Part shown: piece after piece, positions 1-64,000 of the stretch | Numbering within the stretch: the stretch's first letter is position 1 | Layout of the letters: every line of letters begins with the position of its first letter | Source: Promethearchaeota archaeon Loki_b32 | GTDB lineage: Archaea > Asgardarchaeota > Lokiarchaeia > Sigyniarchaeales > SOKP01 | DNA length: 64,000 nucleotides | Assembly: GCA_005223125.1 (NCBI GenBank) | Contig: NJBH01000003.1 | Span: 64,001-128,000 of the forward strand | Reading direction: 5' to 3' | Program-made: the position numbers and the translations under genes | Notes under the pieces: model-generated | What the model was told of the DNA's origin: nothing | The model's input: the letters and a program-made list of their open reading frames with translations, nothing else | The model's database searches: none

Positions 1-2
1 TC

Positions 3-137
3 TCGAAAAGAGAATATATTTACATAATTGTTTTGTTTCCTAAAACAAAAAATATCGAACTTAATATAATTGTGGAAAAAACGGAAGAAATATTAGATAA
101 TATTTTGAAAATGTTAAAAATTGAATTGATAAAATAA
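3..137 (+). CDS. 3' end of a longin/roadblock-like protein, paralog of 818..1156 (truncated by window start)
   Basis: Manual translation SKREYIYIIVLFPKTKNIELNIIVEKTEEILDNILKMLKIELIK* aligns with SKREHKYIIVLFPMTKVIEHNIILEKTEEIF of 818..1156. Confidence 0.75.
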   Translation, partial: SKREYIYIIVLFPKTKNIELNIIVEKTEEILDNILKMLKIELIK

Positions 138-221
138 CAATTATAAATTTGAACTGTAATTAAATATTAAGAATAAAATTATAAAGATTTTTCATAAAAT
201 TTGAAAGTCGAATGGATTTGA

Positions 222-779
222 GTGAAACCAATGAATGATACTCATTTAAAATTTGTATTTAAAATAACTGTAATTGGTGATGGTGGAGTAGGAAAAACCT
301 CTCTAATTAAAAAATATACCGAAGGTACTTTTGAGGAAGATTATATATCGACTGTGGGTGCCCAATTTTCTTTTTATGACGAAAAAATCAATGGAGATGA
401 ATGTAAATTATATTTTTGGGATATTGCGGGGCAAAAAGAGTTTGAATTTTTACGTTCAGATTTTTATGAAGAGAGCAAAGCTGCTATTATTGTATGTTCC
501 CTTGAAGAAAATAATCTTGGCAAAGAAAGTCTTAATCACTTAGTAGACTGGTATGAGGATCTTAATAACAACTGTGGTGATATTCCAGTCGTTATCTTTG
601 CCAATAAAGTAGACTTAATTGATGAAGAAAATTTGGATGAAGGTTATGTTCAAAGCTTCATTAAAGAGAAGAATACTATTGGAGTTTATCGAACTTCTGC
701 GAAAACTGGTCAAGGGGTAACCGATGCGTTCAGGAAAATAATAAGAGAACTTTATGAAAAATATAAAAGTAATATATAA
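222..779 (+). CDS. Rab/Ras-like small GTPase
   Basis: G1 GDGGVGKT, G2 STVG, G3 WDIAGQ, G4 NKVD, G5 TSAKTG; no C-terminal prenylation cysteines. Confidence 0.95.
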   Translation: MKPMNDTHLKFVFKITVIGDGGVGKTSLIKKYTEGTFEEDYISTVGAQFSFYDEKINGDECKLYFWDIAGQKEFEFLRSDFYEESKAAIIVCSLEENNLGKESLNHLVDWYEDLNNNCGDIPVVIFANKVDLIDEENLDEGYVQSFIKEKNTIGVYRTSAKTGQGVTDAFRKIIRELYEKYKSNI

Positions 780-817
780 AGTACTTTTAACAAAATTTTA
801 AATTAATTTGAAATTTA

Positions 818-1156
818 ATGGAGGAATTTGCACTTAAAATGCAAGCAGAAGGAATTATTGTTTTTGATTCTCTACAAGAAAAAATTATTTTTTCCGAAGT
901 TCCTCCTCAATTTTCTTCACCTCGTCAAATGGCAATTGGAGGAATGTTAATAAATTTAATCAATAAATTTTCAAATGAATTTGAAGCAGGTGAAGTAAAT
1001 AGTATTGTTATTTCTTCAGAAAATAAAATGATCTCCATCTCAAAAAGAGAACATAAATATATAATCGTGTTATTTCCAATGACAAAAGTAATAGAGCATA
1101 ATATCATTTTAGAGAAAACTGAAGAAATATTTAATTCTGTATGGAATAATGAATGA
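818..1156 (+). CDS. putative longin/roadblock-fold small protein
   Basis: 112 aa with beta-beta-alpha-beta-beta-beta-alpha hydrophobic pattern, next to a small GTPase; fold is inferred. Confidence 0.55.
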   Translation: MEEFALKMQAEGIIVFDSLQEKIIFSEVPPQFSSPRQMAIGGMLINLINKFSNEFEAGEVNSIVISSENKMISISKREHKYIIVLFPMTKVIEHNIILEKTEEIFNSVWNNE

Positions 1157-1171
1157 TGAAGAATTTAAGAG

Positions 1172-1687
1172 GTGAAAAAAGTGGGACTAAAACGTAAATT
1201 GATGGATAAAATGATGCCAAAAGAGTTTGGATTTATCTCTGGTTTATTTCATGTCGGTGTATTTACTCTTCAATCTAGTATTGATGAGACTTTAGGAAAA
1301 ATTGGATATAGTGATTATATATTTCCCGCAATAAAAGAGTCTATGGAGACTGCCGAAAAATTGGGCATTGAGCCAATCGTAGGAGAAGATATCGAAGATT
1401 TTGGAAAAAGATTTATAAAATTAATGAAAACTTCCTTATTAGTGAAAAATGCTTCACTTAAGAAAAGAGCTGACGGTTCTTATGTATTTTCCTTAAACAA
1501 TTGCTTCATGGCAAGATCAGCTCATACAGTTGCCGGAACAAAGGGTGTCTGTCCGATGGCTATGGTCATGGCAGCTATGGTTGAAAAATATACAAATAAG
1601 GAAGTAATGGTGGAATATTCTGATTTAACTCCTAAGGGGAGTGTTACAAATATCATCACTTCTACGACCGATAATGTAAAAAAATAA
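1172..1687 (+). CDS. V4R/MetOD1-like ligand-binding domain protein
   Basis: C-terminal half FSLNNCFMA...GVCPMAMVMAAMVE...VMVEYS has the V4R-type Cys pattern. Confidence 0.55.
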   Translation: MKKVGLKRKLMDKMMPKEFGFISGLFHVGVFTLQSSIDETLGKIGYSDYIFPAIKESMETAEKLGIEPIVGEDIEDFGKRFIKLMKTSLLVKNASLKKRADGSYVFSLNNCFMARSAHTVAGTKGVCPMAMVMAAMVEKYTNKEVMVEYSDLTPKGSVTNIITSTTDNVKK

Positions 1688-1906
1688 TTATTAATAATGT
1701 TTTTATTATTCAAATTCAAACATCTTTTTTTAAGCTCAAAAAATGTCGTAAAAAAAAAGCTTAAATATAATTTCTATTATAAAGTTTTTGTAAGAATTCG
1801 TTGTTTATTGCTATTGAATTCAATTATTTAACTTCCGAATTTTTACTCCAATTAATTTAACTATTTAAGATTAGAAAGAGGTGTAATATTTATTTCTCAA
1901 GAGGAT

Positions 1907-2560
1907 ATGAAAGATCTAACTACAGATTTAGATGACAAAGTTGTAAGAGCCCTACAAAATAAGGTTGATTCATACGAAACAGAGATCAGTCAACTAAAAG
2001 ATATTCTAGAAAAAAAGGACGAAGAATTTGCAAATCTAGCAAAATCTAAAGATGATATGAGTTCCGAATTAGAGGAAACTCGAAGTAAGCTTTCAGACTT
2101 AGAAAGTAAAACGGGCGACCTTGACAAATTAAATAGTGAAGTATATGATCTAAAAAAAACAATTACTTTAGAAGAGAATGAATTAAATAAATTGAGGGCA
2201 GAAGTAGATGAATTCAAGCCTAGAGTAGCAGAATTAACTAAAAACAATGATGAATTAAAGAGGAATATTGCTGATAATGAATCTAAAGTTAAAGAATTAA
2301 CCGATGCTCTCGCAGAAAAAGAAAAAGCATTCGATGATCAAAAAAGCAGATTAGAAAAAGCCGAAACAGAATTATCAGCACTAAAACCAGCCGAACCATC
2401 TGAATATACAAGTGAAGAACGTTTAATTTGCCCAAAATGTGGCGCTAGAGGTAAAGATTTAAAAGTTGAAGAAGATAAATCTAAAATTTTAGGCTACGTA
2501 GGTCATTCACCAATGTATGGTAAAACTAATGTTTGTAAAAAGTGTGGAACAACTTTTTAG
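1907..2560 (+). CDS. coiled-coil protein with C-terminal zinc ribbon
   Basis: ~160 aa heptad E/K/L-rich region, then CPKCG...CKKCG. Confidence 0.8.
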   Translation: MKDLTTDLDDKVVRALQNKVDSYETEISQLKDILEKKDEEFANLAKSKDDMSSELEETRSKLSDLESKTGDLDKLNSEVYDLKKTITLEENELNKLRAEVDEFKPRVAELTKNNDELKRNIADNESKVKELTDALAEKEKAFDDQKSRLEKAETELSALKPAEPSEYTSEERLICPKCGARGKDLKVEEDKSKILGYVGHSPMYGKTNVCKKCGTTF

Positions 2561-2801
2561 GGAAGAAGAATAACCAAACCACAATTTTGGCAGAAATTTT
2601 TAATGATTTTTTTAATTTTTCTTTTTTCTTTTATATTTTTAAACTGAGTTAAAGAAATTAAACTCTTCATTTTGTTTAATACTGCTTTATACTACTAGAT
2701 AATCATCTCAGAAAAAGACTGAACAATTAATAAATTTAATTTAGGTTGCTTTTTTACTTCTAAAAAAGAAGATATATACAATCTTAATTTTAATTTTTAA
2801 A

Positions 2802-3836
2802 GTGAAATACAAATTGATTAAAACAAGAATAACTGAAAAATTTGGGATAAAATACCCGATTATTAGTGCTCCAATGGGACCATTTTATACGACAGAATTA
2901 GCTGTAGCTGTCTCTGAGGCAGGAGGCTTAGGTGTTGTAAGTCATGCAACATTAAGAGGGAAAAATTCAGTAAAGGATTTTAAAGAACAACTAGATTATG
3001 TTGTTGAACATACCGATAAACCATTTGGTATAAATGTACGCGTTGCTCGAATCCAGACAGACCATAGAGTTTTAATAAGAAAAATTCCACAGTGGCGAAA
3101 AGAAAACCCAAAGCTTAGAGAACAATTAATCTTTGGTTTAACTAGTGCTGGAGGGCCCCGTATCGTAGGAAAAATGTGGAAAGAAAAAGCTCCTGATATG
3201 TATCATTTCCATGTTGGTCCAGCAATGTGGCTAATAGATAAAATAGTGGAATCGGGGTGTGTTGGTATTGTCGCAACTGGAACTGAAGGCGGTGGTCATC
3301 AGAGTTATGAAGAGATAACTACATTAGTCTTAGTACAACAAGTTGCTCAAAAATACCCTGATAAATTACTAGTAGCGTGTGGAGGTTTTGCTAGTCCTGA
3401 AGGAGTTGCAGCTGGATTAGCTATGGGTGCTGATGCTGTTGCTATGGGAACACGATTTATAGCCTCTAATCAGAGCGAATTCCATCAAAATTATAAAGAT
3501 CTTATCGCTCCTGCTTCGGCTCGCGATACAATACTTACTACTGGAGGATTTGGACCTATTAGATTATTGAAGAATAAATACTGTCTTGAACACGGTCAAG
3601 TAGTGACTAAAGAAGAAAAAATATCACAAGAATTAGCTTACAATATGGAAGGATATTTGAAAGACCTTATTGCTTATGAAATAGTTTATACAAAAGGCGA
3701 CACGGTTAATGGAGCTGTCCCAGTCGGACAAACATGTGGATTGATCGATTCTATAATTGATGTTGATGATATTGTAAGTGGTTACTCAAAGAAAGCTGAA
3801 GAGTTATTAAAGAAACTATGCTCAAATATATCTTAA
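2802..3836 (+). CDS. nitronate monooxygenase / FabK-like FMN oxidoreductase
   Basis: YPIISAPM, AVSEAGGLG, PFGINV, EGGGH, ACGG, GADAVAMGTRF. Confidence 0.9.
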   Translation: MKYKLIKTRITEKFGIKYPIISAPMGPFYTTELAVAVSEAGGLGVVSHATLRGKNSVKDFKEQLDYVVEHTDKPFGINVRVARIQTDHRVLIRKIPQWRKENPKLREQLIFGLTSAGGPRIVGKMWKEKAPDMYHFHVGPAMWLIDKIVESGCVGIVATGTEGGGHQSYEEITTLVLVQQVAQKYPDKLLVACGGFASPEGVAAGLAMGADAVAMGTRFIASNQSEFHQNYKDLIAPASARDTILTTGGFGPIRLLKNKYCLEHGQVVTKEEKISQELAYNMEGYLKDLIAYEIVYTKGDTVNGAVPVGQTCGLIDSIIDVDDIVSGYSKKAEELLKKLCSNIS

Positions 3837-3907
3837 AATTCTTTTTTTTTTCTCTTCTTAAATTTTTAATTATAATAGAAATAAAAAAATATTAGAAATT
3901 ATTATTA

Positions 3908-5701
3908 TTATTCTTTTCGTAATTCTCTTCTTAATATTTTACCAATTACTGATTTTGGTAACTCTGGGACAATCTCTACTACCCTTGGATATTTATATGG
4001 CGAAATATTTTCTTTACACCAAGCCATTAAATCTTCCTCAGTTACTTTCCCCTGATATTCTGGCTTTAGTGAGACAAAGGCTTTAATAGTTTGACCTGCT
4101 TCAGGATCAGGCACACCAATAACCCCAACTTCGTTCACAGCTTCATGTGTGTAAACGAGATCCTCTACCTCTCTAGGAAACACACCGTGTCCTTTATATT
4201 TAATCATATCACGCTTTCGATCTTTAATCCGAAGATACCCATCCTTATCTATACACCCTATATCTGCGGTATAATACCATGTTGTCCCTTTTGAATCCTT
4301 TCTTAATGCGAATTTAGTATCTTTTTCTCTTCCTAAGTATCCTAACATCAATTGAGGACCAGTACTACATATTTCACCTATATATTGAAATTCGTCTGGA
4401 CCACAATTTTTACAGCTCTCATTAGGACATTGAGGTAATTTTTTGGTACCTTCCTCGGCATCGACTATCTTAACAAAAGTATCGGATATCGGAAATCCAA
4501 CTGTGTTTGTTTTTTGGAGTTCTTTTCTAAAAGGATTTAGAGCCACAACTGGAGAGAATTCCGACATTCCATAACCTTCTACGAGACTTGCCCCCGTAAT
4601 TTCTTCGAATTCCTTTTTAACTTCTTCAGGTAAAGCACTAGCTGCTGATATGCATGCTATAAGGGAATCTAATTTCCCTTTATATTTTTTAGAGTCAGGA
4701 TCTTGATTAATTTTTATATATAGGGTAGGAACTCCTGGCATATAGGTAGCCTTTTCTTTACTTATATAGTTCAATATTTTAGATATTTTTTCTGGAGGTC
4801 GTGGCAATAAGATCATCTTCCATCCCTCTAATACCGAAACTGTCATTCCTATATTTCCAAAAGAATGAGCAAGAGGCACTACAAGCAACATTCCTCCTTT
4901 ACCCTTTAACTCGTTCATTTTTGGTAATTGGGTTGTAGCCCATATATCGGTCTGAAGCGCGTTGACAACCATAGAATAGTGAGAAGTCATTACTCCTTTA
5001 GGGACACCAGTAGTCCCGCCTGTATATATTAAGATAGAAATATCTTTTTCGAGATCGATTTCTACTTTTGGAACCTCTATTGGAAGTCCATTTTTTAAAA
5101 CTTCTTGAAATTTATGGAATATAATATCACCTATTTTTTCTGGCCATTCTTTCATTCTAGGAACTTTCCCAAGAGCAGTTCCTAGTTTAGCTTTTAATGG
5201 CGGTAAATATTCTGCAGTTCCTGTTAAGATGACACACTCAAGTGTAGACATTTTACTTAATTCTTTGCCAAGTAAATACTCTTCATATAAAAAATCTAGA
5301 ATTACTAGTATTTTAGCTTTTGAGTCGTTAACTTGATGGACAATTTCAACAAATCGGTTAACAGGAAGTATTGGATTAGACACAGCTCCAATTCGAACAG
5401 TAGCCCAATGAGCAATGACGTATTGGGGTACGTTTGGCAAGTCTATGCAGATTACATCTCCTTTTTTTACTCCTAATTTAGCCAAGCTTGTAGCGAATTG
5501 ATCAACAAGCATATCTAATTCTAAATATGTCATTCGAAATCCTTCAAAATAGATCGCTTGTGAATCCGGATACCTTATTGCAGTTCTACTTAAAAGTTCT
5601 CCCAGAGGAATTTTATCATAATCGACATGCCTTGGTACTTCTTTTGGCCAGTTTTTATTGATTCCATAAAATTCTATTAGTTCTTCATCACTCATTTTCA
5701 T
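3908..5701 (-). CDS. long-chain fatty acid--CoA ligase
   Basis: YTGGTTGVPKG, EGYGMSE, TADIG, DRKRDMI, LPKSVIGKILRREL. Confidence 0.95.
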   Translation of the reverse strand: MKMSDEELIEFYGINKNWPKEVPRHVDYDKIPLGELLSRTAIRYPDSQAIYFEGFRMTYLELDMLVDQFATSLAKLGVKKGDVICIDLPNVPQYVIAHWATVRIGAVSNPILPVNRFVEIVHQVNDSKAKILVILDFLYEEYLLGKELSKMSTLECVILTGTAEYLPPLKAKLGTALGKVPRMKEWPEKIGDIIFHKFQEVLKNGLPIEVPKVEIDLEKDISILIYTGGTTGVPKGVMTSHYSMVVNALQTDIWATTQLPKMNELKGKGGMLLVVPLAHSFGNIGMTVSVLEGWKMILLPRPPEKISKILNYISKEKATYMPGVPTLYIKINQDPDSKKYKGKLDSLIACISAASALPEEVKKEFEEITGASLVEGYGMSEFSPVVALNPFRKELQKTNTVGFPISDTFVKIVDAEEGTKKLPQCPNESCKNCGPDEFQYIGEICSTGPQLMLGYLGREKDTKFALRKDSKGTTWYYTADIGCIDKDGYLRIKDRKRDMIKYKGHGVFPREVEDLVYTHEAVNEVGVIGVPDPEAGQTIKAFVSLKPEYQGKVTEEDLMAWCKENISPYKYPRVVEIVPELPKSVIGKILRRELRKE

Positions 5702-5814
5702 TCATATTTGTTTATTAGATTTATGTAATATTATTCATTTTGATATTATTTAAAATTTTAAAAAAACAGTATGAAGAAACCTAATCTTAAAATTCTACAA
5801 AGAAGAAATAAAAG

Positions 5815-6252
5815 TTAAATTCGCATTTTGTATAAATTTTTATCTGGGATATAACTCATCATAATTAAATCATCTCTGATCTCCCAGCCTAAGTTTCGAT
5901 AAAATTCAATAACTTCTTTATTATACTTTTCAATAAATAAATGAACCTTATGTACTTTTAATTCAAGAAATTTATTCATTAATTCACCCATTATCATTTT
6001 ACCATATCCTTTCTTTTGATAATCTGGATCTACAGCAAGATGATGGACATATCCTCTTCTCCCATCAAATCCTCCTATAACTACACTGATGATTTTCTCA
6101 TATATTTTTCCAACTAAGAAAAGTTGAGGTGTTCGTCGAACGACCCTCTCAAGTTCTTCTTTAGTATCTGTGGATCCTACACTAATTCCAGATTTCCTCC
6201 AAAGTTCAACAACTTCTCCATAGAATTTCATTGAGAACTTTTTAATAATCAT
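5815..6252 (-). CDS. GNAT acetyltransferase (YpeA-like)
   Basis: GGFDGRRGYVHHLAVDPDYQKKGYG, FYRNLG. Confidence 0.9.
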   Translation of the reverse strand: MIIKKFSMKFYGEVVELWRKSGISVGSTDTKEELERVVRRTPQLFLVGKIYEKIISVVIGGFDGRRGYVHHLAVDPDYQKKGYGKMIMGELMNKFLELKVHKVHLFIEKYNKEVIEFYRNLGWEIRDDLIMMSYIPDKNLYKMRI

Positions 6253-6272
6253 GGTAATGAGATAGTATGAAT

Positions 6273-8357
6273 TTACCTATTAATAGTTTCTAATGATAAA
6301 TTTTGAATTTTTTTTTTAATTTCAGTTTTTGAATTGATAATATTTCGAATATAATCCGAAATTTCCTTTCTTGCATTAATTTCAGAAGGAATAGGTAAAA
6401 CCACTTCCATAATTCGATTTCCTATAGTTGCTATTGTTCCTTGAACAAAAGTTATTGCTTGTATTTGTTTTTGAACAATATCCAAATTTAATAAGTATAA
6501 CAGGAGGTATGAGTCGATGTACTCATCGTTTTCTAAGGTTTTTATCTGAAAAATGTGACTCTGGATAATGATTTTAGTATCTAATTTAGTTATAAAGGCG
6601 GTCTTTCCTATTAAATTAGGACCACCATCCTTCACTAAAAGAATATCATTTTCTTCAATATTTTGTTTGGGTTTATACTGTTCATACACTTCTTGACTAG
6701 TTTTTTTATATGAGTCCAAATTTATTTCCCAATTGTTTAACTCACTAGTTCGAATAAATGGGATATCCCCTAATCCATATACATGTGAACCTATCTCATC
6801 CCCTCGTGGAAGATACCCTCCTTTATTAGTATAAATTATTTTCCGGTCTGTTAAATCTTTAACAGTTAAAAGTATGAAATTTTGATCACTTTCCAACTTC
6901 TTTAACGTTTTTTCTACACCAGTATAATAAATTGGGATGAATATTTTATTTTTAATCTGCTTGTATTTAATTTTGAAGATTTTTTGATCCTTTAAATAAT
7001 TAAATTCTCCAGCTTCCTTTATTCTTAGATGTAGATCGATTATTTCGTCATTTATTAATGGATTTCCAGTAGAATCTAATTTTCTGCTTCCATCTTTATT
7101 CAGTTTATATAAAACTTTTCCATCTTTATCATGACCTACATTTTCTACAATTGCAAAATCAATTATATAGTCTTCTGGAATATTTTTCAATTTTTGAAAG
7201 AATAAAATACTTGTTTTATTACATGTATAGGGTTGAAATGTATTCTGATCTAATGAAATTATGCCTAAAATTTTGCCGTTAGAGGTTAAAAAGTCCCAAA
7301 TATACCGATCTGTAGGATTTCCAAATATTCCTTCTGGTAAAACAATCCCTAATTTCCCTCCCTCTTTAAGTAACTGAACACATCTTTCGATAAATAAAAC
7401 TTGAGGTGCTTGTTGTTTTACTAATTTTTTTTGCATTTCCCATTTATTATCAATATTTTTCCAAACATGTCCTAATTGATAATTCTCTAAAATTACATTA
7501 TCATTAATAGGAATTTTAACTCCAAATGGAGGATTGGTAAATATATAATCAAAAGTATTATTTTTTATTAATCTCTTTGCTGGAGCTCTATAACTCTTTG
7601 GATCTAACGAATCCTCACAAAAAATATTAGCTTTTCCATTGCTTAATATTTCTAAATATAATTTACTAATTTTAGCTAAGAATAGATCTTTATCAATACC
7701 GAATAAGTTAGAGATTGATTTAATTCTTTGTTCTTTGGATTCTATTTTAGACCATAACATTTCTTTTGTTTCAAGCAGAAATCCACCATGACCACAGGCA
7801 GGATCCAAAATTTTTGAATCAATATTAGCCCCCAAATAATTTACCATGAATTTTACTATATTGTGTGGGGTAAAAAATTGTCCTCCTTCGTCTTTTAAGA
7901 TCTTGCTAACAAAGATTTCGAAAGCATCGCTAAAAATATCTTTCGATGATCGAAGAAGTGAAATATCCTGTAATTCTTTAACAACCAAATAAACAAGTTC
8001 TTTTGTCAATGTTATTTGCTCATTTTCGTCCATCACATCATTAAATTTCTTTCGGACTTTCTCATTGAAAAATAATTCAATTCTTTTAAGGAGATGTTTA
8101 TCAGATTCTCCAACTTTTATACAAAATTCTACTTCTTCTTCAAGTTTTTTAGAAATTTCATCAACCAATTTACATAACAAGAGATTAACAATCTGTTTAG
8201 AACGCGCCCTAGTATCTGTATCTGTATATTTTAATTTTCCATATAGATGCTGATTAATTGATGTAAAAACTTGTTTTAAGTTAGTTGCTTTCTTTAAATC
8301 CTTTTTCCTTATTATATCGGATTTTTCCTTTAAAAAATCAGTAATATTAACTGGCAT
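6273..8357 (-). CDS. N6-adenine DNA methyltransferase fused to one HsdS-like target-recognition domain
   Basis: GQFFTP, ILDPACGHGGFL, NPPFG; C-terminal IPFIRTSEL...ENDILLVKDG...IGKTA TRD pattern. Confidence 0.9.
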   Translation of the reverse strand: MPVNITDFLKEKSDIIRKKDLKKATNLKQVFTSINQHLYGKLKYTDTDTRARSKQIVNLLLCKLVDEISKKLEEEVEFCIKVGESDKHLLKRIELFFNEKVRKKFNDVMDENEQITLTKELVYLVVKELQDISLLRSSKDIFSDAFEIFVSKILKDEGGQFFTPHNIVKFMVNYLGANIDSKILDPACGHGGFLLETKEMLWSKIESKEQRIKSISNLFGIDKDLFLAKISKLYLEILSNGKANIFCEDSLDPKSYRAPAKRLIKNNTFDYIFTNPPFGVKIPINDNVILENYQLGHVWKNIDNKWEMQKKLVKQQAPQVLFIERCVQLLKEGGKLGIVLPEGIFGNPTDRYIWDFLTSNGKILGIISLDQNTFQPYTCNKTSILFFQKLKNIPEDYIIDFAIVENVGHDKDGKVLYKLNKDGSRKLDSTGNPLINDEIIDLHLRIKEAGEFNYLKDQKIFKIKYKQIKNKIFIPIYYTGVEKTLKKLESDQNFILLTVKDLTDRKIIYTNKGGYLPRGDEIGSHVYGLGDIPFIRTSELNNWEINLDSYKKTSQEVYEQYKPKQNIEENDILLVKDGGPNLIGKTAFITKLDTKIIIQSHIFQIKTLENDEYIDSYLLLYLLNLDIVQKQIQAITFVQGTIATIGNRIMEVVLPIPSEINARKEISDYIRNIINSKTEIKKKIQNLSLETINR

Positions 8358-8469
8358 TTATTATTAACTAAAAGATTTTATGCTTTCTATCAACTTTAAC
8401 TTCTCTATAATTCATGTATAATAAATCAATTTATTATTGTTTTTTATTAATTGAAAATTAAAGTAAATT

Positions 8470-9249
8470 ATGTCTTCGAATAATTCGCAATTTGGGGAAT
8501 ATATCGAGTTCACTATAAAAAAACGTTTTGGAATCATAACTCTTAATAGAGTTCATAGATCAAATGCATTCGACATTAAACAATTTGAAAATTTAAAAAA
8601 AGCTGTGGAATATTGCCAGAGCGATGAAAAGATTCGAGGTTTAATTTTAACACATAATGGAACTTCTTTTAGCACGGGTGTAGATTTAGGAGCTATTAAT
8701 GGAAGTCATCATGAAGCTGTAAAATATTTAGAAAAAACTGCAGCTACTATTTGCAAATTAATTTATAATGGAAAACCAGCTATTTGTGCCATTAATGGGA
8801 GAGCTATGGGGGAGGGTGTTGTTTTTTCAACATGTTGTGATTATCGAATTGCTACCAAAGAAACTTTTTTTCAAATGCCTGAAATCTTTTCTGGGATATT
8901 TACTGGTACCGGTTGTTTAGTGCTCTTTTCTAGAATAATTGGAATTTCTTGGACTAAAAAAATGTGCATGTTTGCTGAAAGGATTTATGCTCAAAAAGCT
9001 TTAGAAATTGGTTTAATAGATCAAATTGTAAATAATAAGGAAGATTTAATAAAAGTTGCCTTAGATAAAGCAAAATTTCTTTATACAAAAAACCAAACTG
9101 TATTAAATGCGATCAAATTATGCTGTAATCACTTGGCTGATAAGTCTTACAATGAAGCGTTTGAACTAGAAAAAATCGGATCAGGATGGTTTGAGTTTGA
9201 AGATAAAGAGAAATATCTTAAGGATTTTAGAGAAAAATTTAATTATTAG
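8470..9249 (+). CDS. enoyl-CoA hydratase/isomerase (crotonase) family, copy 1
   Basis: ITLNR...NA, FSTGVDL, KPAICAING, DYRIA, F-MPE, ALEIGLID. Confidence 0.9.
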   Translation: MSSNNSQFGEYIEFTIKKRFGIITLNRVHRSNAFDIKQFENLKKAVEYCQSDEKIRGLILTHNGTSFSTGVDLGAINGSHHEAVKYLEKTAATICKLIYNGKPAICAINGRAMGEGVVFSTCCDYRIATKETFFQMPEIFSGIFTGTGCLVLFSRIIGISWTKKMCMFAERIYAQKALEIGLIDQIVNNKEDLIKVALDKAKFLYTKNQTVLNAIKLCCNHLADKSYNEAFELEKIGSGWFEFEDKEKYLKDFREKFNY

Positions 9250-9268
9250 ATATTAAAATTGAGTAAAA

Positions 9269-10045
9269 ATGTCATCAAAAAGTATAGAATTTGGAGAATT
9301 TATTGAATTTTCAATAAAAAAAAAGTTTGGAATTATAAAGTTGAATCGAGTTCATAGAGGAAATGCAATTACGACTGAAATGGCAAAAAATCTTAAAAAC
9401 GCTTTAGAATTTTGTCAAAATTCAGAAAAAATTAGAGGAATAATATTAACTGGAAATGGAAAATCCTTTACTACTGGAATGGATATTGATGAAATTGATG
9501 GAAATGATCATGCTGCTGTAAAAGAATATGAAAAAACAGCCGCATCTGTCCAAGAATTGTTCTATTATGGAAAACCAGTCATCTGTGCTATTAACGGTAA
9601 AGCAATGGGTGATGGGGTTGCGTATGCACTTTGTTCTGATTATCGGATAGCCGTTAAAGATTGTTTTTTTATGATGCCCGAGATAAACCTAGGAGTTTTT
9701 CCGGGAACTGGTATTATTGTTTTAATGACCAGAGTCATTGGAATCCCTTGGACAAAAAAAATACTTATGTTTGCCGAAAGAATTAGTGCTGAAAAAGCAT
9801 TGGAAATCGGCTTAATAGACCAAATAGTAGAAAATCAGGAAGATTTAATGAAATTGGCTTTGGATAAAGCAAAATTTCTGTTTACTAAAAATCAAACAGT
9901 TTTAAATGCGATTAAACTATGTAGCAATCATTTATCTGATAAATCTTATAATGAAGCTTATGAATTAGAGAAAATTGGCTCTGCGTGGTATGAATATGAA
10001 GATAAAGACGAATATATCAAGAAGTATAGAAAAAAATTCTATTAA
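9269..10045 (+). CDS. enoyl-CoA hydratase/isomerase (crotonase) family, copy 2
   Basis: Same motifs; close tandem paralog of 8470..9249. Confidence 0.9.
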   Translation: MSSKSIEFGEFIEFSIKKKFGIIKLNRVHRGNAITTEMAKNLKNALEFCQNSEKIRGIILTGNGKSFTTGMDIDEIDGNDHAAVKEYEKTAASVQELFYYGKPVICAINGKAMGDGVAYALCSDYRIAVKDCFFMMPEINLGVFPGTGIIVLMTRVIGIPWTKKILMFAERISAEKALEIGLIDQIVENQEDLMKLALDKAKFLFTKNQTVLNAIKLCSNHLSDKSYNEAYELEKIGSAWYEYEDKDEYIKKYRKKFY

Positions 10046-10111
10046 AATAACATTTTTTTATTCATCCATATTAATTTTATATACTCAATAATAATTTAAG
10101 TGAAATGAAAA

Positions 10112-11797
10112 ATGTCTTGGGAAGAATTTAATCAACATCCGCATACTATTTGTGGTGTAATCGAAAAATGGGCTAAAGAAAGACCAGATAAAACTGCTTT
10201 TATAATATACGACACAGAAAAAGAAGTTACTTATAAGGAATTCAAAGAAGCAATTACAGCAATGGCATTCAAACTTTATAACATGGGATTTAGAAAAGGA
10301 GATATAATAGCAACTTCTTTACCTTTCCTATATGAACATATTATATTAGGCTATGCTTGTGCTAAGTTAGGTATAATGTGGACTCCAATGGATTTAAGAT
10401 TAAAACCACCAGAAATTATGAAGAACTTAGATTTATTAAAAGCGAAGTGTAAGATGTATTGCCACCTTGGAAAAACTTCAGTTGCAAATTTTGGGATGAT
10501 TGGAGCAGCAGTAAAAAAGAATACTCCCTGGTTAGAATATGTTGTCCAATTTAGTACTCCAGATGATAAGTATAGAAGCGGAATACTTCCAGCATATCAA
10601 ATTGCTGAAGAGGCGAAAAATGAGATAATTGACGCTATGAAAAACCCTGAATCTATGAAAGGATTTATGGAAGAATGTGCCAAAGTAGGAGAAGATGATC
10701 CTATTATTATTATTTTAACAACAGGCTCTACAGGTTGGCCAAAGCCAGCTATGTTGACTAATAAAAGTATAACTTGTCAAAATTTGTGTTTAGCAAAAGG
10801 TTTCAATATAGAAGATGATGATAAAATGCTTGTAAACCTCCCTCCATCACATGTGGGTGGAACTACTGAGCAATTTATGACTCCTATATTTGGTGGTGCA
10901 ACTTGCGTAGTTTTACACGTTTTTGATCCCGTAAAAACATTAGATGCTATTCAAAAATATAAAGTAACCACATTTGGTCAAATTCCTGCTTTATTTGTAA
11001 TGGAATGGCGATTACCGAATTATAATGATTATGATCTAAGTTCATTAAAGTTTGCTCTATACGGAGGTCAAGCAGTAGACAGACCTTTCCTTGAAAAACT
11101 ATCATCTATGGCTCCGAAATTTGGTAGTGGTCTCGGATTAACTGAGTCCTCAGGATTTTGTACATACACACCATTAGATGGCACTGTTGATGATATTCTT
11201 GCGGGTCTTGGAACAGATTATCCGATCTATCCTATGAGTGTTAGGAAACAAATGAAAGAAGATGGATCTGCTGGCGATGAATTACCAGATGGAGAGATTG
11301 GTGAGATTTGCTTTCAAGGGCCACAAAATTTTCTAGGGTATTTCGGGAACGAAGAAGCTACACGAGCAACGTTATCTACCGATGGGGTTCTTTATACCGG
11401 TGATATGGGTTATAAAGATGAAAGTGGACTTCACCTTTCAGGTCGTAGAAAATACCTTATTAAACCTAAAGGATATCAAGTCTTTCCCCCTGAAGTAGAA
11501 GGTTTTATTGCTGATATACCACAAGTTGAGTTTGTTGGTGTAGTTGGTGCAAAACATGAAGTATTTACTGATGGTATTGTAGCATATATTAAAGTAAGAG
11601 AGGGTGAAAACTTAATAGAAGAAGAAGTATACGAACATTGCAAAAGTATGGCTGCTTATAAGAGACCATCTTTAGTTGTATTTTTAGATGAATTTCCATT
11701 AAATAGAGTTGCTAAGACAGATTATGTAGTTTTGAAGGAACGTGTAGATAATGATATCGAAGAAGCTCGAGTAAAAGGTGGATGGGATGCCAAATGA
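10112..11797 (+). CDS. acyl-CoA synthetase (AMP-forming)
   Basis: TTGSTGWPK, GLGLTE, YTGDMG, GRRKYLIK. Confidence 0.9.
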   Translation: MSWEEFNQHPHTICGVIEKWAKERPDKTAFIIYDTEKEVTYKEFKEAITAMAFKLYNMGFRKGDIIATSLPFLYEHIILGYACAKLGIMWTPMDLRLKPPEIMKNLDLLKAKCKMYCHLGKTSVANFGMIGAAVKKNTPWLEYVVQFSTPDDKYRSGILPAYQIAEEAKNEIIDAMKNPESMKGFMEECAKVGEDDPIIIILTTGSTGWPKPAMLTNKSITCQNLCLAKGFNIEDDDKMLVNLPPSHVGGTTEQFMTPIFGGATCVVLHVFDPVKTLDAIQKYKVTTFGQIPALFVMEWRLPNYNDYDLSSLKFALYGGQAVDRPFLEKLSSMAPKFGSGLGLTESSGFCTYTPLDGTVDDILAGLGTDYPIYPMSVRKQMKEDGSAGDELPDGEIGEICFQGPQNFLGYFGNEEATRATLSTDGVLYTGDMGYKDESGLHLSGRRKYLIKPKGYQVFPPEVEGFIADIPQVEFVGVVGAKHEVFTDGIVAYIKVREGENLIEEEVYEHCKSMAAYKRPSLVVFLDEFPLNRVAKTDYVVLKERVDNDIEEARVKGGWDAK

Positions 11798-11975
11798 ATA
11801 ATTTTTTTTTAATCTAATTATATTTACAATGGTAATTTGAAATTGCACAACATTAAAATCTAAACTTAGTTTATAAAACTTAGATTATCTATAGATGACT
11901 TACCATAGATAAACTACAATTAAGGAAAACAAAAGAATCTAACAATTAAATAGGAAAAATTAAAGGTGATAGGTT

Positions 11976-12257
11976 TTGCCTATAGGAGATGACTCGAAGG
12001 TTTATATCGGCAGAAAGAAAACAATGAATTATGTAATGGCTGCTATAGTTGTACTAAATGAAGAACCAGTTACTTTATTAGCTCGAGGCCGTTCCATTTC
12101 TCGAGCTGTAGATGTAGCAGAAATTCTAATGCACACATTCATCAAGGGTAGTAGCTACGGGGCTATAAATATAAGTACTGAGACCCTTACTAATACAGAT
12201 GGCACTAGTAGTAATGTCTCAGCTATTGAAATTGAAATCATTCCGCCAAAAAAGTAA
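11976..12257 (+). CDS. albA: DNA/RNA-binding protein Alba
   Basis: VYIGRKKTMNYV, LLARGRSISRAVDVAE, SNVSAIEI; SD AAGGTGA upstream of TTG. Confidence 0.95.
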   Translation: MPIGDDSKVYIGRKKTMNYVMAAIVVLNEEPVTLLARGRSISRAVDVAEILMHTFIKGSSYGAINISTETLTNTDGTSSNVSAIEIEIIPPKK

Positions 12258-12278
12258 TTAAGAAAATCTAAAATTCAG

Positions 12279-12326
12279 GAGAAAATCAGGAGACTTTCTC
12301 GTAACTTTTTTTTTATTTTATTTTTT
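12279..12326 (+). terminator. possible hairpin + T-tract terminator after alba
   Basis: GAGAAA-ATCAGGAGAC-TTTCTC stem followed by long T runs, between convergent genes. Confidence 0.35.
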
Positions 12327-12371
12327 AAACTATTTTAAAAAATCCTTGGTTTAAGAGAAAGCGTAAAATTG

Positions 12372-12671
12372 TTAAAGTGTACTTTTTAATAATTCTAATT
12401 TATTTTGGAAATTCTCAATTTCCGACTTTTTAAGATTATTTGTATTGATATTTCGAATAATACTTATGAAATTTTTAATTATAGGATGTTGGAGTACCAC
12501 ACACTTCTGATTCAAGGTATTTACATCTAAAATTAACGCGGAATCTAATTGCGCTCCCATTCCTAATACATCTTTAAAAATCAATTCATTATCGTCTGTA
12601 TATGATAAGATTAAAATATCTTCTGCTATCTGAGAACCATCGCTTTCATTTATTATTTTAAATTCACACAT
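12372..12671 (-). CDS. CooT-like nickel-binding protein with C-terminal extension
   Basis: MCEF start (ATG 12671 preferred over track start 12707), IAEDI, FKDVLG; divergent from cdhB/cdhC. Confidence 0.7.
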   Translation of the reverse strand: MCEFKIINESDGSQIAEDILILSYTDDNELIFKDVLGMGAQLDSALILDVNTLNQKCVVLQHPIIKNFISIIRNINTNNLKKSEIENFQNKLELLKSTL

Positions 12672-12835
12672 GATTACTTTTTCACTTCTGAAAAATTCAT
12701 AAATCAACCTATTTTAAGTTAAACTTAATCAAACTTTTACGTGAATTAAGTAACTTTTATTTTTAATTTCAGATTTTACTATATAAAATAATTAATTATT
12801 TTAAAAGTTCTAGTTAAAAATAAAAACAGAGGAAG

Positions 12836-13375
12836 TTGAGTGAAATGGCACGTCCATATCAAAAAGCTAATATCCCCGGCCCTGAAATGGGCACTTCTGT
12901 CTCAGATCCGATGGTGATGGCAAATTTACTTAAAACTCCTAAGAAGTGTGTTTTCGTTATTGGTGCTGAATCTTTAAATTGGGAGCTTGGTGGTAAAAAA
13001 GTTGCGGATTACTTCATAGAAATTACAAATAAAATTGATTGTCATGTAGTTTCTACAGGACATGCATACAGTTATTTGAAAGATAAGATAGCAGATCATA
13101 AATTATATGATATGTCTTTGATAAATATTACAAACCGTTTATCTGATAAAGATTGGGCAGGTTTAGATGGAGAAGGACAATATTCAATGGCAATATTTGG
13201 TGGACACATAGTTTTCTACGTTTCTCAAACATTATCACGGCTTAAAAACTTTACAAACTGGTTAAGAACAATTGATCTAGATAAATATGCTCATCCAAAC
13301 GCTAGATTTAGTTTACCAAATCTAAACGAGGAAGAATGGAAAACGTTTTTAGAAAATTTGATTGAAAAATTATAA
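12836..13375 (+). CDS. cdhB: acetyl-CoA decarbonylase/synthase complex epsilon subunit
   Basis: PYQKANIPGP, WAGLDGEGQY, FYVSQTLSRLKNF, HPNARFSLPNL. Confidence 0.9.
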   Translation: MSEMARPYQKANIPGPEMGTSVSDPMVMANLLKTPKKCVFVIGAESLNWELGGKKVADYFIEITNKIDCHVVSTGHAYSYLKDKIADHKLYDMSLINITNRLSDKDWAGLDGEGQYSMAIFGGHIVFYVSQTLSRLKNFTNWLRTIDLDKYAHPNARFSLPNLNEEEWKTFLENLIEKL

Positions 13376-13410
13376 AAATAAAGATTAAAAAATATGAGGA
13401 GATTTAATAT

Positions 13411-14844
13411 ATGAGTTTTTCTGACTTACCTTTTGAAGTGGGACCGGTTTACGAAGGCGAGCGAATACGTGGCAATCAAATGTATGTAGAGCTTGGCGGT
13501 CCAAAAATTGAAAAGCATTTTGAACTTACTAGGGTAAAAAAAGATAAAGAAATTGAGGATGGAAAGGTTACAATTATTGGACCTAATATAAAAGACATGG
13601 AAGAAGGAGGGCGCTATCCAATAGGAATCTTAGTGGAAGTCGCCGGACCTGAGCTGGAGGAGGACCTCGAGGCCGTGTTTGAGCGCAGAATTCATGAATT
13701 CTGTAACTTTGTAAATGGAATAATGCACTTGAACCAGAGGTATACGAACTGGATGAGGCTCTCGAAGAGTTTAATAGAGAAGGGCTTTAACGATCTTACT
13801 ATGCTTGGAACTGTTTTAATACGATTATATAAAGCGGAATTACCAATCATAAAAAAGGCACAAGTTACTTTAATAACTGACCCTGAAAAAATTGGAGAAA
13901 CTTATGATTTTGCTTTAGAAATATACAACAAGAGAGATGAAAGAGCCCGTAGTATCAACGATGAGGATGTAGACATGTTTTATGGCTGTGTCCTCTGCCA
14001 ATCATTTGCACCAACTCATGCCTGTTGTATTACACCAAATCGTATGAGTTTATGTGGATCGATCTCATGGTTTGATGCCAGAGCCGCTGCGCGTGTGGAC
14101 CCAAAGGGGCCACTGTTCGAAGTACCTATGGGCAAGTGTTTAAATGAATTAGCAGGTGAGTTTGAAGGAGTCAACGAAATGATAAAAAAGCGTTCACTTG
14201 GAGATATCGAAAGAATTTATCTCTACAGTGGAATGGAGTACCCTCACACTAGCTGTGGCTGCTTTGAAGCAATTGATTTCTTTATTCCCGAGACAGGTGC
14301 AGGTCATGGAATCATCGATCGAAACCACGATGGAGTTGCGATTAATGGTCTACCTTTTAGTGCAATGGCCAATCAGACGGGCGGAGGAAAACAAATGCCC
14401 GGTTTTAATGGTATAAGCATGCAATACATTATATCACCTAAATATCAAAAATATGATGGAATAAAATCAGGATTGGATTCTGGAATTCACACAATCGTAT
14501 GGATGGGTAAAACCGTTAAAGATCGAGTTTATGAATTTCTTCCAGAAGATCTAAGAGATAAAATTGCAACTGAAGAGGAAGTTGCAGATTTAAGTGATTT
14601 ACCAGCATGGTTAGAAAAAGTTGGTCATCCAATTATAGAAACTGAAGAATACAAGGCTGCGGTGAGTGGTGTTGAGGAAGAAGAATGGGAAGAAGAAGGA
14701 GCCATGGTTCCAATGGGAACTATTGGAATGACTATCCCGGGTGTCGGTGGAGCGGGTGGATTTAAAGTGATACTAAAGAATTGCAAGATCCACGCAGAGT
14801 CAATTATAATCAAAAAGATTGAGCCTAAACGGAAGAAGAAATAA
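13411..14844 (+). CDS. cdhC: acetyl-CoA decarbonylase/synthase complex beta subunit (acetyl-CoA synthase)
   Basis: YEGERIR, VELGGP, ERRIHEF, FYGCVLCQSFAPTH, PHTSCGCFEAI, GGGKQMPGF. Confidence 0.97.
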   Translation: MSFSDLPFEVGPVYEGERIRGNQMYVELGGPKIEKHFELTRVKKDKEIEDGKVTIIGPNIKDMEEGGRYPIGILVEVAGPELEEDLEAVFERRIHEFCNFVNGIMHLNQRYTNWMRLSKSLIEKGFNDLTMLGTVLIRLYKAELPIIKKAQVTLITDPEKIGETYDFALEIYNKRDERARSINDEDVDMFYGCVLCQSFAPTHACCITPNRMSLCGSISWFDARAAARVDPKGPLFEVPMGKCLNELAGEFEGVNEMIKKRSLGDIERIYLYSGMEYPHTSCGCFEAIDFFIPETGAGHGIIDRNHDGVAINGLPFSAMANQTGGGKQMPGFNGISMQYIISPKYQKYDGIKSGLDSGIHTIVWMGKTVKDRVYEFLPEDLRDKIATEEEVADLSDLPAWLEKVGHPIIETEEYKAAVSGVEEEEWEEEGAMVPMGTIGMTIPGVGGAGGFKVILKNCKIHAESIIIKKIEPKRKKK

Positions 14845-14956
14845 ACCTAATTATTTTTATTATTTTATTTTTATTATCTACAATTGCTTAATGACTTCTT
14901 TAATTGGTATTATCATAAGTATTTTTTTTAATTCTATTTTTTTTTTTATCCTGTAA

Positions 14957-15631
14957 TCATTTTCTTTTAATTTCATAAAAAATACTTGAATTATCAATTT
15001 CTACTATTGTTGTATCAATATGAAAATTAGAGGTTAGTGGTAAAAATTCTTCTGGTGTAATTGTTGTTGCTGTGAAACCATCTTTACATATGATGGTTCC
15101 ATTATAAGTTCTGTTATAATCAATTTCTCCAATTAAACCATATTTAGATTGTAATTGAAACCACTTTAGACGGTCATCCCAAAATTTTTCGGAATAACTT
15201 GAAAAAATAACGTATCCATCCTCTTTAGTGACCCTAATACTTTCTGATAATAACTTTAATTTGTCAACTTGAAAAGCAGATATTCCATTTTGAATACAGA
15301 TAACTAAATCAAACATACAGCTACGAAATACTAAATTTATTGCATCCATTGTTAACAATAAGCAATTTGGGCTGTGTTTAAGTATTTTCTTTGCTAAAAT
15401 CAAATTAGAATATACATTGTCGATTCCTATTACAATGGTAGCCTTAGTGGCGATTTGAGAGAGAAGACGTCCATATCCACATCCTAATTCTAAAACAACA
15501 TCTTTTGAGGTGATTTTTTGTAAGACATGATCTATTTCTGCTTTTAAATATTTTTGAATTCTCGGCGGAGCAATATCATAACATTTCTTCAATCTTAATG
15601 CAGATAATTTATCTTTGTAGTAATTTGTCAT
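14957..15631 (-). CDS. class I SAM-dependent methyltransferase
   Basis: VLELGCGYGR, IGID, MDA, FDLVIC. Confidence 0.9.
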   Translation of the reverse strand: MTNYYKDKLSALRLKKCYDIAPPRIQKYLKAEIDHVLQKITSKDVVLELGCGYGRLLSQIATKATIVIGIDNVYSNLILAKKILKHSPNCLLLTMDAINLVFRSCMFDLVICIQNGISAFQVDKLKLLSESIRVTKEDGYVIFSSYSEKFWDDRLKWFQLQSKYGLIGEIDYNRTYNGTIICKDGFTATTITPEEFLPLTSNFHIDTTIVEIDNSSIFYEIKRK

Positions 15632-15933
15632 TCTTAGTCTAATTATGATTATTTGTCATATTAGATTTTACCATAAAAATTATTTCAACTTATAATCCTC
15701 AGTTGAATGAATATTATCTATTCTAATTATTTATTGGATTTTATCATCACCTTTGCATTTAATTTTAAAATAATGTAAACTGTCAGAATAGCGATCCTAG
15801 ATATTGGAAGGATAGAGTGATTTTTTTATTATTTTTTGATAAAAATGTAAAACTTTTTATTTCAAGAAATTAATTTACTTTTTGCCTTAGAATTCAATGT
15901 TATAAAATAAAATAATAATAGAGGTGGATTAAA

Positions 15934-16254
15934 TTGGTATATATCGTTACAAATAGTATCTTTCCGAGCCATAGAGCCCCAGAGGCTGGAAAAAAGTTCC
16001 TTGAACAGTTAAAAAAATATGCTGAAGATGAATCACTCGGAGAAACTCTTGTAAATGCAGCTGTAAAGACAACAACATGTGGAATAAGAGTTTTAAATGT
16101 AACAACAGTGAAAAAAGGGAAACTCGAAGAATCTCTAACTCGTGGTAATAAGATTTTAGCGATGTACAATGAAATTGAGGGATTTGAGTATACAATGGAG
16201 GTTTGGCAAGAACCAGCAGAAGCCTTAGCAACATTAGGATTGAAAATGCCTTAA
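15934..16254 (+). CDS. conserved small hypothetical protein
   Basis: 106 aa, SD GAGGTG before TTG, normal composition; preferred over two antisense shadows. Confidence 0.75.
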   Translation: MVYIVTNSIFPSHRAPEAGKKFLEQLKKYAEDESLGETLVNAAVKTTTCGIRVLNVTTVKKGKLEESLTRGNKILAMYNEIEGFEYTMEVWQEPAEALATLGLKMP

Positions 16255-16439
16255 TAATTATACTCTTTTGTGTAAAAATTACGAATTTTTAAATTCATTT
16301 TTTTTCTTATTAAGGGCTAAAAATAAATCTTAAAAGAGATTCTTTAGGTTTTTTTTAGACAATAATTGTTTTAATTTTTTTGTTGTTTCAACTAAGCCTT
16401 TGAAAAAAAAGAAAGTGATATAAAGTCTTAAGAAATCTG

Positions 16440-16976
16440 TTATTCTTCCAATATTTCCTTTTTTCGCAGATATTCTTCTTCAGTGATTTCTCCTTTAGCA
16501 AATTGAATTTTTAAAATTTTCAATGGATCTTGATGGGCATCAGCAGTAGTTTCTTTCAAATCTTTATCCCCCTCAATAAGTCTAACCGATTCTTGTATAG
16601 TATTTTTAATTAAAGGTATCATTTGAAGATCCATTAATTTTTCAATGTAATCTCTCTGTTTTTCAACCAATTTACGCAACAGCTTCCCTGCGAATCCTTT
16701 GGGTGTAATGATTTCAAGACTTTTATCATAAGTTATATCAACACTAGAAGGATTTTCTATGAAACTTATATTCATTTGAATTTGACCGCCTTCTGAGGGA
16801 AAAAGTTGGAAGGTTGTTGAGAATTGTTCCCTAGGACCAACATCCATTATTTGATATTTGGTTCCTTTTATCCAGAAGTCTTTTTTTGTAAATGTATCTA
16901 CAAATTTATTAAAAAGTGCTTTTAGATTATGAGGTATTCCCTCAATTGTATAAATTATTTGAGCTACTTGATTAAT
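16440..16976 (-). CDS. SHOCT-domain protein (start extended to ATT)
   Basis: C-terminal DPLKILKIQFAKGEITEEEYLRKKEIL; frame open 43 codons above the track ATG to an ATT 6 nt after GAGGAG. Confidence 0.75.
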   Translation of the reverse strand: MNQVAQIIYTIEGIPHNLKALFNKFVDTFTKKDFWIKGTKYQIMDVGPREQFSTTFQLFPSEGGQIQMNISFIENPSSVDITYDKSLEIITPKGFAGKLLRKLVEKQRDYIEKLMDLQMIPLIKNTIQESVRLIEGDKDLKETTADAHQDPLKILKIQFAKGEITEEEYLRKKEILEE

Positions 16977-17228
16977 ATTATACTCCTCTTATAAAATTGT
17001 TAATATTATTGTAGTTTTTCTATTATTAAAATTTTTTCTGTAAATATATTTGTTAAAATATCTTGTTTCTTCGACGTAATTTTTTTTAACATTTGTGTTG
17101 TGCTATCGCGACGGAATAATTCAAGAAACATTAACATTTAAATATCAAAATTTTGTCGATTATTAGGAGTAATACTATAAAGAATATATTCTTTAATCGA
17201 TTTAGGATAAACAGTATCGTATATTAAA

Positions 17229-17693
17229 ATGCTGATTCGTGAAGCTGGTATATTATTTCAAGGTCTTCCCATAATTTTCAAAAGTTATCATAGAGCTAGT
17301 AAGGAAAAAATCAATCTAATTTGTACAAGTGGACTAATGAGTGGACTGCTAACCTTTGCCGAATGCTTAATGGAGCCAGTTGAATATTTTGAAAGCAGCA
17401 AATATACGATTATTTTTAAGAAAAGAAAGATAATAGATTACTTTTCAATTGAGCAAGAAGTTGTTGCTTTTCTTGTGATAGATAAAGACGAAAGACTTGA
17501 GAAGTATTTACATAAGACTGTTTTTCCATTATTAGAAAAACTTTTAAAGAAATTTACTTCTCAATTTAAGGGTTGTAATTTCACGAAAGCAAAACAATTT
17601 GAGAAATTTAAAAGGACACTTAATATATTATTTGGAACAGGTACATTAACCTTCGAAGAAAAGGTTGCTTCAATATTATTATCTCCAAAATAA
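17229..17693 (+). CDS. putative longin-like domain protein
   Basis: IREAGILFQGLPIIFKSY, SGLMSGLLTFA, VEYFES, C-terminal FEKFKRTL helix. Confidence 0.55.
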   Translation: MLIREAGILFQGLPIIFKSYHRASKEKINLICTSGLMSGLLTFAECLMEPVEYFESSKYTIIFKKRKIIDYFSIEQEVVAFLVIDKDERLEKYLHKTVFPLLEKLLKKFTSQFKGCNFTKAKQFEKFKRTLNILFGTGTLTFEEKVASILLSPK

Positions 17694-18074
17694 TTCGGAG
17701 TAAAATCCTAGACATTAAAAAGTTTTTAAATCCAAACCAATCCGTAAATCTTCGATTTATTATTATTTGTATCAAAGTTCTTCTTATGGCTTTAGGATTT
17801 TTAAAAATATCAGTTAAAACATGAAGATTTTTATTATAATTAAACCAAAAAAAATAAAGATCACTCCACTATAAAAATAGTAAAAGTTGATTAAACCGAT
17901 ATCTAAATCTTTATTTTATTTTAATTGTATTTTTGATAATAAAACGTTTGACCTTTTTTGACATAATTATAAAATGAATTAAATACATTAATATCAAACC
18001 AAGAAAAGAAATTTCATTTTGAGGGGATTATAATAGAAAAATTTGATACAAATAACACTAAAAACTTTATTGAA

Positions 18075-18827
18075 TTGGAATCTAAAAGTTTAGAAAAATT
18101 ATTAAAAAATAATAATATTAATATAAGATTGAAGAAAAAACTGTCGAAAAAGCTGAAACATGTGTTAGTGATTGCTGATGGAATGAGAAGATATGCTTAT
18201 AAAAATAAAATCAATTTTGGTGAATCCTATTATTTAGCAACTAGAAAGATTGTTGAAATAAGTTTTTGGTTGCTAAAAAAATACGATATTGAGGAATTAA
18301 CGATATATGCATTAGCTTATAACAACACTTTGTACCGTAACTCATCAGAATTGAAACCGTTAAATCAAATTATTGATACAGCGGTTCAAGTTTGGATAAA
18401 CACTAAAGCTTTCATAGATTTGGTACAAATAAAATATTATGGTTTTATTAACGTTATGCCAAATTCAGTAAAGAACAATATTAGACTTCTTGAAAATTTA
18501 ACAAAAAATAATATAAAAAAATTAAATATATTATGGAATTATTCTGGACAACGAGAAATATTAAAAGCAATAAAAACTTTGAAATCTACCAAGATGGATT
18601 TGAATACATTAACACCTGAATCTTTTATGAATTTTTTAATGCTTAAATCATCTATAGATTTTATAATTAGAACTGGTGGTGATTTAAGAATCTCGGACGC
18701 TCCTCTATATCAAACTAGTTATGCTGAATTTTATTCGATTAAGAAATTATTCCCAGAAACAACTGAAAGGGAGATTATTAAAGCTCTTCAAGATTTTAAT
18801 TTACGAGAAAGGAGGTTTAGCCATTGA
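18075..18827 (+). CDS. divergent cis-prenyltransferase (UppS family)
   Basis: HVLVIADGMRRYA, LTIYAL, NYSGQREI, IDFIIRTGGDLRISD, SYAEFY, RERRF. Confidence 0.85.
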   Translation: MESKSLEKLLKNNNINIRLKKKLSKKLKHVLVIADGMRRYAYKNKINFGESYYLATRKIVEISFWLLKKYDIEELTIYALAYNNTLYRNSSELKPLNQIIDTAVQVWINTKAFIDLVQIKYYGFINVMPNSVKNNIRLLENLTKNNIKKLNILWNYSGQREILKAIKTLKSTKMDLNTLTPESFMNFLMLKSSIDFIIRTGGDLRISDAPLYQTSYAEFYSIKKLFPETTEREIIKALQDFNLRERRFSH

Positions 18828-19456
18828 ATGTTGATACAATAAAAAAATTAGTATTAAAGAGGATTAGTGGAATTAGCTTCGCTGCTGATCACGACTTCAC
18901 CCATGCAGTGAGAGTAGTGAATTACGCGTTATTCATAGCAGATAAACTAAATGCTGATAAGGAAATTGTCACTACTGCAGGATATTTGCATGATATAGGA
19001 CGAATAGAGGATAAAGGTGAAGAGAAACATTCATTAAATAGTGTGGAACTTGCAACAGCCATTCTAAAAGATCTAAATTTAAATTCTCTTAAAGCTCAAG
19101 CGATTCTTGAAGTAATTAAAGTTCATTCCATTGAAGAAATAGGTAAATTAGAGCGTTTTTCAAAAGAAGCTTTGTGTATTTTTATTGCAGACAAAGTTGA
19201 TGGGCTCGGAGCAATTGGGATTTCTCGAATATTTTTAGAGGCTGGTAGAAAAGGAAGGGATATTAACAAGACTATTGAATATGTACATGAAAAATATTTC
19301 TCTAAAGAAGAGAAAATAATGAAAATTGCTAAGAGACTTAAATTAACTGAAGATCTAGTAGGACAAAAAATACTAGATCGGTTAAAATTTTCGAAAAAAT
19401 TTTTCAATCACTTAATTGAAGAATTAGAATTTTTTAATAAAACATTACATAATTAG
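18824..19456 (+). CDS. HD-domain phosphohydrolase
   Basis: HDFTHAVRV, YLHDIGR, ADKVDGLGAIGISR; start overlaps upstream stop (TTGA). Confidence 0.9.
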   Translation: MNVDTIKKLVLKRISGISFAADHDFTHAVRVVNYALFIADKLNADKEIVTTAGYLHDIGRIEDKGEEKHSLNSVELATAILKDLNLNSLKAQAILEVIKVHSIEEIGKLERFSKEALCIFIADKVDGLGAIGISRIFLEAGRKGRDINKTIEYVHEKYFSKEEKIMKIAKRLKLTEDLVGQKILDRLKFSKKFFNHLIEELEFFNKTLHN

Positions 19457-19776
19457 AATATATTAAAAAGCAAAACTACCATTTCTCATAAGAAAATTAC
19501 AGATTCTTTCGAAATATATTCGCGGTAGAATCTTATTAATTAAAATTTAACGGATACTCATATCATATCAGCGTTTTCAAGATTGAGTATTCTTGAAAAA
19601 TAAACTTTACGAGTGAATCGGTATTAACTTGTGGGAACAGTTCTGATTAAAATTACTTTAAACCTTTATAGTCAAGATAATTAAATTTTTAAAAGTATTA
19701 GAAAAGATTATTTCTTTATCAGCTTACAATCTATTCCTATTTAAATTAAATAAAAAAAGAGAAGAATCTAAGAGTT

Positions 19777-20886
19777 CTAAGATTTAAATTGTTCTTTAAT
19801 TCTATTATAAAGTGGTTTTATACTGTCTAGACAATTTACATCTAATAAATTATTATGACCAAGCGGATAATACGCGAGTATAATTGAATCAAAAAGAGTC
19901 CAATTTATATTATTAAACCCAATATCGTATCCTAAAACTTTAAACCCTTTTTCTAAAGCAAGTTTCATTGATTGTACTCCATTGTGAGTGGTTGGAATTT
20001 TCCAGAGGATTATTCTCCAATTCTTATAGACCTTTAATAAGTTATTTATAGATTTTTCTTTAATATAACCATACAATTTTACGATCGCGCTATAATAATT
20101 TTTAGAGACACCATAAAGTTCATACCCTTTATTATTTTTCCATTTTTCAAAATATAAAGTATCGTCTTTCATTCTTTTACATTTACTTTTCATGTATTTA
20201 TAGAAAAATACTAAAACCTCATTATCTAATAAAACCACATTTTTATCCCTTTTTTTCCAGAGATTTCTAAAGATCATCGAAAAGATAATTGCCGTTTCCT
20301 CATGCTGTGGAGGACATGGACAATTATCATCAACTTCGAATTCTCTCTTATCTCCAAAATTAATATAAGCAGGGATTATACTATAAGGTACTGCTCCAGC
20401 ATTTTGAGCAACAGCTTGAATTTTAATCTGAGAACCTCGTACCTCTGAATCAAGTCTTAAAACATCTTTGAATTGAGGCATTTTTGTTACCGTTATAAGC
20501 CCACCTACAGCTATTTTTGTTGTAATTCCTAATCCTTGGAACTTTTTCCTTGTAATCAAACTACCCGCATGAGCAATATATCTCTCCTTTTCAACCAAAG
20601 CAGCACCAGTAATTTCTTTTATTTTATTTTCAATTAATTCACCAACAACCCAAAATTTATTTGGATCTGAGATTTCTTTTTTTAGAAGTGTATCGTCATA
20701 AACTATGGGATTAATGTATTCATAATTGTAAATTTCTTTGAACATCTTTGAGATGTTTTTAGCATCTTTAGGTGTTGCAAACCTTAATCCAAATTCTTGT
20801 CCATCTTTAGATAAAAATTTCTGAAAATAAACATCTTCTTCTTTGAGAATTAACTTTTCTTTAAATGTTGTTTCCATTCTAATCAC
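19777..20886 (-). CDS. GNAT-domain protein
   Basis: LRFATPKDAKNI, KKFQGLGITTK. Confidence 0.7.
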   Translation of the reverse strand: MIRMETTFKEKLILKEEDVYFQKFLSKDGQEFGLRFATPKDAKNISKMFKEIYNYEYINPIVYDDTLLKKEISDPNKFWVVGELIENKIKEITGAALVEKERYIAHAGSLITRKKFQGLGITTKIAVGGLITVTKMPQFKDVLRLDSEVRGSQIKIQAVAQNAGAVPYSIIPAYINFGDKREFEVDDNCPCPPQHEETAIIFSMIFRNLWKKRDKNVVLLDNEVLVFFYKYMKSKCKRMKDDTLYFEKWKNNKGYELYGVSKNYYSAIVKLYGYIKEKSINNLLKVYKNWRIILWKIPTTHNGVQSMKLALEKGFKVLGYDIGFNNINWTLFDSIILAYYPLGHNNLLDVNCLDSIKPLYNRIKEQFKS

Positions 20887-21046
20887 CTAGCCTTGATCAT
20901 TTAATAAAACGCTAATTAATACTTCCTAAAAGGATTTATAAAATTTCCCCTTTTTCATGTGAAAAAAATGAAAAAAAAAGTCAAATAATCCCATATAACA
21001 AGGTATGAAAAATATCACATACTAATGATTTCAAGCAAAATTAGTA

Positions 21047-21763
21047 TTACGATTTTAATTTAGAGCCGATCCCATAATACATTAAAGAGACCCAAAGTAC
21101 TATTGAAAATCCTGCTATACTAATTATTGATCTATAACTAGCACTTACTAAAAGGTTATTTATCATCAACAAATACATTATTATAATCACTCCCAATGAA
21201 CCTATTAAATAATCAAGCCATTTTCTTTTTAGTGCTTTTGTTTCAAATCGAAAATAGATTTTAAAATTTGTGTAGATCAAAGGGATAATCGCAAAACCAG
21301 TTATAATTGAAACTACATAAAAAAAGAAAATTGGATGCCATATTGGATATCCTCTCGAATGAATTTCCACTAGATCAAATGGAAGTAGTAAAAGTATTAG
21401 CATCCCCAAGAAAAGCAAAGTACCATATAATACAATATACCTATTTTGCCTTTTTACCGAAAAAACAAGAGTTGATTCAAGTATTATCATATTTACAATA
21501 AAAACAAAAACTATTCCAAAAAATAAAAAGAAGAGAGTCAAAAAATGAAGAATTAAAATAACTGTATTATTTGTCATCACAGCATAAACCATATTTAGAA
21601 TATTGCCAATTGTTACACTTATGAAAAATCCGCTTAACATGAGAGTAAGGCGTTGTTTTTTTCTCTTTAAAATTTTGTAAGCCATTATCGAAAAATAAAT
21701 AGCAACAAACCCTTGAACTACATAAATTAATATTACTCTTGGAAGATCAAGCTTAAATAACGT
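21047..21763 (-). CDS. polytopic membrane protein, ~7 TM (start extended to ACG)
   Basis: Alternating hydrophobic helices; extension TLFKLDLPRVILIYVVQGFVAIYFSI adds a TM; SD GGTGA 9 nt upstream. Confidence 0.75.
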   Translation of the reverse strand, partial: TLFKLDLPRVILIYVVQGFVAIYFSIMAYKILKRKKQRLTLMLSGFFISVTIGNILNMVYAVMTNNTVILILHFLTLFFLFFGIVFVFIVNMIILESTLVFSVKRQNRYIVLYGTLLFLGMLILLLLPFDLVEIHSRGYPIWHPIFFFYVVSIITGFAIIPLIYTNFKIYFRFETKALKRKWLDYLIGSLGVIIIMYLLMINNLLVSASYRSIISIAGFSIVLWVSLMYYGIGSKLKS

Positions 21764-21902
21764 GTTATTTTTTCACCAATGTTAGTATAATTAATTTTTA
21801 CTAAGTTAGAATATTTTTTTCTAAAATAAAATATTATCTTCTTTAGCTTTAAATTGAATTAATTAACCAAATATTAATTCGAAGAATCGCCACATTTTTT
21901 TT

Positions 21903-22523
21903 TTAAGAAGAACTTAAATTTTTCATTCTAAGAGGAATATCCCATTTTTTCATGAGTCTTACTACACTAGGGGGAACCAAGTGTTCCCAAGTTACTCCTG
22001 TTATCATAGCTTCACGAATATCACTTGAGCTAAGTCCTTTATTCTCGAGTGAGACTTCCCATAAAACATGAATCTTTAATCCTAATGATTCAAAAAATTT
22101 CTTTTTTTGCTTCCCCCAATCATCATAAATAGTTAAAAAGAAAATCTCATCGACTGGGACATAATACTTAATCAATTCTGGAACATTGATGGGGAAAGGT
22201 ACAATTGAGAATTCCAAAAAGTTTAAGCCTTGTTCTAGTAAAGCTGTTTCTACCATTACATAACGCTCATAATAAGATAATGGATTTGCTATTGGAGTAC
22301 TCCTATGAGGATTTGAATCATGGTGCTTCGTCAAAGAAGGATCAGGATTTGTGATTCCAACAATTAAATGTTTGCAGAGTTTCTTACCTGCCATGAGATA
22401 TTTAATGTGATCATTATGAAGTATTTGGAATCTCCCATGAATTACTCCCTTATTGTAAATAGGTTCTTCAGTAGGCATCATAAAATAAATAAAATAAAGT
22501 AATTTCAAAAAAATAATAAACAT
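21903..22523 (-). CDS. nicotinamide/nicotinate-nucleotide adenylyltransferase-like nucleotidyltransferase
   Basis: HGRFQILHNDH, IVGITNP, NPLSYYER, LSSSDIRE; true start probably ~22481. Confidence 0.85.
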   Translation of the reverse strand: MFIIFLKLLYFIYFMMPTEEPIYNKGVIHGRFQILHNDHIKYLMAGKKLCKHLIVGITNPDPSLTKHHDSNPHRSTPIANPLSYYERYVMVETALLEQGLNFLEFSIVPFPINVPELIKYYVPVDEIFFLTIYDDWGKQKKKFFESLGLKIHVLWEVSLENKGLSSSDIREAMITGVTWEHLVPPSVVRLMKKWDIPLRMKNLSSS

Positions 22524-22631
22524 AGACTTTTAAATCTTTTTGAAAGAAATTTCTATATTTTGTCTTTCTCTCGAATAAAAATGAACACTTGTGTATAAAA
22601 CTATATATAATTTAATCCCTTAATTAATTTT

Positions 22632-22847
22632 ATGTCAAAATGCCCTTTTTGTGAAGCCGATATTTTTTTAGAGGATTTTTTTCATACAACCGTTAAAGAA
22701 ACTAAAAAAGGAAAAATAAAAAAGAAAACTGGAGAATTTAAAGGAGAAACTATGCTTATAGGATATAGAAATTATGTAAAAATTTGGATATGTCCATCGT
22801 GTGATAAGATTCTAGGTTTTTCAGAATATAAGTGGGATGATACTTAA
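22632..22847 (+). CDS. small zinc-ribbon protein
   Basis: CPFC...CPSC. Confidence 0.8.
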   Translation: MSKCPFCEADIFLEDFFHTTVKETKKGKIKKKTGEFKGETMLIGYRNYVKIWICPSCDKILGFSEYKWDDT

Positions 22848-22867
22848 TAAATATAGCAAAATATGAT

Positions 22868-23389
22868 TCATAAAACTATTCCGCAATACGGACAAATTGA
22901 TGCATCTGGATCGATCTGATTTCCACATTCTTGACAGAATTTATTCTGAGATTTAACCGGTAAATTCATTGATCTGATATCATCTTCCTTGCTAACCATT
23001 GATTCCACTAATTTTGCAGGAGATTGAGTAAAATGTGAATAAATCACACCTATTATTATAATTATAAGCATAACTGAAAAAATTATTATCGGAATGACCA
23101 TTGTGAAATGAAAAAATGGGAAATTAGACACGATTATAATCGAAAGTACTAAAAAAATAGCAATTGGAAGAATACATATTAAAGATCCTAATTGGGAAGA
23201 TCTGGATTTTACATTTCCAAGATTGTGATAGCAGGCTCTGCAATACACATGACTAGTAGAGTATTTATCTCCACCTCTACCATGAGTTATATTAAAATTT
23301 TTCTTGCATCTTAAGCAAATTGGCTTATAACATTTTTCACATTTTGTAGTAGCATCTACTTCTGGATGATTATAACATTTTAAACTCAT
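22868..23389 (-). CDS. B-box-like zinc finger / 2 TM / zinc-ribbon protein
   Basis: CYNH...CEKCYKPICLRC...YCRAC, two hydrophobic helices, CQECG...CPYCG. Confidence 0.8.
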   Translation of the reverse strand: MSLKCYNHPEVDATTKCEKCYKPICLRCKKNFNITHGRGGDKYSTSHVYCRACYHNLGNVKSRSSQLGSLICILPIAIFLVLSIIIVSNFPFFHFTMVIPIIIFSVMLIIIIIGVIYSHFTQSPAKLVESMVSKEDDIRSMNLPVKSQNKFCQECGNQIDPDASICPYCGIVL

Positions 23390-23580
23390 TGGATATGTAT
23401 TCTTTAATTAAAAAAATATATAAATCTTTTTACTAGAATAAGTAACTTTCGCCTAAGAATCTCATATTAACTATATTCAAATCCTTGTTCTTCACTATTT
23501 TTTTAGACCTTTATCACTTAAAAAGCTGGTTTTAATATAAGTATTACATTTGAAAGAAAAAATTTTGTATTCTAATCATT

Positions 23581-24771
23581 ATGAAAACTGATAATTGTTT
23601 TGAGTTAAAATTAAGTAATACAATAGGTTTAAAGGATACAACTCAAAATATCGTTAAATTTATCCATGCAAGTGATATTCATCTTGGAGCTGCTCAATAT
23701 AGAAATGAATATAGGGCTAATGATTTTATCCATGCTTTTCGGGAGATTTTAGAACTAGCACTCACGCATGGTGTCGATTTTGTGTTACTAGGAGGTGATG
23801 TATTTACTTCCTTAGAAATATTACCGGGTCAATTAACTAAAATCGTTAAAATCTTGAAAGATTTCAAAGAATTTACAATGGGATCTATTTTAATTATAGC
23901 AATAGAAGGTAATCATGATATTAGAAAATTTTCAAGAGGTATTAGATTCGAACGACGAGGTCAATCGTGGCTTAAACTTTTAAATAGCTTAGGATTGATA
24001 GTTTTACTTGATGCTGATTTAGAAGCGCCTTCTGAAGTAATATTCCCCCCTTATGATTTTGATACTAAAAAAGGTGGGAAAATACAAATCAAAAATGTGG
24101 TAATCTATGGTACTCGTTACCTTGGGGAAAAACCAATCTCTTTTCTTTCAAAAATAAGAAAGGCTATAGTAAAAAATAATGCTTTATATAATGTTCTTCT
24201 ACAGCATTTTGGAATCGAAGGACAGATGGAAAATGTTCCTGGAGTCAAATTAGAAGATATTCAACACCTACAACATCGGGTAAATTATTTAGCTTTAGGA
24301 CATTTTCATAAGCAATTTATCATTGGAGATTGGATATATAATCCAGGATCTTCAGAAGCAGTATGTTCAATGGATAATTCGTTTAAACGAGGTGTTTTTT
24401 TGATAGAAATTTCAAAAGAACTTCAAGAATTTGTAAAAAAAGCTAAAATATTTCGTTTAATAAATCGAAAATATATATGGGAAACAATTCAGTTAAATTT
24501 TGAATATAGAAATAAAAATAATCTTGAAAACTTTATAATAAATAAATTAAATTCTTCATTAAAATATCTAAATTGTAATATCAATCCATCTAATCCTCAA
24601 ATGCCTGTATTACTTTTACTTCTAAAAGGGAAAGAACCTTCTAAATTATGCAAGATTAATGAAAAAGAATTAAGAAGAAAAATATGTAATCTCTTTCCTG
24701 TGGTAGATGTTAGAATATATAATAAATTTGAAATAATCCTAAGGACGTTAGATAATTATATTTTGGCTTAA
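23581..24771 (+). CDS. Mre11/SbcD-like metallophosphoesterase nuclease
   Basis: SDIHLG, GGDVF, EGNHD, YLALGHFH, YNPGS. Confidence 0.9.
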   Translation: MKTDNCFELKLSNTIGLKDTTQNIVKFIHASDIHLGAAQYRNEYRANDFIHAFREILELALTHGVDFVLLGGDVFTSLEILPGQLTKIVKILKDFKEFTMGSILIIAIEGNHDIRKFSRGIRFERRGQSWLKLLNSLGLIVLLDADLEAPSEVIFPPYDFDTKKGGKIQIKNVVIYGTRYLGEKPISFLSKIRKAIVKNNALYNVLLQHFGIEGQMENVPGVKLEDIQHLQHRVNYLALGHFHKQFIIGDWIYNPGSSEAVCSMDNSFKRGVFLIEISKELQEFVKKAKIFRLINRKYIWETIQLNFEYRNKNNLENFIINKLNSSLKYLNCNINPSNPQMPVLLLLLKGKEPSKLCKINEKELRRKICNLFPVVDVRIYNKFEIILRTLDNYILA

Positions 24772-24841
24772 ATTCAACTGATTAACATAATTTTTTGTAT
24801 TAGTTTAAAGTTTATAAGGTACTTAAATAAAATTAGTTATT

Positions 24842-26452
24842 ATGAAGATTCGATCTTTTCTAAGAAATAATAAGTTTTTTACGATTATTACTATTATTTT
24901 CGTAGTATGGTTGGTATTCCTCACAATATTATCTATCATTGGACAAAGAACTGTAGTATTCTTTGATGTTCTTGGATGGGAGGATGTTTCATCAGAATTT
25001 TCAAGTAAATTACCATTGTTAAGATATTTTGTAGAGCCTTTTTACGTGCTTGCTTACGTTTTAGAGTATGAATTTACTTGGATGTTTCTTTTCTTGATCT
25101 TTTATCCAATTCTTAGAGGAATTTATTTATATTTAAAGAAAAAAGGTTTTTTTAGTTCAGAGAGATATACATTAATAACCTATCCAATTTCTGATATCCT
25201 TTATTTTATTTTTAAAGTTTTAACCCTCGCAATTTTGATAGTTGGAATATACATTCTTATAGGGTTTATTATACAAGGTTATTTCTTTGTAAGTAGATAT
25301 TTTATGGTACCAGTTCAAATAGCGGTTCATTCAGGCATGATTCTCATTTTCATAAAAATAAGTTTTACTGTGCTCAAATTGCTTCATCCAAAGCTAACAT
25401 TAAACTTATCTAAAAAATTTTTAAACAAAAAAATAAAAAGAAAACCAAAAAGACAAACCATAAAACGAGAAACTGTCTTTTTCATTGGAATGGGTGTGTT
25501 ATTACTCAGTACCAATGTTGTGCTTCTTTCTACACCTTTCCCTCCTCATAAAATAATCCCGACAGTACCACTTGAAGATAATGAATTTTTATTCGATTTT
25601 CATGTTCATACTACGTTTAGTGATGGTTGGCTTACTGTAGAAGAAAGGATTAACTGGTACATACAACAAGGGATAATGGGAGCAGCTTTTTCCGACCATG
25701 ACAATATAAGAGGGGCTAAGATGGCTCAAAGGTATGTAGAGGAACAAGGTTTAGATTTTGTTGTATTTATGGCAGAAGAATGGACAGATAACGCGGCAAA
25801 TCCAGATTTTCATATGAATTATTATGGTCTTGCTGAAGAAATTGTACCACCTATGTCAGATAATCCAATTACAAAAGTAATGAATGGTTCTGAGACGATC
25901 GAATATGTAAAAAGTAAAGGTGGTTATATAATTGTTAATCATTATAATTATGATCCTAATCCCAATGGTGGTTATGGCCTTCCATTTTCATTAGATCAAT
26001 TAAAAGATTGGGGTGTTGATGGTTTTGAGATTTCTAATGGGGGAAGTTATGGAAGTAAATATAAACAGATAAGGGATTATTGCCTAACTAATAATCTAAC
26101 ATGTATAGGAGGAAGCGACATCCATACTTGTGAGGATTTGAATACTTTTGTAAAATTGAAATTAGATGACCCTACAAATCTAACTATTGTAAATATATTT
26201 GAAACTTTAAAAGAAAATACACATAAAGTTATTGCAATTAATCTGTATCCAAAGGTTGTAGATTTTCCAGGTGATTTGAATGATTTTGGCTTTTATATTT
26301 TTGAGGCTTTTATCAATTATATATTAAATATAGGTTTATACCAAACTTTATCTTGGATAATTTGGTCATTTATGGTGTATACTTTACTATTTCTAATATA
26401 CCGAAAAATTAAAAACACTGATATAAGGTTTTTAAAAGACAAAATCATGTAA
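24842..26452 (+). CDS. membrane-anchored PHP-domain phosphoesterase
   Basis: N-terminal TM helices; DFHVHTTFSDG, SDHD, AEE, NH, GGSDIH; C-terminal TM. Confidence 0.85.
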   Translation: MKIRSFLRNNKFFTIITIIFVVWLVFLTILSIIGQRTVVFFDVLGWEDVSSEFSSKLPLLRYFVEPFYVLAYVLEYEFTWMFLFLIFYPILRGIYLYLKKKGFFSSERYTLITYPISDILYFIFKVLTLAILIVGIYILIGFIIQGYFFVSRYFMVPVQIAVHSGMILIFIKISFTVLKLLHPKLTLNLSKKFLNKKIKRKPKRQTIKRETVFFIGMGVLLLSTNVVLLSTPFPPHKIIPTVPLEDNEFLFDFHVHTTFSDGWLTVEERINWYIQQGIMGAAFSDHDNIRGAKMAQRYVEEQGLDFVVFMAEEWTDNAANPDFHMNYYGLAEEIVPPMSDNPITKVMNGSETIEYVKSKGGYIIVNHYNYDPNPNGGYGLPFSLDQLKDWGVDGFEISNGGSYGSKYKQIRDYCLTNNLTCIGGSDIHTCEDLNTFVKLKLDDPTNLTIVNIFETLKENTHKVIAINLYPKVVDFPGDLNDFGFYIFEAFINYILNIGLYQTLSWIIWSFMVYTLLFLIYRKIKNTDIRFLKDKIM

Positions 26453-26497
26453 GTAAATATTACCATTTACATCTTTTTTTTAAAAAAGGGAAAAAGA

Positions 26498-26914
26498 ATG
26501 AAGCTTGAAGAAGTATATGAATTTATGGAAAATCTTGAGATTGTAAGTATGGCTACAGTAGAAGGAAATCAGCCTCACGTAAGAATAATGGCGTTAATTA
26601 CTCATAATAATAATTATTGGTGCTGTACAATAGCATCACGTCCGAAAATGCAACAATTTAAAGCAAATGATAAGTTTGAATTCTGTAGTATTATTAGAAA
26701 AGATGAGAGTCTAGGTTCGATACGTGCATGTGGGAAAGCCAAAATTATTGAAGATTTTGAAGTAAAAGAAGAGCTTTCTAAAGTAATTCCATTTTTTAGT
26801 GGATACTGGGAGGATTACTCTGATCCTAAATTTGGATTAATTCTACTTGATATTGATAAAATCGAAGTACAAAGTCCTTATGACAAAAAGTTCTATACAT
26901 TTAAAATAAAATAA
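26498..26914 (+). CDS. pyridoxamine 5'-phosphate oxidase-like FMN-binding protein
   Basis: MATVEGNQPHVRIM, KMQQFKAN, YWEDYSDP. Confidence 0.85.
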   Translation: MKLEEVYEFMENLEIVSMATVEGNQPHVRIMALITHNNNYWCCTIASRPKMQQFKANDKFEFCSIIRKDESLGSIRACGKAKIIEDFEVKEELSKVIPFFSGYWEDYSDPKFGLILLDIDKIEVQSPYDKKFYTFKIK

Positions 26915-26935
26915 GAATATAATATCGAATAAAGT

Positions 26936-27409
26936 TTAGATATAGTATCCCGTATTGTCTTCCCCATATTTATCCTTATCGTCATCTTTGTCATCATCGT
27001 CTTTTCCTAGGAATTTTTTATAGAAATATTTCAACATTTTTTCGGGATCACCATCAAGATCTTTAAGATCTTTAAATTCGCGAGGATCGATCCTTATAAT
27101 ACCTCCTCTCTTCATTGGTACAATATTGTTGCGTAATTTCTTTTTCATTCTTTCTTGTTCTCTCGCGTTCTGAAGTAATTCTTTTTTCATTAAATCTTTA
27201 AATTCATTTACGACTAGTTTATCTAAATAACTCGGTTCAAATTCCATCAGAACTTCTATACCATAGAACTTATTAAGTCTTTTAATCGCTCTATCTTTTT
27301 TGAATTCCGGAATCTGACTTATACTCTCCAGATTCAACATTGATAAAATGTTCAGCCAATCGAGTTTTGTGGTCCAAGGGAAAATTTTATTGTCTTCTGC
27401 CATTTTCAC
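26936..27409 (-). CDS. hypothetical protein with acidic C-terminal tail
   Basis: 157-aa ORF, DDDDKDDDKDK tail. Confidence 0.7.
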   Translation of the reverse strand: MKMAEDNKIFPWTTKLDWLNILSMLNLESISQIPEFKKDRAIKRLNKFYGIEVLMEFEPSYLDKLVVNEFKDLMKKELLQNAREQERMKKKLRNNIVPMKRGGIIRIDPREFKDLKDLDGDPEKMLKYFYKKFLGKDDDDKDDDKDKYGEDNTGYYI

Positions 27410-27623
27410 TATAATTTTTTATATAATTGATAAAATGTATGTTTGAAATTAAACTTTTTTCAAAGACCTTTATGATGTTACCAACAAATGAGACTTATAA
27501 ATTTATTGATTTTATTCTATAATATTCAGAATAAAGCAATTTTCTTAGATATCTTACCAACTCAAGGATATTTTAAATATGGGTTATTTGTTAATAGGAT
27601 TAAAAAGTTTGTTTTTAGATTGA

Positions 27624-28460
27624 TTAATTTTGAATGAATTCTTTGATTTTCGAAGAGACAAATTCTGGGGCATCATGATTAATCCAATGAGAAGATTTAT
27701 CATGGCGTTCTATTCGTAAATCCTTAACATAATCAGATAATCCCTCCAATAATTGAGGCCTTAAAGCAATATCTTTCATTCCCCAAAGAACTAAAGTGGG
27801 AACCTCAATTATACCTTTCCATTCTTCAAAACCTCTATTAGCCCGATAATAGTTTACACCACCCACTATTGCCCCTGGTTGAGACCACGCTTCAAGATAT
27901 TTCTCCCTATCAGAATCACTAAAATTTTTGTTAAAGACCGATTCTCTTAATACTTTATAATCATTTTCAACAATGAACTTCTCACCATTAGGTTTATAAA
28001 ACTCAAAAATATAGAAACTCGCTTTTTGTTGATCCTTATCGGTTTTTAATTTTTGGGCGAAAATTTTATGATGTGGAGCATTTAATATAATTAACTTGTT
28101 TAATAATTCTGGATATTTTTCTGCAAATATCCAAGCTAAAACACCTCCCCAATCATGCCCCGCAAGGCAGAATTTTCCTAATCTTAACGCCTCACCTAAA
28201 CCTTTAATATCTTCTAATAAAATTTCTACTTTATAGTTTTCAACTCCTTCTGGTTTGTCAGACAAATTATACCCTCTCATATCAGGTATTACTAATTTAA
28301 AATCATCCTTTAGGAGGGGAATAACTTTTGACCAAGAATACCAGAAATCTGGAAAACCATGCAGTAAAATCAAAGGTTCTCCAGATCCAACAATAATAGT
28401 ATGGAGTTTTATCCCATTTGTTTCAATAAATACTTCTTCTATTTCATTTAGGATTACCAT
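27624..28460 (-). CDS. alpha/beta hydrolase, epoxide hydrolase-like
   Basis: LLHGFPDFWYSW, PDMRGYN, GHDWGG, NYYRA, SHWINHD. Confidence 0.92.
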   Translation of the reverse strand: MVILNEIEEVFIETNGIKLHTIIVGSGEPLILLHGFPDFWYSWSKVIPLLKDDFKLVIPDMRGYNLSDKPEGVENYKVEILLEDIKGLGEALRLGKFCLAGHDWGGVLAWIFAEKYPELLNKLIILNAPHHKIFAQKLKTDKDQQKASFYIFEFYKPNGEKFIVENDYKVLRESVFNKNFSDSDREKYLEAWSQPGAIVGGVNYYRANRGFEEWKGIIEVPTLVLWGMKDIALRPQLLEGLSDYVKDLRIERHDKSSHWINHDAPEFVSSKIKEFIQN

Positions 28461-28576
28461 AGTTGTAGGAATGTAAAAAGCTATTTAATATTTAATGAAA
28501 TAGGATTAACAAAAAGAAAAATACTTTAAAAATAGGATAAAAATCAGAAAATATACCAAAAAATTCGTTAATTTAT

Positions 28577-28789
28577 TTATTCGAAATAATTCATAAATGA
28601 TTTTGTAAAATCGTTTACAGATGAATTGTCAATTTCACCGAATTTATAGCGTCCACGTGGTAATTTGGCTTTTCCTGAAAGATATTTCTTTAAGGCAAGT
28701 TCATAATCATTAATAGCTAAACTGTTATGTTCTGCGAATTTGATTTCACCAAAATATTTTTCTATAAAATCTGGTTTCAATATACTCAT
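28577..28789 (-). CDS. small hypothetical protein
   Basis: 70 aa, SD GGTGA upstream of ATG. Confidence 0.65.
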   Translation of the reverse strand: MSILKPDFIEKYFGEIKFAEHNSLAINDYELALKKYLSGKAKLPRGRYKFGEIDNSSVNDFTKSFMNYFE

Positions 28790-28933
28790 ATTAAGTAATC
28801 ACCATTATTGTGTTTTTTATTCAAATGTTTTTTTAATTAATTAAATAATTACTTTTATGAAGAGAAGAAAGTTTACTATATAAATTTTTTCCTACACTTG
28901 CAACGGTTAAAATTTCTTGGTTTTTACCGAATC

Positions 28934-28958
28934 TTCATTCACTGAATGAACGTTCATT
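28934..28958. promoter_or_regulatory. putative TetR operator (two overlapping inverted repeats)
   Basis: TTCATTCA-C-TGAATGAA overlapping perfect palindrome AATGAACGTTCATT, in the divergent intergenic region next to a TetR gene. Confidence 0.55.
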
Positions 28959-29282
28959 TGTTAAGTTCTTATCTTCATTATTCAACGAAATAATAAAGAT
29001 AGATATAAAAATAACACTTTCTCAAAAATTCCCATCATTTTCCCGTTTTTCATAATTTGTTTTTATTATTTTCCTTAAATTGTAATTACCTACTCACTCC
29101 TTATATATAGACATTATTTTTTACAGAAAGAAGATACCTGATTTCTAAGAAACTTGATAAATCTATAGGAATTTGAAAATTAAAAAGTAATAAATTTTAA
29201 CATAATTTCTTAACATGTAATAATATTTTTAATAAATTTTTTTATAATGTAAATTATTCAATATTTTTCGAGTTGACTATAG

Positions 29283-29897
29283 ATGTCTTTAAGGGCAAAA
29301 AAGTTTGAAATAATTAAGAAGGAAAAAAGAAATCTATTTATAATATCGGCTCTCTCTGTTTTTGAAGAAAAAGGGTTTAACAATACTCGTATAAAAGATA
29401 TTACAGAAAAGGCAGGAACCTCTGTGGGAAATTATTATAACTATTTTAAAAGTAAAGAAGAAGTATTCGAAGTTATAATTAGTGGATTAGCTGAACATAT
29501 GGTTGGTAAGTTTAAAAAATTATTTATATATTTCCAAGATAATAGATTACCCCCAATCTCTGCGGTTAAGAATCTTTTTCGAGGATATGCAAAAATGTTT
29601 AAAACAAAAAAGGAGACTTTTCTCATTTTTCTTGAGCAAATGGGCGGGATTAATATAAAATATAGAGCGAAAAGAAATGAGATTATTGATAGTTTTACAG
29701 ACGAAGTAGAAAAAATCATCTTAAAACTAGTAGAATTCGGAGCTCGTAGCCAAAATCCTAAGATATCCGCTAGAGTTTGGACATCTACGGTACTGGGCGT
29801 TTTTAATTGGTGGATTCGGAGTGATTTTGACCTTGAAGAAGAAGAACTTGTTAATAATTTGACAGAATTTCTTGTTAGGGGAACTATGACAAAATAA
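29283..29897 (+). CDS. TetR/AcrR family transcriptional regulator
   Basis: FEEKGFNNTRIKDITEKAGTSVGNYYNYFKSKEEV. Confidence 0.95.
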   Translation: MSLRAKKFEIIKKEKRNLFIISALSVFEEKGFNNTRIKDITEKAGTSVGNYYNYFKSKEEVFEVIISGLAEHMVGKFKKLFIYFQDNRLPPISAVKNLFRGYAKMFKTKKETFLIFLEQMGGINIKYRAKRNEIIDSFTDEVEKIILKLVEFGARSQNPKISARVWTSTVLGVFNWWIRSDFDLEEEELVNNLTEFLVRGTMTK

Positions 29898-30024
29898 GTA
29901 CTTTTAGTTTTTCTTTCTTTTGGTAATAATATGAAAAAATTTTTACAACAGTTATAATTATAAGCAATATATTCAAATTATACTTGGAGAATCCATATTT
30001 TAAAATTATTAGGCTTGACATAAA

Positions 30025-30972
30025 ATGAATAGAGAAATTGATGATAGGAATTACTTGAATTTTCTTTTACAATTTTTAAATGTAGATGATTTGAAACAGA
30101 TTTGCCGAGATTTTGAGATAAAGGGATATTCAAAATTTAAGAAGTCTGAATTAATTGATTTTATCCTTGATTCGTTAGCAGAAGAAGAATTTAAAGAATT
30201 TTTACAAAAAAAAGAAATTGATATTATAACCGATGGAATTAATTTGGCATTGAAGAAAATAAATGGCGAAAATAGAGAAAGTGTAGCAGAAATTAAAATT
30301 GTAAATCCTGAAGATCATGAAATTGAGTTGCTCTTTAAAGGATTTAATTGGGAAGTACAATCATATTTATCAATCACTCCAAAAAATATTCACAATCCTG
30401 AACGTGATTGTGATTGCAGAATAGGGTCAAATATGGGTTTCTGCAGTCATTTTTGGGTTGGATTCATCTATTCATTAAAACAGGATTGGTTTAAACTTAA
30501 AGATTGGTCTCTAACAATTCTACCTAATAATTTTGAAGAAAAGATCAAGTCAATAAAACTCGTTGATGGTCAGTTAGGGGAAAAAGGAGAAAAAATAAAA
30601 GAATCTGCCGTTTTAATTGACGAATCATCGTCAGGGGCAAAACTCATGGGTCATTTAGACTCATCAATAACTGTATATGAGTGTGAAATAACAGAAATTG
30701 TTGAAAGAGAATCTGAATTTCAGGGAAATGTTACGAGATTTTTTATGGTTTCTCTTAAGGATGTTAAGTTTGGTCCAAAATTGAAAAAAGCAAGTGATTT
30801 TCGTGAAGAAGATACAGAAAATGTTGAAAACTTAAAAGTTAGAATTTCAGAAAAATTACAAAGCGAAAATAGCTTAAAAAAAGGAGATAAGGTTAGTTTT
30901 AATGGAAAGCTTGTAAAAGATAATTTTTGGGGTAATGTCGTTAAAAATGTTCGAAAAATTTCAAGAAAATAA
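30025..30972 (+). CDS. HeH/Rho-N-like + SWIM zinc finger + OB-fold-like protein
   Basis: LNVDDLKQICRDFEIKGYSKFKKSELIDFI; CDC-x8-CSH; LKKGDKVSFNGKL. Confidence 0.7.
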   Translation: MNREIDDRNYLNFLLQFLNVDDLKQICRDFEIKGYSKFKKSELIDFILDSLAEEEFKEFLQKKEIDIITDGINLALKKINGENRESVAEIKIVNPEDHEIELLFKGFNWEVQSYLSITPKNIHNPERDCDCRIGSNMGFCSHFWVGFIYSLKQDWFKLKDWSLTILPNNFEEKIKSIKLVDGQLGEKGEKIKESAVLIDESSSGAKLMGHLDSSITVYECEITEIVERESEFQGNVTRFFMVSLKDVKFGPKLKKASDFREEDTENVENLKVRISEKLQSENSLKKGDKVSFNGKLVKDNFWGNVVKNVRKISRK

Positions 30973-30978
30973 ACTTTT

Positions 30979-31842
30979 TTGTCAAACAGCATGTCTAATT
31001 CTATAAATGAAAAAATCTGTATTATAACAGGTGCTAATTCAGGAATCGGTAAAGCAACTGCCCTAGGATTAGCTAAATTAGGGGCAAAAGTTGTAATGCT
31101 TTGTCGTAATAAAACACGAGGTGAAGAAGCGCAGAATGAAATTATAACTAAAAGTGGAAATAAGTCAATTGATTTATTGTTAGCAGATCTTTCTTCACAA
31201 AGTTCCATTCGACAGTTTGTTTCAGAATTTGAAAAAAAGTATGATAAGTTGGATGTCTTAATAAATAACGCGGGTGTAAATCCCAGTAAACGATATGAGA
31301 CAATAGATGGTATAGAAAAAGCATTTGCTATTAATACATTAGCTCCATTTTTATTAACAAATTTACTACTTCCTATCCTTAAAAACAGTGTACCTGCTAG
31401 AATAATTAATGTAGCTTCAGCAGTGCAAAGCAAATCTATTAACTTTGAAAATCTTCAATTTAAAAAACATTTCAGATCGTGGAAAGCCTATTCTCAATCT
31501 AAAACTGCGCTCATTGTTAACACATACGAATTTGCGAGACGCTTAAATGGTACTGGAGTTACCAGTAATTGTCTTCATCCTGGAGCAGTGAAATCAAATA
31601 TTACTCGGGATTATAAAGGTATTATTAAATTTTTTATAAAACTTATCTTTTGTTTTGCAAAAAGCCCAAAAAAAGTGGCAGAAACGTCAGTATATCTAGC
31701 ATCATCACAAGATGTAGAAAAAATAAGCGGAAAATTTTTTATTGACAAAAAAGAAGAAAAATCAAAAGATATTACTTATAATACAGATATTGCTAAAAGA
31801 CTTTGGGATGTATGTGCCGATCTCACGAATATTAGTGTATAA
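30979..31842 (+). CDS. short-chain dehydrogenase/reductase (retinol dehydrogenase-like)
   Basis: ITGANSGIG, LINNAG, YSQSK, LHPGAV; start probably ATG 30991. Confidence 0.95.
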   Translation: MSNSMSNSINEKICIITGANSGIGKATALGLAKLGAKVVMLCRNKTRGEEAQNEIITKSGNKSIDLLLADLSSQSSIRQFVSEFEKKYDKLDVLINNAGVNPSKRYETIDGIEKAFAINTLAPFLLTNLLLPILKNSVPARIINVASAVQSKSINFENLQFKKHFRSWKAYSQSKTALIVNTYEFARRLNGTGVTSNCLHPGAVKSNITRDYKGIIKFFIKLIFCFAKSPKKVAETSVYLASSQDVEKISGKFFIDKKEEKSKDITYNTDIAKRLWDVCADLTNISV

Positions 31843-31909
31843 GAAGTAGGTTTTATTAATAGTACTTGATTCTCATACTTAGCCTAGTTCTTTTAATTAG
31901 GAAATTAAA

Positions 31910-33289
31910 TTAGAGATATTGAGATTTGAGGGAATCAGTGAGATTCTGTAATTTTTCTGATATCTTTACTTCAGCGATATTGATTTTTTCCAGTTTTTTA
32001 TAAGAGTCTGGTAATTTCTTAATATTATCCAAATAAAATTCTTGAATTTCATCTATATCTGGTAATTCTATAATTAATTCACCATTCTTCATAATTGGAA
32101 TTAATAACGCTTCGGAATTTGGAGGACTAGGCTCCTTCTCAAGTGATAACAAATCTTCTTTAAACATCCCATCTTTATCATAAATTCTGTACACTTGTTT
32201 CTTTCCGGGATAAGTTATTTTCTCTTCGCTAACCTTGATTTTAGGATTATTATTATATTCTATTAATTTATATACTCCAGAAATACTAGGATCGTCTCTA
32301 GACGTTGCTAATTCAGTCCCAACTCCAAAGGCATCAATAGGTACTCGCTTATCAATAATCTCTTTTATTTTATATTCATTTAAATCTGAACTGGCAACAA
32401 TTAACACCTTCTTGCATCCATTATTGTCTAAGATCTTTCGAACTTTTTTAGCATGATCAATAAGATCCCCTGAATCTATTCTAACTCCTTTAATATTATT
32501 TCCAAATTTACTAGATTTTTCAGCTCCTATTTCAGTATCATATGTGTCTATTAGAAAGATGGAATCATCTTCATATATTTTATAATATAAATTAAAACTG
32601 TCCATCTCATCATCGAATTTTTGTACAAAACTATGAGCCATGGTGCCGGAAGAATTAATGCCTAGCTCAAGATCTGCAATTACATTACTCGTTCCATTAA
32701 ACCCCGCGATATAACTTGCTCTGGCAGCATATACTCCTGCAAGTGGACTATGTGATCGTCTTGTACCAAATTCAAGAAGAACTTTATCTGAGGCTATATT
32801 CTTAATTCTCGATGCTTTGGAGGCAACTAGTGTTTGATAATTAATTACATTAAGTAAATATGTTTCTACAATTTGAGCATGGAACATAGGTCCCGTTACT
32901 CTCATTATTGGCTCATTTGGAAAGAAAAAATTTCCCTCCTTCATTGCCCAAACATCCAATTTAAACTTAAATTTTGGTAAGTACTCATCAAAAAAACTTA
33001 AATCGATATTTCGAAAAACTTCCTTCTTTCTTAAAAATTCAATTGTTTGTTCTGTAAATCTAGCATTTAATAAATAGTGGATTGCTTGTTCGAATCCAGC
33101 AAAAATTAAATAATTACGATTTTTAGGAAATTTTCTTATGAATAACTCAAATGTGGCAATATCGTTGCTTTCAGTAATATGGTTCTCAAGATTATATTGG
33201 TAATATGCTGCTCCCATTGTCAATTGATAAAAATCTGTAGCAAGAATCATATTCAAATCATTTATAAAACCAGAACTCGTACTATTCAT
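31910..33289 (-). CDS. pncB: nicotinate phosphoribosyltransferase
   Basis: TDFYQLTM, EFGTRR, GTMAHSFV, LIDTYD, GVRIDSGD, FGVGT, VYKL. Confidence 0.95.
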   Translation of the reverse strand: MNSTSSGFINDLNMILATDFYQLTMGAAYYQYNLENHITESNDIATFELFIRKFPKNRNYLIFAGFEQAIHYLLNARFTEQTIEFLRKKEVFRNIDLSFFDEYLPKFKFKLDVWAMKEGNFFFPNEPIMRVTGPMFHAQIVETYLLNVINYQTLVASKASRIKNIASDKVLLEFGTRRSHSPLAGVYAARASYIAGFNGTSNVIADLELGINSSGTMAHSFVQKFDDEMDSFNLYYKIYEDDSIFLIDTYDTEIGAEKSSKFGNNIKGVRIDSGDLIDHAKKVRKILDNNGCKKVLIVASSDLNEYKIKEIIDKRVPIDAFGVGTELATSRDDPSISGVYKLIEYNNNPKIKVSEEKITYPGKKQVYRIYDKDGMFKEDLLSLEKEPSPPNSEALLIPIMKNGELIIELPDIDEIQEFYLDNIKKLPDSYKKLEKINIAEVKISEKLQNLTDSLKSQYL

Positions 33290-33541
33290 CTTTTTCTCAC
33301 CAAAAATTTTCTCTAAGTATTTACTTTATTTTTTTGATTATAAACATTGTATTTTTAATCTAATTGAAATTAAAAATCTTCATGAATTGATAGGAAGAAT
33401 GGAGAACCATTTATTTTATAGTTTATTGATGAATCATATTATCAAAAGTAGGAAACGTAAGAAAATGTTTAAAATATAAGAAAATAATTTTGTATAAACA
33501 GTCTTTTTAATAAATAAATTAGTATTTGGTGTTAACAAAAA

Positions 33542-35278
33542 ATGTACCATTTAGACGATGATGAATATTTAAGTATACCATATTATCGAAAAACACGAAG
33601 TATTTGCCCAGAATGTTTACAACCAATTGATGCAGAAATCTACGAAGAAGATGATCAGATTTGGATGAAAAAATCATGTGAAGATCATGGTCCCTTTAGG
33701 GATAAACTTAGCTCGAGTGCGAAATATTATAAATGGACACATTGGGCCATAAGAGATAAGGATGGAAAGGTATTATGGAAATTTGATAAGGATGGAGACG
33801 CGAACCCACCTGATTGTGTTGGTGACGATCCTAGAGGTTGTCCTTATAATTGCGGGTTGTGCGACCAACATCTCTCAACATGTTCATTGGCATTAATAGA
33901 TTTAACTAATAGATGCAACTTCAATTGCAATTTCTGCTATGCTAATGTCCTCCAATCAGGTTATCTTGTGGAACCTACCTTAGAAGAAATCGATAGAATT
34001 ATGAAGCATTTTAGAAGTAAACCTATACCTGCTGTTGCTATCATGTTTACAGGTGGAGAACCAACTGTTAGAAAAGATTTCCCCGAAATTTGTAAGATGG
34101 CTAAAGATAATGGTTTCAAGGAAGTTATTGTAGCTACAAATGGGTATGGATTTCAGAAGAAAAAAGGTGGTCTCGAGTGGACTAAAAAGGTAAAGGAGGC
34201 GGGTTTAGACACATTATACTTCCAATTCGACGGTATAAACAATGCTACTTATGAAAAAACCAGAGGAATTAAAAATTTAATGTCCTATAAACAACGCGCA
34301 TTAGAAAATTGTCGTAAAGCAGGATTAGATTCTATTGTGTTGGTTGCTACAATCGCTAAAGGAATCACGGATATTGAGGTTGGAAATATCATTCAATATG
34401 CTATTGATAATGTGGATGTTATACGTGGTATAACATTTCAGCCAGTATCTTTATGTGGTCGAATAGCTTTTGAAGAACGAGAGGAACTTCGAATTACAAA
34501 CGCAGATGTTCTTAAAAAAATCGAGGAACAAACAGGCGGGAGGATTAGTATGGAAAACGCATGGTATCCTCTTTCGACTATAGTGGAATTTGGTCGAGTT
34601 GTAGCCTATTTAGCCGATGTTGAACCCATAGAGTTTACATGCCACCCCGATTGCGGTTTTGCTTCGTACTTAATAGTGGATCCGGATTCAGGGGAAATGG
34701 CACCAATAATGGATTATTTTGACCCCTTAAAAATAATTGATTTCGCAAATCGTTTTTGGGCTAAAATTAAACACAAAGAAAAAAAGCCACTTAAACTCTT
34801 TGAAGATTTATTAGGCGATTTTGGTAAAACTCTGGATAATGGTCTCAACTTTTTAGATAAGACACAACTACGTGCCCGTTTCCTTTTAGGTATATTACAA
34901 TACATGAAAAAACCAGGAAAGCTCATGGAAATGTTTACAAGACTTTTAATGCGTGGCGATTGGGAAAGTGTTAGCTCTTTTAGCTATGGAGCGTTGTTAC
35001 TCTCTAGTATGCATTTTCAGGATGCTTATAACATGGATCTTGAAAGAGCTAAGAGATGTATTGTGCATTTTGGTGTCGCTATGCCTGATGGAAGCGTAAA
35101 GGAGATTTCTTTCTGTACAATGAACTCAATCCACAGACCTATTATTGAAAAACAAATTGCCAAGCAAATTACAGCAAAAGTAAGGGATGAGTTTGATACT
35201 ACTACAGGTCAAACATTAGAAGAAATTGGACAAGCAGTAGCTCAAAATGGTGGAATTAAGAAAGAGGAGGGTGTCTAA
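33542..35278 (+). CDS. tes: radical SAM tetraether lipid synthase (Tes/GDGT-MAS family)
   Basis: N-terminal SICPEC...KSCEDHG, GCPYNCGLCDQH, TNRCNFNCNFCYA, TCHPDCG, FQDAYNMDLERAKRCIVH, SFCTMN. Confidence 0.85.
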   Translation: MYHLDDDEYLSIPYYRKTRSICPECLQPIDAEIYEEDDQIWMKKSCEDHGPFRDKLSSSAKYYKWTHWAIRDKDGKVLWKFDKDGDANPPDCVGDDPRGCPYNCGLCDQHLSTCSLALIDLTNRCNFNCNFCYANVLQSGYLVEPTLEEIDRIMKHFRSKPIPAVAIMFTGGEPTVRKDFPEICKMAKDNGFKEVIVATNGYGFQKKKGGLEWTKKVKEAGLDTLYFQFDGINNATYEKTRGIKNLMSYKQRALENCRKAGLDSIVLVATIAKGITDIEVGNIIQYAIDNVDVIRGITFQPVSLCGRIAFEEREELRITNADVLKKIEEQTGGRISMENAWYPLSTIVEFGRVVAYLADVEPIEFTCHPDCGFASYLIVDPDSGEMAPIMDYFDPLKIIDFANRFWAKIKHKEKKPLKLFEDLLGDFGKTLDNGLNFLDKTQLRARFLLGILQYMKKPGKLMEMFTRLLMRGDWESVSSFSYGALLLSSMHFQDAYNMDLERAKRCIVHFGVAMPDGSVKEISFCTMNSIHRPIIEKQIAKQITAKVRDEFDTTTGQTLEEIGQAVAQNGGIKKEEGV

Positions 35279-35566
35279 ATGTCAGAAGAATATGTGGAAG
35301 ATAAAGATGGGATGAAAATCCGTAAATTGGCAGAGTTAAAAACTGTTACAACTAAGGATTATGAAGAAGCTATGCTTAGACGTGTCGAGGAGTTTAAACA
35401 TGCCAAAGGACAAGACTCACAATTTAATGATATCCTTCAAAACACATTCTTTAAGGCGTTTAGTACCGTTTTAGATTTAAAACTCCAAGTTGATAAAACC
35501 CTTGGAGAAGAGAATCTAAAAAAGCTTCATAAAGCAATTGATGATATCCTTTTATTAGGACTCTAA
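35279..35566 (+). CDS. small hypothetical protein abutting tes
   Basis: ATG immediately after the tes stop; SD GAGG inside tes 3' end. Confidence 0.75.
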   Translation: MSEEYVEDKDGMKIRKLAELKTVTTKDYEEAMLRRVEEFKHAKGQDSQFNDILQNTFFKAFSTVLDLKLQVDKTLGEENLKKLHKAIDDILLLGL

Positions 35567-35757
35567 TTTTATTTTATTTTATCTTTTTATTTTCAAGTTT
35601 TTAACAAATTTTTTGAACTAAATTTTTAGATTTGAAAATTGAAACTATATATTTTTCAAAAAGAAATTCTATTTCAATAATTTTTCATTGATTTTTATTA
35701 TACTCTAAAGAATTTTCCAAAAGATATTTTTGAGATTGAAATTTAATTAAGTTTATC

Positions 35758-36840
35758 ATGGTCTACCACATAATCACTTTACCTGTTTCAATTCTTTTTA
35801 TTATTTGCGGTGGTGGTTTATTTTGTTATGCGATTAAATTAAGAAAAAAATTTCCTGAATACCATAATTTTCTAAATAGTATTTGTACATTTATCCTTTG
35901 GATAATAGCCGGATTGTTATATCCAGTCTATTTTTCTACTAATAATCCAAATTTCAAATTCTTTCAATCCCTATCTATCTTTTTCATATGTATATTTACA
36001 CCTAGCTTAATAATCCTCATATTATTTTATCAATTACAGTTTGTTGTCAAAAAGGATCCAGAAATTAAGGAAAAAAGGAATATTAAAGTTTTTCTCGAGA
36101 GTTTTGATAAGAAGGACAAAGAATTAAATAGATCAAGATCATATGATTACAAAACTGATTTACACCGGAAGGCTTTACATTTATTTCCAGCGGGAATTAT
36201 TATCCTATTATGGATTTTCTCAGTATATATTTGGGACGGATTATGGAATGCTGATGAAATTTGGGGTATAAGTGGAGAGTATTATGGAAAGTTTTTAATT
36301 TTAACAGCCGGTTATTCAGGTATTTTAATTTTTGGTGCTCTAGATTATGTGAGACTTTCATTCATCTATGAGAATCGCAATCTATTTCATTTAATACCTG
36401 ATAGCGTTTTAAAATTATTAGGAAAAGCAATGAAACGAAGAGAAAATTATGAATTCATTAGGCCTACAGTTTTAGTATTATCATTTGCGACTATTTTTTT
36501 CTTTCCTTTTGGAGTATTTGCTGCTGCGGTCCTAATAGCTACAATTGGTGACGGGGCTGCCTCTGTTATTGGACTTCGATTTGGAAAAAGACATTTTCCA
36601 AAAACATCAGATAAAACCTTACTTGGATATATTGCTGGATTCTTAGCATCTTTTGGAATAAGTATTCTTATGTTGTGGATATTTGAGTCTCACTTGAGCT
36701 TGAATAAAATTATAATTGTTGCTACACTTGGAGCTATTACCTTTTTCATTATTGATATTTTGAATTTAAAGATTGATGATAATATATTAAATCCAATATT
36801 TTGTGCTTTAATTATGGGATTTTTATATTATTTTTTATGA
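35758..36840 (+). CDS. CTP-dependent dolichol/phytol kinase-like membrane protein
   Basis: HRKALHL, IGDGAASVIGLRFGK, KTLLG, IDDNILNP. Confidence 0.8.
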   Translation: MVYHIITLPVSILFIICGGGLFCYAIKLRKKFPEYHNFLNSICTFILWIIAGLLYPVYFSTNNPNFKFFQSLSIFFICIFTPSLIILILFYQLQFVVKKDPEIKEKRNIKVFLESFDKKDKELNRSRSYDYKTDLHRKALHLFPAGIIILLWIFSVYIWDGLWNADEIWGISGEYYGKFLILTAGYSGILIFGALDYVRLSFIYENRNLFHLIPDSVLKLLGKAMKRRENYEFIRPTVLVLSFATIFFFPFGVFAAAVLIATIGDGAASVIGLRFGKRHFPKTSDKTLLGYIAGFLASFGISILMLWIFESHLSLNKIIIVATLGAITFFIIDILNLKIDDNILNPIFCALIMGFLYYFL

Positions 36841-36909
36841 AATATCAAACTATAAAAATTTAAGTGAGTTCTATTTTGTTCTTCTTAAATAAATATTGGA
36901 GAAAATTAA

Positions 36910-37413
36910 ATGGCTCAATCGGAGGATAGTAAACTGTTTAGCTGTCCAAAATGCGGAACACAGGGTGCTATTATTTTTCTAAAAGCTGAGGGAAATAAAA
37001 TTATTGTAAAACAAAAATGCCCAAAGCATGGAGTGAGAAGTTTTAATATTCCTTTAATGCAAAAAAATCGTTTTATTCCTCATTTTCGTGATGGGGTTTT
37101 TCGGTGTTATCAATGCGGACAAGAAGCTACAGTTATAAGTTCAAAAGCATCAGGTCCTTGGATGTTAATAAAATGTGCTTGTCCAACTCATGGAAACAAA
37201 TTGCCTCTACAAAGAATTTGGAGTACTGTTTACACCGATATTTCTAATAAGGACGCCCCAGCACCACAATCAGTTCAACCACAATCAGTTCAACCACAAT
37301 CAGTTCAACCTCAACCTGCTCCAAGTGACGAAAAGAAGTTTTGTCCTAATTGTGGAACACCACTAAGTGGAACAGATAAACATTGCGACGCTTGTGGCTC
37401 AGAAATAAATTAA
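36910..37413 (+). CDS. multi metal-knuckle protein (two CxxC...CxxHG units + zinc ribbon)
   Basis: CPKC...KCPKHG, CYQC...ACPTHG, PQSVQ linker, CPNCG...CDACG. Confidence 0.8.
   Translation: MAQSEDSKLFSCPKCGTQGAIIFLKAEGNKIIVKQKCPKHGVRSFNIPLMQKNRFIPHFRDGVFRCYQCGQEATVISSKASGPWMLIKCACPTHGNKLPLQRIWSTVYTDISNKDAPAPQSVQPQSVQPQSVQPQPAPSDEKKFCPNCGTPLSGTDKHCDACGSEIN
37263..37307 (+). repeat. 15-bp tandem repeat x3 (ACCACAATCAGTTCA), coding PQSVQ
   Basis: Three exact units read directly. Confidence 0.95.
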
Positions 37414-37451
37414 ATTGAATATTTTTACTTTTTTATTATCTTTTTTTGAAA

Positions 37452-37811
37452 TTAAAAAAATGCATCCATCTTTTTAATTCCCTTTATTTCTTCATAAGTA
37501 ATACCTAGTGGATCTAAGACTTGCTCAAGAGCAGAAATAAGAAGGTCTCTATATTTTTTAATATCTATATCTTGGAGTTTAGCTAGTTCAAGTGCCCTTG
37601 CTCCAATGGATCCCTTACTCTTGATAAAACTTATTGTTTCACCATTTTGGAATTCTTTTCCAGTAGTATTTTTTAATTATAATGCAGCTTTTACATGTTG
37701 AGGAATAACTTTTGTGTAATTTTTAAGAGCCTTCTGTAAGCCAATGTTAATAGCATAATCTTCTAAAGTGAAAGTATTTGGTTTCCCTATCTTCTTTAGA
37801 TTATCTCTTAT
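37452..37811 (-). pseudogene. orphan second copy of the polB 3' end (120 codons, one internal TAA at 37677-37679)
   Basis: Translates IRDNLKKIGKPNTFTLEDYAI...IPQHVKAAL*LKNTTGKEFQ...SALEQVLDPLGITYEEIKGIKKMDAFF*; ungapped ~60% identity to the C-terminus of 40161..43103 by manual alignment. Confidence 0.92.
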
Positions 37812-37821
37812 AAAATAAAAT

Positions 37822-38832
37822 TTAATTTTTTTCAATAAAATCTAATAATGTTGGAGTTCTTTTTAATTCATAAATTTCTTCAATAAATCTTTTCAAATGA
37901 TTAACTAAATTTTTATATTTTATGATATAATTTCCTTGTTCTTCATTGTTAATTGCATAATTTAATTTTACAAACATTTCCATCGCGTCAATTACCCAAC
38001 TTCTTTTTGGAGCTACAAATTGCCTTTCATCATTCGCATGATAGTCCGAGAATTGAGTTCTTAGCCTTTCTGTTAAGTCATCGATATTCACTCGTATCTC
38101 GATTATTTTAATCCCTTTAGATTCCATAAATTCTTCCATTTGTGGATATTGATTAAAAATTCTCGTCCATAAAATTTCCATAGTATATGCAACATTCGGT
38201 TTTACATCATAAAACTTTATTGGATAACGAGGTATTACCTTATTTAATGGAACAAATACAATTGTGCGAAATTTTTCATCTAGATTAACGTCTGTCAAAT
38301 TTCCATATCCTTTTTCTAATGCTAAAGCATAATTGACACCGTAATCTCTATGAAAAGCAATTACAGCAAAATTTTTATTAAAAATCAGCTCCTTTTTCTG
38401 AGATAGATAATCACTTACATGAACTTTCATTCTATAGTGCGTCAAAAGTATGATATCAAAATTATCAATTAATTCATTCTCTGTTTTCCATCCTTTAAGA
38501 TCATCATCATATTTTTGTAATTGTTCAAAATCGTCTTTCCAATGTTCTCTATTTCTGGGAAATGATATTTTTGCTTCACTTAAAATACCATACTCTTCAT
38601 TTAATTGAAGAACCAAATCAGGTATAATTGTATTTTCAGGATTTATACGATTTACCTTTGAGGTATCCATCCTTCGGGCAATAAAACTATACGTATTAGA
38701 TTTGAAATCCATATTCTCATCATCCCATCTTATTACATGAGAAAAACAAATAATTGCTTCTAATGTTTGTTTATAATTATCTATATTCTCTAAGATTTTT
38801 TTAATTCCTCTATTAATTTTGTCTTCTGGCAT
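37822..38832 (-). CDS. putative PD-(D/E)xK nuclease with wHTH-like C-terminus and PIP-like tail
   Basis: IPDLVLQ...ILSEAKIS...EQLQKYD; ends TPTLLDFIEKN. Confidence 0.7.
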   Translation of the reverse strand: MPEDKINRGIKKILENIDNYKQTLEAIICFSHVIRWDDENMDFKSNTYSFIARRMDTSKVNRINPENTIIPDLVLQLNEEYGILSEAKISFPRNREHWKDDFEQLQKYDDDLKGWKTENELIDNFDIILLTHYRMKVHVSDYLSQKKELIFNKNFAVIAFHRDYGVNYALALEKGYGNLTDVNLDEKFRTIVFVPLNKVIPRYPIKFYDVKPNVAYTMEILWTRIFNQYPQMEEFMESKGIKIIEIRVNIDDLTERLRTQFSDYHANDERQFVAPKRSWVIDAMEMFVKLNYAINNEEQGNYIIKYKNLVNHLKRFIEEIYELKRTPTLLDFIEKN

Positions 38833-38833
38833 T

Positions 38834-39955
38834 TTAAGAATAAAAGTCTTTAATAATTCCTTCTCGAAACCAAATAAATATAAAATTACATAATCTTACT
38901 AATGATGCATAAGTAGATCTCATTTGTGGAACAATTGTTATTTTATTATCAGAAAGAATCCAAATATCATAGGAAGAACCATCTCTAAAATCATTGAAAG
39001 AACAATGTAGATATGGATTTAGGTGATAAATAGAAAGAGATGAATATGTGATTTTTTGGAGTGCTTCAATTAATTTCTTATTTTGTTTTTTATCTTTAAA
39101 AACATCAATATTATATTTAATAACGACTGGTTTAGTTTTCAGATTTTCTTCTTTTGTACGTTCTCTATTGTCTAAGATTTTTATATCCGAAGTTACTTTT
39201 GAAATGATATCTCTGACTATATTATTATAAAAAAATCCAAACATTTTATTGCATCTAAAAAATGCATAACGAGAAATTTTACATTTCACATCACTATATA
39301 TATATTTCTTTCTATCATCTTCAAAAGGTTTAATCAAAGTAAATTCAATATAATTAATCCATTCATCATTTTCTCTAGCTTCTTGAAATAATTCTTCGAA
39401 AGGACGATCTGTAAACTTCACTTCTATCTCAAATTCTCGCCTAGCATATTCTTGGACAATTCTGGCTTGTTTTGATAAATGTCGTACTTGTATTTTGGAG
39501 TTTTCTAGTTTTTTCTCTAAATGATGCAGAATTTTTTCCAAATAATTCGAATCTAAAAAAAATCTAGAGATTTTAGGGTAAAATTTATCAAAAAAACTTA
39601 TTATATCATAATGAAAATTTCTATATTTTTCATGAGTGATAAGAATATAAATATTGGGTGTTTTATGTTTAAAAAGGATAAATCTACTAATTCTTGCTTT
39701 CTTACTACCTCTAATTATTTTTGTTAAATTAAATGAATAAATATTCTCTCCCAATTCCTTCTTTTTATATGTAAAATTTTTTAGATTTAAAGTTTCTAAG
39801 ATCTCAAAAATATCAAATTTTGAAGTCAGTATAAGAGTATAAAATTCTTCTCCTATATTTGATAAAATAGATGTTATAGTCTGAATTATTGAATTAATAT
39901 CTTTCTTTTCAATATCATAAAGCCAAGAAAGTGGATCTTCTCTTTTTTTTAACAT
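38834..39955 (-). CDS. uncharacterised 373-aa protein, operon partner of the nuclease
   Basis: Stop 1 nt from nuclease ATG; motif-like C-terminus HLNPYLHCSFNDFRDGSSYDIWIL...IVPQ...SLVRL...FREG. Confidence 0.75.
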   Translation of the reverse strand: MLKKREDPLSWLYDIEKKDINSIIQTITSILSNIGEEFYTLILTSKFDIFEILETLNLKNFTYKKKELGENIYSFNLTKIIRGSKKARISRFILFKHKTPNIYILITHEKYRNFHYDIISFFDKFYPKISRFFLDSNYLEKILHHLEKKLENSKIQVRHLSKQARIVQEYARREFEIEVKFTDRPFEELFQEARENDEWINYIEFTLIKPFEDDRKKYIYSDVKCKISRYAFFRCNKMFGFFYNNIVRDIISKVTSDIKILDNRERTKEENLKTKPVVIKYNIDVFKDKKQNKKLIEALQKITYSSLSIYHLNPYLHCSFNDFRDGSSYDIWILSDNKITIVPQMRSTYASLVRLCNFIFIWFREGIIKDFYS

Positions 39956-40160
39956 TATTTACTATCTATAATAATTAGAATCAAAATATAAATTTTAATT
40001 TAAAGTCAATATTTATTATTTTTTTCATATTACTCCAAACTTAAATAAATATCTAGACTATTAGAGTTCTCTCATTTTTTAATGTATATTTGTCTTTACA
40101 CATTCTTATGATATTTAACTTGGATTTATTTAAATCTTTAATGATTATTTAAAAAATGAA

Positions 40161-43103
40161 TTAAAAAAGTGTTTTTTGAACACTTGGTTCTGCTTCTTCT
40201 TTCTTTTTATACTCTTTTAAAGTAATTTCTTCATATTCAATACCTAAAGCATCAAACAACTGCTCTAATGCTGATTTCAATAAATTTCTATATTTTTTAA
40301 CATTTAAATCTCTAAAACTAGCCAGATCAAAATCTTTAGCTCCAATACTGTCATTGCTTTTGATAAATTTAATATCATCACCTTTTTGATATTCCTTCCC
40401 TGTTATTTTTTTTAGTTCGTTAGCAGCTCTGACATGTTGCGGTATTGTTTTCTCATAAGATTTAAGAGATTTTTGTAATGTTATATAAATTGCATAGTCT
40501 TCTAAAGGAAATTCATCTTCCTTACCTATTTTTTTTCTATTAGCCTTTATAATTTCGATTATAGATTTTCGGGCTTTTAAAAAATCATCATCTGATTTTA
40601 CATTTTTTAATATATCAATTACTTGTCGAAATACTTTCTTAATAAATTCAGGTGTATTTTTTTTTTTAGCTAAGACTCCTTTCATATCAATGTATTTAGT
40701 ATTTTTATAGATACCAACATAATTTTTCTTTCTTTTAGATAATGCTAGAAATTGATAAGTTTTTTCCTCCTCCAAATCAAGATCTAGTTCATTTTTACTC
40801 CATTCAGATAATTGTCTCATTTGATCTTTTGTTGGATTTCTAAGAAAGACAGAATCTGTATCACCATATAATACTTCTATTCCTAATTCTTCTGATTTTT
40901 TAATTGTCTGTTTAATGGAATATTGTCCTATTGAAGTTGTACTTTCAGCCACCGGAAGGCAAAAAAGAGGAAAATTCTTAGATCCAAAAACACCATATGA
41001 ACCATTAATAAAAACTTTAAGAGCTTGTTGAATCGTTTGATAATAACTTCTTTGTTTTTCTGTTAAATTTTTATCACCAGATTTAGGTTTAAAATATTTT
41101 ACTCTTATATCTCGGAAAAAGCCTACGACATATGCAAAGATTCCCATTTTTTGAGTACATATATAGTAGGGGGTTCCTTTTACAAGATTATCTTCATCAT
41201 CCTTATGTGGACACAAAACTGTTTCATATGATAAATTATATTCCTTGATAATGGAAGGATATAGGCTAGCAAAATCCATAACAACGACATCGAAATGAAT
41301 ACCAGGAACAGGTGGAACAACATATGCCCCAGCAAATGTTTTTCCTTCGATAACAGCTTTTGAATATCCTCCTGTTTTTAATTCTGCAATTTCAGATCTA
41401 CGAGGTATAAGATATTTGTTTCTCCTGTGTTCAAAATAAAAAATATTCTGAATCCATGTAGATATTTGGCGCCTTACAGTTTCATGAATAGGCATTTTAG
41501 TAATTCGGCATAATAATAAAATTAAATTCCATACTAATGAATTATTAAATTTAGTTAATTCTAATGTAAGTATTGAATCTTTTAGATTATACCATGTAAG
41601 TATATCATATTCCATTTCGTGTATTTCTTCTTCATGTTCATATTTTTTTTCTCCCAATAGCGCTTCACTTATTGCGTTTAATGAACTGCTTTCATATGCT
41701 CCACCAAATGCATATCCAGAAATACTTCTATTAAAGAAGAAATTAAAGAGATCAATATGGATTCCTTTTCTTAGATCACAGTCAGATCTTGATAGAAAAC
41801 CAAAGCCTCTCTTAACATGGATGGGATTTAAATCTTTATTTATTTTTAACTTATTTGCTCTATGAAACATATAATTTAAGTCAAAATTATCACCATTGAA
41901 TGTGATAATTACAGGATATTCCCATAAAAGACGAAAGGATTCTGTCAATAATTCCTTTTCGCTTTTAAAGAATATAACTTCTGCATCAGATGGAAATTTT
42001 TTATGAAGTCCACGAAAAGCAAATCCTTCTCGTTCTAGTACATAAACTAATTTTAGTCCATCCGAAGCCACAAATGATATACTGATAATTGCTTGTTTTG
42101 CCTGACGAGGATCTGGAATAACAAAATCTTCTGATCCTATACTTACTTCGATATCCATAGCTAACCGTTTCACATCTGGAATCGGAGTGAGAAATATATC
42201 TAAAAACTTTTCCGAAAATTCTTGGATTTCTGGAGATTCATTTTTAAATAGAGCGCGCAATTCTTTTGCCATTCTCTTTGATTCTTCTGAAACCTCTTCA
42301 AAACTTAACTTTTTGATTTGACCACCCTGAATACTATAAATTAATCCAGGAATTAGTTGTCTATCGAAAATATAGTTTAAGTGATATCTAATGTCTGCTT
42401 CCCAAGCTTTTTTATTATTTTTACTTAAAATATTTCTGATATTTGTACCAGAACCTCCAATATCCGAAGGAGTTTTACCATATATTTTTGTCATCGATAT
42501 TTTTTTATCTTTTAGTAGATCTATTTTCTCTATTTCTTCAAATCTAGTAAAACCTTCATATTCTGTTAATTCTATCATATTTTGTAAATCTGTTAGCGTT
42601 TCCTTACTTAAACAATAAGGTTCATGGTCGGTTGTATCAATCCAAATCTTTATATCATCGGTTTCCAAATCATAAAATTTACAGTATGCTTTATTTTGTC
42701 CACCATCATAGTTAACATCAAGCAATATTCCTCGTTCCATATCTTCAACGATTTCTCCTTTTTCAATAAGGTATCGAATATATGTTGAAGAAACATTTTC
42801 TCGTAAAACCTTGGTTAATCTGATATTTCCTTCTTTTAAGCCAAAAAGTTCATTATTTCCTTTAAAAAATAAATTTGAAGGTATTTCTTTTGTAATTTTC
42901 TCTGCTTTTGGAGTTGGTTCTTTAGTTTTCTCTTCTTTTATAATTTTTGGCTTAGCTTTAGGTTTTTCTTCTTTATATTTTTCAGTCTTTACTACTTTTG
43001 GTGTTTCTGGGGATTTTACTTTTTTCTGCTCTTTATCGCTAACAAAGGAAAAAAGCGAGGTTTGTTCCTTATCATTTAGTTTTTTCTTTTTTGGAGGTGG
43101 CAT
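40161..43103 (-). CDS. polB: family B DNA polymerase (PolB1-like)
   Basis: Exo DIEV, FNGDNFD; pol DFASLYPSII, KVFINGSYG, YGDTDS, KKNY; N-terminal DVNYDG...DTTDHEPYCL as in B1 group. Confidence 0.97.
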   Translation of the reverse strand: MPPPKKKKLNDKEQTSLFSFVSDKEQKKVKSPETPKVVKTEKYKEEKPKAKPKIIKEEKTKEPTPKAEKITKEIPSNLFFKGNNELFGLKEGNIRLTKVLRENVSSTYIRYLIEKGEIVEDMERGILLDVNYDGGQNKAYCKFYDLETDDIKIWIDTTDHEPYCLSKETLTDLQNMIELTEYEGFTRFEEIEKIDLLKDKKISMTKIYGKTPSDIGGSGTNIRNILSKNNKKAWEADIRYHLNYIFDRQLIPGLIYSIQGGQIKKLSFEEVSEESKRMAKELRALFKNESPEIQEFSEKFLDIFLTPIPDVKRLAMDIEVSIGSEDFVIPDPRQAKQAIISISFVASDGLKLVYVLEREGFAFRGLHKKFPSDAEVIFFKSEKELLTESFRLLWEYPVIITFNGDNFDLNYMFHRANKLKINKDLNPIHVKRGFGFLSRSDCDLRKGIHIDLFNFFFNRSISGYAFGGAYESSSLNAISEALLGEKKYEHEEEIHEMEYDILTWYNLKDSILTLELTKFNNSLVWNLILLLCRITKMPIHETVRRQISTWIQNIFYFEHRRNKYLIPRRSEIAELKTGGYSKAVIEGKTFAGAYVVPPVPGIHFDVVVMDFASLYPSIIKEYNLSYETVLCPHKDDEDNLVKGTPYYICTQKMGIFAYVVGFFRDIRVKYFKPKSGDKNLTEKQRSYYQTIQQALKVFINGSYGVFGSKNFPLFCLPVAESTTSIGQYSIKQTIKKSEELGIEVLYGDTDSVFLRNPTKDQMRQLSEWSKNELDLDLEEEKTYQFLALSKRKKNYVGIYKNTKYIDMKGVLAKKKNTPEFIKKVFRQVIDILKNVKSDDDFLKARKSIIEIIKANRKKIGKEDEFPLEDYAIYITLQKSLKSYEKTIPQHVRAANELKKITGKEYQKGDDIKFIKSNDSIGAKDFDLASFRDLNVKKYRNLLKSALEQLFDALGIEYEEITLKEYKKKEEAEPSVQKTLF

Positions 43104-43264
43104 AAATTTCAGTTAAAAATAATATTTTAGGTCTAATAATGTATATTATAATATTTTTTATAATACCCACTATTCCTTCTTTAATATTTCATTTACTACT
43201 CCAAAGTGAAGTATTTATGCAAAGAAAAGAGATTAAGCTAATTATTTTATATGAGAATGTGGTA

Positions 43265-43612
43265 TCAGCTGTTATTTTCGATTATTTTTTTTATTTCTTC
43301 CAAAAGGAGTTGCTTCTCAGCGATATACCATTCTATTTGGCTTCGGGAGGGATTTTCATGATAAATAATCTCAGCAACCTTCCTAATTTCATCTTCGGAA
43401 GGATGAATCAATTGTCCATTAACATCATCTCTTATTAAAAGGATTAAGTTATCTGTTTCTAATGGTTTGATATCATATCCATCTTTGGCGTTATTATTAA
43501 TCGTAACGCAAAGTTCGGCAAGTCTCCAAACAGACTTCTCTACGCCTTTATTCTCTTTATAAATCTTGAATGCCAATTTAGTTACATCTTCTTTTGTAAA
43601 CATTTTACTCAA
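43265..43612 (-). CDS. small protein with two DUF2934-like helical repeats
   Basis: TKEDVTKLAFKIY...WRLAE and SEDEIRKVAEIIY...WYIAE. Confidence 0.65.
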   Translation of the reverse strand: MSKMFTKEDVTKLAFKIYKENKGVEKSVWRLAELCVTINNNAKDGYDIKPLETDNLILLIRDDVNGQLIHPSEDEIRKVAEIIYHENPSRSQIEWYIAEKQLLLEEIKKIIENNS

Positions 43613-43769
43613 TTAGAAGTCTAATTTAAATTAAAATTAATAATAAGGTAATTGATTAACAAAAAGAAAAGTACACTTTTAACTATTTGTGTTGATTTTT
43701 TAACGCGTCTAAAACCACAAAATTAAAAATTTATACTAGTTTCATATAAAATAGTTATTATAATAAAAT

Positions 43770-43874
43770 GCCTCCGTGGCTTAAAAATAATGATTAGCGC
43801 TTTATTTGGCAAAGCGGTATAGCGGCAGACTTGTAATCTGCAGGTCGTGGGTTCAAGTCCCACCGGGGGCTCCA
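43770..43874 (+). tRNA. tRNA-Thr(UGU) with 30-nt intron at 14/15 (43784..43813), CCA encoded
   Basis: Acceptor GCCTCCG/CGGGGGC, anticodon arm GCAGA-CTTGTAA-TCTGC, T arm GTGGG-TTCAAGT-CCCAC, T73-CCA; removing the insert restores D arm GCTT-AGCGGTA-TAGC. Confidence 0.92.
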
Positions 43875-43886
43875 TTATTATTTATC

Positions 43887-45005
43887 TTAAAGTTCTTTTT
43901 CCAAATTTTGATTACTTAGATAGTGATAAATCAATTCAGCTGCTTGCTCAATACCATCTAAGGTGCTGATCTCAGGAACATTGTGAGCAAACATAGTAGG
44001 TATCCCTACCAAGGCTGATGGGATTCCAAGCCATTTTTGGGTTTTTCCTGCATCAGAACCATAAAATTCTAATACACCATCTTGGTATTTTATATTATTT
44101 TGTTCTGCTACTTCAACTAAGGTTTTACATAAATTATAATCTAAAACACCACTACCACTTAGTTCTTGCCATATAATTACTGGTCCATCATTTAATTTAA
44201 TATCAGTACTTACCGTTCCTGGAAAATTCTCGACTAATCCTATATCAACTGCTATGATTTCATCAATGGGATTACTTCTAGCAAAAAATAACGATCCTTC
44301 TGTTCCTATCTCCTCTCTTGAAGTTGCAACAATGTACAAGTCATATGGGATTTTTAAATTTCCTGATTCATCTAATAGATTATTCACAATTTTATCTGAC
44401 AATAAAATTAAGGCAGTTAAGGCGACTAAGTTATCCATTGAATATCCTTCAATAATGTTATCATTAAACTTCTCATTTAAAAGTTCAAAATCTCCAGAGA
44501 ATACAAAGGGCGCGCCAATATGAATCTTATATTTGTTAATTACTTCTTCTTTATCTTGAGCCCCAATAAATATCTCCATTTCATATAATTCAAATTTCTC
44601 TTCTCCTCTTAATTTTGGGGGAGTCGCGTGAGGGGATCTTCCTCCAATAACACCATTTATCCATTTTCCTTCCTTATTTAATACAGATATTTTTCGTGAG
44701 ACAAGCCATCTACCTTCATACCCACCTCTTTTTGAGAACTCTAATGTTCCACTTTTTTTAATTTTTCTAATAGTTCCACCAATTTCATCTAAATGTGCAA
44801 GAATAGCAATAGCTTTTTTACTAGATTTTCCTTTAAATTTAACATAATAATTACTCAGAGAATCTGTGTTAACTTTGATGTTCTTATCAGTAAGAATTTT
44901 CTCTAATTCCGTTTTAAATAGTTCACCGCGAGCTCTTTCTAATCCTGAAGGTGCTCTTGCTGATGAAAATGTTTTAATTATCCTAAAGATCTCCTTTTTA
45001 TCCAA
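43887..45005 (-). CDS. M42 family aminopeptidase (TET/glutamyl aminopeptidase-like)
   Basis: APSGLE, AHLDEIG, SMDN, REEIG, AVDIG, GSDAG, MFAH. Confidence 0.9.
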   Translation of the reverse strand: MDKKEIFRIIKTFSSARAPSGLERARGELFKTELEKILTDKNIKVNTDSLSNYYVKFKGKSSKKAIAILAHLDEIGGTIRKIKKSGTLEFSKRGGYEGRWLVSRKISVLNKEGKWINGVIGGRSPHATPPKLRGEEKFELYEMEIFIGAQDKEEVINKYKIHIGAPFVFSGDFELLNEKFNDNIIEGYSMDNLVALTALILLSDKIVNNLLDESGNLKIPYDLYIVATSREEIGTEGSLFFARSNPIDEIIAVDIGLVENFPGTVSTDIKLNDGPVIIWQELSGSGVLDYNLCKTLVEVAEQNNIKYQDGVLEFYGSDAGKTQKWLGIPSALVGIPTMFAHNVPEISTLDGIEQAAELIYHYLSNQNLEKEL

Positions 45006-45269
45006 AATTTATCACTCTATATACTTAAATTAATGAACTTACTAACTTCAATAATATTACAAACTTGATTAAATATTTGAATCTTGCTCAATAGGATCAC
45101 TAAAATTGGCATGTTCAGAAGAATTCGGTATCAAAGATTTAAAATAATTTATAATTTTGAGTATCCTATGTAAATATAAGACAAAAGTTATAGAAAAAAA
45201 GTTTGAATTTGCAACTATTATGAGGAGATACTGAAACAGATTTAGAATTAAAAAGGATAATAGAAAAAA

Positions 45270-46412
45270 ATGAAAGAATTTACCTTAAGAAGAAAAAACT
45301 CTAAAAAAGAAATAATCGAATTAATGAAACAAAAAGAATTAAGCAATCAATTAGAAGGAGTTGGTAAACTAATTGAAGAAGAACGATATACTGAAGCGAA
45401 AGATAAATTAGAGGTTATCATTAGGGAAGCTAAACGAAATAATTTAAATATAATTCTTAACATTGCTCAAGATTATTACAAATTTTGCAAAAATCCCATT
45501 AAAGGAAAGTTCAAAAGGAAAGAGATTCAATCAGAGTTGGAACTTCCCAAAATTAGTAAAAAAGCAAGATTTAATCATGAGAAAACCCCCAAAATACCAG
45601 AAATTAAAATACAAGTTGACTTATCAGGAAAAGAACTAGAACAACATAAAATTCAAGATGGATTGTTATACCTTTATATAAAGCTAGGCAAGAATGATGC
45701 AATCATCAAATTAATCTTGGAAAGTTTACGAAAGAGTAAAAACATAGTTTCATTAGCAGAAGATCAGTCATTAAAAGTATTGATTAAGTATTTCAAAAAT
45801 CCTTTAAATGTAAAGAACTCTCCCTTACTTGGGCAATTCATAACTCTAATCAATAAAATAAAAAAAATAGAGAGAGCTCCGCAAGTAATACTTCATGTAG
45901 CAAGAAGAGAAATACCGGTAAACTCATTTAAATTCTTGAAGAAACAATTCAACTCTACTTTCCAATTATTCAGGTATATTTTAAAGGGGTATTTCTCTCA
46001 AAACGAGCAAGACCTTCTACAACGAATCGTTACTTACATGGAGCTTGTTCTTGATTATTGGGAATATGAATTATGGGGTGTTGATGAATATTTGAGTGAA
46101 TCTGTTTTTAAGGGAGGGGTATATCCTGACACTAACGTAAAGCAGTACGTGGAAGATGCGTTGAATGATGCGTATTGTGATATTAAAATCGCACCCCATG
46201 CGCTTGAAGGTCCTTATAGTGGTGAATTCAAATTCAGTATAAATTTTGATAAAATCATCGCTGATGGAATGCTTTATGTTAAATTATTTAAAGATTTCAT
46301 GAGAGGGAGTTTCACTGAAGAAACTAACACTCTAATAATGGGAGAAATAAGAAAATACGATGCACGACATCATCCTATCAAATCACAACAATGGTACTCA
46401 AAAAATTTGTAG
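45270..46412 (+). CDS. hypothetical protein
   Basis: 380-aa ORF, no motif recognised. Confidence 0.7.
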   Translation: MKEFTLRRKNSKKEIIELMKQKELSNQLEGVGKLIEEERYTEAKDKLEVIIREAKRNNLNIILNIAQDYYKFCKNPIKGKFKRKEIQSELELPKISKKARFNHEKTPKIPEIKIQVDLSGKELEQHKIQDGLLYLYIKLGKNDAIIKLILESLRKSKNIVSLAEDQSLKVLIKYFKNPLNVKNSPLLGQFITLINKIKKIERAPQVILHVARREIPVNSFKFLKKQFNSTFQLFRYILKGYFSQNEQDLLQRIVTYMELVLDYWEYELWGVDEYLSESVFKGGVYPDTNVKQYVEDALNDAYCDIKIAPHALEGPYSGEFKFSINFDKIIADGMLYVKLFKDFMRGSFTEETNTLIMGEIRKYDARHHPIKSQQWYSKNL

Positions 46413-46448
46413 AAAGTTGTCTAAAACAAGAGCTTAATAATTATAAAA

Positions 46449-46511
46449 ATGAAAGATTTCAAGGTTAACGAGTACATCACCATGAAGTGGAAGGTGGAAA
46501 GACCAACATTT
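46449..46511 (+). pseudogene. frameshifted N-terminal stub resembling lokiarchaeal LRR-protein leaders
   Basis: MKDFKVNEYITMK then, after a 1-nt shift, EGGKTNI; resembles the (recalled) FKVNEYITLKLE..KTNIYV start. Confidence 0.45.
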
Positions 46512-46594
46512 CAATAAAATTGGTATTTTATAATATCATTTATTAATTTCGAAGAATATGTAAATATATACTGAATTGTGAGTGGTGACATTTA

Positions 46595-48166
46595 ATAAAT
46601 AAGATCAACAGAGTCATTCTTTGCGTCATCGACGACGTAAGAGCCGAGCACTTTTTTGATTTCATCAACAGGGGGTTACTACCTAATTTAAAAAAATTAA
46701 TGGAAAATGGAATTTATTCAGAAAATTGTATAACTGATTTTCCTCCTATTACTTACCCCACACAAGTATCGTTAATAACAGGAACGTATACTGGGGATAA
46801 TAGGAAGGAGTTATGTCATGGGGTTCCCCTCCTAAATTGGATGGGTCGAGATTGGGCACCACCAATGTTGAGAGAATATGCCGCTAAAGATTTACAAATT
46901 TACAAAATTAATAATGATATGGGAAATAATTGCCAGACAATTCTTGAAATGGTAGGAGACGGGAATACAGCGAGTATAGCACAGTTTATTAATAGAGGTT
47001 CAGACTACATTTTTCCAGAGAGAAAGACAAAACTCGCTATGTTCTATCTTCTCATGAAATACCTCCCGAATGTCAAAAGAAGAATGATTAGAGCTAATTC
47101 AGTTATTGCACAAAAATTAATAGAGGTTTTTGAAAAACCAAGAAAATTTTTTGATAATGCAGAGCCTCCTATTGCTTCTTTACTATGGTTTATCTCATCA
47201 GATTTATTAATGCATAAGTTTGGTTTTGATTCACATATATATAAATTGAATTTACTACACATTGATAAAGTAATAGGAGTTTTAATTGATAACTTAAAAA
47301 GAATGGGCTATTTAGATGATACCGCTATTGTAGTTAGTTCCGATCATGGAAATTATAAAGCCAATGAGTTTGGAAATTTAGGCAACTTTTTTAGGAAAAG
47401 GGGTTTAACTAATTATCATCCTCTAAGGAATTTAAGAGGAAATATGGATCTTGCTTATTACTCAGGAGGAGGTTTTTTTAATTTTAAAGGTAATAATGAT
47501 TTAGGATTTAAAAATAGCTGGCCTCATCCTACTCTTAAAGAACTTAAGAGTTATGGGGCAAAAAATGTAAATCTATTAGAAGACCTATTTTATATCAAGG
47601 GAAGTCGTTCAATGTATTATAGAGACGATAATAATACATTTAATAAAGGGATAATTCATCTTAAAAGAAAAAGTAAAGATTCGGAAAAAATAATTACAGG
47701 AAGGATTGAGTATGAGGGTATTGGAACAGAATATAAAACGCGATATACCACTGATGATCATGATGATATATTCAATTTTATAAATGATATTAAAGCAAGT
47801 CGATTGTTAGATAATAGATTTCATTCAACTCAAGAATGGTTAGAGGGAACATATCATCTAGATTACCCCATACATCCCGATTTAATACCTCGTCATTTCA
47901 AAAATCCTAGAGGCTCTGATATAATTTTAAGCAATGATGAGACGATAAAATTTGGCATCCATCATGGTAAACAGAAAAGTAAAAATCTTTATGATCATGA
48001 TTTAGGCTTGCGGAAATGTATGGCTGTTCCATTAATAATAGGAGGGTCTTTAGAGATTCCTTCTAAACATGTTCCTTGTTGTAAAATTACTGATATTGTT
48101 CCAACCTTATTAAAATTTCTAGGAAAAACACCACATAAGAGTGTAATTGGTAGAATTTTGCTATAA
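46595..48166 (+). CDS. alkaline phosphatase superfamily, nucleotide pyrophosphatase/phosphodiesterase (start extended to ATA)
   Basis: Extension has RVILCVIDDVRA...LPNLKKL; then FPPITYP, SDLLMH, SSDHG, DHD, ITDIVPTLL. Confidence 0.88.
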   Translation: MNKINRVILCVIDDVRAEHFFDFINRGLLPNLKKLMENGIYSENCITDFPPITYPTQVSLITGTYTGDNRKELCHGVPLLNWMGRDWAPPMLREYAAKDLQIYKINNDMGNNCQTILEMVGDGNTASIAQFINRGSDYIFPERKTKLAMFYLLMKYLPNVKRRMIRANSVIAQKLIEVFEKPRKFFDNAEPPIASLLWFISSDLLMHKFGFDSHIYKLNLLHIDKVIGVLIDNLKRMGYLDDTAIVVSSDHGNYKANEFGNLGNFFRKRGLTNYHPLRNLRGNMDLAYYSGGGFFNFKGNNDLGFKNSWPHPTLKELKSYGAKNVNLLEDLFYIKGSRSMYYRDDNNTFNKGIIHLKRKSKDSEKIITGRIEYEGIGTEYKTRYTTDDHDDIFNFINDIKASRLLDNRFHSTQEWLEGTYHLDYPIHPDLIPRHFKNPRGSDIILSNDETIKFGIHHGKQKSKNLYDHDLGLRKCMAVPLIIGGSLEIPSKHVPCCKITDIVPTLLKFLGKTPHKSVIGRILL

Positions 48167-48190
48167 TTGAGTATTCTAAGATATTTTTTT

Positions 48191-48350
48191 CTATATAGTA
48201 TATATAGTGTATATAGTAAAACTATTCAAGGAGTACGCAAATACATAATTTCAAGTAAAATCATTAATAAAAGATGTTTAAAGGTTAATATAATAATAAC
48301 AAAATTAAATTACTTATAGAAATTTAATAGAAATATAGAAGACTATATAG
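48191..48350. promoter_or_regulatory. cluster of (C)TATATAG motifs upstream of the DUF47-pit-DUF47 operon
   Basis: TATATAG at 48192, 48201, 48210 (9-bp period) and CTATATAG at 48343. Confidence 0.6.
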
Positions 48351-48362
48351 AACGAAATATTA

Positions 48363-49031
48363 TTGAAAATGAAAGAAATTGAAGATAAGGAACTGAAAAA
48401 GCTCAGTATTGATAATCTAACACATTTATTTATGGATAACATAAATGAGCAGAATCTAAAACTTATAGAAGGGATTGAATTTCTTGTTCAAGAGGATTTT
48501 GATAAATTCAAAAAAAATTTGAATTATGTAATAGAAACTAATACCGAAGTTCAAATAAAGAAAAAATTTGAATCAAAAATATTCAAATCAAAATTAATGT
48601 TCTCCAAAGCAGATAGATTAAAATTATTCAATAAAATTAATGGTATCAAAAATATTGGGGAATTTATAGCAAATAAAATGCTTCTATATAAAGCTGTTTT
48701 CCCTGATGAGCAATTTAAGCATCATATCCTAAGTATACTGGAGTCATTAAAAAATATTTCTAACGATTTATCGAAAGCGGTGAAATTAATTGGATCTGAT
48801 CTTAGTAAAGCTCACGATATTTGTGAAGAAATAAAAGATGAAAGAAGAAAAATGAGAAACGAGGAATGGCAACTATTAAATCGCCTTTATAATTATGATA
48901 TGGATTATATATCTCGAACATTCATATATCTGAAAGAATTAATTGAAGATATAATGATGTTGGCTGATCATATTAAAAATTTCTCTGAGTATATCCAGTT
49001 TCTTGCGACTAAATATCTAATCTTTGATTAA
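48363..49031 (+). CDS. DUF47/PhoU-like phosphate transport regulator, divergent
   Basis: Helical; FSKADRLKL, IKDERRKMR, IEDIMMLADH; first gene of pit operon. Confidence 0.7.
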   Translation: MKMKEIEDKELKKLSIDNLTHLFMDNINEQNLKLIEGIEFLVQEDFDKFKKNLNYVIETNTEVQIKKKFESKIFKSKLMFSKADRLKLFNKINGIKNIGEFIANKMLLYKAVFPDEQFKHHILSILESLKNISNDLSKAVKLIGSDLSKAHDICEEIKDERRKMRNEEWQLLNRLYNYDMDYISRTFIYLKELIEDIMMLADHIKNFSEYIQFLATKYLIFD

Positions 49032-49051
49032 AAAAAAAGTCAAGAATTAAT

Positions 49052-50089
49052 ATGGCTGATGAGTTAACTGCAATCTTAGTCATAATTCTAGTAATTATGG
49101 CTATTGGCCTTGCTTTTAGTATTGGGGCGAATGACGAAACACTTGCATCCTTAGTTGGTGCGGGGGTTCTAAAATTTAAAATAGCACTCATAGTGGGTGG
49201 TATCGCCATAGGTTCTGGCATGATTCTTTTCAGCGGTGGCTTTGTTCCAGAAACAATAGGAAAAAGTATTTTAGGTGAAGGTTTAGAAGCAAAATATACT
49301 AATTATATGCTATTAGCTGTATTGATAAGTAGTATTCTATGGTTAGTAATAGGCAGTTTTGCTGGAATTCCTTTAAGTAGTACTCACTCATTAATTGGAA
49401 GCATTGTTGGAGTAGTTATAGTCTATACTATCTTTCAAGGAGGGATGGATCTTAGCACTGCATTTAATTATGAGAAGTTAAGGGATGTTGTTTTAAGTTG
49501 GTTTATATCTCCCATAACCGGTTTATTAATAACATATATTCTTTTTAAAATAAGTGCTAAATTTTTATTATCTCGGCTAAAAGGTTTAAATCAGATAGAA
49601 AAATCTGAAAAAACATTTAAATGGTTATTGTTTATTGCTGTTATATTTGCGGAAATTTGGGTAGGAGCAAATTCAGGAGAAGCTTTAGGTATCCTTCTAG
49701 GACTTAGGGAAAATAGTTCTATAACAAATGGTCAATATATTACATTTGCAATTTTCTGTGGAATATTTTCCTTTGTTGGTATTTACTTTGCAGCACGTTA
49801 TGTAATCAGAAATCTTGCATCGCATATGATAAATACACGTCCAAGTGAAGGTTTTATTATTCAGATGAGTTCTGCAATTATTTTAATGATTGCTACGTTA
49901 TTAGCTCTTCCAATTTCACATAGCCACGTAATTGTATTTTGTATTATCGGGATGAGTATTGCACAAAAAAAAGAAATAGATCTTAAAGGATTAGGTAAGA
50001 TGGGATTGTATTGGGTATTAACATTTCCAATAGCGGCACTGTTAGCAGGTTCTATCTATTTAGGATTAAGTTCATTTGGGTTTTTGTAA
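49052..50089 (+). CDS. pit: inorganic phosphate transporter, PiT family
   Basis: AFSIGAND, GIPLSSTHSLIGSIVG, SWFISP, GANS, LPISHSH. Confidence 0.92.
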   Translation: MADELTAILVIILVIMAIGLAFSIGANDETLASLVGAGVLKFKIALIVGGIAIGSGMILFSGGFVPETIGKSILGEGLEAKYTNYMLLAVLISSILWLVIGSFAGIPLSSTHSLIGSIVGVVIVYTIFQGGMDLSTAFNYEKLRDVVLSWFISPITGLLITYILFKISAKFLLSRLKGLNQIEKSEKTFKWLLFIAVIFAEIWVGANSGEALGILLGLRENSSITNGQYITFAIFCGIFSFVGIYFAARYVIRNLASHMINTRPSEGFIIQMSSAIILMIATLLALPISHSHVIVFCIIGMSIAQKKEIDLKGLGKMGLYWVLTFPIAALLAGSIYLGLSSFGFL

Positions 50090-50162
50090 AAAATTTTTAA
50101 TAATAGTAAAAAATATATTGTTATGTTGTTTAGATAGAGTTTAATGAAGATAATAGAAGGAG

Positions 50163-50855
50163 ATGTTCAAAATAGGTTCATTAATTGAATATTTGAAACG
50201 AGAAACTGCTCTGAATGCTTTAGAAAAAACTATAAAGCATGCCCAGAAAGTGCAAGAGTGTGTTAAGGAGTTAGAAAAAGGATTTGTAATGCTTTTAAAA
50301 GAAAAAGATCTTGAAAAAACGCATGATATATTTCATAATGTTGATTTATTAGAAGGAGAGGCCGATGACTTAAGAAGAGGGCTTCAAAGAGATATTTCAA
50401 AAGGAGAATTAGATCCAAATGTTAGACAAAATTTGTCACATTTAATTAAAAGAATAGATGATGTCGCTAATTGTTGTAATGGAGTTGCACGTAGAATAGC
50501 CACTGTACCAATAAAATTTTGGGATCAGTGTAGTGAAGAGACAATAGGTTTAATTATTGATATTATGAAAATTACAGTTGATTGCGCGGGATTTTTAGAT
50601 AAAATAGTAATTGATTTAGTAGAAGAGAGGAAAGAGGTTAAAGAGATTGCAAGTCAGATAAATCAACATGAACATAAAGTCGATCTTTTGAATATTAAGT
50701 TAAGAAAAAGCCTTCAAGAAACGAAATACGATGTGAATTTTTTCACAATTTTTACAGTAGGTAATATTTTTGATATTCTTGAAGCAATTTCAGATTCAAT
50801 TGAAGGAGTTGCAGATTATATAATGGTGTTATTAACAGGTGTTGAAGGTATTTAA
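50163..50855 (+). CDS. DUF47 phosphate transport regulator
   Basis: LEGEADDLRR, IDDVAN, EHKVD, LEAISDSIEGVAD. Confidence 0.9.
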   Translation: MFKIGSLIEYLKRETALNALEKTIKHAQKVQECVKELEKGFVMLLKEKDLEKTHDIFHNVDLLEGEADDLRRGLQRDISKGELDPNVRQNLSHLIKRIDDVANCCNGVARRIATVPIKFWDQCSEETIGLIIDIMKITVDCAGFLDKIVIDLVEERKEVKEIASQINQHEHKVDLLNIKLRKSLQETKYDVNFFTIFTVGNIFDILEAISDSIEGVADYIMVLLTGVEGI

Positions 50856-50885
50856 ATAAAAAATTAACATTAGAAAGCTAACTGT

Positions 50886-51149
50886 TTAATCTAATTCTAA
50901 ATAAAAATATTCTATCCCATTCGAAATAATAGATATTATTTTTTTTGCCTTAATTAAATCTCTTAAAATATTATTGATAAAAAATTTTCCTCCTAAGTTA
51001 ACACCAGATTGTTTTTCTTTAATAAGGTTAAACTCAATCTCATTAAATGTTAAAGCTATTCCTTTATTATCAAGCAAAAGTTTAAGGATTATATCTTCAA
51101 TTAATTGAGAATTTTCATGTTTTAATAATTCTGTTATAGATCTTGGCAT
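50886..51149 (-). CDS. small winged-helix-like protein
   Basis: IILKLL...ALTFNEI...ILRDLIKAKKII...YFY. Confidence 0.55.
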   Translation of the reverse strand: MPRSITELLKHENSQLIEDIILKLLLDNKGIALTFNEIEFNLIKEKQSGVNLGGKFFINNILRDLIKAKKIISIISNGIEYFYLELD

Positions 51150-51178
51150 TTTTCAGTTAACACTAATTTGTGGATTAT

Positions 51179-51799
51179 CTAAGGATTTATTAATTTGTAT
51201 TTTTGTTTTTTTAAATTTTCTTTCAAAAGAATTATAGATTCTTGTCTTGCTTTCAAAATTGATCTTTCAGCAATTCCTTCCATTTCTTTTGATGGTAAGA
51301 CTTTTTCTTTTAGTATTTTTTTAAACAGTAAATACTCATCCTTTCTACTGATAAATGGATTTACTTTCTCCTCATGAATGAATTCCTCGATTGACGTATT
51401 TTTTCCATTACAATTCCCTTCTGATAAATCAAATCGGAATTTTTTATATACTAAAAAGCAGTGTACCATTGGTACATAGGGTAATTTATATTTTTTTAAA
51501 ATTTCATTTGTACCATTTGAGATTTCTTCTGTAAATTTATAAACACCTACATACTTGTATAACGGAATATTTAATTCTTCTGCTAACCCAGTGATTACAG
51601 CATGTTTGGTAGTACAAGTACCTTTATTCTCCTTAAATAAAACCATCTTATCATCATAATCGCTGTTATATCCATATTCAATATTATGCACATACTCACA
51701 AGCTTCTCTGAATGATGTAATTCCTAGTTCTAAAAATTTTTTTGATATTTCTCCTTTATCTTCAATTTCCACATCTGGTATTTTATTATATGAATCCAT
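51179..51799 (-). CDS. hypothetical protein, transglutaminase-like
   Basis: GTCTTKHA, VHCFL, RFDLS (possible Cys-His-Asp triad). Confidence 0.6.
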   Translation of the reverse strand: MDSYNKIPDVEIEDKGEISKKFLELGITSFREACEYVHNIEYGYNSDYDDKMVLFKENKGTCTTKHAVITGLAEELNIPLYKYVGVYKFTEEISNGTNEILKKYKLPYVPMVHCFLVYKKFRFDLSEGNCNGKNTSIEEFIHEEKVNPFISRKDEYLLFKKILKEKVLPSKEMEGIAERSILKARQESIILLKENLKKQKYKLINP

Positions 51800-51992
51800 T
51801 AAAATCTTCTTAGGTTTTTCAGTTTTATATTAATGATACACGATTTCATAGTTTAAAAAAGTAATTTTTAAAATTTATTAGAAAAGAATTGTTTTGCTTT
51901 TTCTAAAAGAGTAATTTTTTAAGTAGAATTTATTTTCTAAAAGATATTTTTTGATTGAAATTTGTTATATTTTTTTGAGTTATATCCATTAT

Positions 51993-52156
51993 ATTATCTA
52001 TATAGATAATCTAGGTCGTTCTTTACTCTTTGGGAGTGTTTTTGGTGAATGAATTATATTAACTATATAGACTATATAGAAATTATTTTAAATAGATCAA
52101 TTATTTGATCTATATAACTATATTATGTTATTATTAATGATTAATCTTCTATATAG
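51993..52156. promoter_or_regulatory. cluster of CTATATAG motifs upstream of phoU
   Basis: 18-bp palindrome ATTATCTATATAGATAAT at 51993-52010; CTATATAG at 52063, 52072, 52149; variants at 52110, 52118. Confidence 0.65.
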
Positions 52157-52177
52157 AGATATTATTTTAGAGTTTAA

Positions 52178-53191
52178 GTGATAATTATGGTTTTAAATAT
52201 TGAAACTAGAAAAGTTCAAAAAACTGGGGGGAGCTCCTACATCATTTCTTTACCCAGAGCTTGGATTGAAAAGCATAAAATTAAACCTAAGGATACATTA
52301 GGAATCCTTAGTCAACCAGATGGGAATCTGTTAATATCACCAAACATTAATTCGGAAGATTACATCAAAAGTAAGGATTTTGATGTAGATAATATATCGG
52401 ATTCTAATTATTTATTCCGGATCTTAATAGGAATGTATATTATGGGATATACAGTTATAACAATTAAATCCAGTAAGAAATTCGAACCTTTTATAAGAGA
52501 TACAATTACAAATTTTACTAAAATAGCAATAGGCCCTGAAATAATAGAAGAATCCAATAATATCATAAAAATTAAGGATTTACTTAATCCTAAGGAAATG
52601 CCATTTGAAAAAACAATAAGGAGAATGTATATTTTAGCTCAAGACATGCATGAAAATGCTATTAAAGCTTTAAATTCTGGCGATAAAACTTTAGTTGAAG
52701 AGGTTATAAAGAGAGATGATGAGGTTGACCGATTACATTGGTTAATTGGAAGACAATCTCATATAGTCTTAAGAGATATTATATTATGCCAAAAGATGGG
52801 GATTACACTAGAAGATACAAGCCATTTTCAATCAATTAGTAGGTTCTTAGAGCGAATTGCAGACCATTCTGTTAAAATCGCAAAAAACGTATTATTAATT
52901 GATTTCCAGAAAATAGACAAAAAGATATTGACTGATTTATCAAAGGCAAGTATTTTTGCTTTAAAAATGCTTGATATTAGTTTAGATGCGTGGCTTAATA
53001 AAAGCATCAATTTAGCAAATGAAAATATTAATTCTGTCAAGGAATTAATAGATACATGTGAAAACATTTATTTCAAATTAGATAAGATTGCTGAATTCTC
53101 AGTTCCTATAGGTTATGTAATTGAAAGCATAAGACGAACTGGAGAATATTCTGTTGACATATCTGAAGTAATAATTAATAAATTAATTTAA
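52178..53191 (+). CDS. phoU: AbrB-PhoU-PhoU phosphate uptake regulator
   Basis: ETRKVQKTGGSSYIISLPRAW, RDDEVDRL, LERIADH, SIRRTGEY. Confidence 0.93.
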   Translation: MIIMVLNIETRKVQKTGGSSYIISLPRAWIEKHKIKPKDTLGILSQPDGNLLISPNINSEDYIKSKDFDVDNISDSNYLFRILIGMYIMGYTVITIKSSKKFEPFIRDTITNFTKIAIGPEIIEESNNIIKIKDLLNPKEMPFEKTIRRMYILAQDMHENAIKALNSGDKTLVEEVIKRDDEVDRLHWLIGRQSHIVLRDIILCQKMGITLEDTSHFQSISRFLERIADHSVKIAKNVLLIDFQKIDKKILTDLSKASIFALKMLDISLDAWLNKSINLANENINSVKELIDTCENIYFKLDKIAEFSVPIGYVIESIRRTGEYSVDISEVIINKLI

Positions 53192-53282
53192 AATATTTTT
53201 CGACGCTTTCAAATGCGAAGAATGATTAATTTCATCTGAACTCATTAAATATCACATAAAAATCTATTTTTGTCAAAATTTT

Positions 53283-54161
53283 TTATTTTTCCCATTTAAT
53301 TAAGGAAATAATTAAATTTTCTCGTGAGAGGTCACCTTGAGTTAGTTGTTCTATGATACTTTCTTTCCCAAATAAGTTTCTAATTAATTTTCTTATAAGT
53401 TTTTTTCCAGAATATCCCTCCTTTTGCAGTTCTCCATGATATTCATGAGCTTGTATGCGTAAATTCTCAATTTCTTCCATTTTTACTTTTATAAATTCTC
53501 TTCCCTGCAAAACACCATTCCCAGCAGAAAAAATTAATAAATTGTCCATTCCCTCAGTAAAATCGTACAGTTTCGAAAGAGATTGACATATCAGTGATAT
53601 ATCTTCTTGAATATCACTGTTCTTGCCAAAGATCATTTTGTATTTTGGCTGTACAGCATCAGCTACAAAAGCCCATTGCTGATCTTTTTCAATTAAAGCA
53701 TTTAATTCTGGAGCATGTCCACTCATAGGAAATAATTCAAAGTTATACTTTTTAGATTTAGTTATTATTGGTTTATCAATAATCTCAGCATTAACAGGCA
53801 ATAATTTTAAGCCCCAAGCCACTTGACGATATTCAGGATAAATATTACCCCTTTTTAAAAGATTTAATGCTTTATCACTAGTATAGATAGGTATACCAAA
53901 TTCAGTATTTAACATATGAGCCCCCCCAGCATGATCCTCATGAGTATGGGTTATAAAACATTTATCAATCATTTGGCTAGGATTGAGGGAATTAACAAAT
54001 TCTTTAAGATCATTTTCTCCTGCAGGGGCCCCAGAATCAATAAGAAGCCCATCAATTAAATAACAAGATGTCCAATAGGGATATGGCATCAGAGGATTAT
54101 CTGACGACCACTCCCATTCCAGAATTTGATTATTACAATGATAAGTTTTACGAACAACCAT
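53283..54161 (-). CDS. metallo-beta-lactamase fold hydrolase
   Basis: LIDSG, THTHEDHAGG, SGHAP, ADAV. Confidence 0.9.
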   Translation of the reverse strand: MVVRKTYHCNNQILEWEWSSDNPLMPYPYWTSCYLIDGLLIDSGAPAGENDLKEFVNSLNPSQMIDKCFITHTHEDHAGGAHMLNTEFGIPIYTSDKALNLLKRGNIYPEYRQVAWGLKLLPVNAEIIDKPIITKSKKYNFELFPMSGHAPELNALIEKDQQWAFVADAVQPKYKMIFGKNSDIQEDISLICQSLSKLYDFTEGMDNLLIFSAGNGVLQGREFIKVKMEEIENLRIQAHEYHGELQKEGYSGKKLIRKLIRNLFGKESIIEQLTQGDLSRENLIISLIKWEK

Positions 54162-54210
54162 AAATTGAATCTCAAATGATAAAATGAAACTTTAAAAAAT
54201 ATAATTTATT

Positions 54211-55314
54211 CTATCCTATTTCAATTTTTTTTGGGGGAATAAAAACATCTCTTAGACCGGATCTTTTCAGATGAATTGCATCTTCAGGACAATGATGAGC
54301 ACAAACACCGCACCCTATACATCTTTCCTCCTCTACCACTGCTAAACCATCTTCTAAATCGATTGCGTGCATTGGACATTTTTCCACACAAGTTCCGCAC
54401 CCGATACAATTATCATCGTCTACTTCAGCTAAATAGTTCGAAATTGTATGAAATGGCATTGCTCCTTTATCAAAAAGTTGAAATACACCACAACAACAAT
54501 TACAACAGTTACAAATCGCCTCAAAATCCCTTTCTGGGTCTTGGTGTATATGAAATGCTTTATGTACTAAGCCTGCATCTTCTGCTTCTCTTAATACTTT
54601 TAAAGCTTCATCTTTAGTTATAGAGTTAGCAAAATCTTTTTCAATACAAAATTTAGCGGTCTTACCAAAAAGAAAACAATTTGTTCTTGGAGCGTCTATT
54701 TCACAAGGTTCAGCAATTAGGTCTTTCTCATGGCGGCAATAGCATAGAGCTACAGCAATATCATCGTATTTATCAATAATCTTTTTCACATCTTCTCTGG
54801 ATAAAATAACCTCTGATCCAGAATTTACTTCTTTTTCTACTGGTACCACTCGATCAACGGGAGGAAAATTTTTAAATTGAGGTATTAAATTATCATAATT
54901 TTTCGATGTAAGCAGCCCCATTTCTCTGAATATAGTATCGAATAATCGAGCAAGTTTTTTTTCTCGTTCACCCTCCCCTGGACGCATTAATTGAAACTCA
55001 AACATTCCCGGAAATGGTGGTTGTAATCGATATACAGTAATCCCTGTTGACATGCTTTGTGTACCCACAATTACTCCTTTATATTGTAGTTTATCCAACA
55101 TTTTCATTAAAGAATCATCATCTAAATCAGATTTCTTTTTAATTTCATCAAGATTCATGTTTGGTTTTCGATTATATACTCTGATTATAAATTTAGCTTG
55201 CTCTACTGTGACTACATTTTGTAATAACTCAATTAAAGTATTGGTTACAGGAAATGGCATCTTTCCTGCTTTAATAATTACACGTGAAAGTTTATACCAG
55301 ATTTTATCATTCAT
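54211..55314 (-). CDS. 4Fe-4S ferredoxin-domain protein with extra Cys motifs
   Basis: CYCR, ICNCCNCCCG, CIGCGTCVEKCP, CIGCGVCAHHCP. Confidence 0.9.
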   Translation of the reverse strand: MNDKIWYKLSRVIIKAGKMPFPVTNTLIELLQNVVTVEQAKFIIRVYNRKPNMNLDEIKKKSDLDDDSLMKMLDKLQYKGVIVGTQSMSTGITVYRLQPPFPGMFEFQLMRPGEGEREKKLARLFDTIFREMGLLTSKNYDNLIPQFKNFPPVDRVVPVEKEVNSGSEVILSREDVKKIIDKYDDIAVALCYCRHEKDLIAEPCEIDAPRTNCFLFGKTAKFCIEKDFANSITKDEALKVLREAEDAGLVHKAFHIHQDPERDFEAICNCCNCCCGVFQLFDKGAMPFHTISNYLAEVDDDNCIGCGTCVEKCPMHAIDLEDGLAVVEEERCIGCGVCAHHCPEDAIHLKRSGLRDVFIPPKKIEIG

Positions 55315-55532
55315 TTTTGAGATATCCCCATTTAAAATCTTTTATATTGTTATAATTGATTAAAAATTTAATGATTTAATTACATTATTAGAATATTTGA
55401 TAAAGAGAACTCGGTAGAACAACCTAAAATCACAGTAAAAATCCATTAAATCTTAACACTCTCGTAATTTATTAGTTTAATGTTCTTAAACCACAATAAA
55501 ATAAGAACAAGGGTTTGAGGAGAGATAAATTT

Positions 55533-55706
55533 ATGTTGAGTCAAGTCCAAGACAGAATAAATAGATTAGAACTCTCAGTAAATCTTTTAGAAGACCATTT
55601 GCAAAAATATGGAAATCAATTACAACCACGCCCTCTTAAATTTATACAAAGTCAAATTGTTTACTTTAAACGTGAAATCCGAATAAGGAGAGATTATCCC
55701 ACATAA
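55533..55706 (+). CDS. small helical-hairpin hypothetical protein
   Basis: 57 aa from ATG 55533 after GAGGAG; amphipathic helices. Confidence 0.55.
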   Translation: MLSQVQDRINRLELSVNLLEDHLQKYGNQLQPRPLKFIQSQIVYFKREIRIRRDYPT

Positions 55707-55886
55707 AAAATAAAATGTTTTTTTCTATTTTAATTAAGTTTTGATATAAATTCTTAAAGCAATTTTTTAGATAGACTAAGTTAATTTTTTTTTTTTTGAA
55801 GAATTTTTCACTCGATTTAAAAATATTAAGTATAAAAATAATAGTAACCACTAAACCTTTATTCACTAAAAAACTATATCCTTGTT

Positions 55887-57197
55887 TTGATTAGGCTTAT
55901 GGAAAAAAGTGCAGTAGAATTAAAAAAGACTTATATTGGAATATTTTCATTAAATTATTTTACTCAGGGAATTACTCAGTCGTTCTTCACTACAATTATT
56001 CCAATCTATTTATTACAATTAATGTCGGGTTTAGATACTGGTGAGGTTTCATCAGTGATGTCGATGGTTCTTCTTCCTTTTGGCGTGAAATTCATTTATG
56101 GGATACTTTCAGACAAATATGGTTTAAAAAAATGGGGAAGGAGAAAGCCATGGATAATCTTCCCCTCGATTATATCGGGTTTAATCTGGATACTGGTTCC
56201 TTTTTTATTAACACCCGATAATGCCATGTTAATGATAACACTTCTTGGAATTTTGATTGTCATTGGTGTGGCAATGGGAGATACAGCAATTGATGGACTT
56301 ATTCTCGATCTATGTCCTAAAGAAAGACTAGGACGTGTTCAAGGGATATGTTGGGGATTTAGATCTGTTGGGATAATTGCGGGGGGACCTTTAATTGTAA
56401 TGCTTTTTTTAGGTTTTAGAGGTGTGGTGGAATTTTCTTTTATAGTTCTTGGAATTGCGATGATTATATTTCCATTTTTAGTGTTAATCGTTAAAGAGGT
56501 TGAAAAGCCTTTAGAGATAAATGCACTCGAAAATCTTAAAATAATATTTGGTAAGCTTAAAAATTGGAAAGTATTTGTATTTTCATTATTTAACGCAGTT
56601 TGTGATGGTGTAATATTTGTAATTTTACCTCTTTTTGTACTTATTCAATGGGGTTTAGTTGGAGCTACGGGCTCTGAAATAGATCTTATTGGAAATGCTG
56701 ATTTATATGCTCCAAACGCTCTTGTTGCTTTCGTTGTTGGTTTAGGAGTTATTGCTGGAGCTTTAATTGGAGGAAGGATTGCAGATCTACAATCTCGAAA
56801 ACGTAGTGTCTATTTTTCTTTATTTATAACAACAGGTTCTTTTTTACTTTTTGTAATTCCCGTACCATGGTATATTTTAATGATATTTGCATTCTTTATA
56901 GGAGGCTCCGCGGGTTGGAGAAATTCAGCCTTTTCAGCAGTAATAGGGCAAGAATCACAACAATATCCTGAAATGGACAGTACGTATTATGCAACTTGCA
57001 ATTCATTTGTCAACCTAGGGGGTACTATAGGATTACAACTGACCAGTATTTTATTTATATGCTTCGCCGGACTCCCTGTATTTGGAATATATGCACTTAT
57101 CTTTTTAATAATGGCAATTCTAATAAATTTAGATTTCCTCCCCTTTTTCACATTAGATCCTAAAGAATACGAAATAAATAGAGAAATAAATGAATAA
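55887..57197 (+). CDS. MFS transporter (AmpG/BT1-like)
   Basis: LPFGVKFIYGILSD, GRRKPWI, DTAIDGL, GGRIAD; ~12 TM. Confidence 0.9.
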   Translation: MIRLMEKSAVELKKTYIGIFSLNYFTQGITQSFFTTIIPIYLLQLMSGLDTGEVSSVMSMVLLPFGVKFIYGILSDKYGLKKWGRRKPWIIFPSIISGLIWILVPFLLTPDNAMLMITLLGILIVIGVAMGDTAIDGLILDLCPKERLGRVQGICWGFRSVGIIAGGPLIVMLFLGFRGVVEFSFIVLGIAMIIFPFLVLIVKEVEKPLEINALENLKIIFGKLKNWKVFVFSLFNAVCDGVIFVILPLFVLIQWGLVGATGSEIDLIGNADLYAPNALVAFVVGLGVIAGALIGGRIADLQSRKRSVYFSLFITTGSFLLFVIPVPWYILMIFAFFIGGSAGWRNSAFSAVIGQESQQYPEMDSTYYATCNSFVNLGGTIGLQLTSILFICFAGLPVFGIYALIFLIMAILINLDFLPFFTLDPKEYEINREINE

Positions 57198-57335
57198 AAA
57201 CTCTTAATTTTTTTATTAATTTTATTTATTCTGTTATTAATGTAAATGGCTACACTTTTTCGAAAAATTTTTATCGTTTAATAATGATTGATTTCACATA
57301 GTCCTAATCCTTAATTTGAAATAAAGGTGTTTTAA

Positions 57336-58517
57336 ATTAAATTACAATATTCTGAGAGGGTTAAGAGTCTTCCAACATATATTTTTGTAGAGATAGAACA
57401 ATTATTATCAGAAAAAAGAAAGAAAGGTATTGATTTAATTCCACTAGGGATTGGAGATCCTGATTTACCTACTCCTGATGTAATCATTGACGAATTAATA
57501 AAGCAAGTTAAAATTCCTGAGAATCATAATTACCCTTCGAGTATGGGAGAAGATGATTTTAGAGAAGCAATTGCTAGATGGTATAAAGTTAGATTTAACA
57601 TGGATTTTGATCCCAATGAGGAGATTTCAAACGTAATTGGAGGAAAAGAAGGTGTAGCTAACATTGCAAGAGCATTTATTAATCCTGGAGATATAGTATT
57701 ATGTCCTAATCCCGGATATCCTGTTTATGAAAATGGAGCAACAAAATTGAGTGATGCAAAACCTTATTCAATGCCACTGTTGAAAGAAAACAATTTTTTG
57801 GCAGACTTAGATTCAATTGATAGAGAAATTCTTAAAAAAGCTAAACTAATGTATTTAAATTATCCAAATAACCCTACTGGTGCAATAGCACCGAAAGAAT
57901 TTTTAAAAAAAGCTGTTGATTATGCTGATGATTATAATTTTTACATCATTTATGATAATCCTTATTCAGAGTTTACATTTGATGATTATATAGCACCTTC
58001 GATATTGCAGATAGATCCAAACCATGTTGAGATTAATAGTGCATCTAAAATGTTCAATATGACTGGATTTCGGTGTGGCTGGACTGTTGGAAACAAAGAT
58101 ATTATAGAAGGGTTAAGAAAGATTAAGTCTCAAATTGATTCGGGGTGTCCTAAATTTATACAAAGAGCTGTAATCAAAGGACTAAATGAATACAAATCTG
58201 AAAAAAAGCCAGAAATAATTGAAAGAACGATTAAGACCTATCAACGGTGCAGAGATATTCTCATTAAAGGATTAAATGATATAGGTTGGACAACAGACAA
58301 ACCTCAAGCAACTTTTTATATATGGACTCAAATCCCTAAAAAATATAGAGATATTAGTTGTATGGATTTTGTAAAAAAATTAATTGAGATTGGAGTAGTT
58401 ATTACGCCTGGAATAGGATTTGGTCAGTATGGAGAGGGATTTGTAAGGTTTGCTTTAACACAACCAGAAGAACGAATTCTTGAAGCAATAGAAAGAATTA
58501 GTACCTTAATAAATTAA
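57336..58517 (+). CDS. class I/II PLP aminotransferase, LL-diaminopimelate aminotransferase-like (start extended to ATT)
   Basis: Extension SERVKSLPTYIF...LGIGDPDLPTP...ENHNYP; NYPNNPTG, DNPYSE, SASKMFNMTGFRCG, GEGFVRFAL. Confidence 0.9.
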   Translation: MKLQYSERVKSLPTYIFVEIEQLLSEKRKKGIDLIPLGIGDPDLPTPDVIIDELIKQVKIPENHNYPSSMGEDDFREAIARWYKVRFNMDFDPNEEISNVIGGKEGVANIARAFINPGDIVLCPNPGYPVYENGATKLSDAKPYSMPLLKENNFLADLDSIDREILKKAKLMYLNYPNNPTGAIAPKEFLKKAVDYADDYNFYIIYDNPYSEFTFDDYIAPSILQIDPNHVEINSASKMFNMTGFRCGWTVGNKDIIEGLRKIKSQIDSGCPKFIQRAVIKGLNEYKSEKKPEIIERTIKTYQRCRDILIKGLNDIGWTTDKPQATFYIWTQIPKKYRDISCMDFVKKLIEIGVVITPGIGFGQYGEGFVRFALTQPEERILEAIERISTLIN

Positions 58518-58564
58518 AAAAAATTAAAAAAAAGTGATTACAATTTACAAGATTCTTAGTTTTT

Positions 58565-58744
58565 TTACCCCAGCTTTTTTCTCATCTTTATTCTTAATGC
58601 TTTTAGTCTTCTGTCATCTTCAGCCTCAAGACTTTCTGAAAGTTCATTTGTAACTTCTAATGACATCATAACTGGAGCTTTATGAGAATCCCAATCTTTA
58701 TAATAATCCAATATCAGATCCATTTTATCTGATTCTTCCTCCAA
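58565..58744 (-). CDS. 59-aa hypothetical protein (below ORF-track cutoff)
   Basis: TTG after strong SD GGAGGTGA; MEEESDKMDLILDYYKDWDSHKAPVMMSLEVTNELSESLEAEDDRRLKALRIKMRKKLG. Confidence 0.65.
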   Translation of the reverse strand: MEEESDKMDLILDYYKDWDSHKAPVMMSLEVTNELSESLEAEDDRRLKALRIKMRKKLG

Positions 58745-59174
58745 TAATTTTCACCTCCATTTTTTATTGAATCCTTCACTGGGAGAATCAAATTTACCAT
58801 TGACCTATCTCAAATAAAATTTAATGAGTTGTAGTTATAAAAGAGAACAAATCAGTAAAAGTTAAAGGAAAAAGGTCAAGAGTTTTGATTTATTCTCTCT
58901 TAATAATACTACGGATAAATACTGGCTTTACCAATAAATGTAAGCCACACCAATAATCTGTAGTATTATACTGTGAAAAACTCATTATATAAAATAAGTT
59001 ACAATAACCTTATAAATTTTCCCATTTCTTTCCCATTTGTCAGATTATTTAGACGTGTGATTTGACAAGTAAGTACATAGAATTCTTTACTGATAACTAT
59101 AAAAACCTATTAAATTGATTTTACTTTTAACTAAATTAGTAAGCTATTTGATAATAAAGCGGTTATAAAGTGAG

Positions 59175-60497
59175 ATGGATAAAAAAATTGTATTAATCGG
59201 AGCGGGTTCAACCTCATTCGGCCCCCCAATGTTTAATGACATCTATTTAAGTGATGTTTTGAAAGGTTCAACAATTGTACTTCACGATATTAATAGAGAA
59301 AAGTTAGAAATAATTTATGACCTTTTAATAGCTGAAAATGAGAAGCATGATAACAAATTCAGTCTTGAACGAACAACTGATAGGTCTAAAGCACTAAAAG
59401 ATGCTGATTTTATAATCAATTCAATAGAAGTTGGTGATCGAATGGAATTATGGCGCCAGGATTATGAGATACCAAGAAAACATGGTTCAACACAGATTTT
59501 AGGGGAGTGTGGCGGGCCAGGAGGTACTTTTCATGCGTGGAGAATAATTCCTCCAATTGTTGAGATTATCGAAGATGTTGAAAAAATTTGTCCTAATGCG
59601 TTTTTCATTAATTTTTCAAATCCTATGTCTCGAGTTTGCTTAGCTATTAAAAGGAGTGTAGAAAAACTAAATTTTATTGGCTTATGCCACCAAATAGGGT
59701 TTATGGTAATTTATTTACCTAAGTTATTTAATAGGTCGATAAACGAGTTAAAAATGTCTGTTGCGGGGCTTAATCATTTTGCTTTTCTCTTAGGAATAGA
59801 GGAATTATCTACAGGAAATAATTTAATGCCTTTTTTCAATGCTAATGCCATGAAATATTTTAAAGAACGTGAGGATCGATTTGTGTTCTCTATGCTTACC
59901 TTTGAAGTTTTTAAAAGGTTTAAAGCTTTTTCTTACGTTGGGGATAATCATCTAGGTGAATACCTCCAATTTGGCGAGGAATTCACAGAAACTCAAGATA
60001 TGGTAGATTGGATAAATTTCATAGATAAAGAAGGCGAATTTTGGTATAGAAGATATCTTAATAAGCATAAAAGACTTAAGAGAGGTAAATATCCAAAAAA
60101 AGGAATTTTATCTAGAAGACCCTCAGGAGAAAGAGCAGTTCCAATAATTGAAGCTATAATTAATGATAAGAATTCATATGAAACAGCAGTTAATATTCCC
60201 AATAATGGAATAATAGATAATTTACCAAAAGATTTAGTTTTAGAATGCTCGGCAACGGTTGATAAAAATGGTGTTCATGGTATACGAGTAGGAGCTTTAC
60301 CTAAAAATATTGCGGCATTACTTCGCATAGAAGCCACAATCCAAGATTTATGTATTGAAGCAGTTCTTAAAAAATCCAAAGATCTTGCGATCGCATGTTT
60401 AGCCATCGATCCGAATGTTGGCAGTTTTGAAATGGCAGAAAATATCTATAATGAGATGATTGAAGTACAGAAAAACTTTTTACCGAATTTTAAGTAA
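59175..60497 (+). CDS. glycoside hydrolase family 4 (NAD-dependent alpha-galactosidase/glucosidase)
   Basis: IVLIGAGS, ALKDADF, GPGG, NFSNP, GLCH, AGLNHF, NIPNNGIIDNLP. Confidence 0.93.
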   Translation: MDKKIVLIGAGSTSFGPPMFNDIYLSDVLKGSTIVLHDINREKLEIIYDLLIAENEKHDNKFSLERTTDRSKALKDADFIINSIEVGDRMELWRQDYEIPRKHGSTQILGECGGPGGTFHAWRIIPPIVEIIEDVEKICPNAFFINFSNPMSRVCLAIKRSVEKLNFIGLCHQIGFMVIYLPKLFNRSINELKMSVAGLNHFAFLLGIEELSTGNNLMPFFNANAMKYFKEREDRFVFSMLTFEVFKRFKAFSYVGDNHLGEYLQFGEEFTETQDMVDWINFIDKEGEFWYRRYLNKHKRLKRGKYPKKGILSRRPSGERAVPIIEAIINDKNSYETAVNIPNNGIIDNLPKDLVLECSATVDKNGVHGIRVGALPKNIAALLRIEATIQDLCIEAVLKKSKDLAIACLAIDPNVGSFEMAENIYNEMIEVQKNFLPNFK

Positions 60498-60723
60498 TCT
60501 ATAGTTATTTTAATATTAATTTAAATTAAAAAAATTTATAGAATTGTCAAAATAGTAACACATTTTCTGGTTTTTTACCCTTTTAGAAAATATTTTTAAA
60601 AAAGCTGTAAGAATTTGATAAAACCTTTTAAATATTCTTTACACATTAGTAAATATACTTCTAATATATTTATAAACTTATATTTTCATTATTCCCACAA
60701 TACAATTAAAATTGTGTTGGGCG

Positions 60724-63700
60724 ATGCAATCAGAAACTAGTAATAATTCACAAGAAAGGATTAGGAAAGCCACAGACCTACTTCAAAAGTCTTGGTGGTT
60801 TTGTTTCTATCTTATTATTGCTCCATTGATTATTACATTATTAGTAATTATAATCTTTACTCAATCTGGAGTAAATTTATTCATTTCATTATCTTTTTCT
60901 GTTTTAACTTTTATGTTTGCTTTCCTCTTTTTTTATAAGGTATATGACAAATATAGAAAAACTCCATTTTTCTTAAATAAAGAAAATAATCTTATAGCTA
61001 GAATCCAGATTTTGTTCCTAATTTCCATCTTATCTTTTATAGTAACCCCAATATTTTATTTAATTTCACCTCCAGGTACCTCTTTTGCTTTACTTCCTCT
61101 AATTAGCTATGCTGTTCTCTATAATATTGTATATTACTATTATTACTTCCAACCTATAGATTTTTTTAACTTAGAAGAAGGGACATTCAAACATACTGGA
61201 AATTTAAAATTAATGGTTAAGCAACCATATAACTTTACAATTTTTCTCAATTATTTAATTCATCTTATTTTTCTAGGTTTTACAGCCTTCACTGACTTTT
61301 CTTGGCTTTTTGGTCTTATTTCAAACTTAATTTTTTATTTCATCACAGTAAAAACTACCAAAGTTCAGGTTGATAAAATTAAAGCCCTTTTAAATGAAAA
61401 AAAGCCAATTTTAAAAGAATTAACTTCTTTTAAACAGAGTTTTGTATTATCTATAGTTAGCCTTCTTTTTATCATATTAATTCAAATGCCTTTTGTCATT
61501 ATCGTAATATTCAGTCTTTTGGGTGTTCAGTATTCGAGCTTAGAACTGATAAGCACCTCTTTTTTAACAATAATCTTTGTCCTATTTTATTTTAAATCTA
61601 GGTTTTATGTTAGTGTGTATTATACTTCGAAACTTAACCTGTTCGATATGCCTGAAAAAGTTGAAGATTCTGAAGTAAAATCTTCGCTAACACATATTAA
61701 GTATCAGAAACAGAATTCCTATGTATCCGGGATATTAATTCTATTAATAACAATATTCTCTTTTTTACTTGAGATTCCCCTATTAAACTTAATTATTCTT
61801 CCATTTCTATTTATTATCCTTCATTATGAACAAAAATCAGAACTCTGTCCTAAAGAGTATAATAGATTTGTGGTTATATTAAATACTATTGCACTTTTGA
61901 TAACTATCGCTTTTGGTATAATTCCAGTGATACTGGAAACCATCTTACTAAATTTCTTAGTATTTTCTCTTTCCTTGTATTTTATTTTGCAAGTATTTGT
62001 GAAATATGAGTATTTCATTAAAGAAGATATTCTCGTTTACCAAAATTTACTTGCTATGGCCAGTTTTGCATTAATATTATATTCATTCTTCCCGATAGCT
62101 ATATTTGAATATACTGCTTTTACATCAGATCCCCTAATCATTTTCGTTTCAAATTTTCTCTTACACTCATTACTAATTTCGATCACCTTCCTAATTTCAC
62201 TGTATATATTAGGTGTTCGATATTTTTATGCAAAGAGCCCTAAGTTATTCAGAAGGCTTATAGTAGGATTTAGTTTTTTAATTGAACTCGCAATTTTTAC
62301 TTTTATTAATTTTCGGTATTTTTTTGTGATGGACTTTATCAGATTTTTACTGGTAATTTGCATTTCATCTATTTTATTCCCAATTATCTTCTTAGTTTTT
62401 CTTTTAATAAATTATAGTTTAAACACATTTCCACTGGAATACTTCTTAAAATTAAGCTATATATCTTTTTGGATATTATTAGTTGATTTTTTCCTCTCTC
62501 TATTGGTCATATCTCTACTAAGCACTTATTTTATTATTATAATAATAATAGATTTCCTCATCTCATCTGTTTTTTATTATTATATCTTAAAGTTTGGACT
62601 GAAATTAGAAAGAGTGAATGAAGTCAAGTTTAAAAAGTACGTTAAAATCAATTCATATAGCATTACTATTGAGCTTTTATCTCTGTTTTTCATAATATTT
62701 TTTATAGCTTTTCAAGCTCTTTCGTTATTTGAAAATATAATTTATTCATTATATTTATCTTTGGCATTAGTTTGTTTATTAATCAATCTTTTTTCTAAGA
62801 AGGAAATCTTTTCTGAAGGGCTTTATTTCAAAATTAACACATTTATTCTTCTCTATAGCTCATTAATAGCATTCTATTACTTTTTGTTGCTCACTCTTGA
62901 TACTTTTTATGTGTTTATAATTCCTCTAATGGTTTTTAACATAATTTTTTACTTTCCTCTTTTATATCTTAGAAAAAAGAGTGTATTACAAATATTAACA
63001 TCTAAGTTATTGAAAATAAATAGTATACTATTCTCAGTGACATTATCATTAATTCCGACTATTAGAGGATTAGAACTCTACAATTTGGGCGAATTTTTTG
63101 ATATTATTTTCTTAATAATGACTGTGATAAACTTTACTCTATATATTGATTTTACAATTCTTACAATTTATTACTATATATCGAAGAAAATCAAAACCAA
63201 TGAAGAACGAGTAGGATTTTTCCAAAAAGTACAAGTGCTCATAACAATATGCATTGGTATTACAACAATATTCTATTATCCTTTTTTCTTGCTTATTGAT
63301 ACGCTCTATTGCGTAGTTTTACCTTCAATTTTTATGTTCTGCTTCCTTTATATTCCTCTTTATTATTCTTACAAGAGAGTGGCATTCAATATAGGATTTA
63401 TTAAAAGATTAATCCTTTTCAATACTTTAATTTTAACAGGGCTATTTACTTCAATTCCAACAATAATTAGCGTTAACTTAATTAATTTAGGATTTGTTTT
63501 TGATTTTAATAGTTTTGTGCTGAACACAATAAACTTTTCCACATACATATTCTATATTTTCTTATTAATCCTGAATAGTTTATTAAAAAAATTTGAGATA
63601 AAGCAAAAGTACATCCTTGTTTTAAATCGATTACGGTATATTACTATATTTAGCATTTCTATCACAACCATTTTCTTTTATCCCTTTTTATTACTCTATG

Positions 63701-64000
63701 GAACTTATTATAGTGTAATTGTACCTTTAATCGCATTACTATTTTCTTGGTTCTTTCTTTTCTATTATTCATATAAAAAAGAGTACTTCAACCTAGAATG
63801 GGTTAAAAGATTAACAATCTATAATTTTACAGGTTTATCTAGTTTAATTATATCTTTACCAACTATTATTGGTTTAGAATTAATCAGAATTGGATTTGAA
63901 GCGAACATAATTCTTATAACAACTATAACTCTAATCTTACTCTTTATTTTTTTTAAGATTTCTGAGATTATAAGTGTTAAAGTAAAATTAAAGGAGAATT
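60724..64000 (+). CDS. very large polytopic membrane protein with ~134-aa repeats (runs off window end)
   Basis: ATG 60724 MQSETSNNSQERIRKATDLLQKSWWFCF...; no stop in the segments I translated, and absence from the ORF track fits a frame with no stop in the window (>1090 codons); F/I/L/Y-rich. Confidence 0.85.
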   Translation, partial: MQSETSNNSQERIRKATDLLQKSWWFCFYLIIAPLIITLLVIIIFTQSGVNLFISLSFSVLTFMFAFLFFYKVYDKYRKTPFFLNKENNLIARIQILFLISILSFIVTPIFYLISPPGTSFALLPLISYAVLYNIVYYYYYFQPIDFFNLEEGTFKHTGNLKLMVKQPYNFTIFLNYLIHLIFLGFTAFTDFSWLFGLISNLIFYFITVKTTKVQVDKIKALLNEKKPILKELTSFKQSFVLSIVSLLFIILIQMPFVIIVIFSLLGVQYSSLELISTSFLTIIFVLFYFKSRFYVSVYYTSKLNLFDMPEKVEDSEVKSSLTHIKYQKQNSYVSGILILLITIFSFLLEIPLLNLIILPFLFIILHYEQKSELCPKEYNRFVVILNTIALLITIAFGIIPVILETILLNFLVFSLSLYFILQVFVKYEYFIKEDILVYQNLLAMASFALILYSFFPIAIFEYTAFTSDPLIIFVSNFLLHSLLISITFLISLYILGVRYFYAKSPKLFRRLIVGFSFLIELAIFTFINFRYFFVMDFIRFLLVICISSILFPIIFLVFLLINYSLNTFPLEYFLKLSYISFWILLVDFFLSLLVISLLSTYFIIIIIIDFLISSVFYYYILKFGLKLERVNEVKFKKYVKINSYSITIELLSLFFIIFFIAFQALSLFENIIYSLYLSLALVCLLINLFSKKEIFSEGLYFKINTFILLYSSLIAFYYFLLLTLDTFYVFIIPLMVFNIIFYFPLLYLRKKSVLQILTSKLLKINSILFSVTLSLIPTIRGLELYNLGEFFDIIFLIMTVINFTLYIDFTILTIYYYISKKIKTNEERVGFFQKVQVLITICIGITTIFYYPFFLLIDTLYCVVLPSIFMFCFLYIPLYYSYKRVAFNIGFIKRLILFNTLILTGLFTSIPTIISVNLINLGFVFDFNSFVLNTINFSTYIFYIFLLILNSLLKKFEIKQKYILVLNRLRYITIFSISITTIFFYPFLLLYGTYYSVIVPLIALLFSWFFLFYYSYKKEYFNLEWVKRLTIYNFTGLSSLIISLPTIIGLELIRIGFEANIILITTITLILLFIFFKISEIISVKVKLKEN

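Follow-up and report, generated by a model that had tools for sequence, protein, structure and literature searches.

The current analysis identifies the DNA polymerase PolB of the genome under study (G000) as a chimera, in which codons 1-728 resemble those of a sister genome, G068, and the remainder comes from another lineage. Behind the gene lie two cargo genes and a second, headless polB 3' end. We consider it likely that this cassette derives from a homing element that occupies polB in Asgard archaea (Promethearchaeia) and resembles the WHO elements of yeasts, the derivative having cargo but no endonuclease. The features of the locus are listed below, with positions referring to the window, i.e. 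the entire 64-kb stretch of DNA that was analyzed.

43103-40161, minus strand: polB, 980 aa
40920..43103, minus strand: native polB body, codons 1-728, with N-terminal extension, exonuclease, and motifs A and B (Pfam DNA_pol_B, exo1)
40998..41003, minus strand: Gly701|Ser702 of polB, the intein insertion point and putative endonuclease target, here N-G|S
40161..40919, minus strand: foreign polB 3' part, codons ~729-980, with motif C, thumb, and a longer PIP-like tail ending QKTLF
39956..40160, no strand: AT-rich spacer of 205 bp, the position at which relatives have a convergent endonuclease gene
38834..39955, minus strand: cargo gene 1, 373 aa, putatively MJECL33/AF_0896-like, with TBP-like/RdgC-like beta-sheet domains
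37822..38832, minus strand: cargo gene 2, 336 aa, putatively MJECL32-like, with PD-(D/E)XK nuclease fold and winged helix
37452..37811, minus strand: orphan, the headless native polB tail in its displaced position (from codon 852 to the end), 119 codons plus stop
36910..37413, plus strand: zinc-ribbon gene, the native neighbor downstream of polB (Pfam zinc ribbons)

The original prediction had described this gene order, with 10 nt between the 336-aa gene and the headless polB end, and it was borne out. The orphan aligns without gaps to PolB residues 852-960 at 68/109 identical positions (62%, E 6e-34; 67% at the nucleotide level), close to the ~60% estimated beforehand, and its single internal stop is a TAA at 37679-37677, opposite Glu896 of the live copy. 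The reported lack of an integrase, transposase, or exact att repeat also held, as Pfam detected no recombinase gene in the cargo and a search of the locus for att sites or terminal repeats returned only short AT-rich chance pairs, with no notable exact repeats. A promoter and terminator scan found no excess over shuffled sequences, using a sigma-70 model that is ill-suited to archaea. The same cassette architecture, including an identical junction, is present in a second species, G076, whose spacer is 92–94% identical to that of G000, and both layout and junction recur in an independent Logan assembly of the G076 species (L122).

The chimeric nature of the live polymerase is evident from the conflict between separate trees of its parts. 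The body is 95% identical to that of G068 at the nucleotide level and is its sister in the body tree (support 99/93), whereas the live tail groups with those of G032 and G076 (100/97), and AU tests reject the alternatives with p-values of 8e-118 and 4e-59. Over codons 801-958, the live tail is 88% identical in nucleotides to G076/G032 vs 65–67% to close natives. Comparison along polB against G068 placed the crossover at codon 729 (727-730; window position ~40919), across which the reading frame remains open. The foreign part therefore spans ~250 codons and includes the YGDTDS motif; the predicted foreign origin of the thumb and C-terminal region was correct, but its extent was underestimated, since it starts well upstream of the duplicated ~110 codons. 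Even native polB genes are mosaic in region 700-800, the G000 change-point has 700-731 as its narrower interval, and codons 703-728 of G000 are nearer to G003 than to the sister G068. From the mosaicism and this interval, it is possible that an earlier cut occurred at 701 and was later overwritten.

That the orphan is the displaced native end is supported by its placement as sister to the G068 tail (99/91), with which it shares 87% nucleotide identity, and by the fact that nearly all relatives end polB in an orphan-type tail rather than in one of the QKTLF type. Additional apparent tails in G083 (contig overlap), G001, G088 (possible contamination), and G046:C122 did not enter the orphan count. 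The orphan dN/dS of 0.12 equals the value for native-native pairs, in agreement with the proposed recent displacement, and selection shows no relaxation apart from the one stop, which fits one recent arrival. The anticipated empty site exists as well: synteny of G068, G001, and G008 places polB directly convergent with the zinc-ribbon gene, and this flanking gene of G000 is 96% identical to that of G068. A recent local duplication of the polB end is ruled out, as had been argued from divergence, given that the copies are only 67% identical in nucleotides (AU p 3e-4). Two other aspects of the original prediction fared less well. It regarded polB as an essential gene, yet according to one report (PMC6759347) PolB is dispensable in Thermococcus, and a second family-B polymerase paralog is present in the genome. 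Similarly, its expectation that clean excision would be difficult is only partly right, because relatives such as G103, which retains an endonuclease relic, and G031/G064, which retain an altered-site patch, appear to have reverted to native tails.

The probable origin of the cassette, which the original prediction had not foreseen, emerges from its relatives. Within the live-tail family, 11 other Promethearchaeia loci have a free-standing LAGLIDADG gene after polB; it lies directly behind polB in 11/11 cases in which the contig reaches neighboring DNA, and it is convergent (tail-to-tail) with polB. These genes match Pfam LAGLIDADG_3 and Intein_splicing and are 41–43% identical to the polB inteins that reside at ING|C...HN|S/C-YG (codon 701|702) in G050, G145, G153, and G046. 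Their products carry Gly in place of Cys1, have lost the terminal His-Asn pair, keep both LAGLIDADG acidic residues, and end a few residues past the intein-like region with no C-terminal zinc finger. Judged by sequence, these features show descent of the free-standing gene from an intein at codon 701|702. The site is altered in 10/10 scorable endonuclease carriers vs 15/74 non-carriers, and in 8/8 independent pairs; G076 and G032 have an altered N-A-S site, and G000 has the common, unaltered N-G|S. The native-to-foreign switch falls at codons 696 and 701 in two of the four carriers tested; G104 and G067 exhibit no clean switch at 701, the latter being mosaic. On the body tree the element carriers are dispersed (10 changes; p 2e-7 against their monophyly), whereas a single clade can accommodate their tails (p 0.37), and the G000/G032/G076 tails are nested among endonuclease-linked tails (96/93, 99/92). 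Six genomes of another genus have a similar long tail with neither endonuclease nor orphan detected, and the two of these included in the tail tree were placed among the element tails. No homing endonuclease was found in G000 by single-protein, profile, or spacer searches of a genome that is 95.5% complete, so an unassembled trans-acting endonuclease could exist; tblastn and blastn of the spacer against the endonuclease loci gave nothing meaningful. The G032 contig lacks the DNA downstream of polB.

The cargo has a history of its own. Atlas structure and feature matches together with the tandem order suggest an MJECL33/MJECL32-like pair, with TM scores of 0.72–0.78 between cargo 1 and MJECL33-bearing clusters and 0.60 between cargo 2 and an MJECL32 cluster; a search of open papers found none on MJECL32/33. 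Foldseek returned only weak RdgC-like matches for cargo 1 and no significant match for cargo 2, an older copy of Pfam matched neither protein, and PADLOC gave only a marginal BrxF match for cargo 1 (E 0.0013) and none for cargo 2. The cargo 2 fold matches restriction-endonuclease-like proteins (Z 7–9) and a winged helix (Z ~6.5), and its P71, D72, E86, and K88 are invariant in 22 homologs. The two genes are always linked in a conserved tandem order and cargo 1 is probably the partner of cargo 2. At other sites, the pair neighbors AbiJ, DUF4145, and PIN genes, and any benefit it confers is probably in defense. No displaced gene tail was found at the seven other pair loci, which are not beside polB, in a search that detected the L122 positive control, although some contigs are short. 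The pair jumped between species recently: it is 97% identical (96.5% aa for cargo 1) to that of G076, although the polB bodies of the two species share only ~76% identity, and dS between the two genomes is 0.06/0.11 for the cargo, 0.74 for the tail, and 1.41 for the body. Cargo so much younger than the tail requires two steps somewhere.

Based upon these features, the following course of events can be proposed. The intein at codon 701|702, as the sequences show, is the ancestor of the free-standing LAGLIDADG gene, which no longer splices and is situated tail-to-tail behind polB. Judging from its ancestry and the site changes, the endonuclease presumably cleaves polB alleles in which the site has its common N-G|S form, and repair from a carrier would then bring in the altered site, a foreign polB 3' part, and the endonuclease gene, thus stranding the recipient's native tail downstream. 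Nesting in the tail tree suggests that the G000/G076/G032 branch lost the endonuclease gene, and in G000 and G076 the MJECL33/32-like pair may now fill its former slot. The unit was acquired by horizontal transfer. Since the foreign switch at 729 lies downstream of the site and G000 has no detected endonuclease, we propose that it arrived already disarmed and with no cut involved, most likely moved by ordinary recombination. Homologous crossing-over in polB at about codon 729, combined with another exchange no more than ~15 nt from the point where cargo and orphan meet, would have replaced native codons ~729-851 and left the native end as the orphan. Live tail and orphan would thereby constitute homology arms flanking a swappable cargo slot, and spread may now depend upon drift or a cargo benefit, probably defense.

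Other scenarios deserve consideration. It is rather unlikely, although conceivable, that homing took place in the ancestry of G000 itself, with an armed element cutting at 701|702 and installing the tail, recombination with a G076-like allele later exchanging the endonuclease gene for the cargo pair, and native sequence being restored at codons ~700-728. The two steps implied by the dS values, the affinity of codons 703-728 to G003 as patchwork conversion at the site, and the similar mosaics of G067 would all suit such a history, but it demands an extra event, the spacer yielded no endonuclease relic, and the orphan, with no relaxation of selection beyond its one stop, fits a single recent arrival. 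It is improbable that the cargo PD-(D/E)XK nuclease has become the new driver, whether by cleaving polB alleles that lack the cassette or by serving as an addiction toxin to which cargo 1 is the antidote. Its invariant catalytic motif, the constant linkage of the pair, and the recent interspecies move are what one might expect of a driver, whereas the seven loci away from polB with no displaced tail, the AbiJ, DUF4145, and PIN neighbors, and the persistence of the L122 cassette despite an internal stop in cargo 2 are not.

In a further scenario, the foreign polB end and its neighbors could have no link to the endonuclease family and derive by homology-facilitated illegitimate recombination from a lineage with a native long tail. 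This mechanism is known in bacteria (PMC3240628, PMC5361080), and G000 harbors ~28 comparable islets carrying ordinary accessory genes. We nonetheless find it quite improbable here, because the donor-type G076 also possesses an orphan with the same junction, making the long tail non-native there, and because the tail nests among endonuclease-linked tails with altered sites in G076 and G032. A chimeric assembly of two populations might be suspected of a 71-contig draft with 4.6% estimated contamination, but the recurrence of the arrangement, junction included, in a second species and in an independent assembly, the match of both flanks to the single sister genome G068, and the open frame across the crossover render it extremely improbable. 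Entry of a disarmed, WHO-like derivative remains our preferred reading.

More broadly, it seems fairly probable that a homing element of the WHO/HO type arose independently in Asgard archaea out of an intein of their own DNA polymerase gene, constituting a natural home-and-rescue drive, that the duplicated polB ends serve as an integrase-free interspecies cargo slot, and that this locus is one case of genome-wide gene gain by tail replacement. Some 28 G000 genes have cargo plus a displaced tail vs 4–7 in control geometries, and none of the 20 islet cargo proteins scanned is a homing endonuclease. The original prediction had not noted how common tail displacement is in this genome. The locus points to tail replacement as a frequent integrase-free means of gene gain in Lokiarchaeia. 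The yeast route from intein to WHO/HO endonuclease has been proposed from one lineage only. Archaeal polB, a single gene, presents the intein of origin side by side with free-standing armed copies, relics, and a disarmed copy carrying cargo, and with a predicted target and natural, presumably sensitive and resistant alleles known to the base, this route becomes directly testable. Furthermore, the catalytic C-terminal quarter of PolB swaps between species despite their divergent polB bodies, which will mislead single-gene trees. A search of open papers found neither a report of an archaeal WHO-like element nor one combining all aspects of a free-standing, intein-derived homing endonuclease in Asgard archaea.

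The closest parallel is provided by the WHO elements of Torulaspora and Lachancea yeasts (Coughlan et al. 2020, PMC7282813; Osborne, Monnin & Wolfe, bioRxiv 10.64898/2026.08.13.744650). In both cases, an intein-derived, non-splicing LAGLIDADG gene devoid of exteins or terminal splicing motif lies downstream of the host gene (among Asgard archaea, in the relatives of G000 only), the element comes with its own substitute for the 3' part of the host gene, previous 3' ends are shifted downstream and decay, the 5' and 3' parts of the host gene fall on discordant trees, and the target site (putative in polB) shows sequence changes, with G000 itself unaltered. WHO elements convert genes through allele-specific cleavage, and an altered target makes their own allele resistant; the armed polB elements, with their altered sites, would be expected to do likewise. 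The host gene is FBA1 in yeast and polB here, and the polB element has a separate origin, its source intein still residing in the same gene. WHO endonucleases possess a C-terminal zinc finger and occur in clusters, whereas the polB-linked enzymes lack one and the elements are single copies. Also unlike WHO, polB-element orphans start at variable points 120–230 codons past the putative cut, and the element carries unrelated cargo genes, the copy in the window having no endonuclease.

In fungal mitochondria, mobile ORFs that encode an endonuclease and come with an inserted C-terminus (atp6 of Allomyces macrogynus; atp6, atp9, cox2, and nad3 of Glomus; PMC3630166) similarly create hybrid genes whose C-terminal part is foreign and whose native end has been displaced downstream, with ~64% nucleotide identity between copies and a horizontal origin, but they are organellar, are not described as intein-derived, and have no accessory cargo slot. 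Archaeal polB inteins share the host gene, and that of Haloferax volcanii, which contains a homing endonuclease, homes in vivo by gene conversion requiring flanking homology (PMC3024317); such inteins are in frame and splice, whereas the Asgard descendant gene lies outside the frame and is missing from G000. Integrase- and transposase-driven islands are marked by a recombinase and att or terminal repeats, neither of which was found at the polB cassette. Finally, in Vibrio T6SS effector-immunity arrays and Rhs orphans, C-terminal displacement by homology-facilitated illegitimate recombination (PMC5361080, PMC3240628) is likewise integrase-free, with a conserved 5' region anchoring the incoming DNA and the old 3' part orphaned. 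There, the swapped end is a selected, variable toxin, whereas in polB the tail of a housekeeping polymerase does no more than rescue the gene and is followed by the payload.

The polB tail-replacement feature in the source genome (G000) is real, and its arrangement is the one originally described, with two cargo genes (373 and 336 aa) separating polB from a headless copy of its own end. This displaced end, here termed the orphan, carries a single TAA at the position of Glu896 of the live copy, and the live tail and orphan share 62% protein identity over 109 residues (67% in DNA). The two polB segments are as follows:

43103-40161, minus strand: polB
37811-37452: headless polB end (orphan), 10 nt past the second cargo gene

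A chimeric assembly, an alternative raised at the outset, is unlikely, since an independent assembly of the type of G076, one of two genomes with the closest tails, covers the entire unit. The G000 contig with this locus also encodes a second, divergent family-B polymerase (G000:C24:150759-152105; 805-aa frame, 27% identity).

Orphan-type sequence forms the PolB end in almost all relatives, those of the same genus being Promethearchaeota (Lokiarchaeia-type Asgard archaea). The empty-site relative that the original prediction sought is G068, in which polB is directly convergent with a zinc-ribbon gene; its DNA is 95% identical to that of G000 in the polB body and 96% in the flanking gene; its tail and the orphan share 87% identity. 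The body tree places G000 as sister to G068 (support 99/93), and the tail tree does the same for the orphan and the G068 tail (99/91). The live tail instead clusters with G032 and G076 (100/97), whose polB bodies are only 75-76% identical to that of G000. AU tests rejected three groupings: G068 and the live tail (p 4e-59), the orphan and the live tail of G000 itself (p 3e-4), and, for the body tree, G000 with G076 and G032 (p 8e-118). The change-point relative to G068 lies at codon 729 (727-730; window ~40919), and therefore motif C and the thumb are within the foreign part and native codons ~729-851 are gone. Orphan dN/dS relative to G068 is 0.12, similar to native pairs, which argues for a recent displacement. 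The live polymerase is accordingly a chimera with a horizontally acquired tail, and the orphan is its native tail; chimera and native orphan are both as predicted. Separately, the zinc-ribbon gene linker (window ~37270-37320) contains a threefold 15-bp repeat (QSVQP) that G068 lacks.

Searching with the live tail revealed more genomes in which polB has an alternative tail and a second, broken one lies downstream. In G062, G067, G077, G104, G108, and six metagenomic contigs, a convergent gene matching Pfam LAGLIDADG_3 and Intein_splicing is located directly behind polB. Its closest relatives within the class are inteins inside polB at Gly701|Ser702 (41-43% identity), which places its origin among inteins. 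In the free-standing copies, Cys1 and the terminal His-Asn pair are missing but both catalytic acidic residues are retained, so that these copies resemble active endonucleases incapable of splicing. Carriage is also associated with site changes: among carriers with a visible, intein-free site, residue 701 or 702 is changed in 10 of 10, versus 15 of 74 non-carriers, and all 8 independent pairs point in this direction. Of four carriers compared with a native relative, two start to diverge at codons 696 and 701, respectively. In the body tree, carriers occur in scattered positions (monophyly rejected, p 2e-7); a single clade is compatible with their tails, and the orphans fall with the native relatives of each host. 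Between endonuclease and orphan, the number of genes ranges from none to four.

We have also encountered a number of related loci. The armed, i.e. endonuclease-carrying, element of G077 (L077:6970-10891) includes four extra genes with weak defence-related matches (DarG, E 1.7e-5; AbiEi, E 0.003). In G046, from another family, the polB intein at the 701|702 site is a mini-intein lacking an endonuclease (L107:2820-9610), and polB is directly followed by a free-standing endonuclease of 1020 aa that has a long N-terminal extension; this is a candidate case of collaborative homing. In G103, an endonuclease-gene relic of ~38 codons (L170:1831-1944) lies immediately next to a polB end of the native type; the site there is unaltered, a sign of possible reversion. 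In G031 and G064 (L003 and L148), polB codons ~699-740 comprise an element-type altered site and patch, yet the tail is native; this putatively resistant patch seems to travel independently of the element. Lastly, a clade of another genus (G139, G136, G143, G117, G145, and G119; L085-L090) has a long element-like tail, with the source intein in one member and no free-standing endonuclease or orphan detected; it may be where the element tail originated, or it may hold a domesticated relic of that tail.

What is specific to the G000 locus is its disarmed, cargo-exchanging state and a dated cross-species transfer. No endonuclease gene or relic was found in this genome (95.5% complete), and its polB retains the common N-G|S site. 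Endonuclease loss in the G000 branch is the simplest reading, given that the G000 tail lies within the endonuclease-linked tails in the tree and that the two genomes with the nearest tails, G076 and G032, carry an altered site. The endonuclease slot instead holds MJECL33-like and MJECL32-like genes, the latter encoding an invariant PD-(D/E)XK motif and a winged helix. This pair occurs at polB only in G000 and G076. It also turns up at unrelated loci, with AbiJ and DUF4145 genes next to it in one case and a PIN gene in another; no displaced tail was detected at these loci. On these grounds we read it as mobile cargo, probably of a defence type, rather than as a polB-specific driver. Between G000 and G076, the cargo is ~97% identical (dS 0.06 and 0.11), versus a dS of 0.74 for the tail and 1.41 for the body, and the two orphans share the same junction but diverge just after it, that of G000 tracking G068 from ~nucleotide 10. 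Thus, the cargo has recently passed between species, the end of the tail and the head of the orphan having served as homology arms. In L122, an independent Logan assembly of the G076 species, cargo 2 is interrupted by an internal stop (2298-3308) and is intact in the near-identical G076.

A search of G000 for genes with their own 3'-end copy ≤20 kb downstream yielded 28, versus 4 to 7 in three control geometries. Hosts of these islets include S-adenosylhomocysteine hydrolase and ribosomal protein L2, the latter with an LRR gene as cargo; one example of an islet lies at C4:11912-14540 (L190). The 20 cargo proteins scanned were of ordinary accessory kinds (LRR, PIN, small GTPase, oxidoreductases), with no homing endonuclease among them. 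A second islet in the window lies at its left edge (231-1156; G000:C24:63343-65156, L195), where a 264-aa host gene is followed by a small GTPase gene of the Ras/Rab-like type (window 231-779) and then by a copy of the host's 3' part that is 58% identical and interrupted by one stop. The islets suggest a homology-anchored route that needs no endonuclease, e.g. homology-facilitated illegitimate recombination (PMC3240628, PMC5361080), and the disarmed polB unit could have travelled in this way.

We consider it reasonably probable that the family endonuclease cleaves polB at 701|702, that altered-site alleles would be immune, that the endonuclease was lost in the branch of G000, and that the disarmed unit entered G000 passively. 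The main rival is true homing in the ancestry of G000, followed by a cargo swap and site reconversion. We regard this scenario as rather improbable. Passive entry of a disarmed unit is the reading we favour.

By analogy, the polB feature seems to work like a WHO element of yeast (PMC7282813; bioRxiv 10.64898/2026.08.13.744650), yet it is not a member of that group, because the family lacks the zinc finger, occupies a different host gene, and has a separate origin, and because the G000 copy lacks the endonuclease. Armed polB loci share the organisation of WHO elements, which is also that of fungal mitochondrial gene hybrids (PMC3630166), and homing from a polB intein has been demonstrated in vivo in Haloferax (PMC3024317).

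Follow-up and report, generated by a model that had tools for sequence, protein, structure and literature searches.

We identified in the window, the whole stretch of DNA analysed (64,000 nucleotides from Promethearchaeota archaeon Loki_b32), two adjacent genes that encode a predicted PD-(D/E)xK nuclease (P0001) and a partner protein (P0002), and that together probably form a self-contained, horizontally mobile two-gene module. The explanation that we favour, with moderate confidence, is that of a mobile clamp-tethered nuclease with an obligate partner, likely serving as a conflict system. It draws direct support from the nuclease fold with its invariant catalytic residues, the near-obligate pairing of the two genes, a C-terminal motif that tracks the domain of the host, a sporadic distribution, and the insertion by which the pair entered this genome. 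A defence role is plausible, and the evidence as a whole points to a clamp-guided system of defence or conflict that has not been described before.

The partner gene, identified from its ORF and translation, is the upstream member of the pair and occupies positions 38834..39955 on the minus strand (373 aa). The nuclease gene follows at 37822..38832 (-; 336 aa) and encodes the PD-(D/E)xK domain, a winged helix and a tail carrying the clamp motif. Every feature listed in the sequence-only reading of this DNA is present, its interpretation is supported, and none of the outcomes that it named as refuting was encountered. The ORF coordinates agree with it in placing the two genes 1 nt apart, co-oriented with polB (40161..43103, -) and downstream of it. 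Between the polB stop and the start of P0002 lies a spacer of 205 nt (39956..40160, -), which is part of an imported segment and presumably contains the module's promoter. The earlier remark that the cassette has no cognate methyltransferase also stands in the window annotation: there is no linked methyltransferase in the cassette or in its immediate flanks within the window, and methyltransferases account for 2-3 of 145 neighbouring proteins at other loci.

An AlphaFold2 model of P0001 (pLDDT 86.6) predicts the restriction-like nuclease fold that had been proposed from sequence, with a PD-(D/E)xK domain at residues 16-190, and a winged helix at residues 210-320 or thereabouts (37873..38205, -), where a wHTH-like C-terminal region had been noted. 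The nuclease motifs named at the time can be placed exactly. The PD-x13-EAK element corresponds to P71-D72, 13 residues and E86-A87-K88 (catalytic core P71-D72 ... E86-x-K88, 38569..38622, -), and QLxxY to Q104-L-Q-K-Y108, a motif IV of RecB/Cas4 type (Q104-x-x-x-Y108, 38509..38523, -). This core stands out as invariant or nearly so in the P0001 family alignment, far more than chance would give: among 163 relatives P71 and D72 are each conserved in 163, E86 in 159 (the other 4 have D) and K88 in 157, while Q104 is found in 147 and Y108 in 163, and the full set PD...ExK...QxxxY is retained in about 160 of the 163. QxxxY is a marker of RecB-like nucleases, and by its modelled fold as well as its catalytic residues P0001 is a member of the PD-(D/E)xK superfamily, in the RecB/Cas4-like branch. 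The closest structural match to residues 16-190 was AF2093 (2ph7; Z 9.3, rmsd 2.9, 121 aligned), and further matches of the nuclease domain included 2okf (Z 8.0) and 1y88 (Z 7.4), along with PaqCI, Can2, NotI, NucS, Bax1 and SfsA; the winged helix matched, for example, Rv0047c, the Vps25 WH and Z-alpha domains (Z 6.0-6.6). The family comprises 638 cluster representatives at E<=1e-3. P0001 had no match among the PADLOC-DB 2.0.0 profiles, and profile searches of both proteins against PDB sequences returned nothing. Matches of the two proteins in Pfam, NCBIfam, PADLOC and PHROGs (PipA, Lebercilin, a beta-lactamase model, BrxF and a neck protein) were at noise level and were set aside.

Homologues of the two genes pair elsewhere as they do here, in keeping with the initial view of a two-gene cargo. 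In 34 of 35 testable genome loci a partner gene immediately precedes the nuclease gene, and at 46 of 48 testable metagenome loci, which were anchored on the partner, a nuclease gene immediately follows it. Junctions between the genes are mostly overlaps of 4-17 nt or gaps of at most 3 nt, and no third conserved gene emerged from an all-against-all BLAST of 379 flanking proteins. Such a tight operon with translational coupling could also belong to a selfish addiction or homing element, in which the partner restrains a toxin nuclease, or a break spreads the cassette, and the clamp targets replicating DNA; clamp-targeted transposition is known from TnsE of Tn7. We consider a selfish element of this kind unlikely. 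Typical antitoxins are smaller and less conserved than the partner, in which no DNA-binding repressor domain is obvious, and comparison of the flanks found no terminal repeats, integrase or transposase accompanying the pair.

The partner itself, for which a word-indexed search returned 35 homologues, was modelled by AlphaFold2 (pLDDT 90.7), and in this model it is built from three TBP-like domains, an RdgC/CENP-L-like pair followed by a KA1-like domain. Residues 35-258 (39182..39853, -) form the double TBP-like module, for which both Foldseek (RdgC 2owl, E 9e-5, prob 1.0, TM 0.29-0.34; Iml3 4je3, E 1.5e-4) and VIA-align (Iml3 Z 8.5 with 176 aligned and rmsd 6.5, CENP-L Z 7.8, RdgC Z 5.9) point to Iml3/CENP-L- and RdgC-like folds. 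Residues 260-373 (38837..39178, -) form the KA1/TBP-like domain, which VIA-align matched to the KA1 domains of SAD-B (Z 9.7, 87 aligned, rmsd 2.2), Chk1 (Z 8.2) and METTL16 (Z 7.9) and to the RnlA NRD (Z 6.8). This domain bears the polar residues that are invariant in the family (HxNPY, DxxDGSS, W, PQ and EG). The block NPYLH..DGSSYDIW..IVPQ..FREG, which had been singled out from the single sequence as motif-like, thus coincides with family-invariant columns (H311, N313, P314, D322, D325, S327, W332, P343, Q344, E365 and G366). In PADLOC-DB 2.0.0 the only hit for P0002 was BrxF at E 0.0013 (16.6 bits, 78 residues), which does not amount to a supporting match, and a search for fused forms among longer proteins found none, which is weak evidence. 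Foldseek matches of P0002 to the beta clamp and PCNA (prob about 0.1, TM about 0.1) were rejected as a sign of clamp mimicry, being artefacts of repeated alpha/beta domains.

The polB locus preserves both edges of the insertion. The last part of the polB gene that now precedes the module (residues about 852-980; 40161..40550, -) shares 61-65% identity with the tails of relatives in the genus, compared with 80-92% for the polB body, and is a foreign 3' end that evidently arrived with the module. Beyond the nuclease gene, at the downstream edge, lies an orphan native polB tail equivalent to residues 852-960 (37452..37811, -), with an in-frame TAA; it ends IKKMDAFF and shows 77-87% identity with the polB tails of relatives in the genus, all of which have the same ending. 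In module-free relatives polB is contiguous with an orphan-type tail and a zinc-ribbon gene. From these sequence comparisons the module entered by insertion, carrying a foreign polB 3' end along and orphaning the native tail. The event also reshaped the C-terminus of the replicative PolB, whose original PIP-bearing tail was replaced; for an essential gene this is an unusual side effect. A position inside essential polB, with a surrogate 3' end, is a point in favour of a selfish element, as simple deletion would damage polB; the homologous foreign sequence at polB, however, fits recombination better than site-specific homing. The placement of the nuclease right behind the polymerase, to which significance had been given, holds in this lineage only (2 of about 96 loci) and does not recur elsewhere. 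We therefore discarded polB adjacency as a feature of the system, since it was seen at 0 of 34 other genome loci and 0 of 59 metagenome loci and is a single-lineage accident.

The module is rare. Of 400 genomes sampled from its own phylum 5 contain it, as does 1 of 53 other species of its genus, and it is in none of 400 further genomes of the phylum to which another archaeal locus (L003) belongs, L003 itself being the sole carrier. It is spread sporadically over more than 12 phyla, bacterial and archaeal, and several copies are broken or pseudogenised. On a Halosegnis plasmid its neighbours are DUF1156, HNH, IS5 and methylase genes. Some loci adjoin defence genes (HmaC, a type I REase-like gene, an SngC/BrxH-like helicase, DarTG, DrmB and methyltransferases) as well as IS110, and housekeeping genes are common among the neighbours. 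Only 2 matches were found in 2.9 million viral contigs (IMG/VR), indicating that the gene is cellular rather than viral, and the module was absent from the phage collection searched.

Parts of this distribution speak for other readings. The haloarchaeal plasmid copy, the presence of IS110 and IS5 near some loci, and the naming of related Pfam 38 families after genes of an extrachromosomal element of M. jannaschii would all suit a selfish element. The many housekeeping neighbours, and polB beside the module in the window, would suit a replication-coupled repair or genome-maintenance nuclease of the NucS/EndoMS or clamp-activated MutL kind, acquired horizontally together with a DNA-binding accessory and having no role in conflict. 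Such a nuclease might also be expected from the appearance of NucS (2vld, Z 6.2) among the structural matches and from RdgC, a recombination-associated DNA-binding ring, as the closest solved fold of the N-terminal part of P0002; tails with a PIP box in archaea and a beta-clamp motif in bacteria are, moreover, a hallmark of NucS and other repair nucleases. We nevertheless rate a repair role as fairly unlikely, because no more than about 1% of the searched genomes have the module, even when the search stays inside one genus, because unrelated phyla carry it sporadically and several copies have decayed to pseudogenes, and because the plasmid copy sits beside methylase, HNH and IS genes. The polB adjacency stems from a single insertion, and P0001 lacks the NucS N-terminal domain and has no Pfam match to NucS families at E<=1.

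The feature that we believe ties the nuclease to replication is its tail. P0001 ends, as its translation had been read, in TPTLLDFIEKN (37825..37857, -), a PIP-like candidate clamp-binding motif with h-x-x-F-I spacing and no Q. T-P-T-L-L-D-F-I has the spacing of a PIP box and lies 3 residues from the C-terminus; the AlphaFold2 model leaves this tail flexible and at low confidence (pLDDT 66, then 49 in the final two blocks), and position 1 is T in the window protein in place of Q. A Q does occupy position 1 in some relatives (QKTMNNFI, QKIINDFL, QKTLEKW, QRSLTDF), and the tail consensus of the clade is K-T-L-[DN]-x-F-[IL]. FEN1 of this genome has the ending QVSLDDFIK, and the IKKMDAFF ending of the genus' native PolB is likewise without Q. 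There is one PCNA gene in this genome. The RFC, RNase HII and ligase of the same genome, checked as further PIP bearers, contributed nothing of use. The C-terminus of P0002, EGIIKDFYS, was also considered as a PIP motif and rejected, as it forms a beta-strand of the fold and is equally conserved in bacteria and archaea.

Whether the PIP-like tail is specific to archaea, a question raised at the outset, has a two-part answer: the PIP-like form, (Q)xTLxxF[IL], is found in archaea, and bacteria carry the beta-clamp motif QLxLF in its place. Of 163 members, 37 have the strict pattern Q[LMIVA].[LMI]F within their final 25 residues, against 0.4 in shuffles (maximum 3), an enrichment of about 90-fold; the pattern was seen in 0 of 275 C-termini of neighbouring proteins and 0 of 2010 core 25-mers. 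Its consensus, Q-L-x-L-F at 0-10 residues from the end, is the textbook beta-clamp pentapeptide. The PIP pattern Q..[LIMV]..[FWY] was found in 18 of 163 tails, where 2.6 were expected, and about 30-45% of tails fit none of the regular expressions used. Among taxonomically labelled loci, archaeal lineages have 7 tails of PIP type and 0 of beta-clamp (CBM) type and bacterial loci 0 and 16, a contrast whose Fisher p-value overstates independence, as motif type and host domain largely track the gene tree with about 2 switches; the 16 are drawn from 23 labelled bacterial loci and carry QLxLF or a Q-x-x-L-x-F variant. In a tree of 190 sequences all labelled archaeal tips fall in two separate PIP-type clades, one of which (28 rows, support 99) is nested within a supported clade containing CBM-type rows, labelled bacterial tips among them.

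The partner's conserved C-terminal domain is alike in bacteria and archaea, and since this domain is unchanged where the tail switches, the tail appears to point to a host factor and not to the partner. On the Halosegnis plasmid a canonical PIP box, QTMADFF, is found on the partner and not on the nuclease, as would be expected if both proteins act as one complex. The tail motif is conserved in a form that follows the host clamp, the pattern expected of a clamp-recruited protein, and this suggests that the tail is a docking peptide for the host sliding clamp, PCNA or beta clamp. One could suppose instead that the tails are contact peptides within the complex or degradation signals, and that the nuclease is an unexceptional orphan of restriction-like type, assisted by an accessory protein. 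The missing Q in the window tail, and the sizeable share of tails without a recognisable motif, lend this some credit. We find it very improbable, however, given the strength of the Q-L-x-L-F enrichment in bacteria, the PIP spacing of the archaeal form and its resemblance to the genome's own FEN1 and PolB termini, and the change of motif type with host domain while the partner's conserved domain stays the same. Clamp-binding motifs are typical of repair nucleases and occur in some transposition proteins, so that the motif by itself is not diagnostic of defence.

Our working model is that P0001 is an active endonuclease of RecB/Cas4 type that binds DNA through its winged helix and docks through its tail on the sliding clamp, PCNA in the Asgard host and the beta clamp in bacterial carriers. 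P0002 would be produced from the same message, the genes mostly overlapping, and would act as the obligate partner, most likely as a sensor of DNA structure, or as a gatekeeper, within a hetero-oligomer. The clamp would tether, and perhaps activate, the nuclease on DNA that carries a loaded clamp, which is replicating DNA. The role is most likely one of conflict, in defence or abortive infection, with the nuclease cutting replicating invader DNA, or host DNA once triggered. Complex formation, physical clamp binding, a trigger and the defence role are elements that we infer. That this is the first recognised immune or abortive-infection system to use the replication sliding clamp as its platform is a bolder proposal, and we advance it tentatively. 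In that reading the two-protein complex would have spread horizontally through Bacteria and Archaea, a tail of roughly 5-8 residues would be rewritten at each domain crossing, between QLxLF and (Q)xTLxxF[IL], to fit the new clamp, and the nuclease would attack DNA being copied by a hijacked host replisome.

Clamp-binding peptides are known from vertically inherited replication and repair enzymes. Here such a putative peptide is found on a rare mobile two-gene nuclease module that runs to hundreds of sequence clusters and whose function is undescribed. That the motif changes with the domain of the host amounts to a natural experiment, which argues for clamp recruitment and shows how small a change may let a module work after inter-domain transfer. 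Should the module serve in defence, DNA with the host's clamp loaded on it would join the cues or platforms of prokaryotic immunity, and this would explain how a nuclease without a methylase is aimed at replicating invaders.

Among known systems, NucS/EndoMS is like P0001 in having a RecB-like PD-(D/E)xK domain, to which the match (2vld, Z 6.2, 104 aligned) covers the generic nuclease core only, and in ending in a clamp peptide, of PIP type in archaea and of beta-clamp type in bacteria. The DNA-binding domain of NucS, however, is N-terminal, and NucS works as a homodimer that lacks a partner gene and is passed on with the housekeeping genes. P0001, by contrast, carries a winged helix on its C-terminal side, depends on a partner encoded upstream and is rare, patchily distributed and mobile. 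RdgC, Iml3, CENP-L and RnlA resemble P0002 in their TBP-like repeats, at low TM (0.2-0.34), and P0002 has no sequence similarity to solved structures. RdgC is a recombination-associated dimer that encircles DNA as a ring, and RnlA is an anti-phage toxin built on TBP-like domains.

In the ESM Atlas, P0001 adjoins clusters bearing MJECL32 (PF27326; feature score 0.94, TM 0.60/0.63) and P0002 adjoins clusters bearing MJECL33 (PF25924) or AF_0896_M (PF27341), with scores of 0.94-0.95 and TM 0.72-0.84 for both; these are Pfam 38.1 families to which the Atlas neighbours link the module indirectly. From their names, we take MJECL32 and MJECL33 to be neighbouring genes on the extrachromosomal element of M. 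jannaschii. The pair as such thus seems to be catalogued already in Pfam 38.1; our literature search found no paper mentioning MJECL32, MJECL33 or AF_0896, and no function or clamp link on record, and a search on clamp-motif defence nucleases returned nothing relevant.

GAPS4 is a two-gene anti-phage system in which both genes are needed, a PD-(D/E)xK nuclease, GAPS4a, and a larger partner, GAPS4b, for which a ring is predicted in a 2:2 complex. The system is reported to act as a sensor of DNA damage and to degrade DNA (PMC13748975). GAPS4a has a non-canonical HGxD-SxK motif and precedes GAPS4b or is fused to it (PMC13748975), whereas our module has the reverse gene order, with the nuclease second, and a canonical PD-ExK-QxxxY set, so that P0001 does not classify as GAPS4a. 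GAPS4 has no reported clamp motif, and sequence similarity between it and the module was not detectable; GAPS4b_N clusters appear among the weak structural neighbours of P0002 in the ESM Atlas, at TM 0.41-0.44, which lies below 0.5 and is a lead only. Finally, Type II and IV restriction endonucleases and orphan nucleases (AF2093, AF1548, XisH-like, PaqCI, NotI) share the nuclease fold of P0001 and provide its best structural matches, 8em1 (Z 7.0) among them. The module is unlike restriction-modification systems in having no linked methyltransferase, and in that its predicted nuclease has an obligate non-enzymatic partner and a candidate motif for docking on the host's sliding clamp.

The polymerase gene polB (40161..43103, minus strand; a 980-aa family-B DNA polymerase, Pfam DNA_pol_B 2e-47) is followed in the same orientation, after a 205-nt spacer, by P0002 (38834..39955, minus strand; 373 aa) and, 1 nt later, by P0001 (37822..38832, minus strand; 336 aa). 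The sequence-only reading had described this pair of co-oriented genes, 1 nt apart and behind polB, and we found the arrangement as described, along with its PD-x13-EAK, QLQKY and terminal TPTLLDFIEKN in P0001 and its NPYLH/DGSSYDIW/IVPQ/FREG block in P0002. G+C in the window is ~29%. The pair has an ordinary chromosomal neighbourhood, with genes for NAPRTase, a radical-SAM enzyme, an SDR and an M42 peptidase; ARAGORN reported no tRNA in positions 1-64000.

The P0001 stop codon is immediately followed by another, diverged copy of the polB 3' end (37452..37811, minus strand), an orphan of the native gene that carries an in-frame TAA, ends in IKKMDAFF and is 62% identical to polB residues 852-960. 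In five module-free relatives from the genus, polB runs straight into a tail of the orphan type and then into a zinc-ribbon gene. Identity to genus relatives is 80-92% for the polB body and 77-87% for the orphan tail, but only 61-65% for the tail now fused to polB (40161-40550, minus strand). This contrast, together with the contiguous polB of module-free relatives, shows that a ~2.7-kb segment was inserted, made up of a foreign polB 3' end, the spacer and the two genes; the insertion would have arisen most simply via recombination within polB. The earlier description of the genes as cargo was thus right. A replisome link through gene order, also proposed, did not hold: the same layout recurs only in one congener (L001/L041, genome G225), and no other genome or metagenome locus has polB near the pair. 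Since the adjacency is limited to this insertion, any link to the replisome would lie in the clamp motif considered below.

The two genes are one unit. A nuclease profile run over one genome per species gave 36 loci. Of the 35 that could be judged, 34 have a co-oriented P0002 homologue directly before the nuclease gene; L026 is cut by a contig end. The sole nuclease gene lacking a partner is in L018 (293-3160), where the nuclease ORF is lengthened to 412 aa and an opposite-strand 602-aa ORF stands in the partner's place upstream. A partner-anchored search of metagenome contigs returned 59 loci, of which 48 had sufficient downstream sequence; the nuclease follows the partner in 46 of these. Junctions mostly overlap by 4-17 nt or leave a gap of ≤3 nt, and an all-against-all comparison of 379 flanking proteins revealed no third recurrent gene. 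The pair is also found on a plasmid of the haloarchaeon Halosegnis marinus.

Searches of Pfam, NCBIfam, PADLOC and PHROGs gave no hit for P0001, and the PDB yielded no sequence relative. Its AlphaFold2 model, built from 22 homologues, is confident (pLDDT 86.6), and structure comparison of the model identified a restriction-endonuclease-like fold at residues 16-190 and a winged helix at residues 210-320. The best structural matches were AF2093 (Z 9.3), an XisH-like protein (Z 8.0) and AF1548 (Z 7.4), with PaqCI, Can2, NotI, NucS and Bax1 scoring lower. Catalytic P71 and D72 are present in 163/163 family members, E86 in 159 and K88 in 157, so that both fold and active site bear out the nuclease call made from sequence; Q104 is kept in 147 and Y108 in all 163. 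With this D...ExK...QxxxY arrangement, the pattern of RecB/Cas4-type enzymes, the members are almost certainly active nucleases. Searched with the family profile, 1.84 billion representatives yielded 638 clusters at E≤1e-3, 316 of them at E≤1e-30.

The profile libraries (Pfam, NCBIfam, PADLOC, PHROGs) did not assign P0002 to a family either, and no PDB sequence was related to it. The P0002 model has very high confidence (pLDDT 90.7). In it, residues 35-258 look like the double TBP-like module of Iml3/CENP-L (Z 8.5 and 7.8); RdgC also matched this region (Foldseek E 9e-5, probability 1.0), but with a TM of only ~0.3. Residues 260-373 form a KA1/TBP-like domain, matched by the KA1 domains of SAD-B (Z 9.7) and METTL16 and by the RnlA NRD, and contain all of the family's invariant polar residues (H311, N313, D322, D325, S327, W332, Q344 and E365). 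Folds of the kinds modelled here typically bind nucleic acids or proteins and are not catalytic.

The principal finding concerns the last ~20 residues of the nuclease. They are unalignable and modelled with low confidence (pLDDT 66, then 49), but a short motif closes them. Bacterial tails carry pentamers (QLTLF, QLPLF, QLTFF, QATLF, QMPLF, QRKLF, QPKLF, QLPLL) or hexamers (QPSLPF, QRHLEF). Taken position by position across the family, the consensus is Q-L-x-L-F, in most cases 0-10 residues before the end. It corresponds to QL[SD]LF, the canonical pentapeptide that binds the bacterial beta-clamp, reportedly described by Dalrymple et al. in 2001. A strict Q[LMIVA].[LMI]F occurs within the last 25 residues of 37 of the 163 nucleases, against 0.4 expected and a maximum of 3 in composition-preserving shuffles, and in none of 275 C-termini of neighbouring proteins or 2010 internal 25-mers of the same nucleases; the looser Q..[LMFIY][FLY] occurs in 66 tails against 7.1 expected. 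That the tail is something other than a clamp motif is highly improbable.

Archaeal tails instead show the spacing of the PCNA-interacting peptide (PIP): QKTLEKW in Methanoregulaceae, QRSLTDF in Nanoarchaeia, QLTLENIL in Aenigmatarchaeota and KNALDKYI in Nitrosopumilaceae. The window's clade has the consensus K-T-L-[DN]-x-F-[IL], and QKTMNNFI and QKIINDFL occur in it as complete motifs; metagenomic relatives have QSTLEGF, QATIDAF, TLDRFF, QTLEKYF or TLDEFI. P0001's own T-P-T-L-L-D-F-I is without the glutamine, as is the native PolB tail, IKKMDAFF, across the whole genus. Within the Loki_b32 genome, full PIPs are found on FEN1 (C4:54018-55106; C-terminal QVSLDDFIK) and at the polB N-terminus (QTSLFSFV). 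PolB here has lost its native PIP terminus and now ends in QKTLF; this short Q-x-T-L-[FY] form, also present on a FEN1 paralogue (C33:2706-3800; QLTLY), looks more like the bacterial clamp motif. The same genome (95.5% complete) has an RNase HII match containing an in-frame TAA (C46:9945-10574) and no match to the DNA-ligase C-terminal domain PF04679.

Asked whether the PIP-like tail is specific to archaea, the labelled lineages gave 7 PIP-type and 0 beta-type among archaea and 0 and 16 among bacteria (Fisher 4e-6, a p that treats the lineages as more independent than they are, since ~2 changes of domain label on the gene tree suffice). A 190-sequence tree contains two separate PIP-type clades, one basal (L006, L016, L033, L035) and one of 28 rows (support 99) to which the window, L002 and L003 belong; the latter sits inside a supported clade that also holds beta-type rows, labelled bacterial tips among them, and every labelled tip sits in the clade type matching its host. 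The partner's conserved C-terminal domain does not differ between bacteria and archaea. Because the tail switches while this domain stays the same, the best explanation of the switch is a host factor that bacteria and archaea do not share, the sliding clamp. The nuclease tail is very probably a clamp-binding peptide. On the Halosegnis plasmid (L052, NZ_CP119803.1, 5841-8023) the nuclease tail is degenerate and the partner carries an added tail ending in QTMADFFPT, a textbook PIP; this single case would fit two proteins acting as one clamp-bound complex.

Archaeal genome loci belong to Promethearchaeota, Methanoregulaceae, Nanoarchaeia, Aenigmatarchaeota, Nitrosopumilaceae and Methanosarcinales; the bacterial ones span many phyla, among them Acidobacteriota, Chloroflexota, Planctomycetota, Verrucomicrobiota, Aminicenantes, Thermodesulfobacteriota and Hydrogenedentota. 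The module is present in 5/400 genomes of the window's own phylum, 1/53 other species of its genus and 0/400 further genomes from the phylum of L003; only 2 of 2.9 million viral contigs, and no phage record, carry it. Copies in L010/L011, L030, L031, L034 and L036 have internal stops or frameshifts. Scarcity, scattered phyla and broken copies are what one expects of an accessory module that is costly and spreads by horizontal transfer, and do not suit a core gene of replication or repair. A role in repair is unlikely, and one in addiction or homing slightly less likely still. L010 and L011, on contigs of ~8.7 kb binned in one study into MAGs of two phyla (Limisphaerales, Gemmataceae), share flanking layout, pair and the stop within the nuclease gene; either a binning artefact or a very recent transfer is indicated. 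L033 (Nitrosopumilaceae) has a second, partial partner-family match (11938-12393, E 9e-19) ~1 kb downstream of the nuclease, which may be a remnant of a second module.

Location in defence islands was another point raised by the sequence-only reading. Most of the 145 proteins within 3 kb of the pair at 33 loci are singletons of housekeeping families; helicases (DEAD/SNF2/ResIII), N6/N4 methylases, IS110 transposases and MrfA-type zinc-binding helicases recur. PADLOC, which matched neither P0001 nor P0002 to a model, recognised type I REase-like proteins, DarT/DarG, DrmB, HmaC/DUF499 and an SngC/BrxH-like helicase, and the Halosegnis pair lies between DUF1156 methylase genes, a gene for an HNH endonuclease and an IS5. 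In these uncontrolled counts, the association with defence genes is suggestive but moderate. The core of the original interpretation is supported, and we lean towards a clamp-tethered nuclease-partner complex serving as a conflict module, in defence or abortive infection.

There are two closest mechanistic precedents. NucS/EndoMS is a RecB-like nuclease with a clamp-motif tail, of PIP type in archaea and of beta type in actinobacteria. The other, GAPS4, pairs a PD-(D/E)xK nuclease with a partner predicted to form a ring, onto which the nuclease docks; this two-gene system is reported to sense DNA damage and degrade DNA (PMC13748975). In the ESM Atlas, GAPS4b_N-bearing clusters are only weak structural neighbours of P0002 (TM 0.41-0.44), whereas P0002 lies beside Pfam 38.1 MJECL33/AF_0896_M clusters and P0001 beside MJECL32 clusters; this placement seems the more convincing, and a literature search found no paper on MJECL32, MJECL33 or AF_0896. 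The nuclease fold and the two-gene format are already known; what appears new is a mobile, cross-domain module whose putative clamp-docking peptide is rewritten to match its host.
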